A stretch of 64,000 bases of DNA from Epiperipatus broadwayi (taxonomy: Eukaryota; Animalia; Onychophora). Shown piece after piece: positions 1 through 64,000 of this stretch. Every line of letters starts with the position of its first letter. Position 1 is the stretch's first letter. The notes beneath the pieces were generated by a model, which ran no database searches, was not told the origin of the DNA, and saw only the letters and a program-made list of their open reading frames with translations. The translations under genes and the position numbers were made by a program. The DNA lies in the NCBI GenBank assembly GCA_028023455.1, contig JAQFVV010000009.1, positions 3,906,001 through 3,970,000 of the forward strand, given 5' to 3'.

Positions 1-843
1 ATATTAAGGTTGTGTGAATGTAAGTGGAATTGTGGGTAATATTTAATATAAATTTGTTACTTTTTAGTCCTTTAAATTTGAGAAGTCTACTTGTAGCAGT
101 GAAACCATTGGTTGTGTTTTAGAGTTTATTTTCTTTGGCTAGTCTGGTTTAGTGCTAAATTTGGAATAATTTTATTATTTGAAGTAGTGTATATTGATTT
201 AGCATATATTAAGCACACACTTTACAGTGTAAATATTGATATAAAACTATTAATTTGGAACTGATAATTGGAAATCATTTTTAATTTGAATAAAATTATG
301 AAGAATGGGTTCTATGTATTTCATTTTTCACAATAGTCACTCATTATTATTTTAGCATGAAAGATTTATTTAAATAACTGTTTAATTTTAACCTTGAATT
401 TCAACACATTAAAATATATATAATAACACAGCACCGGTAAATAAATTAAAATATATACTTAAAAACACACATACACAACAATGAATATTTGAAAATTAGT
501 AATTATGGTAATTAATTTTTCAGTCTTAGTTTGTCCTACTTTTCTACTTAATCCACGATTTTCATTTTGTCTTAGAAATTATTGACTGAAAACTTTAATC
601 ACTGACTTCTTTTAAGATATTTGCAGTAATTACTTATTATATAAATGTAACTAAAAAGCTAAAAATCTTAGTGAAGAAAAAAGTTAAACTTTACTTGCTA
701 CATAATATGAAAACATCACTGAATAACGATTTAAAAAAAAAATCCTAATTGGTAATTTTTTATTTTTTCGATAAATGTATGAAGATAAATGCTAATATTT
801 AATAAACAATATATTATCAAAGTAATTCTAATAAATATCAAAG

Positions 844-1162
844 TTAATAAACAATTCAAAACAAAGCAAAACTCTCCATATAGTAGTGCCATCTTGTGCT
901 AACAAGAGCAATCAAGATCTAGATGCAGTGCTCTCAGATCCAAGGCTCCTCACTGATGAAGGCCACAAGCCAGAAACTAGTCTGGGGATATTGGATGAGT
1001 AGACACTAGATAGGGATTTTATGCACAAGCCTTCTGGCATCCATTGATTGCTCTTGTTAGCACAAGATGGCACTACTATATGGAGAGTTTTGCTTTGTTT
1101 TGAATTGTTTAATAACAATTATTTGCTAGTATGAGATAGTGATCATGTGATGTTTAGTGGTT
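844..1162 (+). mobile_element. Non-autonomous HHR-bearing repeat, family A copy 1 (inverted arm 844-915, sense part 916-1162)
   Basis: 844-915 is the reverse complement of ~1043-1114 with one mismatch. 12-bp TSD taaatatcaaag at 832-843 and 1163-1174. Homologous to copies at 19.6, 29.7 and 46.9 kb. Confidence 0.85.
938..996 (+). ncRNA. Minimal type I hammerhead ribozyme (family A)
   Basis: atccaa-ggc-tcctca CTGATGA a ggc-cacaa-gcc a GAAA c-ta-GTC tgggga-ta-ttggat. Stem I is tcctca/tgggga plus atccaa/ttggat. Stem III is the palindrome ACTAGT. Predicted cleavage after C982. Confidence 0.85.
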
Positions 1163-1476
1163 TAAATATCAAAGATAATTGTTATTAGTATTTAACTTTT
1201 TTAAGTTAATCACTAATTATTATTTATTTTTTGCACAATGTAAAATATCAATATTAAAACAAATATTTAATATTCAAATTGTAAATGACTGTAAATGTAT
1301 ATCCAAAAAATATTAAAAATAATAATTACTATTATTAATTAAATCTTATATTTAATAATATTAATTTATGCTTTCAATAGTATAGCAATAACTTTCAAGA
1401 TAGATTTAGAACAACGAAGTAAAGGAAGTATTAAATTATTAAATTGTTACATTTGATTTAAAAGTGTCAAACTTAC

Positions 1477-1504
1477 TCCATCCACAACTTTGACATGATC
1501 CATT
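1477..1504 (-). CDS. Putative 28-nt exon of unidentified minus-strand gene 1 (MDHVKVVDG)
   Basis: tttatctag acceptor and gtaagt donor on the minus strand; phase-compatible with the 1838-1882 exon. Confidence 0.45.
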
Positions 1505-1837
1505 CTAGATAAATACAATAATGATTATCATTAATCATTTATTAAAATAGAGATATAAACTTTAAATCTCAGTTGAAGATTAATATATCTGTTTGTTTTA
1601 ATTAAATGCACACATATGGAGACATTCAACTTCATTTCTCATTTTCCATGCGTAATATCTTTTATAGATGTAATTAATAACATCCACACCACTTTATATT
1701 TTTGAAACACATCATTCATCTTTTAAAATGTTATGTGGAGGTCATTAAATATATCTATTAAATTATTTCTACTGAATTTTTTAATCTGGAAAAGCTGGAT
1801 TAATGAGAATATATCTGTAATTAAACTTAGCCTTTAC

Positions 1838-1882
1838 TTTCTCTTCCATGTGAAGGAAAGTAGAATATCAAAGACATAGAAA
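1838..1882 (-). CDS. Putative 45-nt exon of minus-strand gene 1 (FYVFDILLSFTWKR)
   Basis: aaaacag acceptor (weak) and gtaaag donor; phase 2 to 2; open frame. Confidence 0.3.
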
Positions 1883-2199
1883 CTGTTTTCAAATTAATAA
1901 TAATATTCAAGAATTGCAGAAAATATTAATTATAAAATAAGATGTAGTGTTTTTTAATGAGTATTATTTCTCTTATGTTAAAGATAGATATGTTTCATAT
2001 TAAAATATATGGTTTGCAGTTAAAGTCATTAAGCGTAGAATGTATGTCAAAATATAGTTCTTAATAGCTGCAATTAGGTAAATGATGATTCATGCTGGTT
2101 CAATTGCTATTCAAATAATAAATAATCTAATCCTATTGAGCAACTAAATAAAATTGTATATTGGATGGTAAAATGTGATGTAGATGCAAAAATAGATAA

Positions 2200-4515
2200 A
2201 TATACTGAGAATATTGGAAAATTAGAACTAAGAAAGAAGATTAGAATTGGTACATGGAATTTTACAGGTAGTAAAATGATTGGTAAAGTAAAATTGGTGG
2301 ATCATAAACTGGAAAGAATTTGGCAGTATATATTTCTATTTTGACAGATTATAACAGTGAAAGGCCATATTGTTATATATTTGGGGAAAATCATCATGGG
2401 ATGTGTTGAATACCCAAGAGATATAACAGAGCATTGATTTTATTTGAGGTAGTAAAATAGGTCTGGTAATCATACAATGTTGTTCACTGACAACAGAAGC
2501 AACAAATACATAGCAATTCTATACATATTGTGATCAGTTTATTAGAAATATGAAAATAAAGACATTATTATTATTATCATTATGACGATCATCATCATCA
2601 AAAATGATACGAATGCCAAAGTTGGTGAAAGAGTTAGTGATAGAGTAATTGGAAAATACTGATTGGAGGAGAGAGAAAAACAGAGGCAAAATCTGATATA
2701 TTTCTAAAGCAGCATAAATATTTTAATTATAACTAATGCAAAGATACCATATAAAAGGGGAAGGGGGAAGACTGTATTATAGTTGGTAAAAAAAGAGTAA
2801 TAAGATGTGCAAGACATATCCAATAACTGATCTAGATCCTGATCATAAGTTTTTGATTATGAACATAAAGATGAAATTACACAATATCAGGAAGAGAAAT
2901 ATTAAAAGACTGAAAGTAAATAACATAAAAGAATAAGGATGACTGATGAGATAATGGTGGAAACAATGAAAATAATTAATGAAAAAATAAGGGTCAAGAA
3001 TTGTAATCCTGTAAACTATATAGAGTTGAAAAAAAAGTACAAATAAGAATGAGTAGGGCCAAACAAGATTATATAAATAGTTTATGCACAGAACTTAAAA
3101 GGAAGACTAAATGTACCTATAGTAAGAAAATATTTTTTATCATTGAATGTAAAAGATAAAAGCTAGTGAGCTGTTATCAGATCTAGAAAAAGTGATTAGT
3201 TGATGGAAAGAATTTTGTGTAGAGATGTATAAAAGTGGCACAATACAGTGCAAACTATGATTATTAAGAAGTAAAGTAATAAGATCATATCAAATATTGC
3301 TAATGGATGTCATTAAAATCAGGTGATTTAGAAGAAAGGAGATTCAGTTGTTTATAAATTGCATAAGTTGAACGAGGGTTTGTGGAAAAGTGGAAATTGA
3401 CCCAAGTTCAAGATTGCAGCAACATTTACACAAATATCATTTCTCAGTTAATATGATAATTATAGAGAAATAGATTTATTTGGTTTAATATGGCAGCAAG
3501 ATAACATTAAAAATGGTGCTGAATGAATTTGGGCAAAGATTAAATGGGAATTGGTATAAGAGTAGGTAGGTTTGAGATCATGGTGGAGAATAAGATACCA
3601 GCTAATTAATACAAATGTTATCCTCCATAAGTTAGAGGACTACAATAGCCACTCATATTATTAGAAGATTTTGATTCTATGTACCATGGCTATGATAATA
3701 TAGGATACCTTTACACTCAGTGGCTCTCCTTATATAAGAAATAATGAGTTACACAAATAAATAAGCAGATATAAATGAGAAACAGGACTGTGTATTGTCA
3801 TCATACTTATTAAATATTGTAACAGATTTAGAAATGAGAAAAACTTGGGATGGCTTTCATGAGAGATTTTGTAAGATGAATATAAAATTTGCAGTATGAT
3901 ATTGGTTTTTTGTTGTTGATAATAGTGGGGAAATGACTGCATTTGCTATCTCATTTGATTACAGCAGATGCAGAATGTGAACTAAAGTCAAATATGGATA
4001 TGTCAACAGTAGAAAAAGAACTTCAGAATCTAGTGCTCAATTGATAACAGCAGAAGCAAAACATTCATAAATATGATCAGGATAAAGGCAATGTGATTAA
4101 TTGGAAAAATAGTACAGAAATAACAGTGAAGAATATTTGGACAAGTTTCAGACTTTTGTCTATCATGGCTTCAACTACATTAAGATGGAGAAAGTCATAC
4201 AGAGATAAATATATGGTTATTGTTGGCATCAAATTGATACCCATTTGTCAAAAAAAAAAAAAAAAAACGATTCTATTTTGAATAAATGGTGATACAGGTA
4301 ACATACTGAAATATATTTATATATGAATGGAAATTGTAATTGGGTCAACAATAAAAAAAGGATAGTCAAGGCTGTCAAGGAAAGTAACATAACAAAATGG
4401 ATGGGAAAAACAATATTGGAATCATGCAGAAAATCAGAGGAAAGAATATCCTGGAAGCCGTTCTTCTATACTATCACCCATCATTGAAACAACAAATCAG
4501 GTGGATGATGATGAA
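2200..4515 (+). mobile_element. Decayed RTE-clade LINE (APE endonuclease + RT remnants)
   Basis: Frameshifted remnants translate to IRIGTWNF (~2240), NAKVG (~2615), VIGKY.LGER (~2645), a D..DH-like motif (~2835) and a GFR-like RT motif (~3570). (GAT)n-type tail at ~4503-4513. Confidence 0.7.
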
Positions 4516-5039
4516 AGAAAAATTTTTTAATTTAGTTTATTTTTTTAATCCATGTAATTTGTCCACATTTAATATATAAATAAATGCTGACATCTTCATC
4601 AGTTTAGATGTAAATGAATTTTGTTTTAAAGACAAAAAAAACAAAAAGCATAATACAAAAGGAAAAGAGGGTGGAGAGATAGACAGAAACAATTTCATTA
4701 ATATCTCAATAATCAACTAGGCATTTATTTTCGCAACAAAATCTAAATAATATAGCTTCTTTGCCTCCCCCATTCCCCTCCTCCAAGATAAAGTTTGCAA
4801 TTTAAATTCTTTATTATTATTTTTTTATTAAAAATAAGATACACAAATTTAATTATCTGGTTTTCATTAAGATTTATAAAAATGTTCTAAACAAGTGAGT
4901 CTATAAGTAAAGTAATGCATATGTTAGATAAAATAAGATCATAGAAAAAACATTAATTTCTTGAAAAAATTATTAATAGTCTAATAATTATCCTTTGACA
5001 TATTTTCAAACGGCCTATTGTGTTTTTCCTCATTTCTGT

Positions 5040-5370
5040 TATATATAAACGTACGCTTATGAATTTTTATTTTTTATCAGTACAATTTAATTTTTCAGTA
5101 CATAGAATGAAATAGCTATCACGCATTTCAATGGCGCAACGGGAAAATAAGAATTGGATTTTAAAACGTGACATTTAATAATTGTATAAAAATAATCGAA
5201 TGACTTTATTGTTCGGGAGTTAATAAAAGTTCGAGCGTCGGAAGCGCCCGAACTGAAATCGCTCCGAGGAATTTAGTCCAGAATCTGACAATCTATCACT
5301 GCGCTAATACAAACCGAACAAAAATTATTTCATTAGCCATAATAAGGCAGCAAAAATCGAAATGAATTTT
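5040..5370. promoter_or_regulatory. CpG-retaining island, likely an unmethylated promoter or 5' region
   Basis: About 19 CpGs counted by eye in ~330 bp against a strongly CpG-depleted background; no convincing ORF. Confidence 0.5.
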
Positions 5371-6560
5371 TTTTTTTTGTAGCTATTTCTTTTATTAAAG
5401 ATTATTTTCTCCACCTCTTTAACAATATTTTTTAGTTTTACTATTTGGAATAATTTCCTAACATTGCAGGTTTGTTTTTTATAGTTACCAAAGTCTGACC
5501 GATCAATATTGGTGCTTAAGGCAAATTTTTTTAAAAAGTGCATTTTAAAATTATTGAAAAAGTTTATTTAAAAGATATAATGAACAGAGCAATGTGTGTT
5601 AAATATATATATATATTCAATATAATGTCTCATTGTAGTATCTATTTTAATATAGCGCTTGAGAGTGCCTCACTATCTCACCTCTGGGACAAGTCCTAAA
5701 AATATCATCATGTTCAAATAATGAGAGTATGAAGCTAGAGATTCTTTCTATTCCTGGGCATTAGAGGTCTGCTAAGAATTGTCAGATTAGTATTGTTCTT
5801 GTTATAGCATATTATACAAACCGCATTGCAGTATTTTGGTTTAAAAGACATTTCATCATTAATTGCCTTTTTCTATTCTGGGCCCATTGATATCATTTCT
5901 AATATTTCTGTTGAATATTATAAGAGAATTAATTTTATATGGGTTGTCACCCCTAGCTATATATATAAATCCTGTCTGCATTAGCATGAAGCTGATAATG
6001 ATAGCTTAAACTTTGACTCAATATCATTTAATGGCTCATGTGACAGTTTTGCAAAAATATCAGTGTTTCTTAATAATCCACTGTGCTCTTTACACTATCC
6101 CTAATTGTCAATGAATGTATGGCTGCAACTAACAACAATATATAGGGATATTGTATTCTTATCAATTTATTTAATAGCATTCAGCTGGCCTAGTTGTAAA
6201 TGTTAATGAAAGAAATAAAAATACATATTATATGCATATTTATTTTAAAGAAAAAATAATATGCAGAAATATTTTAATAAACAAACATTAATACATTTTG
6301 CAGTTCACAATATTATAACTTTCCTCCAATACAAAAATTCAAACCATTCTCTCTCACTACATATACATTTTGCAAACCTTCATTCATTATAAGCTAAAAA
6401 TAAAAATAACTGAATCTCTATATCTGCCTTAACATTACATCTGTACTAGAAGTTCATTTTTCAATCACATCATTCACTTGTAAAATTGAAAGTGGTTTAT
6501 ATCCATCTTCAATAGTTTATAGAAGGGTGACTAATTATTGCATACAGTATGTGGAATTAC

Positions 6561-6595
6561 CTTTCATTGCCTAAGAATGTGATTGTGAAAACACC
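6561..6595 (-). CDS. Putative 35-nt exon of minus-strand gene 1 (GVFTITFLGNE)
   Basis: AAG|gtaatt donor; weak tataag acceptor; phase 0 to 2, compatible with neighbours. Confidence 0.35.
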
Positions 6596-7150
6596 CTTAT
6601 ATAATCATAATTTTATTTTTTTAATGATATATGCCCATTTAAAATATTTTACCTTAATGCAAAAAGTTTTATTTTTGACAAAAAAAAATTTTTGATGGAA
6701 GACTGATTTTTTTTTAAGCTAATAGTTATAAACTAATTTTGAACAAATTATTACAAATATGTATTTCAAAAGTGGTCACCTCTCAGAGCAGTAATAAAGC
6801 ATCAAATTTTAACATAGAGATCACTCTGAGATAACTTGCTCAAATGTACAATGACAGTACATTTTGCATGACAACATAAAACATGTTAGTTTATAGCAAA
6901 ATCAGTCACTAGCCTTGATCTGACAATGGTCTAAAGTAAACTAATCACATTAAACAATTACTTTGCCTTCTCTAAAGGCTCAATGATAGCATTCACATTA
7001 AATAAATGTAAGAAATTTTGTTTAATTAACAATATGAAATTAATTTCTATGGCATCTATACACTGAAAATATACTAAGTATACTAAAAAGATAATGAAAA
7101 AAAATGAAAAGAGCAATCAATAAAAATACCCCAGGGAACTAAATACTTAC

Positions 7151-7206
7151 TCTATTTGGAATGCTGTTAGACCAATCATGAATCATTATTTTCCTTAAGA
7201 ATAAAG
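7151..7206 (-). CDS. Putative 56-nt exon of minus-strand gene 1 (LFLRKIMIHDWSNSIPNR)
   Basis: ttttttttgtttgcaattag acceptor and gtaagt donor; only one frame is open. Confidence 0.55.
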
Positions 7207-7600
7207 CTAATTGCAAACAAAAAAAAATCAACACACCAGTTTTTAAAAGATAAATTTCAAATAGGCATTAAAAGTTCCATGTTGCACTCAAAGGGGTCAT
7301 ATTAAATAGTGTTTTATCACTATAAGAAAACAAGACCAGAAGAGTTTTATTAACCAATCCATTGAAAAGTTTTCATATTATCGATACAAAAAGTAAATGA
7401 ACATCTATAACAGAAGTAAAAAAATTAGTCCAAATTTCCAATGAGAAGCTAATCAAGAAAACAATATTTTAAGTATACTGAAAAAATTAGACAAGACACC
7501 AGCAGTGAAAAGAATCCAAGAATCCAAACCAGCCTATGATAAATTGAAGATTACAAAAAGGAAATCTTGTAATGGTAGTTCTGATCCAATTATTACTAAC

Positions 7601-7623
7601 CTATATACTGCTTGAATCCAAAA
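7601..7623 (-). CDS. Putative 23-nt exon of minus-strand gene 1 (FGFKQYI)
   Basis: TAG|gttagt donor; weak tttgaag acceptor; phase 2 to 1 fits both neighbours. Confidence 0.3.
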
Positions 7624-9388
7624 CTTCAAATGTACATTACCATTTTTTGTTTAATCAATATTCTTATCAATAAATGTAACAATATATTTTTAAACCATCA
7701 CTTTATTGCTAGTCTGGTTTTTTTTATATTTAATGTAAAAGATCAGAATAATCATCGCCATGATAAGTAATCATTTACCATAATAAATAATTGTGTATCA
7801 ACATGGATAATCACTCTCTATAAACATTGTCATAATTTATTACTATATTATATAATAAAGCCACTGTAACTTGAGAATGCAAAGTCACTAAACAATTCTC
7901 ACAACCAATACTGCTGATATGGCCACCTATTCTGTGATGAATATTTTATAAAAACATTAATTGATTACAAAAAGGCAACCAATCATTGAAGAATGCCTGA
8001 GTAACCTTAACTAGTTACTGAGTTACCTTTTTAACTTCCATTTTAAACTAAATTATTAACTATGTTAAATTTGTGTAAAGCTTCAGAATTTATTGTAAAA
8101 ATTTATAATTTTAACTACATAAGCTCTATTTTATATACAGTCATAAAACATTGAAATCTCAAATTTTGTTAACAAAGAGATAGTTTCATTTTAGTTAGTT
8201 GTTTGAAATAAAGGATTTTAATTTAATTAGAATTAAGATAAATAAATTTGAACTTAAGGTAAATAGATTTGAACTTTTAAAAAAGATATACATTTCAGAA
8301 AAATATTTCTTTAACAGCTTAAAAAAAAATTATAATAAGCAGTATTTGATTACTGCAGGGAATATAATGTAGGAGAGACAGAATGAATAAAAAAACATCA
8401 CCTGAGAGATAAGATCAAGTATGTTGCTGATGCTGTAACTACAAGAATTGTCAATAAGTCCATAAATGACTTTACAAAAAAAAAAAAAAAGCTTAAAATC
8501 TATAAACATAAACATGGCTTTAAAAAAATAGTTATGAGATAACAAACATTAGGCTTTTCTAAACAGGAAATATTCATAAAAAATATAATGAAGTGATCCA
8601 TGCTACTTTACAGAGAGAATAAAAAATCATGAAGTTGATACTTGTGGTATTTAAAATGAGCAGTAAATTAGAATAACTTTATTTCTAAGAATGTACTTTC
8701 TAAACATATATGAGTTAATATTTATTTGTAATATAAAACTAATTTTAATTTTCTAGAAACTGAATTTATTAACAAATATAATTTTAGACCAATTTTTTTT
8801 TAAATGGAACAATTGTTAACATTATATTCCTTAACTGTTATCAAAACAGTAAATTCATCTCTTTATATTGAAATGTTTTAATAAATTCATTTATTTTTCC
8901 CCAAAATATATTTCTGTGAATGAAAAACATATAAATAGAATATCAGACATAGTAACACATTGTCCAAAAGACTTTTCAATTTAATTCTTTATGGAATATT
9001 AAAAAAATATGCTTTTCAATCAATTCTAAAAATTAAAAAACATTGAAATGAATATTCATAATACTATTTAGGGGTCCCAAAAGCAATAGTAATATTTAAC
9101 AAAACTATAAATACATTTCTTTATTTGTAATTCTGTGATGGACTAATTCTAACTATTGAATATTTTTAGTAAAAATTTTAAACTTCATTAAATTTTTTAG
9201 CTACATTCAACTGGCAGTAATAGTATATAAGTTAGTGTATAATTCAACATTTTAACTGGTATTAATGTCCTCTCTTCTTTGGGTGTAGTTGGCCTGACCA
9301 GAGACAATAATAGCTTGGAAATCAAATTTGGATCTTTAGCTTCTTGAATATTGGAATTTAAGGTAATGCTCTTGTGTTATATACTAAC

Positions 9389-9401
9389 CTGTGTGCCATT
9401 A
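9389..9401 (-). CDS. Putative 13-nt microexon with possible start codon (MAH)
   Basis: ctttag|TAATGGCACACAG|gttagt; phase-compatible with the 7601-7623 exon. Confidence 0.3.
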
Positions 9402-9475
9402 CTAAAGTTGATTGTAATTGAAAATTTAAATAAAATTTAAAAAAATTTCTAAAGACATTCAATATTTATTGTTAG

Positions 9476-9580
9476 ATAATGGAAATAGTCCAGCATATAA
9501 TTTACAACTAAAATGCCACCATCACAAAATATCAGACAAACATTTTCCTTATGATTATCATTTGTTTGGAATGTATCCAG
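9476..9580 (+). CDS. Putative exon of unidentified plus-strand gene (DNGNSPAYNLQLKCHHHKISDKHFPYDYHLFGMYP)
   Basis: tttattgttag acceptor and CAG|gtaaat donor; 105 nt, phase 1 to 1; protein-like composition. Confidence 0.6.
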
Positions 9581-11490
9581 GTAAATATTGCATTAAATAG
9601 TCTTCTGCTCTTTTTAAGTAAAAAATGTTTACAATAAAAAATTTACAAATTAATGCTTCTTAAAGTAAAACATATTCTTCAGTTTTTAACCCCAATAAAA
9701 ATATTATCTAAATGACAAATATTACAAATAATAATGACCAAGACACTGAGAATGGTTTGGTGCACTGATATGATAGTGGATTCTGGAATTCAAGGTTTAT
9801 GGATTACTACCTCTCTCTGTAATGTCCAGTACTTATTTCTATTTTTATGTCCAGGGCATTAATTTTTTTTATTTCCTTTAGAAATAAATTACTAAAAAAA
9901 ATTGTATCCATAATGTTATCAGTGTTGTTTAGACCCATAACAAAACATGTGATTCTTAAATTATTATATATTATGATTTGATATCACTTTTTATGCATTT
10001 GAAAAAATATTATGTGGTTTCCAAACTTATAATATTTACTTTTGTCTTTAGATAATAAATAATTTTACTACCAGGTAGTATAACATATATACCTTTACAG
10101 TGACAAAATAAATCTTTATTTTTGTGTATTAAACATTTGTATAATGAACTTTATTTCTTCAATTAAATACATTTAAATAATATTTATTTATTGTTCCCTC
10201 TTATAAATTATAAATTAATATGTAAATAAATTTATATATAAAATCGTGGCAAATCAATTTAATCATGGGTCATACCACTTTCAACTTTTAATTGCAATAA
10301 AGTTGTGGTCATTGGTCATTGTTGTTAAACAATGAGTTCCATCAGATTATTATCTATTTGGATGGTGATTTGCTAATTCACTAGCAGTTATATAATAAGT
10401 TTTACAGTTTTATTGTACTAAATTATTTTGTACTAAAGAAAATGAAATTATTCTTACTATACCCAATAAGTGAACATTAATGTTAGATGTGTCCTAACTT
10501 ATCAGGATGGATATTGAGCAGTTTCAGTAGTACTTGACATTTACGCATTATTTATTTACTTATCCATTTGAATTAAAAATTAATATAAGTAACTAAAATA
10601 AATGTAAGTTGGGGTTCTATAAACAATTATGTATAAAGTTTTACTATAGATTAGAAAGCACGATGATAAAACATTTATAAATTGATATAAAAAATTGATG
10701 ATCTTCCAACGCTTTCAAAATCAATCAAATAATAATTAAGATATTTTTAAGAGTTCTGTTTTATTAATTATTAAATTATTTACTGATTTTATTAAAATAG
10801 AAAACAAATTTATATTTTGTACTTTTCATAAACATCATATAACTTTAAAAATATTTTCTCCTCAAAAACCAAAAATATGAAAATTACATATTTTAATGCT
10901 TTAAAAAAGTGGTCAACCGCAAATAATCGTACAGAGATAAGAATACATGTGTTCTTATGAATTTTTGTTTATTGTTCTTTAATTTTTTTTCTTTTGAGTT
11001 TAATAATTAATTGCCTATTTCTTCTTTTACATTTTCGCTTATAAAAATTTTTGTTCCATGTTCCTTTCCGTTTACTTTTTTTAGCCGCTTAAGTTAATTT
11101 GAAATCTGTTGTCATTATCATTCTCTCCTCTTCACTATCCATGAGAAAGGACTTGATATTTGTGTAACTGCATTTTCAACCACTAATTATATATACAGCA
11201 ATTATGACTGCAGGCATTCACATTAATTTTCTTATTCTTTTTTTTTCTGGAATTCATTTGTACATATGTATATCATATAAATGTTAAAATTATAATTACC
11301 TAGGAAATTTTAATGTAAGAAGAATAGAAAAAAATATAATGGAAAATTTTAGAAAAAATACAAATGGCATAGAGAATTAGAATAGAAAAACAAAAATCAA
11401 AACTCTAGGCCTTTTTATTTGATATCCAAGTAAAGCTCTGATCTCATTCAACTGAATTCAACAATTCACATTTTACAAACAATAGTTATA

Positions 11491-11593
11491 CATTAAATAT
11501 CAGCCTTTTACAGCTATTTTACAATAGCTGTAAAAGGCTGATATTTAATGTATTACAATTATAAACATCGCGCTATATAAATAAATGCTTATT
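11491..11593 (+). mobile_element. Short insertion, family B (inverted arm + sense 3' end with AATAAA)
   Basis: Near-perfect hairpin at ~11488-11553. 14-bp TSD aaacaatagttata at 11477-11490 and 11594-11607. Homologous to 44862-44925. Confidence 0.75.
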
Positions 11594-11844
11594 AAACAAT
11601 AGTTATAATAAAACAAATGTGATTGTTTGTTTATATTCTATCATGAAAAATAATGAAATTATTAAAGTGTATAAATTATAAAAGGTTTATTGTCCTTAAG
11701 TTCACAAAAAGGTCAAGAAACAAAAATGACAAAATTGATGATATGACCCACAGACTTTGAGTGCCGGAGTTCACTATTTTGCAATGACATTAAATCACAA
11801 GGTTGTGCATTATTCCAATAATCTAATGAAACATAATTTTTTCA

Positions 11845-12770
11845 TAATCATCATTATCATTTTCAACCATTATTGATTCATTGCAGGATAAAGGTCTCTT
11901 CAAGTTTACTCCAGTTTCTCTAATGTCTAGACTTTTTTTTCTACATCGCCCCAGCAAACTGTCTTTTTTCATTCATTCATCTCACATATGGTCTTTTTCT
12001 AGGTCTTTTACAATCTCTTGAAATTCAGTTTAAGATTTAATTGTCCATCTAATATCATCTCTTCTAACAATATACTGCTCCATTTCAGTCTCTTAATTAT
12101 TTCAACCACTTGTTTGTTCTCTCACTCATGTATTTCATTTCAATTTCTTTTGTTACTCCTAACATACATCTCTCCATATTTCATTGAATGATGTGAAGTC
12201 TCTGTATTGCTCTCTTGTTAAATGTTCAAGTGTCAGATCCATAAGCAAGAAGTGCCAAAACACATCTATTATAAACTTTTATTTCAAACACAGAAGCATA
12301 TTTCCTTTTAATATTAAGTTATTTCTACCAAAAGCATTCCATCCAAGTTTAATTCTATAATTAATTTCATCCACTGTATTTCCATCTATATTAATAATCT
12401 GCCAAAAGGTATTTGTAGTTGTTAACCTTTTCTAATTTATTATTATCAATCTTTATTTTCTTCTTTTGAGAAAATTCATTGAACATTATTTTAGTCTTTT
12501 TTACCTTTAATTTTACTTTCTTAATTTCATCTGATAACTCTTGCAACATTTTCCAAAGTTCTGAAAGATTATTTGCAAAAACAATTATATCATCTACAAA
12601 ATCTAAAAGAGTTAAATAATCTCAATTTACTTTTTTCCCCTTAGCTTTTCATTTTAATCAACAAAATACTTCTTGCAAAAGTGCTGTCAAAAGTTTTGGA
12701 AATTTGGAATCACCCTGTTGTATATTCATCTCAATGTTAATAATAATAACATTTAATTTTCACCTAACAT
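11845..12770 (-). mobile_element. RTE-clade LINE 3' fragment (RT to C-terminus)
   Basis: The minus strand gives IQQGD..PKL (~12710), DYLTLLDFVDDIIVF (~12600) and KRPRKRP...FAG...LEETFILQ (~11890-12010), then a (GAT)n tail at ~11850. Confidence 0.8.
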
Positions 12771-13336
12771 TCTGACAAACATTCTAATAAATAATATATG
12801 ACTAATAAAATGAAATAAATGTTTATATGCAATATATCTTATATTGGAATCATTATAATTTGTGAAATAAAAACACCTTAATAAAACATTATCAGAAAAA
12901 TACAGGTTGAGAAAATTATATTCAACCTCTACAAAATATCATCCTTTCATCTCATCAGCTAAATTAAAACTCAAAAGATAAAATTAGAAAGCATATATAA
13001 CTGAATAACCATGACCATGAGAAATGAAAACTTTAATATAATGTGATTGGAAATATATCCCAATCATTGGTCATCATTTATCAATGAACAAAAATATACT
13101 CAGAAGTTAAATGCCATTTATAACAGAATAAAATTATGGGTACTGTATCCTGAGTCATAGCCTAATTATTGATCACCATTTGTATCAGAATAAAATATGA
13201 ACCAAGGAAGAACAATCCTAATTTAATAATGCTTGTGAATTGTAGCATCATCTATAACAGAATGAAAATAATAAACTAAGCTAAAATGAATATCAATCAA
13301 TGAATAACAATTCAATAAAACATTACAAATGAACAG

Positions 13337-13408
13337 ATGCTAATTTTATCCATGAAGATGCTATGGAAATTGAACACATCCATCAAGTTCATAACATTAT
13401 AGCAGCAG
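13337..13408 (+). CDS. Possible exon of the plus-strand gene (DANFIHEDAMEIEHIHQVHNIIAA)
   Basis: 72 nt, phase 1 to 1, open frame; acceptor gaacag lacks a pyrimidine tract; CAG|gttaac donor. Confidence 0.25.
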
Positions 13409-14820
13409 GTTAACATAATCTTTGTGTACATTTTTCTGTTGTTAGTATTTAGATCTCACCAATGAAAAGTAAATAATATCTATTTTTAAAGCAAATACAC
13501 ATTCCAGTGGTTTTTAAAAACACTAAGAATTAATTTTCAATAAATTGTTATTTTTCACAAATGCAACAATTCTGTCAAGGCAACAGATGATAATTATTGC
13601 TTTCACCCCATTATTCTATCTATTTTATAATCATATACTTTTAAAAAGAAGCAAAAAAAAATTACATGAAGGAACTTAGATTCCCTTCTAATAAAGCCAA
13701 GATAAGAGAGAGTTCATTCAATCTGCTTAGTTCTATTTATAAACTTTTTTCTTGGTGTAAAAGAAACCATAGCAACACTTTGCATTAACTCTTTGGTCAA
13801 TTCTAGCCAGCATCTCATAAATAAAAATATTACTATACAATAACAACAACAAAATATTTCATAATCATTATATACAGCAAACATTTACATTTTTAAAATA
13901 CAAATAAGATTCTTTCATTCCAACATAAATTAAGCAGTTAAAATAACATGGAAATAAACTTTTTTTACATGTATCTTTCAAATATAACATTATACAAATA
14001 AAACAACAAATATATTGGAGACATTAAATATTTAGGTATTATTTGGAACCTACTATTGTGAATGTAGTAAAGAAGATAGACATAATAAAGAAAATTTTAT
14101 CAAGGCTATACGCTTTATTACATACGCATTTTTTTTAAAATGAATAAAGTCAATTCACAATTTTTACAAACTACAATTAATAATAAACATTTCTTTCTCC
14201 AATGCAGTTCAGGATAATATATTCACCATTAAAATCAAACAAGAAGAGAAAAAAATTTATGACTAACATTCCATCATGTACATATGAAAATTTATTTCAG
14301 TTTTTAATAGGTATAACATATGTGTATATTGAATAAATGGAATTAAAATGTATTCTTTATTTCATGAATAAATTGTATATTATAAAAATGGCATATATAT
14401 ATAAAAGTATGACTATAATTGTTTTGGAATTGTTATGGCAACTATTGAGTATGTTTTTTTTAATGAAACCAATCAAATCCTATAAGACTGAATGTGTTTT
14501 CATAAACTACTGATTTGCTGAAGATATACTGTGTTAATTTTATTTTACTTATTGTAAGGATCATAATATGAATTACATTATGTTTTAAAATTTGTGATAG
14601 TAAATTAATTTGTATTGAATTGATATCAAACTTTCTACACTCATACCCAACTATGACACTAACTGACTAGAAATCATTATTTCATTTTTAGCCCAGATAC
14701 ATACTTTAAGTTTTAATTAAAGATGACTATTAGAGTAAACAATTCAATTCCATTCAACTTTTTTCCATTTGTAATAATGCATTTATTGCTTTAATTTTGC
14801 CACATATACTTTATTCACAG

Positions 14821-14952
14821 AATAAAGACATTTGGAAAAAAGCAAATGACCATCTCAAGCTGAATCAGCATTCATCATTTGGCCAGAAAATGATAACCAT
14901 TTATTCAGATCTTGATCTGGAGAGAATAGGTCATAATTATAAATGTAGTACA
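14821..14952 (+). CDS. Putative exon of the plus-strand gene (NKDIWKKANDHLKLNQHSSFGQKMITIYSDLDLERIGHNYKCST)
   Basis: tttattcacag acceptor and gtaagt donor; exactly 44 codons, phase 0 to 0. Confidence 0.7.
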
Positions 14953-17900
14953 GTAAGTTTAGCACCTTCTCAATAAGTTGTAGTAATTTGATATTGCTAA
15001 ATAATGAACAACAATAGTAAGAGTGTATGTTTTTGACCTGAGCCAACTGTATTTAGCAGAAAAAGCATATTGTCTTCCTTTTTCAAATGCCTTTATTCAT
15101 GTGATTTAGACTAGAGTATATGTGGGAAAATGAAAGTTTTAAAGTACATTAACTGCATATTTATTAGAATAATTGTAAGAAAGTTAAAATGATATATATA
15201 TATGATCACATTTTGTATCAGTAGTTTATAAAACTATATTCTCTATAAATATGAATTACGATATCTCTAATGTTTAAAGATAAACAATTAAACCATATAA
15301 AAATTGTTTACGGATTATGTTTTTTAACGTGTTTGCTAATATTGAGGTTTCACTGTGTTAATTTTATTTTACACGCTATATAGATTTCATAATAGGAAAT
15401 TATATATTAATAATGTAAAAAAAAAGTTTAATAGTTAAAAAGAGAGAGCTCAAGCAAAAAAACAATAATAGAAATGCATAAGAACCCACTTATTTGCAAT
15501 TTTTTAATATGTAAATATGATAAATGTAATAAATAAATAATTAATTGTTAATATATACCTAATTGATCACGATCTAGACACGTTTTAAGCTTATAATTAT
15601 TATCTATTGATAAAAAAATCGACCAATCTCAGCCTGACAAGTGCTTCGATAATATAAAATGAGAGTACTAAAGCATCATTTAGAAAACTCATTGCGAAAT
15701 AAAATATTAGATGATATATATAACCAATAGCCGAATTGTCATAGTTTATAATTTAGAAAGATTATATATATAATATTTCACAGAACTTTCTAAAGGAAGC
15801 TTCAGAGCTCTAATCTATAAATTTATATATAATGAGTAATTTTATGCTGCATGATGCTTGGCTTTTATTCTCTGTTAAGTTTTTTTTTTTTTTAATAGCA
15901 GAAAATATTGGTAGTTCTCAACTAGTAATAGCTAACTAAAAAAGATTTTAAGAGGAAGGGTCACTCTCTAAAATGCTGAGATAACTGTATACATAGATTT
16001 AAAAAAAGATAGATTAACTTTGGCATTTTGTGGGTTTTGTTACTTTAAAAGTGAAAAATATCGAGATGATAAATCGTGTTATATTATTAATAAAGCACTT
16101 GATTTATGAGTCTGGATCTAGCTTTTTCTTTTTTTACAAACATAATAATGCAGGGCAGCACTGCTTATTTGTTGTCCCTGATGTGGATCTGAGATTTCAT
16201 CATAATTTTGTAGCGATAAAAATGAGAATTTAAATAATAAAAGTAAACACATCTAAAGGGGGGGGGGGAGAGTGAAATATTGTTTAAAATGTTTGAAAGA
16301 TATCATTCGTTCAGATTTTTATTAGCAAAAAGATATTTCTTAAAATAGCAAGTGGAAAACATTAAAAAGCAGTCTAACAAAGATATGAAAAATAGGATGT
16401 CAAACTGAACACATGTATATAATATAGCTCAGATGGTTAAATAAAAGATAAAGACAAACTATGGCGTGTGTGTACATAACTGTGTAACATCCCTTACTAA
16501 TTGTGAAGCAATATTTTTATATATACTGTCAGTGTACCAGGGCTTACTTTATTTTCTAGATACAAATTTTAATACATCCATTTACTAATTAATATTGAAT
16601 GACTCACTAAGTTGCTTAAGAAATTCTCAACTCCCTGGAAATATCACTCAATTTTGCTTTTAATTTGAACTATAGATTATATTGCAAGGTCATTCAAGAT
16701 TAGAAGAGGAAAAAAATCGAAAGCAAAACAGAATTAGTTTGAGATAAAAATATCATTAAAAGTACTGAAAAATAAATTATCTAAATTAAATAAAAGTATA
16801 GGATAATAAAAAAAGAAACTATTAAAAAAAGAGGAATCTGATTTAGTTTATGGAATATAAAACAATATGAAAAAATATTTATAAAGCAACTTTCCAAGAT
16901 GATTTTTGTTCTTACACAAATGGGAAGATTCCATAAAGTATAGCAGATGACATTGAACAATAGTGTGGAGATAATTTGTCTTTGTTCAATGTTATTATAA
17001 CGAATAGATAAAGCTGAAGGAATTTAATTCAAGAAAGCATTATAAACTTATTGGAGCTGTGTTTATATTTTCGATGATGATGCAAAAAAAAAAGTAAAAA
17101 CAAAATAAAACGATTGAAAGTTGTTGAATGATTAATACAATTATAAAAAGAAATGCCCATTAAAAAAATTAAATAAATAGCCCTTAATAATGCAAAGATT
17201 CATTAAAGTTTGATATATACTTCTAAATATAACTATTGAGAGCAAGATATTATAACTTATGATAATGAAATAGAAGAAGTCTTCTGGATAATTATTCTGC
17301 CTGGATTTAGGCATACAATTTAATATATAATCTATCTTTTATAAATTTTCAATAAGTACACTTTCAATATACTGCATTCAAAAAAACAGGAAATTAAAAA
17401 TTGAAAAAACTAATAAAAAATTATTATTTTTAATTAATTCATAATGCAACCACTAATATGTGATAACAAAAATATCACATGAAAGTGTTAAACTTTTAAA
17501 TATATATATATATAATGTATGTTGCAGCTTGAAGAAATCTGTTGTTCTATCAAAACTGTCAGCTGTTTTTAGAAATTTGTAGTAATAAAATATTATAATT
17601 GCATTGTGTAAACTACATAAAAAGAGTGTTTTAGTATTGTTTGTATATATTAGTAAAAATAAACTATCTTAATTATTTAATTTTAAATGCTATAATGTTT
17701 TTACTTTAAAGTAAAAAATAGAAAACAGCAGTAGTTGAAAGTAAAACATCTTTTAAATAACTTACAGCATGATAAAGAGCTTTCCAGCATTCTTCTATAT
17801 ATATAAAAAAAAGAATGGAGAAGAAAATATTTATCAGACTAGTAAAGTAGCAGATAGTGAAGATTTATAATTTTATTTTTTGATTTTATTATCTGTCTAA

Positions 17901-19636
17901 TAATAACTTAACCTCCGTGTATTGATTAATAATTGGATATATAGCTGAAATCATTATAGGAATCTGTCAGAAGAAAACATTCTAAATCTTCTGGGGAACT
18001 TTTTTTTTCAAGTCTTCACTTGGCTTGCTTTCAAACATTAAATCATGGGCATGACATTTATATACACTATTCACTGTTATTGAAAAGACAATGAAATATT
18101 TAAGCACCATCTATATTAAATTTAATTAAACATCTCATATTGTCATTCAGTTGTAAAAAAGGAACCAATTTTGATTACAGCTAGAGTTATTTATTAGAGA
18201 AGCAAATATAGATAATGATTTTTGCAATAACCAGCATCAATTTTACAGAAGTGTTTCTACAGTCTAATTCAAACTGATCTTAAGTAATATTCACAAGATA
18301 AAGTCTCTAAGTATTCATTTTAATCCTAATGTAAATTCCCATTTCATCATAATTATTATTTTTAGGAATGGTGAAATCTCCAAATGCCATCAAAACTTTA
18401 TTATGAATTGTATTTATGTATAAATAGATATTTGAACATTGAAAGTTACCCATAGGCTTTAAGGTCCTTTGACACCCACTCTACTTCTGTATTAAATTAT
18501 GCAGAGCTTTATTACCTAGAAGATTGGGAATTCACTAATAGACAATATAATGCAGTAGAAAGTGACATGACATACAGAATTTTGGCTGAGAATTGATAAG
18601 TAGCTAAGTTTCATTCATACTTCTTTATAAGATGTATTCCAATAAAATAATCTTTAAATTATGAATTAAATCAATATGTTCAGAAGGAAAATTTATATTA
18701 AAAATTCTTCCACAACATAGTAATACATTTAACAAATTAATTGGAGTTCATAGAGTCTTACAGGATTTATACATTCTAATTTTGATGAAGTATGAAAAGT
18801 GCTTGGAGTAAATTAAATTTAAACCATTAATTTATATTGATTAATAGTAGATAAAATGAAAAAAACATACATGTATAATTTGACTAATTTTAGTTTATCA
18901 TTGTAATATTCTTTAGACATATTCATGAAAATAATAAGCAAGTTTATCACTCAAAATGTCATTAATGATTTGATCTTCCATATTTAGGCTATAGTAAATT
19001 CAGGAAAATATCACAACTCAAATGATAACCTGTCTGACTTTTGAGATGTTGGTAGCAATATATAGTGATACTAATGGTGTAGCTTTAACATTGAATAAAA
19101 GCAATCTGCTCAAAACAAATTTTGATAATAATGATTTCTGGAATTATAAAATAGTTCTTGTAATGGATTAAAAGTTTTATGATTTGCTAATAGCAAATGA
19201 AATATTTATGAGATCTCTAAAGATCAGAAGTAAAGAAAATATAGTGATCTGTGATACTAAAATGAGATAGAAAAAAAAGTTTTGGGACTTGTTCCAATTA
19301 TATATTATACAAAATAAATTTAAAAAAATATTAACACAAGTGGTAAATTGTGTAATACCTTTACTGGGTTTATATAGATCTGAAGGGATATTATAGTATT
19401 TTAACTAAATAGCTCTATTGGTAAGATAATCTTTAAATAACATTAACTTAGCACAGGTGTTGTGTCAGGAATTGATGAGATGCAGATAATACTTTATTCC
19501 TATTATCATAACCAAATGTATTTTTAAAATCTGACAGACTAATGACAAGAACAGTACATTTATGCACTTTAGAAAAAAAAACAGCTTATTGCATTCAAAA
19601 AATAACTTGGGAACCACAATTTCTCTATAGCAAGAT

Positions 19637-19844
19637 CTCACATGATCACCATTTCTTATGCTTGCTCATAACTGGTGTTAAAACAGGCAAAACTCTCCAT
19701 ACAGTAGTGCCACTCAGTACAAACCAAAGTAATCAATGGATATCAAAAGGCTTGTGCATGTAGGGTTTTTATGATTTCTGGCATCCATTGATTACTTGGG
19801 CTTGCATTTCATGGCATTACTGTATGGAGAGTTTTGCCTGTTTT
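19637..19844 (-). mobile_element. Family A copy 2 (hairpin of two opposed 3' portions, no HHR)
   Basis: Shares aaaacaggcaaaactctccatacagtagtgccac with the other copies. 11-bp TSD tatagcaagat at 19626-19636 and 19845-19855. Confidence 0.8.
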
Positions 19845-20715
19845 TATAGCAAGATGTGAGATGGATAATGTTAGTAGAATTACTCATTTAATTTTTTAAG
19901 TGTGCTAACATTTGATTGGTATTGAATTGTCCATTGAAGAATATATTATTAAAATAATATTTTGGGGATTAGTAGAGCTGTTTTGTTTAAATACAATTGA
20001 TTAAAGCAAACACATAAAATCAGAATAACAAGGTGATGTAAAGATTTGTAAATACTAACTGGACTTAGATCAGCTACAAAGGTAGTGTGATGTAGCAGAT
20101 ATGAAATTTTCTGAACATTTTTACTACTAATATTGTAGTTAGAAAATTTCAGTGACCAAATCTACTGAGTGGAGATCACTTGTTAAGTGATTATAGCAAG
20201 TTTAGCTTTAAATATTCAGAAATATTATATTGTCTTTAGTACCAAAGACACTCTAGTTACTTTTTTAAAAATTATCCATGAAGCAAGATAAATATGTGGC
20301 TTAGCATAATTTAATGTGATTTTAGTGTTTAAAAAAGTTAGCTTCCTCTTATAACTTATAGATTAACAAAGACTGCCTCAAAATAAGAAGTGGCATTAAC
20401 TGCAGAGTTAAGATTCTCAAGCAGTAAATTTAAGTACATTTTAATAATTAAAATCCATAAATTAATGCATACAGATATTATGTAGGATGTACTTAAATTG
20501 CAACCACTACTAAAAGTAACTTGGATATAATTAAGGAAGAAATCCTTTGTTTTGTTACAGTGTTTAGGAATAAATAGAATAACTTTAAAAGTAATACAAA
20601 TTTGTTATTTAAAAATATGTATATATATTTTAAAAAGATATTTTTGTTATATTTGTAAATTTATTTTGTTTGGACTAAGATTAATTTGGGGATTAATTAG
20701 TTCAAATGCTTATAG

Positions 20716-20835
20716 CTTTGTGATGTGTTTACCCAACTGGAATGCAGAAGATTCCAGTTCACATCTGGAAAAACAGTGTCTTGTCTTGTTGAAAAAATTT
20801 ATTGGAATGAGATAATGCTTTGGAGTTCTTCATAA
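20716..20835 (+). CDS. Putative terminal coding exon of the plus-strand gene (LCDVFTQLECRRFQFTSGKTVSCLVEKIYWNEIMLWSSS*)
   Basis: atgcttatag acceptor; phase 0 matches the 14821-14952 exon; ends in TAA. Confidence 0.55.
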   Translation, partial: LCDVFTQLECRRFQFTSGKTVSCLVEKIYWNEIMLWSSS

Positions 20836-23800
20836 TTATTGAATAGTTTTTTGCAAAGTGTAAAAATTTCCTCAAAATATAAATATTAGTGATTTTAATT
20901 ATTAAAAACAATACTGAACTAAGGATATTTGTTCCAGGGATTTAGAAAAAAAAATTGATCTTTTAAAAAAATATTTTGTAGTTTTAAAAGTCATATTCAT
21001 GAATATTGTATAGTTTTAAAAAAACATTAAATTAAAAATCTTTTTTTTTATTTTTAGAGAGAAATTGAATAGAGAATATAATATTTTTATTAAGATTGTA
21101 ATGAAATTTTATCATTTAATTTTAATAAATATTTTACTATTTATATTATCAAAAAAAAAAATTATGAACACATTATTGTAGAGTCACATTAGGTTTAATT
21201 ATGTCATTGTTTGCCATTGTCATGTGAGAAGCTTTTTTAAATTTTCTTATTTATATCTTTTCAAATGTTATTTGCATCAATTTGGCTAAAATTCAGTTGT
21301 TGTTTTTTTATCTATTTGAGTATTTACTATTATAATAAAGCACATTATTTTCAGTACAGTAGACACTATGTTCAGGAACATTTAAAACTTCAAAACTCTA
21401 GGTTTTTATTTATTCTGTAAAATAAATAGTAGTCCATGGCAAATTTATTGTATGGGAGATATGAATCTTTTACTACTGCAACATAAAAAAACAGAAAACG
21501 TCATTATTTTTTATGATATTCTGAAAATATGATGGTAAGATAATAGACCTATGAATGTTTTTTGGAATGCGTTTGATAATATATATATACACACACACTG
21601 TGTATCTTCAATGTGTGCTATTACAATTAGAAAATATAAAAAGTTATTTTTCACTTTAGGATATTACATACGTGCATAACATAGGAAAATTATTGATGCT
21701 TTTAAATTGTGCTAGTAAAGACTTTGAAAAAAAAAACTATGCATATTAAAAAAAATAAACAAACAAATACTTTATTTATTTAAAACTATTTACACAGATT
21801 TCTTGGCATTTTATTTTTTTTTAAGTCACTGCAACAAAAATCCTGATCCAGAATTGTCTTTAATAATTCAAATTATTAGTATTAGTGCTTTGAGAAGACT
21901 TTTGCACTTTTCACTAATTATAAAGAACTCAGAGGCAATATATTAATTAATTTTCTTAATGTTTTATTTAATTCATTTTATCCATGTAGAAATTATTTTA
22001 GTTTTATGCAGTTTGTTATTGAAAATTATAGTAAATCCTATTCTTTTTTTTTATTTGTTTATTTTTTATGTATAATGATTAAAATTTATAAATGCTTTAT
22101 CTCCATAAATGTAATATATATATATACGCACACAAAGCTTTGCTCTCAATGTAGTTTTTGTATTTGTATATATATTTGTAAAGTATACTATATTAATGCT
22201 GAAACTTTAGTATAATAAGATATGGAAACAATTATAATGTTTTTGAGAGAATTGAAAAAAGTTATTAATATGATGATTGCTATATGTTGTAATAAACTTG
22301 GTAGTATCTAATAATAGTACTATATTTATTAAATTAAAACCTATGTTCATGTGAAAAAATTTATTAATAAGCAATTATAAATTAATGTTATTTTTGTCTT
22401 AAAAATAGTAGCAATACACAGTATTTAAATTAATTAACTTTGTTTGACCTTTAGTATTAAAACAAATTTATTCAATAACTTCAGTAAGAGTTAAAAATTT
22501 AGAAAAAAAAACAATTACAATATAAGTTTCTAAGCTAGCAGAATATCAGTCATAGGAAAAAAATAATAATGTTTATTCTGAAATTAAAAGCTATGAAAAT
22601 ATATCAGTTATTGATTATACTTATTTACATCAAACTTAATATTCCTCTACAAGAGTTAAGAGGGAAAAATGGGAGAGGATGTGACTCTCAGCTTAAATAA
22701 ATATTTCACAGAACTTTATAACTTTTTCTATAATTTATTGTGCTACTGCTTTAGCATTAACATTGTATACATTATAAAATAAGCAAAAAAACAAAGATTA
22801 GGATTTGACATAACTTTCGGTAGCAAACTGTGTAGGACTGCATGAATAGTATATATTGAATAAAGTATTAAGAAGATTAATTAATGTTTTTGCTTTCTAT
22901 ACTCTGATTTGCCTTTGTGTTATTGTTTAGTTCCAATATACTGATAAGACCTTTTTGTTTTGTTCTTATTTGATGCTCAGTTGAAAAATTATTCACAAAC
23001 CTGCTAATTGTGATTAAATTTGGAAAAAAATATAAGTTTTATTTTTATTATTTAATTACATATTTGAATTTCTAGATGTTTATATGGATTTAATTTTTAT
23101 TGGGAAGATTATAAAAAGTTCATATTTTCTTTGATGGAGGTTGAAGAAAGGTCAATAAATTTGTAGCTAATGTGTACATTTATTATTCTCTTATTTTCTT
23201 AAAAAACAATATTAGCATTGTGCAGTTTTAAAGATGTTCCAGAAAAAGAATAATATTTATGAAAATAAGAATATGAATATTAAAAGATAAAAGCATGTTA
23301 TTTTTAAAAGCTTGAAATATAAAAATTTTGTTTAAATTGTTTCATAATTAATGCTTATAAATGTGTGTTTTAATATCCAGATTTGAAAGTAGTTTTGAAT
23401 CCATCTAAGGATTCTAAAACAAATTATCCAAGAATATATTACATTTAGTTAAACTATATTAAGGCTAAAGTCATTATTGTTTAAAATTGTAAAAAGTTTT
23501 AAATTCATTATACAGGTATTCTTCTATATATTCCTAATATTATTTGAATAATACAACATGATGTTTTATTTGATGATAAAAAGAAAAGACAGTTTCAAAT
23601 TAAATAACCAAAGTGAAAGTTTAATAATGTATTGAAATACTTACATAAGTTTAAAATTTAAAAAATCTATTAATCAACCACATTGTTAATAGACTAAAGT
23701 CACTGTCTCTCTGTTATATGTTACCTGCTTCACAAATAGAAATATTTGTCTCTATACATTACATGTTTTCTTCAATTAAAGGTCCTTCATTTGTTCTTGG

Positions 23801-24049
23801 ATTATGCCTTAACAAGCTTATTCTATATACTTAAGGTATTTGGTTTTATTTGTATGTAAAGTTTGTTAATAAATATTTTTATTTATTTTTATGATTTATT
23901 TTTATTTATGTCTTTTTTATATATTATAAATATTTACTTAATTCTAAGAAATAATACTCCTTTATGTTGTTTTTCTTATAATCAATGAAATATAATATAA
24001 ATCTTTATTATATAATAATAACAACTTTTAAATACATCACAGAAAAATT

Positions 24050-24108
24050 ATATATATAAAAGCCTTTTTCGGTAATTCTAAATTTTTTTACCCTTCTCAA
24101 TATGATAC
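24050..24108 (-). ncRNA. Candidate variant minimal hammerhead ribozyme (U3-A8 core) in the PLE 3' end
   Basis: Exact reverse complement of 28727-28785. Confidence 0.6.
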
Positions 24109-24201
24109 CTCGTACTAATACTAACACGTATATTACGTATATAGCGACATCTACTGACATTTCCTATAATTCATTATTTTTATCATTTTATTTATCTCCC
24201 C

Positions 24202-25854
24202 TTATATTACCTTCCATTCTTTATCCATTACCCAATCATTCATTAAATCAATTGACTTTTTGTAAATGTTCATACATGTATTTATATTATATTTTATATA
24301 GTTTGTTTCATATATTTTCCTTCTATTCATTTCCTTTATATAATTTAATGGTCTTATGTTTTTAATACAATCTATTTTATGTCCAAATTTTAAATAATGA
24401 ACATATAATGCTGATCTATCATCCCTCCTTTCAATAGCACTATTATGTTCTTTTGCCCTTTGTTCTAATTGTTTTGATGTTTGTCCATAGTAAACCATTT
24501 TACATATCCCACAAGTAATTTTATATACTGTTCCCTTTATATATTTCATATCATCTTTAATCTTATAATTTCCTATTAATATATCTAAATTTTTACTATT
24601 AGACCATCCTATTTTTATATTTTTATTCATATAATTTTTATTTTTAGTTAATATATCATAAATTTTAGGTGTATATGCAATTTTAATCCATTTTATATTG
24701 TTTAATATTTTATTCCCTCTAATATTATTTTTATTATCATATAATATATTCCTAATACTTCTAGGATTATATCCATAGCTAGAATATAATTTAATAAATT
24801 GTTCTTTTTGTACTTCAGCGGTTTTTTTATCTGTGTTATACCTATCATTTTTAATTTTAAAATTCTTAATTACTGCCATCTTTTGTGTCCATGCTTGTTG
24901 TGAATCCTTATAAATTATTTTTCTTATTTTATCTTCTTTAATAAAATGATTTAATACAATCATGTTATTGTTTATCTTTATTTCTATATCTAAATATTTT
25001 ATTTTATTATCTATTTCTTTTATTGTAAACTTTATATTATTTTTATTATTATTAAATTCATTATATATATTTTTTATAACTCTTTTATTCCCTATTACTA
25101 AGATATCATCTACATATCGAAAATACTCTTTTATTTCTTTATTTATTATTCTATTCTTGACAATATGTAATTCCATTTCATTTATAAATATTGAAGCCAT
25201 TAATCCACTTATTGCACATCCCATAACCCATCCCTTATTTATATTCCAATATTCATCTTTATATTTAAAATATAAGCTATTATTTATTAAATTTAACCCC
25301 TGTTCCATAATGTCAATTATTTCCATATCCTGTATATACATTTTTAATTTTTGTATAACTATTTTAATACTTTCATCCCTAGGTATACTTGGATACATTT
25401 TCTCTATATCCATTACAAAAATACTTTGATTTCTATTCATTTTTATTATATTTAACCTATCTATAATTTCATCAGTATTTTTAATACAAAATTCCCCATA
25501 CCCCATAATATTTGCTATCCATTTATTTATATATCTACAAAATTTCTGTAAAATGAAATTTGAAAAGTTAAATAATAATCTTAATGGATTATCCTCTTTT
25601 TGTGTTTTTACTTTAGTAAATATATATGGATTTTCATACATTGATGGATACAAAAATCCATACTTATTTTTATCAATAATTCCTTTCCCTTCCATTTTAT
25701 GTAATATCTCTATATATTTACTTTTTATATTATTAGTAGGATCTTTAAATAATTTTATATATCCTTCCTTTTTTATCTCATTTTCTATCTTATCTATATA
25801 ATCTTTAGAATACATTATAACAAATCTACTACCTTTATCTTCTTTACATAACAC
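24202..25854 (-). CDS. PLE polyprotein: RT + GIY-YIG endonuclease (5'-truncated, 550 aa)
   Basis: RT motifs DIEKMYPSIP, GWVMGCAISG, YFRYVDDIL, IKYLDIEI. GIY-YIG: GTVYKITCGICKMVYYGQT..LEQRAKEH..SALYVH..FGH. A 1-bp deletion near 25937 separates the upstream coding part. Confidence 0.95.
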   Translation of the reverse strand: MLCKEDKGSRFVIMYSKDYIDKIENEIKKEGYIKLFKDPTNNIKSKYIEILHKMEGKGIIDKNKYGFLYPSMYENPYIFTKVKTQKEDNPLRLLFNFSNFILQKFCRYINKWIANIMGYGEFCIKNTDEIIDRLNIIKMNRNQSIFVMDIEKMYPSIPRDESIKIVIQKLKMYIQDMEIIDIMEQGLNLINNSLYFKYKDEYWNINKGWVMGCAISGLMASIFINEMELHIVKNRIINKEIKEYFRYVDDILVIGNKRVIKNIYNEFNNNKNNIKFTIKEIDNKIKYLDIEIKINNNMIVLNHFIKEDKIRKIIYKDSQQAWTQKMAVIKNFKIKNDRYNTDKKTAEVQKEQFIKLYSSYGYNPRSIRNILYDNKNNIRGNKILNNIKWIKIAYTPKIYDILTKNKNYMNKNIKIGWSNSKNLDILIGNYKIKDDMKYIKGTVYKITCGICKMVYYGQTSKQLEQRAKEHNSAIERRDDRSALYVHYLKFGHKIDCIKNIRPLNYIKEMNRRKIYETNYIKYNINTCMNIYKKSIDLMNDWVMDKEWKVI

Positions 25855-26218
25855 TATATTCTCTTTTCTACATATATTTCTTATTTCTTTAGTAGTTCTT
25901 TTATATTTATATTCCCTTTGTGAACATTTAATATTTCTAATTGTTTGTTCAATAAATAGTTCATTTTCCTTTTATCTACTGTAGAAATATTTGCTAATTC
26001 TATGTCCGGAGTTATCTTCTTTTTAATGTCTTTATCCACAAATGGTATAAAATAAGGAGACTTACTTAATAGTTGATTTTGCTCCGTTGAGAATTTATAT
26101 TTTGTTAGATTTATAAAATTATCTTTTATTCTGTTATTGTAATTAATATATAAAAATAGGATGGTCTAATAGTAAAAATTTAGATATATTAATAGGAAAT
26201 TATAAGATTAAAGATGAT

Positions 26219-26566
26219 ATGAAATATATAAAGGGAACATTATATAAAATTACTTGTGGGATATGTAAAATGGTTTACTATGGACAAACATCAAAACAAT
26301 TAGAACAAAGGGCAAAAGAACATAATAGTGCTATTAAAAGAAGGAATGATAGATCAGCATTATATGTTCATTATTTAAAATTTGGACATGAAATAGATTG
26401 TATTAAAAACATAAGACCATTAAATTATATAAAGGAAATGAATAGAAGGAAAATATATGAAACAAACTATATAAAATATAATATAAATACATGTATGAAC
26501 ATTTACACAAAGTCAATTGATTTAATGAATGATTGGGTAATGGATAAAGAATGGAAAGTAATATAA
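26219..26566 (+). CDS. GIY-YIG domain within the central partial pLTR
   Basis: 115-aa ORF differing from the 28286 ORF at five residues. Confidence 0.85.
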   Translation: MKYIKGTLYKITCGICKMVYYGQTSKQLEQRAKEHNSAIKRRNDRSALYVHYLKFGHEIDCIKNIRPLNYIKEMNRRKIYETNYIKYNINTCMNIYTKSIDLMNDWVMDKEWKVI

Positions 26567-26673
26567 GGGGAGATAAATAAAATGATAAAAAATAATGAAT
26601 TATAGAAAATGTCAGTAGATGTCGCTATGTACGTAATATACGTGTTAGTATTAGTATGAGGTAACATAAAGAA

Positions 26674-28236
26674 GTGACAGAATGTAAAGGATATATTAAT
26701 TACAATAACAGAATAAAAGATAATTTTATAAATCTAACAAAATATAAATTCTCAACGGAGCAAAATCAACTATTAAGTAAGTCTCCTTATTTTATACCAT
26801 TTGTGGATAAAGACATTAAAAAGAAGATAACTACGGACATAGAATTAGCAAATATTTCTACAGTAGATAAAAGGAAAATGAACTATTTATTGAACAAACA
26901 ATTAGGAAATATTAAATGTTCACAAAGGGAATATAAATATAAAAGAACTACTAAAGAAATAAGAAATATATGTAGAAAAGAGAATATAGTGTTATGTAAA
27001 GAAGATAAAGGTAGTAGATTTGTTATAATGTATTCTAAAGATTATATAGATAAGATAGAAAATGAGATAAAAAAGGAAGGATATATAAAATTATTTAAAG
27101 ATCCTACTAATAATATAAAAAGTAAATATATAGAGATATTACATAAAATGGAAGGGAAAGGAATTATTGATAAAAATAAGTATGGATTTTTGTATCCATC
27201 AATGTATGAAAATCCATATATATTTACTAAAGTAAAAACACAAAAAGAGGATAATCCATTAAGATTATTATTTAACTTTTCAAATTTCATTTTACAGAAA
27301 TTTTGTAGATATATAAATAAATGGATAGCAAATATTATGGGGTATGGGGAATTTTGTATTAAAAATACTGATGAAATTATAGATAGGTTAAATATAATAA
27401 AAATGAATAGAAATCAAAGTATTTTTGTAATGGATATAGAGAAAATGTATCCAAGTATACCTAGGGATGAAAGTATTAAAATAGTTATACAAAAATTAAA
27501 AATGTATATACAGGATATGGAAATAATTGACATTATGGAACAGGGGTTAAATTTAATAAATAATAGCTTATATTTTAAATATAAAGATGAATATTGGAAT
27601 ATAAATAAGGGATGGGTTATGGGATGTGCAATAAGTGGATTAATGGCTTCAATATTTATAAATGAAATGGAATTACATATTGTCAAGAATAGAATAATAA
27701 ATAAAGAAATAAAAGAGTATTTTCGATATGTAGATGATATCTTAGTAATAGGGAATAAAAGAGTTATAAAAAATATATATAATGAATTTAATAATAATAA
27801 AAATAATATAAAGTTTACAATAAAAGAAATAGATAATAAAATAAAATATTTAGATATAGAAATAAAGATAAACAATAACATGATTGTATTAAATCATTTT
27901 ATTAAAGAAGATAAAATAAGAAAAATAATTTATAAGGATTCACAACAAGCATGGACACAAAAGATGGCAGTAATTAAGAATTTTAAAATTAAAAATGATA
28001 GGTATAACACAGATAAAAAAACCGCTGAAGTACAAAAAGAACAATTTATTAAATTATATTCTAGCTATGGATATAATCCTAGAAATATTAGGAATATATT
28101 ATATGATAATAAAAATAATATTAGAGGGAATAAAATATTAAATAATATAAAATGGATTAAAATTGCATATACACCTAAAATTTATGATATATTAACTAAA
28201 AATAAAAATTATATGAATAAAAATAGGATGGTCTAA
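26674..28236 (+). CDS. PLE RT (520 aa, no AUG at the start), cut off from the endonuclease by a frameshift
   Basis: PLE N-terminal motif NLTKYKFSTEQNQLLSKSPYFIP and full RT motifs. One 8-bp ataaaaat unit is missing near 28224 relative to the minus copy. Confidence 0.95.
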   Translation: MTECKGYINYNNRIKDNFINLTKYKFSTEQNQLLSKSPYFIPFVDKDIKKKITTDIELANISTVDKRKMNYLLNKQLGNIKCSQREYKYKRTTKEIRNICRKENIVLCKEDKGSRFVIMYSKDYIDKIENEIKKEGYIKLFKDPTNNIKSKYIEILHKMEGKGIIDKNKYGFLYPSMYENPYIFTKVKTQKEDNPLRLLFNFSNFILQKFCRYINKWIANIMGYGEFCIKNTDEIIDRLNIIKMNRNQSIFVMDIEKMYPSIPRDESIKIVIQKLKMYIQDMEIIDIMEQGLNLINNSLYFKYKDEYWNINKGWVMGCAISGLMASIFINEMELHIVKNRIINKEIKEYFRYVDDILVIGNKRVIKNIYNEFNNNKNNIKFTIKEIDNKIKYLDIEIKINNNMIVLNHFIKEDKIRKIIYKDSQQAWTQKMAVIKNFKIKNDRYNTDKKTAEVQKEQFIKLYSSYGYNPRNIRNILYDNKNNIRGNKILNNIKWIKIAYTPKIYDILTKNKNYMNKNRMV

Positions 28237-28285
28237 TAGTAAAAATTTAGATATATTAATAGGAAATTATAAGATTAAAGATGAT

Positions 28286-28633
28286 ATGAAATATATAAAG
28301 GGAACAGTATATAAAATTACTTGTGGGATATGTAAAATGGTTTACTATGGACAAACATCAAAACAATTAGAACAAAGGGCAAAAGAACATAATAGTGCTA
28401 TTGAAAGGAGGGATGATAGATCAGCATTATATGTTCATTATTTAAAATTTGGACATAAAATAGATTGTATTAAAAACATAAGACCATTAAATTATATAAA
28501 GGAAATGAATAGAAGGAAAATATATGAAACAAACTATATAAAATATAATATAAATACATGTATGAACATTTACAAAAAGTCAATTGATTTAATGAATGAT
28601 TGGGTAATGGATAAAGAATGGAAAGTAATATAA
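28286..28633 (+). CDS. GIY-YIG endonuclease domain of the direct PLE arm (out of frame with RT)
   Basis: Translation identical to the C-terminus of the minus-strand ORF. Confidence 0.9.
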   Translation: MKYIKGTVYKITCGICKMVYYGQTSKQLEQRAKEHNSAIERRDDRSALYVHYLKFGHKIDCIKNIRPLNYIKEMNRRKIYETNYIKYNINTCMNIYKKSIDLMNDWVMDKEWKVI

Positions 28634-28726
28634 GGGGAGATAAATAAAATGATAAAAATAATGAATTATAGGAAATGTCAGTAGATGTCGCTATATACGT
28701 AATATACGTGTTAGTATTAGTACGAG

Positions 28727-28785
28727 GTATCATATTGAGAAGGGTAAAAAAATTTAGAATTACCGAAAAAGGCTTTTATATATAT
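28727..28785 (+). ncRNA. Candidate variant minimal hammerhead ribozyme (U3-A8 core) in the PLE 3' end
   Basis: gtat(c)ata TTGAGAA g GGTAA-12nt-TTACC GAA AAAGGCTTTT A tatatat. Stem II is 5 bp. Stem III is self-complementary with G-U pairs. UUA site, predicted cleavage after A28778. Confidence 0.6.
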
Positions 28786-29709
28786 AATTTTTCTGTGATG
28801 TATTTAAAAGTTGTTATTATTATATAATAAAGATTTATATTATATTTCATTGATTATAAATATTGTAATTTAAAATTGGTGTTTGTTAAACAAATAATCA
28901 AATAGCTTTATTGTTCAGAAGTTCACAAGTTCAAGCCAGAAGACAAACTATAAACTATCTGAGAATATCCAGAATCTTACATTTTACCATAGCATCAAAT
29001 CATAGAGCATTGATGCTTATTAATAATGGCAATTGCAACAATTTTCTCTCACTTATAAATATTTTTCTTTTTATTATAAATATTATCTTTTTAAATAAAA
29101 ACATGTTTAAAAAAAGTTTTTTTATTTATTATTCTTAGATTCTATGTAGTTTTTTTTCCTCTTGAAATTGTAAATCAATATTTATTTGATTCTATATTTT
29201 TCATCTTTTTTACAATTTATAAATTTTATATTAAAATAACATTTATTATCTTGTTAATAGTTCTATCTGTTTTTAAACTTTTGTAGTATTTGTCTATGTC
29301 ATAGAATTTATTAATAATATCAATTTATAAGTAGAATGTATCACAATATATAGTAAAACTCTTTTTTTAATTAGGTAATTTTAGTTCTTAGCTCAGTGCA
29401 TGTCGAATGACACTATTATTGTAGCTTAATAGTTCTTATCTTGAATGCTTGAATTAAACTTTCTCTCTCTCTCTCTTGCTATCTCTCATTTAGAATAAAA
29501 CCAGTAATATAAATATATACTTGAAAACTAATAGATAAAAACATTTAAAAAGATGGTAATTATGATAGAAGGCACTTAGAAAGTAAAATATTTGTGAGTT
29601 GATTATATATATATACATTGATCCATGATCCTGATTATATATTAGTATTTCTTTATTATATTATATTTGTTGTGTATTATTGAATTACATATGTGATATA
29701 TGAATTTGA

Positions 29710-30285
29710 ACAGTCAAAACTCTCCATACAGTATTGCCAATCAGCGCAAAGACAGAGTAATCAATGGATGCCAGAAGGCTTATATATAAAATCCCCATCT
29801 AGTACCTACTCATCCAATATTCCCCGACTAGTTTCTGGCTTGTGATCTTCATCAGTGACAAGCCTTGGATCTGGGAACACTGCACCTAGATCTTAGGATC
29901 TAATGCAACTCTCCAGCAGCCACTTTTATCTCTACTTAACTACAAAACTATGAGTCTTAAATTGAAAACACAATATTTTCAATCCAAGCTCATTGGTTTA
30001 TATAGTCATAGTACCTCTATACATTTTGATGTTTTTGGTTCTTTAATAACAATAGCCACCACCATCCTATTAGGCAGGGTTGGTTTTAAGCCAATAAACA
30101 TCACATGATCACCATTTCTTATGCTTGCTTATAACTGTTATTAAAACAGGCAAAACACCTATTGCCACTCATTGCAAGCCTTCTGGCATCCATTGATTAC
30201 TCTGGCTTGCACCAAATGGCAATATAGTATAGAGAGTTTTGCCTGTTTTTATAACAGTTATAAGCAAGCATAAGAAATGGTGATC
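29710..30285. mobile_element. Family A copy 3: composite of a tandem minus-strand array (period ~436 nt) and a sense 3' piece
   Basis: The motif acag(g/t)caaaac recurs at 29710 and 30146. Hairpin arms at ~30099-30156 and ~30236-30292. 19-bp direct repeat atgtgatatatgaatttga at 29691-29709 and 30286-30304, partly overlapping the element end. Confidence 0.8.
29812..29870 (-). ncRNA. Decayed family A hammerhead
   Basis: Reverse complement reads atccaa ggc ttgtca CTGATGA a gat cacaa gcc a GAAA ctaGTC gggga atattggat. Core intact; stems I and II damaged. Confidence 0.6.
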
Positions 30286-30645
30286 ATGTGATATATGAAT
30301 TTGAGTTATTTTACATTATAACATTAATTACTCAAATTCAAAATATAATGAACTTTAAAATTTGACTAAGATTTTGCACATTTACTAAAATTATATATAA
30401 TTTAGCATTTATAGTAAAATATTATTAATAATAATTATTAATAATAAAATATCATTAATTATTAATAAAATTATTATTATTAATTATTAATACATAATCT
30501 TACAATTGTTTTTATCTTACAGTAAGTGTTTAATATTATGATTTGTTTAAATACAAATTGTGATAATGAATTGTAACAAGTTTCACACTTAAACCAATTA
30601 TAAACAAACCAGATACCATTATATTAATTATCAGGCAGATTATAT

Positions 30646-30695
30646 CTCACATATCTGAAGAAGCTGCTTTAGCAGAAACACATGTAGTACTAGAG
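30646..30695 (+). ncRNA. Degenerate minimal hammerhead candidate in a probable old PLE 3' end
   Basis: ctc-aca-tat CTGAAGA a gct-gcttt-agc a GAAA c-acat-GTA gta-cta-gag. Core perfect; stem I weak. Confidence 0.45.
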
Positions 30696-31106
30696 TTAAG
30701 ACTATTTATGTTATGATAACTGTTAGTTATATTCAAAATATAATGATTTTTAAAGTTGATGCTACAGAGAAATATGAGTATATTTCATTTATGTATATAC
30801 ATATGCACTCAAAAATGAAAGGGTAAATGCAGTTTATTAGTTAACTGTAAATTAATAATTTGATAAAAATCCGACAAGCTATCGTGGTACTGTTTCCTAG
30901 ACTATGAATACAGTGACTATCTTTTAATTGTACTATTGTTGAACAATGTGCTACTACTAAATTAAAAAAAACCATCAAAATCCATGAAATTTTCAGAATG
31001 ATAGTATGTACTATAGAGAATATGGTAGAAAGATTTAACTAAGACAATCAAATAACAAAGAGGTGAAACATGTTAATAGAGGTATGATTTTAAAAGCAAG
31101 TAAAAC

Positions 31107-31210
31107 TTTTTTCTCATGTGTCAAAGCATTGGCCGAGAAGCGAACCCTCGAACCTGGGACAACTGCTTGTAAGGCAGCTGTGCTGACCATTCGGCCACCA
31201 ATGCTTGGCA
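31107..31210 (-). mobile_element. tRNA-Gly(TCC)-derived SINE, TAC-anticodon subfamily
   Basis: GCATTGG...CCAATGC acceptor stem, GCTGC-CTTACAA-GCAGT anticodon arm, duplicated GGTTCG in the T arm, 3' tail tttgacacatgagaaaaaa. Confidence 0.75.
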
Positions 31211-32908
31211 AAGTTTTACTGCAGATTATTGTTAAACCAGTATACAACTGCAAGAAAACTTTGCCGAAAAATATTAAAATTAAAATAATTCCTGTTTAAA
31301 TATAACAAATAAATAAAAAAAGTCTTTATTTTTTGATTTTCTGTATATATTTTTTAATAATGTCTACGGACGATTTTTAAAACAGAATTAAAATTAGACA
31401 GCACAAAAATTATTTTTTAAGTTTAAATTCAAAATTATTTAATTTTTAACAGAAAAAATGAAAGAATCCCTTTTGTTAGAAATGGAAAACAAAGAGTTAA
31501 TATTACATAATCACCTATCTTTTAAACAAGAAGAGTTTTCTTCTTGATCAGATCTAACTGGAAGAGGTTATATTTTCTTTGCTTAGTTTCAGTTGACAAT
31601 CAAAAATAAATACGACTCATAGACTACATAAAAATTATATAAATAATGTCTGCAAAATCCCAAATAATTAATAGTGGTAACAATATGCATGTTTAAAAAA
31701 AAATAATTTTCATAATTTTTTAAATATTTGTGAATTAAGTATTTTGTATTACAGGATACTTTTTTAATTTTTATGAACTTTTTGATTATATAATCATCAT
31801 CACAATCAGTGATCAACTGGCATTATCTTCGTTTTCTAGCAATCTTTCACACATTTTGAAGATTCAGTAATTTATATTTTTGTTACATTCTTGTCCTCAA
31901 AAGAATCTTCTCCAGTTTTGTTTATTAGTATATGCATTCAATATTAGATTTCATAAATAAATTTTTGATGTCTTTGATATTTAGGTCAAGATATTGTCTA
32001 ACTAAAGATCTTATTCCCAGATTTAAGTTTAACTTTGATTCTTTGATTAACTTCTGCAAGAAGAACCCAGAAGACATATTCTATTTATTTCAGACATGCA
32101 TACACTTCAAACAATTTTGGCAATTGATTTTCTATGAGGGAGGGGTTATTAGAGCATCTCTAATCTTAATTACACAACATTGCAAACTTCTTTAATAAAA
32201 AAAAAAACACCTTTCAAAGTGCATTTATATAAAAAAAACATAGTCTTAAAAATACCGTAATCAAATTGATTTGAAATACATACATGTATATTCACCAAAT
32301 TTCTATGCCAAAGAAAATCATGATTTGACATAGTATTTTCATTAATTGACTAATTTTTTAAGCTGATTTTATTTCAATTTTCTCTTTGTTTATTGTTTTC
32401 TTTGTATTTTATATATGATAATGGTTTTTATTTAGTTCAGTTTATTTATTATTAGTTATATCTGAATCATTCTTTGATTATAATTAGGTTAATTACATCA
32501 GGGATTAATTTCTAAACTTTTGAAAATATTTAATAGTGTTTATTAAATAATAATAAAAAATCAACTATACACAACTACTGTATTATGAGGCCAGGTGATG
32601 TTTGGTTACCAAAATTAGTGATTGCTCACATTAATTTCATTTAATTGATCATATTAAAAATGTTTATTTTTTTACTTTTCTCAGCTAAGAATTGATCCAG
32701 GAATCTCTGGCTAAAGATTCCAGTCTTTGTATAAGTGATGTATTAACTTTCATTACTTTTATTTAAATATAAATATTAATCAGCTTAATTCTAAAAATGT
32801 TTTGCTTTTAATAATTAGCCTACATTAACTGTTCTTTTGTTTAAATATCTTATAACAATTCATCCAAATCTCCTTATTTATTTTTTGTTTTTATTTTTCT
32901 CTTTTTAC

Positions 32909-32966
32909 CAAATCAAAGTATTTCTCAGATAAAACAGGCATTATAAAACTCCATTTTACATTTGAT
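32909..32966 (-). CDS. Putative exon of unidentified minus-strand gene 2 (SNVKWSFIMPVLSEKYFDL)
   Basis: gctatttaatgcag acceptor and gtaaaa donor; phase 2 start matches the 33586-33605 exon. Confidence 0.45.
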
Positions 32967-33585
32967 CTGCATTAAATAGCAGTAATTTGTCTCATTTTCT
33001 ACTCTTTAAGGTTATTTTAGCTGTGATTAATGAATAATAGATAACAGTGCAAATAGGTTTTGTGACCAATTTTTATTTAATTGACCATTTTCTGATAAAA
33101 CAAAGATGGTCAGTAGATAGCTAAAAAGTAAAATAGTGTTGTTTTGTTTTTTTATTATGGAATGCTAATTTGCCAAAAATCAGTCTTAAGATTATATTTC
33201 TACTGTCATCCACTAAAAAGGAATTACTCAATGTTTATATTAAAATGATTCTAGAGCAGAGAGAGAAAGTGAAGTCACATTAATTTTGAAATTATGAAAA
33301 ACATTTTGTTAATTTCACAGATTACAAAAATCTTTTAATTCTTTATGATTAGTGATATCATCTTAATCTATATTATTTATAATCCTCTTTACATCTTCAC
33401 ATTTAAACTATTTTTGCCATTATGTGTGTGTATGCAAAGTTTTCTGAGAGAAGAAGGTATAGTTAAACCTTAATTATCCAACAAATAGCATAGAGAATAG
33501 TTAGACAAATGAAAATGACAGATAAATGAAAATATTATCAATAGTTAGTGATGAAGAAGTCAAACTGAATAAAATTTCAACATAC

Positions 33586-33605
33586 GATTGAATTTTGTAT
33601 TCACA
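33586..33605 (-). CDS. Putative 20-nt microexon of minus-strand gene 2 (CEYKIQS)
   Basis: ttttgattgcacag acceptor and gtatgt donor; phase 0 to 2. Confidence 0.5.
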
Positions 33606-33987
33606 CTGTGCAATCAAAAACCAGTAGTTTTACTTTAATAAATATATTTTTAAAAAAAATATTTATATTATTATAGCATATTTTAATAATATAAAAATTA
33701 TTTAAGTTTTATAATTGAATCCTAATTATTGAGACGCTAGAATAAATTGTATTAAGAAGAAAAAAAACAATCACAAACTACTGTGACTGATAATCAGTCA
33801 TTGCATTTGATTATAAATATTTTATTATCAACTTAACAAAGATACAGAACGTTTTATCATATTCACATAACTGTAATAAGTACATTTATATACAGCTTTA
33901 TATTGCTATCTATACATATATAATGGTAAAAAATATTATTAGTCAAATGATAATTTTAAAATATCATTAATAAATGATTAAACTTAC

Positions 33988-34018
33988 CTTTTAGTTGCTA
34001 TGTTAATTAACTTTTGCC
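33988..34018 (-). CDS. Putative 31-nt exon of minus-strand gene 2 (QKLINIATKK)
   Basis: ctatttacttacag acceptor and AAG|gtaagt donor; one open frame. Confidence 0.55.
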
Positions 34019-37000
34019 TGTAAGTAAATAGTCTTCTTTTTTTGCATTTCATGATTTTATGAAGAATTAACTAGACCTACAATAGCCAGAGCAGCTGGTG
34101 GACAGTTCAGTTATTTTTTAAGATACACTTTTCTGGCTGTTGTATTCATAAAATATCAAAGAATACAGTAAGAAATGATCATTTTTTTAGTGTAAAAAAA
34201 AAATCACTGAACATGGCACTAGAGAGCAATTCAAGTATTTATTAATACTATCCGAGAATTATCATTTGACAATTTTATATATATATATATGAGATGCTGA
34301 TAGCGAAATCCTTTGCCTTGCAGTGGATTATTTAAAGCTTGTGTTCTTATATATATATATATATATAATGAAAAATAATATTCATAACTGGAAAATATTT
34401 TTTTAGTAATAAAAACTGAATCTAGCACACTTTCAATACATGGATGTTATTTTCAGGCCTTTTAAATTTATTTATTATTTATATAATAACCTTAGTCTGT
34501 TGTTGATGAATTTGTAGTAAATATTGTATATTGCAGTATATATTTTATTTTTATAATATATTAAAATTTACTCATAAAAAAATAAAATAAAAATAAGCAT
34601 TTAACAGTTAATGTTTGTTTCTTGTGGTCATTTTAACAACCATAAATATTGTAATATAGTTAGTGGTGATAAGAAAAGATTCCTAGAGCTAGTTTCTAAA
34701 ATAATTTAGTTCACAGAAGAAGTTCCTCAAATATTAATACCAAAAATATTATAATAAAATATTAAACATGATCAAAATTAAGCATATACATTGTTCAACT
34801 AAGTGTTCAATTTCGATCCCAATTCATTATAGCAAAAAAATCACTGCCTATGATCAATCATAGCTCAAAATAATTATCATCTAGATCTTATTCATTTAAA
34901 AGAATGAGATAGTTATAAAATAATAAATGAACATATAATGCTGAATGTTTGGAATTTATGTGAATAGTGTAAACAAATACAATCAAGCCATGAACTACAG
35001 TATATGTAACTACATAACATCAATTATATGCTGACTAACGAAAACTATAAACAAACAAAAAAAAACATTAAAATTTAGCAATTTCATATTTTTTTCTGCA
35101 TGTTGCATGCAACCACATTAAAAAAGAAAGAAATTTTTTTTAAATAAATATTACAATACACCTGTAGCTGTTTTTCCATTTTGGAATATTGTATATGATT
35201 ATATATACTAATAAAATTTCTTTGGTTATTCTTTATTATTCTTACTGAAGTTGATATGCAATATTTTACATAATAAAATATTTTCTGAGTATAATGTTAA
35301 AAGTTTTACAAAATTTTAGAATATACTAAAAGGTGATACTGACTTAAAATCAAATCAGTTAGAGAGATCCTAATTTCTTAGTAATAGGTTCACTATTATC
35401 TTTCTATAAAAGAAAAAAGTTATTGAAAAAAAAAGAATATCACTTAAAACATATTTAATAGCTGAAAAAATTAGATATTTTGCTATTTATTTTAAAAATA
35501 TAGTAGTTAGGTTTTTTTTTTCCTATTTTTATTACTTCAGTGAATGCATAAATGAATACACACCCAGTAAACTATATGTAAATGTGTCCCTCGATTTATT
35601 ATTAATAATTGCATTATTATTTTTTAAAATTTTGTTTATACTATAAATACAAATAAAAAAAAGCATTTATATATATATATAAGTACATGTTAAAAAATAC
35701 TGTACCCTTACAGTTCAATAAACAATGTGTACTTTTTCTAATTAATATTTGTCAACAAAATGTGAGCTATTATAAGCTATATACATTTCTATGCAAAAGT
35801 GGCTTGGAACACAATATAATATCACTCATGATTCCATTTTATATCCATAATTCATAACACTTATATTTTAAATTTAATACATACAGTGACACTGTAATTA
35901 GATAGTTAAAATTAATAAAAATGTGAATCTTGTATTTTTATTATTATTTTCTTTAAAAAATGATGCTCTGAGTATGTAAACTAGAAAATAGAATTGGAAA
36001 ACTAGTAAAAAACACACACATGGGTGTGCATGTGTATATACCATTTAAGTGAACTTTTAAAATATAACATTGATTTGAAAAGTATTTGTAGATACCATTA
36101 TAAAATCAAAAAAAATGCTTGAGTAATTCAAAGAATAAAAATAAAGTTAGTATTATTGCACCAATAGGTAAGATGAAAGAGGTTTCAGATTAACGAACAT
36201 AATAAGATAAGCAAAAGTGATCAACAATAAATTACATATTTCATTAATGATAATTTATTTACTGATAAAGAATTAATTGTTATACAACTTCATTGTCCAA
36301 ATCATAACTACATCCCAATTTTGACTACAGTCATAAAAGTTAGGGGGAAAAATCAATGAAAACATTTTATATATGGAATTTACATTTGTTTTCTAAATTA
36401 CAAAAAGTCAATAAAGTTATTGATAATAATTATGTATGGCACAATAAAGATTTTATTGTTACAATTTCTTAGTAAGACAATTATATATGTAATAATATTA
36501 TAAATGGAAATCCATATTTCTTCAAGTAATATACATAATGGATAATTAAATATTAGTAAATACGGTAATCAAAATTTTTTTTTGAAAAGAACAAAAAAAA
36601 TATATAATCATCTCTTAGGTCACTTAGGAGTTATCTTCTTAATCTTTGTCAACTAATTCTTTGAAAGATTAATCTACTCATAATTCTGTGATCTTAACAT
36701 TTGTTGCCTGCCTATTGATTAAGTCTTACCTGTATTTATTTATATATTAGCATAGCTTTCTTTATTTTTCTTTTATTGTTATTTCTTTCAGTTTGCAATA
36801 TTTTTACATTATTAACGTTAAGATCATGGAATTATGGGATAGTTAACCTTTCAAAGAATTATTTGACAAAGCCTATCTGAATAGTTAGAATAGTCTAAAG
36901 CACTTCTAAATGATGATTATATATATTTTTTGTTCTTTTCAAAAAAAATTTTTTGATTATCCTATTTACTAATATTTAATTATCAGATTATATATATATT

Positions 37001-37086
37001 TATTTAGTGGTCTAATTATTAATATTTACCAGCTCAAACACTATTATAATATAGTCAAAAAACAAATTAATTTAAACATTTAATAA

Positions 37087-37437
37087 CTGAAACACAGACT
37101 TATTATATACCTGTGTCTATATATGTAATATAGGGTATATGAGCACAGACTTTCAGATGATCCATCACTCTCCACTCTATCTAATAACACTGATACACTC
37201 AAGCACATATATGCTGAAAAGATAAATAATCACCAATATACGTATTTCATGCTCACTTATAGTATATATGTGTGGGAGATGATAATCTGGACCAACTGAT
37301 GATTGCTGGTTTAGCATGAAATACATATATTGGTGATTATTTATCTTTTCAGCATATATGTGCTTGAGTGTATCAGTGTTATTAGATAGAGTGGAGAGTG
37401 ATGGATCATCTGAAAGTCTGTGCTCATATACCCTATA
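37087..37437 (+). mobile_element. HHR-bearing insertion, family C (128-bp inverted arms 37126-37253 and 37313-37440)
   Basis: Arms differ at one CpG-type site. 15-bp TSD ttaaacatttaataa at 37072-37086 and 37438-37452. Confidence 0.85.
37282..37340 (+). ncRNA. Minimal type I hammerhead ribozyme (family C)
   Basis: ataatc-tgg-accaa CTGATGA t tgct-ggttt-agca t GAAA tac(a)ta TA ttggt-gattat. The inverted arm preserves the palindrome ATACGTAT. Predicted cleavage after A37329. Confidence 0.8.
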
Positions 37438-38199
37438 TTAAACATTTAATAAATAAAGTTTATTTTCTTTGTTGTTTAATTGAAAAAAGACTTTTTTTTT
37501 TCTTTTCTATTACCATTTTGTTGGGAAATAATAAAAAGAAAATCCCATATATCTAAAACAGTTAGACACTTACACTTTTATAACTTAGAATAAACAGAAG
37601 AAAAAAAACAACCTACACACTAATGTCAAAGGCATATTAATTTATTATGTTTAATTTGATTATTTGTTTTCAGTTTAAAAATATATACATATGGGTTTAT
37701 TCAAAGCCAAAATAATAGACACACATCATATGTTCAATTATAAATCATTTTTAAGGATCTTAAGCTGGTATACCTTCTAAAAACTTATTGTAACAAAACG
37801 ATCAACTTTTGAATTATATATTATAATAATATAGGAATCATAATGCCAATTTAAATAAAAGTATGTGTTACATTTTTCACATTTTAAAATAAAGCAAACA
37901 AAATCAACTTTTAAAAAAAATAAGATTCTAGACAATTTCATTTTGGAATAGATTATGAATGTTAATTTTATTGAAACTATTATTATAAACATTAGAATGT
38001 TTACAATTCAAAAGTTCCTTATCATACCACATCTAATATTTTGCTTTACCATAAGTTTTTTAGAATGTTCTAATTCATGAACAAAAATGTCCAAGAATAA
38101 ATTGAAAATATTTGAAAGATTACAATTTATGGTTGAGAACACAACTGCTAAATAATTTTTAATTGAATTAATTAGAAAAAATATTAAAAGGCAGATAAT

Positions 38200-38700
38200 A
38201 AATTAGATAAAAGAATTAACTGGGAAGTACATTTTAATGATGCCATGCCAAAATTGGAATGAATATTCAAATATAATAATATACAATGTATCAAGTATTG
38301 TAATAAAAGTTTAAAAAAATAATATGTAAAAAAAGAAAAATGTTACTAAAATTAAAAAGATTTTGTAAAAAAATATTAATATAGTATCATAACAAAAGTA
38401 AGATTGCAATTGAAGATATTTATGCTAACAATAAAATTAATAATTTATTATTTAAGCTTAGCAAATCTAGAGTCAAAAGGATGAATTAAGAAGTGGAAAA
38501 AAGATTTAAATTTGCTTATGTTATTTATCTGAGTGTGAAATAAAAAAATATTGAACATTTATTATTAGAATGTAAGAGATGAAATGATAAAATTATGGTA
38601 TACATTATATAGAATAAGAAGAAAAAATGTAATGAATAAAGAGTTAATGAGTTTCAGAGTGAATGAGAAATAACAAAAAAATTAGGAATACAGTAGTGGA
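38200..38700 (+). mobile_element. Highly decayed LINE 3' fragment
   Basis: IEDIY.NN..NLLFK and IEHLLLEC-like remnants resemble the C-terminus of the 54.7-58.4 kb LINEs. Confidence 0.4.
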
Positions 38701-40109
38701 AAAAATGAAGAAGTCTTTTGATAAATAAAATTTAAAAAGAAATAGAAACTACAGATAAGAGTTTTATAAATACAATGTACTAGTTCCACAGCATTTGGCT
38801 TCAAATCCTTTGGTGAGTAAACTTAAAATTATAGATAACACAAAATATTTTATAATATATATTTTAATAACACACACATATATATTAGTATAGATCTTTT
38901 ACTATACTGTATATACAATATTATTAACTACAGTGTTTTCCAATGATATATATATATATAATTTCTGGTGTTGTCAAATTAGTAAAATATTGACAAATCA
39001 TTTTTCGTCAACACTATCCTTGCTAGAGTGTCAAAACAAATTCGGAATGACCATTTGCATTTGCAAATCTTAGATATAGTCAATCTAGCAAGTAGTTTAG
39101 ACAAGGATAAAATCAATTATATACCAGATGCAACACAACATTGTTTTATATATCCAAGACTACAAATGTGAAAGGTCATTTTGCATTTTCATGATAGTCT
39201 AGCAAGAAAAAGGATAATGAAAATTATTTTTATAGCATTATATTAAATTGTCAAGAGCTTAAATTAATTATGAATAGAAAGTTTTTTTACTTTCAATTTT
39301 AGCAAATATAAATATTATTATTTGATTTATGATCATTATAGAATTTTAGCTATTAACCAAAATGAGAATCCATTTTCAATCAGGCAAAAACACTGCTCCT
39401 AGATAATGTAATTTCAGTTTGCAATGCCCATTTTTAATTAGTACTTTGCGTTAATGCATAGTGAGTATTTTCATTAAATTTCCAAAATTTCAAGTCCATA
39501 AACCTCTGAAAAATCTTCTGGTCAAAACCCATAGTGAATGTATTTAGAAAATTATTACATTTTCAATCTTCATATATGTGAATATTATTGTCTGATCTAG
39601 GATTCTTATAAATCTCAGATATTAATTAATTAAAAATGGAATTCACATTTAGCTTAAAATATTTCAGCAAAAAACATTTTTACTGGATGATATAATTTTA
39701 TATTACAATATCTGTTTTTAACTGTTATTTTGTTTTATTACATTATGCTAAAAATGTATTTATAAAAATATACAAGCGTATTTCTCGTTAAATTTCAATA
39801 TTTAAATATATTTATCTTTATGAACGATTTTGGGCATTTGAATGGTCTCTGATTATATACCACCATTATTATACTGTCAATGTTCATATTCAGCAAACTT
39901 TATGGATGTACGAATTAATTTACGTATCATAAATTGATGTTTTTATATTATTTAAATAAATGATTAATCATTCATCAATCAGATATTTATGTCTCTGTGT
40001 GTTATTAAATATATATACAGTATATGTGTGTGTTTGTCTATGTGTATATGGTAGAATAACTCCATTTTTTAAAAACATTTTCAGAATGCATAACAGGAAA
40101 TATTTTGAG

Positions 40110-40450
40110 GATTAAAATGAGAAGAAAAGAAAGTAAAAATAATGGAGATTACTTGAGTCATTTAAATTGTGTTGACGTTGTGGCTGTTTTTATAAATAAT
40201 GCTTCAGAATTGCAAAAAGTGTTACAAAAGCCATCAGATGAAAGCAATAAAGATAAATACTGGAAAGATTATTTGAATAAATGTTTAACGGCTTGTCGAT
40301 AAATAAAAATGAAGATAAACTTTAATAATAATGAATTAAGAGAAGTTAGCAAGGGGTTTCATAGATTTTTCACTTGGGCATAAGTAATCACCACATCAGT
40401 AATAGATAAGATTAAAATGTTATCAACAATAACAGTAATGATGATGATCA
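40110..40450 (+). mobile_element. Internally deleted RTE RT fragment
   Basis: NGDYLSHLNCVDVVAVFINNASELQKVLQ matches RTE motif C context; (GAT)n tail at ~40438-40448. Confidence 0.55.
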
Positions 40451-40927
40451 TCAGTTCACACATAGAGGACAATCAGAGAGGCTATTGATATTTTAAAAAG
40501 ATCAGACTATCCCCAAAATTTTATAAAACGTGTTTATCAAAAACTAAAACTAATAAATTAATCAGCCCACCGCCTTCCCACACTTTATCATGACATCAAC
40601 TAAATTACACATTAGATAAAATAATTAAAAGCTAAATCAACAATGTTTTCAGCAACCATATAATTTAATACCCATGTGACGATAAATGAAATCAAGTCAA
40701 ATACTTAAATTAGCAACCACATATAGAGGAGAATCCAAAAATTGTATTTGCATCTTTTATTATAAAAATCTTTTTAAATATATATATATGTTATGATAAT
40801 CAAATTTATTCTTAATTACGAATATCTATCAAGTTTTTTGAATTTATGCAATTCTTATAATATTTTGTACTTAAAAAAATTATTATTATATGAATGTGTA
40901 GGTTTCAATAGCTTATAAACTAACAAG

Positions 40928-40970
40928 TTTTTTTTTTCTCATGTCAAATGCGTTTACCGGGAAGCGAACC
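40928..40970 (-). mobile_element. 5'-truncated tRNA-Gly SINE (T arm, acceptor 3' strand, tail)
   Basis: Reverse complement reads ggttcgcttcccggtaaacgcatttgacatgagaaaaaaa. Confidence 0.65.
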
Positions 40971-41350
40971 TTAAGGATTTTTAAGGTGGAAATACAACCT
41001 GTATAAATTTGAAACGACAAAAAATTGGAACACCAAAAATTATGTAGTAGACTTGGTAAAAATAGACTGCAATTTAAATGCACATTCTAAAACAAATTAA
41101 AGATTTTAATTAGATATAATATGGGGGGGGGGGGGATTATGAATATCTATGGTTTTCTTCCCATGCATAGTTTCCAAAAATTAAAAAAAAAAAAAACTTG
41201 CCACAGAATTTTAATATCAGCATTACTTGTTTATTTACATCTTTGCTATTGGCGTCAAAAGTAGTCCAATGGAAACTGGATTTTTTTAACAATAAGCCCA
41301 TTCATAACTTTTTTTATAGCTTTCACTTTAAATTAAAAAAATTAAGTTTT

Positions 41351-41451
41351 TGTCAAGCATTGGTAGTCGAGAGGTCAGCAATAGCCGCTTTACAAGCAGT
41401 TGTCCCGGGTTAGCGGGTTCGCTTCCCGGCTGATGCTATGACACATGAAAA
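41351..41451 (+). mobile_element. tRNA-Gly-derived SINE, TAC subfamily
   Basis: tgtcaa GCATTGG...TTTACAA GCAGT...gggttagc gggttcgcttcccgg ctgatgc tatgacacatgaaaa. Confidence 0.75.
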
Positions 41452-42788
41452 TTTTTTTTTGCATTTCTAAGAATATATATCAATCTATAGAGTTTAATAA
41501 TATCATGAACACATTTATCTACCACTGTCAGTTAAAGTAAAATAAGTATATATATATATATATTTAAGCATAAATACTTGAAAATATATATTTATAATTT
41601 TTATTAGAAGTTTAAAATATTTTTATGCAAGTTGTACTTTTGTACTCAAATAAGCAATTAATTTGTATTTGTGTTTATAAAGTATAAACACAACTCAATC
41701 TATGTTTTAAGCATACTAACTATTTCAACCTTTTCAATTACATAAACATTGTAACTACTGATGCACTCAGTCAGACTTTATGCAAACCCACAAACTGTAT
41801 ATGCATGAAGGGAAAAGCAACATATGTTTCTATTAATATCAGTATTTTATAACAAGTGATTCTTGGTAGAAACTCAAGCAAAGTAATCTAAACCAAATCT
41901 TTGTTATTGTTTTTTAAATTATTTAGTATTTTCATGCCTATTTCTAATTCTAATTTAGTTATTATAAAGTTTTAAAAACTTTGATATTGAAGATATGCAG
42001 TAATGGCATTTTATTCATCTAGTTAAATTATTAATTGGTAAATATATTTTTTAAAAATTCAAATTTTATTTATAACTTAATAAATACAGTTAACTTTTAG
42101 TAAAAGCACAACCTTATTTTTCCCTATTTTTTAAGTGTTACAGATCTGATCAACAGCTAGTACGAAACTTGAATCTGCTGATCTTTAGATCCAAGGCTAC
42201 AACATAGTCTGTTTGGTAATAGTTTCACCTTAAATTCTGTATTCATGAATCTAAAGTTCACCAATTCAATTCCCATGCTAGCTGTCACTAATCAAGTTAG
42301 CAGCCCCTTAAGAAGAAAGGAGAATAATAGTATTCAAAAGATTAAGTTTTGTATTAACTTTTGTATTATTATTAATGAATGAATATATTTAGAAAAGTAC
42401 AAATAGAATATAATTTTTTAAAAAAAATTAATTTATTTATTTAAGCGTTAATGAAGTAAAATCTTAACTATTTAATTATATAATAAAAATAGCCTAACAT
42501 ATCATTATAAACTTTGATATTCTTGTTGAAAAATGTATTTGGAATAAAATATTTTTACATCATAAAAAATATACAACAGCCTCATGATACATATTATTTC
42601 TGATTTTTATAATTATTTAGTTATGAAATCATAGTTCTGATTAGTTTAGCATTCAAGAAAAAAATTTCAAAGCAGATTATTCAATTGATTTTATACCAGT
42701 GGTGCTTCTTGTTGAATTAAAAGCAAAATGTCACCCTGCATACTACTGCCGAAATTTCAACTAATGTGCTTAAAGCCATTCTTTTTTT

Positions 42789-42881
42789 TTTTTCATATGT
42801 CAAATGCGTTGACTAGAAAGCAAACCTGGGCCAGCTGCTTGGAAGGCAGCTATGCTAACTGCTAGGCCACCAATGCTTGAC
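42789..42881 (-). mobile_element. tRNA-Gly(TCC)-derived SINE retaining the TCC anticodon
   Basis: gcatagctgccttccaagcagctgg matches the metazoan tRNA-Gly-TCC anticodon arm. 15-bp TSD agccattcttttttt at 42774-42788 and 42882-42896. Confidence 0.8.
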
Positions 42882-44301
42882 AGCCATTCTTTTTTTGTCC
42901 ATAACTTTTTATTTTTTGAATTTTAAAACCATTTCTTTACTTTCTATGACTTTTCTTTAGGAAAAAGTAGATTAATTCAGTCTTAATATATTATAATGTT
43001 AACATTATATAAATTATTATTTATAGAAATGTAATTCAAACAAGTGAGAAAATAGCATGAAAATTGAATTAGCAAAATCATGTAATAAAATATATAATAA
43101 AAGATTGAGTGTTCACATAGAATTAAGATTTTGCTACACAACTAAAAAGATAGCAACACATTTTAACAGCCAATTCACACGATCAATTTAGATGTGAATT
43201 GAAATAATTGATTATATTGTAAAAGGGGGAAGAGTGTGTGTTTGTTGTTACTAACTTTAAAAAGTAATCCAAACTATGAAATGTGATATAAAATGAAAAC
43301 TATGACATTTGTACATGTATGATATTTAAACATAAATGTGCAGTTATGAAATTATTTATATATGCAAAGGTATAAATAAAATTGTAAGAACTTAAGGCCA
43401 GCTAATCCAGTCAGGTTGAAGGTCTAAATCAAAGTTTGAGCAAAGATGATTAAAATATAGCAGATTAATAATGGTAAATTCAATATTTATCGTGGAATAA
43501 AGCAAATACAGTTCACTAGATTTAAAGTGGAAAGCAATTCTTCAATAGATAGATGAAAAACTTTATTACTTATTTATTTCTAACAAATAGCAAAATAATA
43601 TTAAAACTGATGTAAATGAGGAAATTGTATATTATTAAACAAACTTTTTTATTATAAAATAAAAAATACTTTTATTAATTTTTAATAATTAATTTACATA
43701 AAGATTGTTCATTTTAAAATTTAAAATCCAATCTTATACGATCAAATGTAAGTTTTAAAAAATACTTATAAATACATTTTAGATTAAATTATTTTTTGTG
43801 TGTGTCCAATTTTTTAAATTATTTTTTAATGTTTTTTTTTTTTAAGAAAATGAATCATTGCTTTCAATTTTATGCAGCACAGATTATTGCACAGGAGGTC
43901 TGTGGGATAAAAAAAACACAAAACAATGTCATAGACAGTTGAAGTTACTTATTGATCAGATATGTTGAGATGAGCTATTGGTTAGAGTGAGAGCCAAGTG
44001 TTTTAAGGATGAAGTATAAAATTTCCTAAAGAGGTAGCAGAATGATTATAAAAATATCAAGTTTAATAGTGCAATAAAGCTAAACCAGTATTAAAAATCA
44101 TAAGTTATCAGTATTATTTCAATTGTTGTTGAGAAACATTTATTTACATTATATGCAGTGCAAATCTTAATTGAATCCTTGAATATTATCTTGAAATATA
44201 ATTACTGATAAATTTATTTAAATGCACATTGATTACATAAGTAATATTTACTAAGGCTTTACATGCATATTCTTGAAGTTAAAGCCTTAGTAAATATTAC
44301 T

Positions 44302-45162
44302 GATAAAGTATTGGTTGTAGAGCCTGAAAGTGTCTTGTAGCCTCCCTGCTAATATGGCCTATAGTTAACAACTCATCAACAAGCAGAATAATTATAGATA
44401 AACTGATATACACTAAGGATTAAAACTACAAGAAAATCAAAAGTTATATCAAGACCAGCCAAAACTTGAACAACTTATCTATCAAGAGGGATATTGTCAG
44501 AAGTATATGTTTTCAAAATTATGTCATGCATAATGAAAATGAAGTGATCTAAAGGTAATTGTATTACATTCAAATATCAGCCTTTCAAGCTAATTGTGCA
44601 TGCGCTTTTGTGAGTGTTAATAATAATAAATGAATACTTTCCTCTCCAATACAAGATATAGTATTTATGCAGGAATAAAATGAATCCACTTATTCCTACA
44701 ACTCAAATGCTTATATATGAGCAAATCTGAAGTACTGGCAAGGAAAGCATGAGGATGGACCACTCACTTTAAATTACTATATACGATGTCTGAATGAATG
44801 ACGTCGGTGAAATTGTCTAGAATTTACTAAACATCACTCTAACTGAAACTTAATCATATGTAAATAAGCATTTATTTTTATATAGCGCATGTTTACAATT
44901 GTATTACATTCAAATATCAGCCTTTCAAGCTAATTGTGCATGCGCTTTTGCGAGTGTTAATAATAATAAATGAATACTTTCCTCTCCAATACAAGATATA
45001 GTATTTATGCAGGAATAAAATAAATCCACTTATTCCTACAACTCAAATGCTTATATATGAGCAAATCTGAGGTATTGGAGAGGAAAGTATTTATTTATTA
45101 TTATTAACACTCGCAAAAGCACATGCACAATTAGCTTGAAAGGCTGATATTTGAATGTAATA
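44302..45162. mobile_element. Decayed PLE-type composite, family B: RT-like fragment, 340-bp-period tandem duplication, terminal inverted piece
   Basis: ~44350-44480 translates WPIVNN...IKSYIKTSQNL, resembling the PLE RPIV...SYIKD region. 44557-44730 repeats at 44897-45070. 45072-45162 is an inverted copy. A 22-bp inverted repeat at 44240-44301 precedes it. Confidence 0.6.
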
Positions 45163-46936
45163 TTTTATTTAGTCTTTTTTTTCTTTATTATATATATATT
45201 GAATAAGAAATGCTAAACAATGTAACTTTTCACCTGAAAAATATAATTCATTAGCTTATTTGTATATAAATAACAAATGATTTAAGAGAGTTTGGGTAGT
45301 ATGTATTTATATCTACAAAGTAATGTGTTTTCTTATATATAAATATAAGGTTAAAAATAGTTAACTCAGATAATAAACTCAGCCAGAGATATTTACAAAT
45401 ATGCATGCTATATAAAAATGATTTATGCATTTATATATGAATACAATATAACTTTTTTACTTTAAATTTCTTTGTCAATTTTTTAATTTATTATTATAAA
45501 GTGTTATTTTAAAATTTAGTACTAGTAGCTATATTCATTTTACATTCCATTCTCAACTTAGTTGTTACTTATACATGGGATTACAGGATCATATGATATA
45601 CAAAAGAGGGTTTAACAATGCTTCAAATTGTGCAAGATTACAGGTAATCTAATAAAAGAGGATAAATATATAAGAACAAGTAGTCAGGTTTTTTTTACAA
45701 AAGTGGTCCCAGAGATTTGAGAAACAGTCTTATCCTCAAGATAAATAAAACTGATTTGCACTATCCAATATTTTTTATGGACAGTTTAAAGAATCAAGTA
45801 AGGGTGATTATAGTTAGGGAAGTATAACCATAAATTGATGATAATAAATGGTTCTAACAGTAATCTTATTAGTAATCAAAGTTGTGATGAATGAATAAAA
45901 GTTTATGATGCTGAGGGAAAAGGACATTAGCATAGAACCAATTCATTATGCTTGGGCATTCTACTCATAACATCTTTATTAATCATTTATCAAGTTATTA
46001 TTTTTCTATCCAATATATATATATATTGATATAAAATATCCAAACAATAAGTATAGAATATAGAGATGTTTAAATAATCATAATAATGAGTGATATTTTC
46101 CAATGAAATAAACAGCTAAAACATTGACAAAGATTGGGAATTAGAGACAAACAGAATAATAACAGAAAAAATTTATTTATGATTATGTTTGAATATTGTT
46201 TACCAATAATTAAACAATTTTAGTTGGTTACTTTTGAGACTGCTTTAATTAAGAGATTAAAATGTTAAAAAAAAATAACATTTGAAAAACATATTGATAA
46301 ATTGTTTTTTTGTTTTGTTACGTTTAAAACAAGCTTCAATGAAATAATATAGTTGAAAATTATAATTATTATCTGGCAGATTATCAAACCTGTTTTTTTT
46401 TAGTTGTTTTTGAAATAAACTATAATTAAAAATTAAATGTAAAAATAAAATATTATATTTGAAAAAAAAAACATATTGCGAATTGAAAGATAATATTTAT
46501 TTAACTTACATTGTTTAATTGTTTTCTAGTAAAAAGAAACAATGCTAAAAAAATGATCTAAAAAGTGAGAAGACTAAGAGATAAATATTTTGTGAAATGA
46601 AGTCAGAAACAATTACTGAGAACACTGCCAGAGATTTTACTATTCAATGTATATAATTCCATCATGTAATTAGTAAGCATTAGATGACATGGAAGAACAA
46701 AACTAGACTAATTTCTTCATTATTCTATTGCATTAACGAAGATCTCAGAAATCAATTGAAATTGGAAAAGGATAAGAACCATTTTGAAATGTTATATCTT
46801 ACAACATATCATTCTACATTTTCTGTATTAAAACAAAAAAACTAACTTAAACTTGAAAAAACTTTATAATACAGTTTCATTATGAAATCTATCCAATGCA
46901 GCAAAATCTATTCAGATTGTAAGAATGATTTATTTT

Positions 46937-47086
46937 AAACCACTAAACATCACACGATCAATATTTCTTATGCTAGCACATATTTGTTATTAAAACAGGC
47001 AAAACTCTCCACAAGCCTTCTGGCATCCATTGATTACTCTGATTGGCACTGAGTGGCACTATTGTATGGAGAGTTTTGCCTGTTTT
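46937..47086 (-). mobile_element. Family A copy 4 (terminal piece + inverted piece)
   Basis: Contains the family terminus tgatgtttagtggttt in reverse. 13-bp TSD aatgatttatttt at 46924-46936 and 47087-47099. Confidence 0.8.
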
Positions 47087-48552
47087 AATGATTTATTTTG
47101 AGAGTAGATATGACCTCAGGCTATATTTCTTTTAAAATTATAAATATATTTCCTTTAGTTATGTTAAATGATATAACCATCATTTATATTTAATATTTTT
47201 TATGAAGATGGTATACAAACTTTAGGACTATATGTGTGCAGTCAATATACATACATGTACAAAAAATGGTAAAAATTTCATAACATATCAATTCATTTTA
47301 TTTTTTTATCAGCAGATCAATTTGTATTACTTGATATTATATATAAACAGTATAATCTTTTATAATGAACAAAATTATTTCCAGAAGATTGTTGTTATAT
47401 CATAGATTGAAATAAATGTATTTAGGAGTAATTAATTCCAGGAAATAGCTTAGAACAAAATTAGCATCCATCACAACATTTTAAACAGAAAATAATATAA
47501 TATGCAATCAAAAATATAAGTGTAGGAATACATATAAAATTGTTGTACATATTGCATAGTTTGATTTTGATGGCTTTTAAAAGCATTAAATAAAAATATA
47601 AATAAGATTATCCTAATAAAAATTCACAAATCATCAACTGAACCACATTATTTCTCACATGGAAATTTTTTTTTCCTTTATGCTAAATTCTAATGTCTTT
47701 CTCACTCACAATAAAATTAAAAATGTATTTTTAAAAGCATAAACAAGCTTATGCTAATAAAAATCCCTTTATTCTGCTTTCATATATGGAAATTATTTCT
47801 TCTTTATGTTATGTTACAACAGTTTTCTGATTTTTTAAAAATAAAACAAACTTTGAAATTATAATACACTTATAAAAATCACTTTGCTTTTGGTTTTTCA
47901 TTTGAAAATTATTTAATTTTTATCAGAATTAATCAGATATCTAATTATATTTACTGGAAAACCTCTAAATGTTTTGCACACATATCTTATATCAGCCATC
48001 ACAGCATTTATATTTGTTAATAGTTTTACAGCCTTTTTATTTGAAATTTTGTCTTTATCATACCTTGATTAGAATTCTAAGTTTTGCTTTTTAAACTTAT
48101 GTTTAAAATTATTATGCTTATGTAAGAAAATATTTTTTAAAAATTGTGCAATATATTTTTATTGCTAAAGATACACTTAATCAGTTAAGTGAACTAAATT
48201 GATAAAGTAAACCTTACAAAACATAACAAAAATGTTTTCATTATAGCATTTGCCTTCAATGTACAAATATTAATTTGGTGAGAAAAAGTGTTTATTGTAA
48301 ATTTGTACGCAATAGAAGATATGTATATAGTACACAAAAAAATCTATATGTATTAAAGTATAATAGATTAAAAAGAGATGATATTATAACTATTTAAAAC
48401 ATCCATTTCCATTATTTCATATAATATTTAAAATCTAAATGCTTAAATAAGTTGTAGACTTTATTCTTCCTGTTAAAAACTGGGATATATGCAGAGAGGA
48501 AAAGATGAAAAGTGGTTAGAGAAATTAATTATACAAACAATATAAAGTATAA

Positions 48553-50020
48553 TTAATTTCTCTAACCACTTTTCATCTTTTCCTCTCTGCATATATCCCA
48601 ATAAAGTATGAGTCCACTTCCTGTTGTGAGTGGGAGCATTTCACTGCTTACTTGCTCCACAAGGATGGAAGAATTCACATATTCAAGATAGGAGTTGGTG
48701 AGAAGTTAAATGATAAAACATAAGTGACCACTTGTTGTAACCTTTTACATCTTTTCAAGAAACTTTAAATCAGTTTAAAGCCAAAATAACTCAATTCACT
48801 AAACGTTTTATTCTATGCAAATGGCCACCATTAATCAAGCAAAAGCTAATATAAATAACCACTAAAATCATTAAAACTAGATTAAAATCAAGAAAACGTC
48901 TTTAAAATTTAGTCTAATAATTCAAAAGAGGAAATAATAACAAAAATCCTAATTTTCATAATACAAATATATAATCAAAACTTTATAACAGAGGGGACCA
49001 CTTCCTGTCATGGGCGGGAGCATTTCACTGCCTACTGGTTCCACCAGGATGGGAGGATTCACATATTCAAGATGGAAGTTGGTAAGAAGATAAATGATAA
49101 AACATAGGTGACCACTTGTTTTAACCTTTTACACCTTTTCAAGAAACTTTAAATCAGTTTTAAGCCAAAATAACTCAGTTTTCCAATCGTTTTATTCTAT
49201 GCAAATGGCCACCATTAATCAAGCAAAAGCTAATATAGGTAACCACTAAATACAAACCATTAGATTTTATAATTGGAACCCTAATTAAGCATCAAAATTA
49301 GAACTCAACTTGGATTAGAAGAACTCAATAGGATCAGTAAAGCAGAATTATACCTGAGGACCTAGTGGGACCATGAATCTAATCATTGTTTTTGCCTGAA
49401 TTCTCAGTCTCAAGGGTAGAGATGATGGCCATGGAGGATTTGTTTCAGCGGGATCGATCGGCAATCATCACCACACCTAAGTCTAGAGAGATCTGGCAAT
49501 GTTCTCGTGGCCCTCTCTGATTTGGTTGGTGTTCCGGACATGCTGAACCTATGTCACACCCAGATTAATTATAACCCACTTACAGCAGGGGCTGAAGCAG
49601 CTTAACCTTGTCCAAGGAGTGGGTCTGGGTTCTCGCTAAACTGAGTTCTGTCTGATGGGTCTGGGGGAGCTGCTTGGAGACTTGCCAGGTGTGCTGAGAG
49701 CTGATTGTCCTGCATAAACTCTCCTCAAATGGGCATAGCATCACCTTGATTGACTAACATTTGATCTGTGATAATTCATATCCTTTCCCCCTCTTTTTAT
49801 GTTTTTTCTTGATGTTTGTAGTTGAAATGCATTTTTTATATACCTGTAATACCTAATCTATTGTATAAGGTGGTTCTGTTGCTTTGAGCCACCACCCAGT
49901 TTCAGAATATCAATGTAACATTGTAGCCTCTATGGCCCACTGCTGCAGGTGACAGAATGTGGTCCCTGCACAGGTGGATCATACTTTAGTGACTTAATAA
50001 AGTTGCTTTAAGGGGAAAAA
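48553..50020 (+). mobile_element. Unclassified 1.47-kb retroposed insertion with two 253-bp direct repeats, a GC-richer body, 3' stem-loop and AATAAA
   Basis: 18-bp TSD aaacaatataaagtataa at 48535-48552 and 50021-50038. Repeats at 48614-48866 and 48998-49250. Hairpin ccac..tgcagg..cctgca..gtgg at ~49935-49977. Confidence 0.7.
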
Positions 50021-51323
50021 AAACAATATAAAGTATAAAGAGGAAATGATTCAGAATTTGTACAGTTGTTTCCAATGTATTTATTATTGTGCAACTCATA
50101 TTATAAAAAAATGAAAACCTAAATCATTCAGGTGAGTCACTAAAGTATTCTTTTTCATCATATATAATCAATTTATACCACAAACCTATTCATTTTTAAT
50201 TACAATACATATATATAGTTCTCCCAAAAATGCTTTGAAATAAAGCAAAATGAGAAAATATTAATTTGTCATCAGTAATGCTTTTAATATATTTTTTTAC
50301 TATCATAACGACTGATGTACAATATGAATTAAAATGAGAAACTGATAAAAAAAATTTATAAAGATAAATAAATTTGAATTAATAAATGAATGAATACTAT
50401 AAGTATTAACTTTAATAATATTATTATTGCTAGGACTTGGAGGATGGGGGTGGATAGATGCCTTTGAGATATGGTGTTACAAAAAATGTGTCGAAATTCC
50501 TGTACTACTTACAAGAACTTAATGTGTTAATTAAGAAAATGAATAATAATATATTTTGGACATATAACAAGTCTGAACACTATAAAAAAGCTTCTTATAT
50601 AAGGAAAGATGGGACATCATCATCTATATGGCAACTTTCCAATGCAATGAATGGATCAAAGAGAAAAAAAAAGTTCAAAATCATGGAGAAAAATGAATTT
50701 TTTGCATGAAACTACTACATCCACTCAAGAGTTATAGATTGAGATGAGAAAAGGGAAGAGTAAAAAAAAATTCTTATGCAAAACATTTATTTTTTATTAT
50801 TTTCTTCCTCTAATAATTTTAATTTAATTAATTTTAAATGAATCAAAATTGACAAGTTTTACTATATTATTATGAAATATTCACATTACAAGATCCTATT
50901 ATTTTTATAACAATACCCCGTCTAATTTATTACAATATACATATATAATGAATTCTGTAACTCAAAATCCATGATGGTGGCTCAGTAAATTACTTCCAGT
51001 GCTCAAATCTCTTATAAACTCCCAAGCTGATTATTTATATTCTAACAATTACAATCAAATGAATATAAATGAAATAAATACATTGCAACGATTGTAGTCA
51101 AATTAATATAAATACTACAGCAAAGATTTCAAATAATTTATTATTCTGAGTAATTTTAGTGATTTGCTAATGTTTTCATTTGCTACTTTTATTTTTAAAT
51201 ATTCTGGGACTAATCATTGCTAATTCAAAAGTAGAAAAAAAGTAATTTATATAGTGGTTTTTAAATTTTTAAATATTCACTTATTTATATAAGATCAAAA
51301 TATGAAAAGGCATTTTCTAGTGA

Positions 51324-51331
51324 TGACGTCA
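51324..51331. promoter_or_regulatory. CRE palindrome TGACGTCA in a CpG-retaining patch
   Basis: Perfect octamer with neighbouring CpGs (51320-51600); function not shown. Confidence 0.3.
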
Positions 51332-51391
51332 CCGTATCTGATATAAAATTTCTGAGATATTTTTATAAAAATGGGTTTTTACAATATAGCT

Positions 51392-51705
51392 TGAATATAC
51401 AAAATCATATAAGATATTAAGTTTTATGTAAATATATATACGAAGATGTTAAATTTAATTACGTCATAAAATATATTAAGTGTTTAATAACTAGAATTTA
51501 TTACCTTAGATTGTAATCTAAAAAGTATATAATGAATATACAAAATCACATAAAATATGGAGTTTTATGTAAATATATACATAGAGATGTTAATACGCAA
51601 CCTTAATTACATCATAAAGTATATTAAGTATTTGATAACTAATTAAATCAAACAAAAGTTATATTTAGAATAGAAATTTATTACCTTAGATTATAATCTG
51701 AAAAA
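51392..51705. repeat. Diverged tandem duplication containing two copies of a putative 13-nt minus-strand microexon (51505-51517 and 51685-51697)
   Basis: Unit begins tgaatatacaaaatca at 51392 and 51532. ttttag|ATTACAATCTAAG|gtaata and tttcag|ATTATAATCTAAG|gtaata. Confidence 0.6.
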
Positions 51706-51949
51706 TACAGAACAGTTAAAATGTTTATAGTTTATGTACAAAAAAAAAAAAAACACACACACGTTAAAAAAATACTTGCTTTTCAATATTTATTTTTTTT
51801 TTATTCAAAAAAATGTTTAAAAATGCAATAAAATATGATTAAACTTAATATTTGTCTTTGTTTTCATTATTAGCAAGGAAATAGTTTTTATCATTATAGC
51901 ATTTTTTTAAGAAGAAAAATAAAATAGGGAGATATTTTTAATATTATAT

Positions 51950-52062
51950 ATATAGAGAGAGAGTGAAAAGGGAGGAGGGAGAAAGGGAGCAGAGAGGTAG
52001 AGAAAAGATAATAGAAAAGGGAGAAAAAGAGAAAGGGGAGGGAGAAAAGAGAAAGAACTAGA
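51950..52062 (+). repeat. Polypurine (GA-rich) low-complexity tract
   Basis: About 110 bp of almost only G and A. Confidence 0.8.
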
Positions 52063-53229
52063 AAAGCAATGTAATTTAAAAAAATTTTAAAGAGAATATA
52101 CCAGAACAAAGCATATCTTCTTAAAAATACGTTTATTTTATTTTCATGAAAGTCATTATTAATTAGGACCACAACTACAGTTTAATTCTTAACCAGTTTT
52201 TATAAAATCAATTAAATTTTAACTGCAGTTTTAAAAAGCGCACTAATAATTAACCTATATATAAATGTAAGCATATGAATTAATGCTTAAATGTGTTATT
52301 ATTTAAGTAAAAATGTTTTTTTTTTCTCAATCGATTTTGCAGATAATCATTTGATTATATGATAATTTTTATGTTTTCCTGATAAGATATTGCAAATTCA
52401 GAAATTGCTTTAGCGAAATAAAACAGACATTATTCCCCCAACCATATACTCCATCAAATTATTTTTTTGAATTTTATTTCATTCCTGTTCTTGAATAACA
52501 GATAGAAATTCTATCAAAACGATTTAGTTTTTTGACTTTCTCTAGATATACAAAATTTATAGCCAGCATCATGAACTTTTTTTTTGTTCTTGACAGTTAC
52601 TGTAAGATGTTGTGATTACATTCACATTTAAAACTAGGGAATAAAATAATAATTATCTTGTGCAAATATTAATTATTAACCACACAATAGTTTTAAAAGA
52701 TCAATAAAAAAGAGTACATTTTGCCTAAAATAGCAGAAAAAATGGATTTTGCTATTTCATCTAAATCTCAAAAGATTTAATTCAATTAAAAAAAGTGAAT
52801 AGTTTATTACATGGCATAAGAAATTTGGTCACTGAAGGGATAAAGTTCAAGCCCTAATGCAACAACTTTTAGCTCCAAAGTTTGCAATTCTAACATAGCA
52901 CTAAACTGCACTAAACTAGATAGGAGATATTCTTTACCTTAAAAAATTATATACTAACCAAATTTAGTCATTAATAGTTGTGATCAATTGTGCATAAATG
53001 TCTTCATAAAGTACATTTAATCCATAGTCATGACAAGAGGGTTGGCAAGTGGCTCATTCCAATCTTTCTTTTTTTTTTTTTTAAATTAGAATTTTTTGGT
53101 CAATTAGAAATACAATATGAAAAACAATATATTTTTATGGTTATTAGGCATTGCTATCTATAGATTATCTTGTGTTCATAATTGAGGATTCTTGATTTTT
53201 TGGGAGGTGCAATATTCAGGTTTCAGGTA

Positions 53230-54655
53230 ACTGATAAATTGCCCAGGTGTTATGAAATAGTCCCATAGGGGCTACTATTCATCTCTTATCTTAATTTTCT
53301 CTATGATTTTACAAGATATAGAGATTAAATCACAGTTATTATTTTTGAAGATTAATTGACATTGTAGTAACCAGATGGGGATTTTCGGCTTGGATAAACA
53401 TAGTATATGTGGAGGTGAGAAGGCAATCCAGCCCTTGATCACAAATACCCTAACCAGGGAATTTAGGCCTCGTACATTAATGGCTTTAATCAACAACTGC
53501 ATTGCAATCAAACATGGCCAAAGCAAAAGCAAATGTGTAATTAGCCATTCTGATAGCAAGTGGAATTCCATAGTTGGCCTTCAGGATCGATGTCTAGATT
53601 ATTATTATTGATTTGATTGGATTGATATTGTATTGCAGGAGTGCCTGTTGTGATTGATAGGCTGTTCTTATTCAAATATGAAAACTCCATTGGATGGACT
53701 TGATTGTCAGGGGATTGATAATCACTCTCATCTGTTGATGTTAAAGTATTTTTTCATTTTTTTTGTCTTTTTTATTTCTTGGTTTTGTTAGATTTGGATC
53801 TAAACTGATAGGTTTAGTATGATCATGACTAGTATCTGAAGTTAATAAATTATTATCATCGTGTTGAGAAGTACTTGTGTCTATTGTTTTCCTCTTTATG
53901 GCTTTGATGTCATGGATGATTGAATGATTATTTGCTTTCATTGGATTATGGTTTGTTTGTGTTGTTTCTACTTCACTGGTTTCCTTGACCTCAGAGGGTC
54001 CACCATTCAATATATGGTTTTTCCCTGTCATTTCCATTTGTTCATCACTTTTGAAAACTTGTTTGTTCTAAGTGTGGTGAGGAGGCTTGTCTTGGATAAG
54101 TTCAACTCCTTTTCATAAGTTGCATTTATGATTTTCTTCTCTTGATGTTTTGACACTTTTTGCAAATACATGTTGGATATTGTTTAATGAGGTGGTTTCT
54201 GTCCCCACAGAGAAAACATTGAGGTGGAATCCCATGGAGTGATAAGTAAATTGGCATTCTTTCTCTGCAAGGACCAAAGAAATATCAAGTGGCAAAATGT
54301 TTTTGTAAAGGGTTAATAATATAAGAAAAGCATTATTGGATAAGATGTCTATTTTTGATTATTTTCCCCATAGAAATTTGAAATTTTTTACCTTCCCAAA
54401 TTGATCTAATAAGCTTTGCAGATTTTGTTGCGAGAATTTAATATGACAATTCCTTGCCAATTCAATAAGCTTAGATTGCTTGCATATCAATATTAATGAG
54501 TAATTTTCCATTTAAAGTATGGTCGTTGTTTCTAAAAGCTTGTCTTTGGAATTGATTCACAAATTCAACAATGGAATAGTGTTTGTCTGGGTGATGGAGA
54601 ATTCTATTGATTACCTTACTAAGGTTCTGTTCCTTAACACAGAGGGCATTCCATT
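53230..54655 (-). mobile_element. L1/Tx1-like LINE 5' half: ORF1 remnant + start of APE endonuclease
   Basis: LIKAINVRGLNS...PHILCL is the APE N-terminal motif. Upstream frames give IVEFVNQ..DHTLNGKLL and NLQSLLDQFGKVKNF, resembling RRM-type ORF1. Confidence 0.65.
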
Positions 54656-54664
54656 GGAAAACAG

Positions 54665-55712
54665 TGAAGCAAAGAAAAGAAAGGGTTTGGTAAAGAAATT
54701 TACAGTGTTTTCATATAATAAATATGATGTAGCTAGAATTGTATAGAAGGGGGTTGCAGTAGCAGGGTTAACATATGGTAATGATGCATTGTGTTAGTAA
54801 AGGAGTATTAGATTACTTAGAAAAAGTACAAAGGGAAATAGGAAGACATGCATTAGATGCAGAGATGTGGACAGCAAAAGAGGCAATTCAATGACAAAAG
54901 GAATAGTCAAGTTTTTATATAAAAGATGCAAAAAGTAAAATGAAAATGTTTGGTAGGTTGCAGTTTATGGATAATAAAAGCATAGCCAAAATAGTATTTA
55001 ATTGGGTTATGAGTAAAGGGCAGGCAACAAGATGGTGAGAAAGGTAATGCAGTATGCAGAAGATTTGGATAAAGAATTTATATCAGTATACTTGTACAAA
55101 AGGTAGGATGATCATGTTAGGAGGATTGTTAAGTGTTATGGTGGTAAGAAATGGGATAAAAGAATAGATGCATTAATAAAGAATAGGGAGTTGGAGAGAT
55201 GAAAAACTAGTATGGAGAGTAAAAAAAGTTTAAATATATATAGAAGTAAACAGAATATTGGGTGCAAGTTAATTTATGATAATAGCAAGGATCTTTAGCA
55301 ACAAGATAGTAAACATGTAAATAGAAAAATATGAGTGATTTAGTTTTCAAATTGTATAAGGAAGGCATAGAAAATATTAGGCATCTGTTGATTGAATGTA
55401 AATGCTTGAAAGAAGAAAGGGTACAAATAATGAAGTTAAGAAAAAATAAATATGAACAAAAGTGATTATATAGAAAGTAGGTTATTGGTTTTTATGTTAG
55501 GTTTAGGAAAAGATAAGGGGGATTTAGATATAAAGGCCATAAAGTTAACAAAGATTATGTTGAGGAAATGGGATGGAGCAGATTATGGGAAAGCTTAGGG
55601 TGGAGAATGGAATGGGAAGGTAAAGTGGATAACAGGTTTCTTTGGGCATAGTTGCTGAGAGATTCCTGACTCCATTTAAGGAGAAGTCACAGTACATCAC
55701 ATCATATCAGCT
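54665..55712 (+). mobile_element. 5'-truncated LINE, 3' portion (post-RT region, CCHC motif, ACATC-type tail)
   Basis: Homologous to the 57047-57472 ORF region; ends agtacatcacatcatatcag. Confidence 0.8.
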
Positions 55713-56911
55713 ACTTTAAAAAAGCCTAAAATTATTCCCAAGATTAAGTGAAAATACCAAAAAAGGGGAAACTAATAATATAAATAATAGCAAAATCATC
55801 TCTCACATCGATGTAAATAATGATAAACTTACAACAACTAGAAACAAGGAGAATTGGATGGGCAAGAAATTCATAAAAGCTATAATCAAGGCACAACTAT
55901 TCAAAACCCAAAACTGAGTGTAAAAATGAATTGTAGGGAAACTGATTTTCCAGATATCTCTCTCACTAGTAGAATTACTCCAATCAAGACCAAGATTAGT
56001 TCACCACAAGATAATGATATTCATCCTGAAACACCAAATCATACTCTTCTAAATCCACAATCCCATGAGAACAAGCAAAATTATGCTAATATAACTACAA
56101 AAAATCTAAATAAAAATAATACCTTAACCAAGCAAAAGCAACCAGCATATTTAAACACCATTGCTCATTAATGAAAACCAAGATTATTTTCCAATGGATG
56201 ATCACCATGAAGGCAATAATACTAACCCAAATCTAACACAATCCAACTATAATTTAAATGATTATGAAAACATTAGTGAACAATTCAATGACAGATTACC
56301 ACAAAACCTCTGTTAATTCTTTTTTCACTTCCACAATGAGTTCTCATTGATTTTAACTGCCACAAATAAAAAATGTCAACTCTTTACTTTCCAGTAGATG
56401 AATTCTTTGTTATGATTAAAGGAATTATTGTGATATTTATTGAGATAGTTAATATTTTCAGTGGAATTATTAGTACTATTTGAATTTTGTTTGTTTGTTT
56501 GTTTTTATTTTGACCATTTTAAAGTTTTTATTCATTGATTTTGATTATTTTCAATGCAACACCCTCTACACTAATGGGGTTATCACTGTGATCATCTTGG
56601 GAGTGGAAATTTTCAATGGAATTTTCAGTTTTATTGGAATTTTGAGCTTGGAAATCAGTTTTTATTGATTTTCCTTCATTTTGATTAGTTGTCAACATTG
56701 TTTGATTGCTCTTAAGTGGCTTTTTTTCTATGTTTTAAGCTTAGATTCTTTGTTTCATTTGGTTCTTGTAATTTTTGTGCTTTTTGATTTATATACTCAA
56801 AATGCTTACTCATATTTTAAAAGATGCTTTAGAACAATTAAAATATGACTGTACCTTACACCTTTTCCTCCAACTCCCTCTAGAAAACTGGCAATATTTT
56901 GGTTTTTTTAG

Positions 56912-58042
56912 GATGAACTGATGTGATATGCACTGTGACTTCTCCTTATATGGAGTCAGGAATCTCTCAGCAACTATGCCCATAGAAACCTGTTAGCCAC
57001 TTTGAACTCCTTTCCATTCCCTACCCCCATTTTTTCATATTCTTTTCTACCCTGCTCCATCCCATTTCCATAACATAAACTTTGTCAATTCCATGGCCTT
57101 TATATCTAAAACCCCTTTAACTTTTCCCAAACCCAGCATAAAAATAAATAAGCCACTTTCAATATAATCACTTTGTTCATATTCATTCTTCCACAATTTC
57201 ATTATTTGTATCCTTTCTGCTTTCAGACATTTACATTGAATTAACAGATGCCTAATATTTTCTATACCTTCTTTACAGAGATTACAGCCTAAATAACCCA
57301 TATTTCTCCATTTACACGTATATTTCCTTGTTGTTAAAGATCCTGTTTGAGCCTTAAATAATAAACTACTTTCCTTGCTATTATCATAAATTAACTTACA
57401 CCCAATGTTCCGTTTACTTCTATATATATTTAAACTCTTTTTACTCTCCATACTAGTTCTCCATCTCTCCAACTCTCTATTCTTTATTAATGCATCTATT
57501 CTTTTATGCCATTCCTTACCATTATAACACTCAACAATCCTTCTAACACAATCATTCTACCTTTTTTAAAGTATACTGATATAATTTTTTTATCGAAATC
57601 TTTTGCATACCGCATTTCTCACCCATCTTGTTGCCTGGCAATCGTAACCCAATTACATACTATTTTGGCTATTCTTTTATTATCCATAAACTGCAACCTA
57701 CCAAACATTTTTATTTTGCTTTTTGCATCTCTCATATAAAAACTTGACCATTCTATTTGTTTTTAAATTGCCTCCTTTGCTGTGTCACACTTCTGCATCT
57801 AATGCATGGCTTCCCACTTCTTTTTGTACTTTTTCTAAGTAATCTAATATCCCTTTACTAACACATAATACATCATTACCATATATTAACCCTGCTACTA
57901 TCATTCCCTTTCATACAATTCTAGCTACATCATATTTATTATAGAAAAACATTGTTAATTTCTTTATCAATCCCTTTTTTTTTCTTTGCTTCATTTAACA
58001 ATTTTTTCTCCCATTCATCAAAGCAATTTTTCTGATTTCTTA
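56912..58042 (-). mobile_element. Second copy of the same LINE 3' portion, opposite orientation
   Basis: ORF 57047-57472: KKSLNIYR..IYDNSKESSLLFKAQTGSL..CNLCKEGIENIRHLLIQC (C-x2-C-x8-H-x4-C); same tail. Confidence 0.85.
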
Positions 58043-58395
58043 ATGATTATATGATGTGATGTGATGTACTTTGGCTGCTCTTAAATGAAGTCAAGAATAT
58101 CTGAGCAATTATGCACAGATAAACATGCTAGTCACTTAAATTTCCATTCCCCATTCTGTTTTCCCATATTCTGCTCCATCCCATTTCCACAACATAATCT
58201 TTGTCAACTCTATGGCCTTTATATCTAAATCCACCTTATCTTTTTCAAACCCAGCATAAAAAAACAATAATTCACTTTCTGTATATTCACTTTTTTCATA
58301 TTTATTCTTTCATAACTTCATTATATGTAACCTTTCTATTTTCAAGCATTTACATTCAATTAACAAATACCTAATATTTTCTATTCCTTCCTCCA
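58043..58395 (-). mobile_element. Third, shorter copy of the same LINE 3' end
   Basis: (GATGT)n tail at 58052-58067 and homology to ~56930-57275. Confidence 0.75.
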
Positions 58396-58399
58396 TTTA

Positions 58400-59130
58400 A
58401 CAAATAAAAATATTTATTAGTCACCTATGATCTATTTCCCAAAAATGTTACTGCTTACTCAATACCCCAAGCCAATACTAAACATATGATCAAAGTATTG
58501 AGTACCCTCCAATTTCCAATGATAGGAAAGCCTAAAACCATACTAACTGATCATGGTACTTCTTTTCTATCTAAGGAATGAAAGAAATGGATAGATATAT
58601 CAAAAATAAAACGTGCTAATCTCTATTAGGAATCCACAATCAAACACATACAAACGTATTATGCAGGGGCTTGGACATTTGTTTAGGACCTATTTAGAGG
58701 AAGAGCATAAGGGTTGGGTAAAGCAGACAAAACATGTAGTTGAGTATATCAATTGGAGCTTAAATGAATCTACTGGATTCTCACCCATCCAACTACCCTT
58801 TAATCAAATCATACCTATACTATTTAAAAAATATATACCCATAATTAATGAACCTAAAATAAATGGAGAAAAAGACATTTTACATGCTCATAGCAATTTA
58901 TTAAAACAGCAAGTAATAGAAGTCGGAATAAAAAATGTATTTATGAATTTAAAGTTGGAGATAGAGTCTTCATAAAGACTTCCCATCCCAGTAAACCATT
59001 AGAGAATAAATATCATAAATTTTACAACACATATGAATGATCTTATACAACTGTTACAGGTCCTAATGCATTTTGGATTAATCAAGGAGAGATTTGTGGT
59101 ATGTATAATTCATGAATTTTAAAACCTTAT
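58400..59130 (+). mobile_element. Gypsy-type LTR retrotransposon integrase remnant
   Basis: IGKPKTILTDHGTSFLSKE*KKW and LFRTYL.EEH.GW....INWSLNESTGFSP motifs, with stops and frameshifts. Confidence 0.75.
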
Positions 59131-62100
59131 TTTGATTGTTTATAATGATATATTGAAAAATAAGGTAATCATCAAGATAAGTATATGGGAAATGTAAACT
59201 ATATGGTTGTAAAAAAAATTAGTGATCAATGTAAAAAAAATTAAGAACATTAACTTTGATGAGGGTATTCTCCAATTAATATTCAAATGTGATTATTGGG
59301 ATGCCTTAAAATAAGTTAAAATAATGGAGTCAATTTATATTAATAAATGGATACTCTGATATTTATTTAGACCTTTTCAAATCCATAAGTCTTAAAGAAT
59401 CAGGTATAGTAAATATATTTATGTGATATCCAAGAAGGAAACACATTATTATTATTTTTTTTAATTTTAACCATCAAAGTCCTTAATTTTTGATCATTAT
59501 AAAAAAACAATATAGCCCAAATATAAGGAAGATGAAATAGTTAAAAATTATTCAACCTTTCATAAAATCCAAATATAAATGTAACTATATTATAGGAACA
59601 TACTAAGATATTTATTAGTGTTAAAATTTTTAACTTAAATTAAAATTTTAACTCTCTAAGGAAGAGGAAATGTAATAGTAACTTTCAGTTAACCTGATAT
59701 AGGAATACACTAAAATACTTATACATTCATTTATAATTATCTCTAATTAAGCTATTTATTAATCAAAATGTATTTGACTATTTTAATATGCATACATATA
59801 TATATACCATTTATTTTAATAAAAATAAACAAAATGATACATACTTTAATGTTAAACTTTTAGATAATCCAGATTTGAAATTGAAAAATAAACAATTTTA
59901 TATATTTTTTATTATATCTTAATATTCATTTATAACAATGAATATTTAAATCAAGCATGGAAAATTGAAACAAAAAACATGTGATACAGACAATTCATTT
60001 GGTCTCTTGATAATAAAGAAGAGGAAAATATTACTATTTTATATGGGAATTGAATTTTAACTATATTTGAAAAGTTTAACTTTTTTAAATTAAAAATATT
60101 AATTTATTCATTTGGAAATTGAAACCTATGGATTAAAAAAGATTACAAGAAAAATATTTTAATTTTCTTTTAAATCTGAAAAAGAATAGTAACATAAAAA
60201 ACATCTATTTGGGCTATTGGAAACTTCTTTATTTTAATATTTTGTTTTTCTATGTATCTTGTTTTTTTACATATATAAGTATATTGAAAATAATTATAAA
60301 TATATAATAAATCTTACAATGTGTAGTGAGTAAAACAACGTATCGTAAAGGTTTTGAAACCAACTTTCATGCTAATTTAAGATATTTATTGTGTAGAACA
60401 TCTAATAGAAAATGGAGATTAAGAACACCAATCTTCGAAGGATATATATTTTATCTTATATCAACAAAATCATTGGATAATGTTAATAATTTGTCAATTT
60501 AGGATAAATAAATAATTGCTATACCAAGAGATTAATATACTTCACAGGAGAACTCCATTAGGATTATGAACTATGGACTTAAAGATCCATTCTTACTTAA
60601 CTCAGAAAAATAAGTTTTTCTTTATTATTTATATATTTTATATTATTATTTATCTTACTTTAATATGTTTAATTTTATCAATTTTTTTTTATTTCAAATT
60701 TGGTATCGTATCTTTATAGTAGTAGGAATACTTAAATTTAATTTTATAAATATAAATTAAAAGTTTGACAAAATTCATCAAAATTAAATGAAGCAAAAAA
60801 AAATTGTTATTATTTAATAGATATTAGAAACAGAATTATGTTTACTATATAATATAGTAAACATATAATATATTTAATTTATTATAAATACATATAAAAC
60901 AAGTTTTACAATTGTAAATAATACTTATATAATAATAATTATGAAACATATGAACAAAGATTGTAAATGTATTAATAAGTTATTTAAATTATTTTTTTTT
61001 TGAATTTATATATATATATCTGTTAATTTGAATTATATTTTTTTTTTTTTGAAAAGTTTATTATGGTATGAAATTTTATCATAGAGTATTGAATGGGGAT
61101 ATTATTTATTAATCTTTCAAAATGATAAAAATTCATCCTTATTTTTCATTAAGATTTTATTTATCTTTTACATTATATTTTTTATTGTTTATTAAATATT
61201 GAGTTATTAATTTGATCTCTTTGCCTAATCATTATTATATATTATATTATATATTTATAAATAAATGCACTAATCATTATTAGTTACATAACAATTGTTT
61301 TATATATATATGTGTTAATATTATAAACACCATAAGAATATCATTAGCCAATGCTTATATAAAAGCATATTAGAAAATGACTTGTATAAAATCATCCCTG
61401 AAAAGAGCCAATTGCAAATTCTCCATGAGTTTGAATATCATGGCATAATGGTGATTGAAAGAGGGATGAGAGATGGATGAACTAGTCTAAATTATATCTA
61501 AATTTGTCTGATGATTATTGAGCTAGCATAGTAAAGATAGATGTAATCATGGACTTAGCATTTCGTTTCATTTTCAGCATTCTACCTGAAAACCCAAAGT
61601 CCAATTGTAGTGAAATGCGCACTTTCTTTCTGGTGAAAACCAACATCTCGTGCCACCTGGTGGCTCTTTTTATCATAATAAACATAAATACATTTTATTT
61701 CCTCTCGTAATTAATAAATATTTTAATGATTCTAGAAGAGGAAAAATGTGCATTACAATGTTGTTTCTTGAATTCAGTTTTATTATAGTATAGTAATTAT
61801 TGTATATGTTGAATATTTAAATATTAGACATTTGTGAACTAATCAAACTTTTCAAAGTAATTTTTTGTTTTATTTATTTATTTTAAAAATAATTTTTATT
61901 TTTGTTATGATCTATACAGATTCTATTATATTCTTGTACTAACAAATATTTTAAATTGTGTGTAAATAAAGTTTTAATTAAATCATGTACATTGCACTAA
62001 AAGTACTGTTATCCCCCCCCCCCTAGAATAAATATTCTAGAAAAATGTATTATAAAAAGAACTTTTAAAATAAATTATGTAAATTTGCAGAGCAAATAAA

Positions 62101-62149
62101 AAAAAATCTGAGATTCTTAGTGGACAGCAGTCAAAAGCAGACAGTCACA

Positions 62150-64000
62150 GTCAAAAAGAGAAAATGGCTGCCAAAAGTAAAACAATGCATTTCTTAAAAG
62201 GAAGAAAATATAATGCTGAACAAAATTAGTTTTAGTAAATTACTTATTATTAAAATTCAAATGGCAAGAAGTTCACAAAGACTTTCATTAGATGAGCTGA
62301 AACAAACCATGTGAAGATTAATGAACTGTATAATTATTGGCTGCATGTAAAATAAGATATTTTCATACACTAAAGATATTCCATACCAATTCCCCAAAAT
62401 AAACAGGATAAATTATTGTCAGTAGTATAATTTTATTGTACTTGTTACATTATTAAATTAGTGCCTCAGCAAACAAAAATAAACTTGCTGATATTTATAC
62501 TCAAGTTGTATATTTATTATTTATTTTCATCTACACAGCTAAGATTGTCTCCTGTGGACATGGCAGATGGTTCCGACAACAGATTTTAAGTATAACTTGC
62601 CTAGAATATTAAAAGAAAGAATTGTAAGTTTGCATGGAAAAAGTGAAGAGGAAAAATGGCAGTTCCCACTCACAACTTGCATCAATTTGATGTCAGTCAT
62701 CCCTCAATGTGGTATATATATATATATATGTAGAGCACGTAGATCATTATATGAAGATTAGTAAAATTGAAGATAATAAGTTTAAAGTTTCAACACAGTT
62801 ATTTTTAGCCAATAGCAATGTTCTACAAAATGCTAAGTAACTATGTGATCCCAAGACTTCAGAAGATTTACCAAACAATGAATTAATAGAAAATTTTACT
62901 ACATATTTTCAGCCAGTGAATAAGAAGAGGATAGCTCATTTGCATTTTTGAATGAGAAAACAACTATTGAGAGAGAATTACCAAGATTACAATCTGGCAT
63001 TGCGTATATTGGTCAGACATTGTGAATTTATGATGGACATACTCCTGGATGGTATGTTGGATGACAATCTTAGGAAAACTACTAAATAAAGTGAATATAA
63101 CACACAGAATGGCTATTGCTAAATGTATAGCACATGAGCTAACAACAGATAATGCATCTGAATATCAAGCAATAGCAAATGAATAAAATACCACAAATAT
63201 ATGCAGAGCTAAGATGGATAAATCACCTAAAAAATTCATAAGAAATGAATTAACATGCTATTGTTGCAGAACTGTAGGGCAAATAAAAAAGGGCGTGCAA
63301 ATTCAAATCAAAGAAATGCCATATTTGTGGCATTAAAGAACACTTAGCTCAAGTTTTCAGAAAAGGTGAAAAAGACAAGTCACCCATGAACTTTAAATTA
63401 GAAGCAGACTTTGTAGAAGTTAGAGATAAAGTCATTAAATGCCTCAAACAATAACCAAATTACTTAGAATGTAGCCATTTGTGAAATTAAGGTCAATATG
63501 GAAGTTGTCAGTTGGGCTGGATTATTGATTTTATCTTTGAAAGAGTGGAATAAAATTCATGTTAAATCCAAGCAGGGAATAAAATTGGATAAGACAAATG
63601 TATTGGCCACTGATGTAAATGGAAACAGAATGCAAATATGTGGAAAAGTTTTTGTTTCAGTAAAAGTAAATTAAAAATTTTACCATTGTTTATTATAAAG
63701 AGAGACATTAGTCCACTACTCTTTCAAAACTGGTTTTATCTATTACAAATCTGTCTTAAAATCATTAAGAAGGTTAAACTAGAAACAGAAGTTAGAATAA
63801 AGTTTCTTCAGCTGTTTAAACAGGAAATAGTTGAATTAAAAATAAGACCAGTAGTCGAGGAATTAGCTAAAGGTGCACAACCTACAGTGTATAAACCATG
63901 AAAAGTTCCCCTATGCTCTGAAGTCAAATATTAAAGAGACAATATCATATACTGTAAAAAAGTGCTATCACCTGTAGAAGACTCAATATGGGCTACTTCT
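62150..64000 (+). mobile_element. Gypsy-type gag-pol remnant running off the window end
   Basis: Two degenerate zinc-knuckle remnants at ~63255-63350. KGAQPTVYKP*KVPYAL...ISPVEDSIWAT is the typical Gypsy RT entry motif. Confidence 0.7.

Follow-up and report, generated by a model that had tools for sequence, protein, structure and literature searches.

A probable PLE hammerhead with a U3-A8 core pair in Epiperipatus broadwayi

The window analyzed here, a stretch of 64,000 nucleotides from Epiperipatus broadwayi, contains a Penelope-like element (PLE) whose 3′ end carries a motif that we regard, with a probability of about 0.78, as a PLE hammerhead by descent and architecture. It is very probably a minimal, dimer-type hammerhead of type I, in which the core pair C3-G8 has turned into U3-A8. 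This reading is supported by the position and the architecture of the motif, the intact other core positions, a low chance expectation, the high-copy tail in which the motif lies, and the published occurrence of U3-A8 in other hammerheads. Among the core positions, only 3 and 8 differ; these two are mutual pairing partners, and they differ in a complementary manner.

Anatomy of the motif

All parts of the motif named in a preliminary description of this DNA were found in the sequence at 28727–28785 (+) (Table 1), and the mirror copy described at 24050–24108 (−) is an exact match over 24057–24100 (0 mismatches). U4, G5, A6, N7, and A9 of the first box and G12, A13, and A14 of the second box are all present. 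C3 and G8 as such are absent; a U is found at 28735 and an A at 28740, and the resulting U3-A8 keeps the Watson–Crick pair. A28768 (15.1) pairs with U28777 (16.1), residue 17 is A28778 and not G, and the predicted cut lies between 28778 and 28779. On the sense strand, 101 nt separate the stop of the GIY-YIG ORF from the start of the motif.

Helix I (CAUA/UAUA) consists of three A-U pairs, a bulged C, and then four A-U or G·U pairs inside a UA repeat. It is weak, and the UA repeat is easily matched by any AT-rich sequence. Helix III (AAAGGCUUUU) gives a self-duplex of 10 bp with two G·U pairs and −7.3 kcal/mol, so that the stem III initially called self-complementary does pair with itself over 10 bp but, with its two G·U pairs, is a near-palindrome only. 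For the monomer, the hammerhead fold is unfavorable (+2.1 kcal/mol versus an MFE of −5.9 kcal/mol). The cofold favors AU-rich pairings over the helix III dimer, and helix II forms in it. An unfavorable predicted fold is usual for minimal hammerheads but does not speak for the motif.

The PLE 3′ region was said to lack a CTGANGA box, and indeed there is none in 28217–28859 or in the mirror of this region. The possibility of a canonical hammerhead at another place in this region was rejected on this ground. The sole CTGANGA of the element, at 27368, lies within the coding sequence of the RT, outside any hammerhead context. Outside the element, at 29831–29855 (−) of the window, CUGAUGA and GAAAC boxes stand 13 nt apart with no helix II hairpin between them; these boxes adjoin a 57-nt inverted repeat (30100–30156/30236–30292) and have no Rfam match.

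Table 1. Features of the PLE locus and of the hammerhead motif (window coordinates)
Feature	Position	Strand	Basis
Left arm: reverse-oriented, 5′-truncated PLE copy	23976–26151	−	Inverted-repeat pairs I1, I2, and I4; ORF list; BLASTP
Mirror hammerhead motif, left arm	24050–24108	−	Exact match
Internal pLTR fragment: EN-coding part and 3′ UTR	26115–26668	+	95% identical to 28178–28734
Right arm: PLE body to element 3′ end	26669–28859	+	ORFs, Pfam, relatives, contig depth
Helix I 5′ strand (GGUAUCAUA region), bulged C28731	28727–28734	+	Sequence; descriptor finds 3 contiguous pairs
Core U3 U4 G5 A6 G7 A8 A9 (UUGAGAA, 28735–28741) and unpaired G28742 between 9 and 10.1	28735–28742	+	
Helix II, GGUAA (28743–28747)/UUACC (28760–28764), 5 bp, G10.1-C11.1, 12-nt loop	28743–28764	+	
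G12 A13 A14 (28765–28767), helix III AAAGGCUUUU (28768–28777, A15.1...U16.1), A17 (28778)	28765–28778	+	
Helix I 3′ strand UAUAUAU, within (UA)n run	28779–28785	+	Sequence
Element 3′ tail behind the motif, 74 nt	28786–28859	+	Inverted-repeat arm end at 28859; depth drop

The element and its locus

The window is AT-rich (21–33% G+C), and a near-perfect palindrome spans positions 23976–28859, each arm of which is one retroelement copy. According to the inverted-repeat analysis, the arm pairs 23976–24618/28217–28859 and 24618–25937/26906–28225 are 100% complementary. The left arm encodes RT and EN in a single frame (ORF 24202–25854, −, 550 aa), and this ORF aligns in BLASTP with the PLE proteins P0007 and P0013 (E values of 7e-30 and 1e-21) from the RT through GIY-YIG to the C terminus. 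The right arm contains an RT ORF with the YVDD reverse-transcriptase motif (26674–28236, +) and, in another frame, a GIY-YIG ORF (28286–28633, +), the Pfam match of which (E value of 2e-4) is slightly below the curated cut-off. Relatives of the element contain RVT_1 and GIY-YIG domains. The terminal repeats expected of a PLE are found in the internal pLTR (26115–26668 versus 28178–28734) and in the head-to-head arms.

The element is a non-intact PLE, at variance with the preliminary description, which took it for intact-looking. The + arm lacks a start codon and begins at a residue equivalent to approximately residue 170 of the relatives. In addition, an 8-bp deletion at 28216/28217 of this arm puts RT out of frame with EN. 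The − arm is cut further than the + arm and has a 1-nt indel. An intact element was therefore rejected, given the ∼170 missing N-terminal residues and the 8-bp frameshift in one arm. The deleted 8 bp correspond to one unit of the tandem ATAAAAAT, whose longer form is present in other copies. The two arms are otherwise identical, differing by this ATAAAAAT unit (28216/28217 versus 24618–24626) and by a 1-nt indel near 25937/26906, and because of these differences they are not a pure assembly mirror.

The similarity of the internal pLTR ends at 26668 (corresponding to 28734), at ...CATA, immediately before the hammerhead motif. Contigs of two runs depart from the window sequence at 26666, and the 16 loose letters of a run X1 contig at this position keep the ORF open upstream (frame read by eye). 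The internal repeat 26115–26668 represents part of a pLTR, to which a 5′-truncated body is joined, and the junction between pLTR and body is a rearrangement private to this copy.

As a whole, the window copy is a dead, 5′-truncated, head-to-head double insertion. This arrangement is the reason for the motif standing at both outer ends. The mirror copies noted previously are present, but their location is no property of a ribozyme and follows from the two head-to-head arms of one insertion. No sense-tandem copy of the motif was found at this locus. Because the two motif copies occupy opposite strands and none is present in the internal repeat, a dimer would require a second transcript. Elsewhere in the window, at 57047–57472 (−), an ORF of 141 aa, Cys/His-rich at one end, is similar to the C-terminal portion of ORF2 of a non-LTR retrotransposon.

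Family copies, relatives, and chance expectation

In a DNA run of the same organism, the summed contig word depth amounts to 60,000–128,000 from 28386 to 28855, with ∼3,600 in the bin after 28762–28855 and ∼65 beyond 28950. At 28859, contigs of runs X5 and X7 exit and continue as the reverse complement of the left flank. From this exit and from a depth like that of the element, it follows that the motif-bearing tail belongs to a 3′ end present in very high copy number. Since the internal pLTR ends directly ahead of the motif, the 125-bp tail might have been flanking DNA copied in a palindromic duplication; such an origin as transduced flank was rejected, because its depth equals that of the element and the contigs of the other runs exit at 28859. 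The depth increases toward the 3′ end, as expected of 5′-truncated retroelement copies.

The common variants that are listed for the family within the motif are located in loop II (28753, 28755, and a 2-nt deletion at 28746) and in the UA run; in other copies, the 3′ strand of helix I varies in length by a TATA insertion behind 28776. Beyond this listing are 109 further variant places. Two contig alignments (run X1, record 8, and run X7, record 23) end at 28777, a single base ahead of the predicted cut, and a third contig (run X7, record 24) continues through this position. The stops at 28777 are probably caused by the length variation of the UA run (the TATA insertion) and not by cleavage. 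To the right of the PLE, 57 DNA-run contigs join at 28892 from unrelated A/T-rich sequence, with a depth of ∼1,500 at 29044–29137, and another repeat seems to start there, near 28892.

Within the window, a sensitive blastn search with the element for further family copies gave only AT-rich noise. No protein on record is identical to the EN, the search for EN homologues returned no matches, and the exact-motif scan of metagenome contigs gave 0 matches.

Ten relative loci were fetched for comparison. The RT relatives are all distant (≤29% identity), and hammerhead-type motifs of the same build are present at seven of the ten loci (L001, L002, L003, L004, L005, L006, and L009). Canonical minimal hammerheads are found in four of the ten (L002, L004, L005 from Musca domestica, and L006), and three exhibit one core change each: U4C in L003 (98–132), A9C in L009 (147–178), and U15.1-A16.1 in L001 (5358–5399). 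These single changes should impair cleavage. All seven motif-bearing relatives possess one nucleotide after position 9, a helix II that opens with G-C, and a self-complementary helix III, and their motifs are positioned 125–181 nt after an ORF stop or 69–170 nt before an ORF start. The window motif has all of the features common to the seven.

Two of the metagenome loci, L004 (1717–1970) and L001 (2747–2794/5352–5399), exhibit a head-to-head layout with inverted motifs facing away from each other. Together with the pair in the window, they fit the reported cleavage and extension of both DNA strands by a PLE protein (PMC11167929).

The conserved 3′ segment might instead be mainly a recognition or initiation site of the RT, in which the hammerhead-like boxes are incidental. 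In the Anolis PLE, a stem-loop close to the 3′ end is the internal start site of reverse transcription, and behind it comes a “tail” (PMC11167929); in the window, 74 nt of tail are likewise found behind the motif. This explanation is improbable, as it leaves unexplained the exact core, the GAAA box, and the palindromic helix III, which are common to distant relatives with unrelated flanks. Descent from a PLE hammerhead remains the preferred reading of the segment.

The Rfam hammerhead families gave no match at the gathering score or at E ≤ 10, in line with the earlier expectation that standard searches would miss the motif. Because Rfam, as a control, also misses the fully canonical minimal hammerhead of L002 (E ≤ 1), its silence is uninformative. 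A first covariance model, derived from three relatives (R1), recovers the motifs of four further loci with E values from 4.6e-5 to 0.019; this model, based on relatives only, did not list the window motif. With a second model (R2), made from twelve matches in seven relative loci, the candidate obtains 8.6 bits (E value of 8.5, rank 22–23 of 26 in the window), which corresponds to AT-rich background. Three features cost score here: the U-A pair and the great length of both loop II and helix III.

A strict descriptor, as stringent as the candidate itself, matched nothing in the window except the two copies and had 0 matches in 300 simulated 64-kb windows (second-order Markov simulations, n = 300). 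We also used a looser, literature-style descriptor (helix II ≥4, helix III ≥2, helix I ≥3, and any Watson–Crick 3-8 pair), which gives 0.25 matches per 64-kb window, counting both strands and all four Watson–Crick core pairs. For the sense-strand zone of 200 nt behind the PLE ORF, the chance of a match to this looser descriptor is ∼4e-4. The argument from position is sounder than that from the strict descriptor, which was fitted after the candidate had been seen and is thus post hoc.

Would a chance resemblance in AT-rich DNA, unrelated to hammerheads, account for these results? It would agree with the covariance models, which score the candidate at background only, with the 0.13 U-A-core matches that the loose descriptor gives per simulated window, and with two further partial U-A-core matches in the window. 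Nevertheless, chance is a very improbable explanation, since the motif is found on the right strand, ∼100 nt behind the PLE ORF, at a location that matches the relatives (joint chance, ∼4e-4), possesses every published accessory feature, and lies within a conserved high-copy 3′ end. These observations argue for the PLE hammerhead.

Predicted activity and comparison with known hammerheads

By analogy with the PLE hammerheads that have been studied, helix II and the short helix I would form in the element RNA, and two motifs would pair via the near-palindromic helix III (AAAGGCUUUU) to give a 10-bp intermolecular helix. In such a dimer, U3-A8 would replace C3-G8 and position the 2′-OH of residue 8 as the general acid, with G12 as the general base, and the chain would be cut after A28778, yielding a 2′,3′-cyclic phosphate and a 5′-OH. 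A likely role would be to process element RNA that is multimeric or results from read-through, perhaps with the aid of the protein of the element.

We put the prediction that the motif is still cutting at roughly even odds. Activity is favored by the fact that only two pairing core positions are changed, and in a complementary manner; it is disfavored because each of the two changes, C3>U and G8>A, is a transition toward A/T in a genome of 22% G+C and because amplification may not need the cut. Possibly, the motif is a hammerhead by descent that is no longer a ribozyme and is carried along by a family amplifying without need of cleavage, although we consider this less likely. Cleavage of the Anolis PLE is protein-assisted, and its insertion in vitro is unaffected by hammerhead catalytic mutants (PMC11167929), and the in vitro cleavage of metazoan PLE minimal hammerheads is low (PMC4209133). 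The weak thermodynamic support for the fold and the likely impairing core changes in the relatives L003 (U4C), L009 (A9C), and L001 (U15.1-A16.1) point in the same direction as these reports.

A motif decaying in this way would not be expected to have changed at exactly the pairing positions with the Watson–Crick pair kept and ∼11 other conserved positions intact, as two random changes would strike the 3-8 pair in approximately 1 of 78 cases. G10.1-C11.1 and the helix III palindrome are also intact, and the common family variants listed spare the core. The high copy number of the family does not prove cleavage activity, because metazoan PLE hammerheads cleave poorly and insertion in vitro proceeds without the cut.

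Covariation from C3-G8 to U3-A8 is known from several natural hammerheads, and activity in vitro had already been shown for designed ribozymes in which the nucleotides at 3 and 8 covary (Perreault et al. 2011, PMC3088659). Minimal hammerheads have been described in PLE terminal repeats (Cervera & De la Peña 2014, PMC4209133), and U3-A8 occurs among those of the Schistosoma Cercyon PLEs, for which a U3-A8 descriptor gave ∼1,300 matches (PMC4209133). The same study describes an unpaired nucleotide between 9 and 10.1, conservation of G10.1-C11.1, and a helix III that is palindromic, along with the dimer model (PMC4209133). The suggestion that the motif represents a novel natural compensatory variant does not hold, since U3-A8 is already published (PMC3088659; PMC4209133), PLE hammerheads included. 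The U3-A8 variant, the PLE context, and the dimer model are all in the literature, so that no new question is raised, and the window motif is a further example.

If the motif cleaves, it would be a further minimal hammerhead of natural origin with U-A as the core pair, from a new host lineage, and pattern and Rfam searches would be undercounting hammerheads in AT-rich genomes. The motif is of use for annotation and for the choice of constructs for tests of core-pair tolerance. More tentatively, whole PLE lineages in a strongly AT-rich genome may have swapped C3-G8 for U3-A8 and still be catalytically competent, which we think is possible but rather doubtful. Such a lineage-wide swap would be a large-scale natural experiment on the 3-8 pairs tolerated by a minimal dimeric hammerhead, with mutation pressure as the driver and selection compensating.

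The window motif exhibits the same compensatory swap of the core Watson–Crick pair as the U3-A8 hammerheads collected previously. The hammerheads gathered by Perreault et al. in 2011 are said to be extended ones with loop-loop contacts that are not PLE-borne. Przybilski and Hammann reportedly found in 2007 that 3-8 exchange mutants are active, with a tolerance that, going by the title, depends on the surrounding elements. For this reason, the activity of those hammerheads is not transferable to the minimal motif. For minimal PLE hammerheads, cleavage as dimers was reportedly demonstrated by Lunse, Weinberg, and Breaker in 2017.

The Poseidon element of Anolis carolinensis resembles the window element in that both are PLEs with the hammerhead between the 3′ part of one unit and the ORF of the next. 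In the Anolis PLE, single mutants of position 3 or 8 abolish cleavage, and the C3G/G8C double mutant partly restores it (PMC11167929). The 3-8 pair is thus exchangeable there, but the swap tested is G-C and not U-A. Furthermore, the ORF of Poseidon starts inside the motif, whereas the ORF start of the next unit is missing from the window copy.

The closest correspondence is to the metazoan minimal type, including Cercyon of Schistosoma mansoni. The motifs have in common the type I topology, the location in a terminal repeat behind the RT-EN ORF, the unpaired nucleotide between A9 and G10.1, the G10.1-C11.1 pair, a short predicted helix I without loop contacts, and a palindromic helix III that implies a dimer; with Cercyon, U3-A8 is shared as well. 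The four accessory features that are not imposed by the descriptor of Cervera and De la Peña can all be recognized in the window motif: the nucleotide after position 9, G10.1-C11.1, the palindrome of helix III, and a putative short helix I, which in the minimal type has about 4–5 bp. Helix III of the window is longer, being a 10-nt near-palindrome that could alternatively fold into a hairpin of 3 bp and a 4-nt loop. Helix II comprises 5 bp with a 12-nt A/U-rich loop, whereas that of the published families has 6–8 bp. The host differs too, and the PLE lineage shows ≤29% protein identity to anything found.

With the canonical relatives L002, L004, L005, and L006, the window motif shares the element order, the position of the bulge, G10.1-C11.1, the self-complementary helix III, and the class of distance to the ORF. 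Those motifs possess C3-G8, loops II of 4–8 nt, and helices III of 4–6 nt, whereas loop II of the window (12 nt) is twice the length found in the relatives. The bulged nucleotide is a U in most relatives, and in the window motif it is a G, as in L009.
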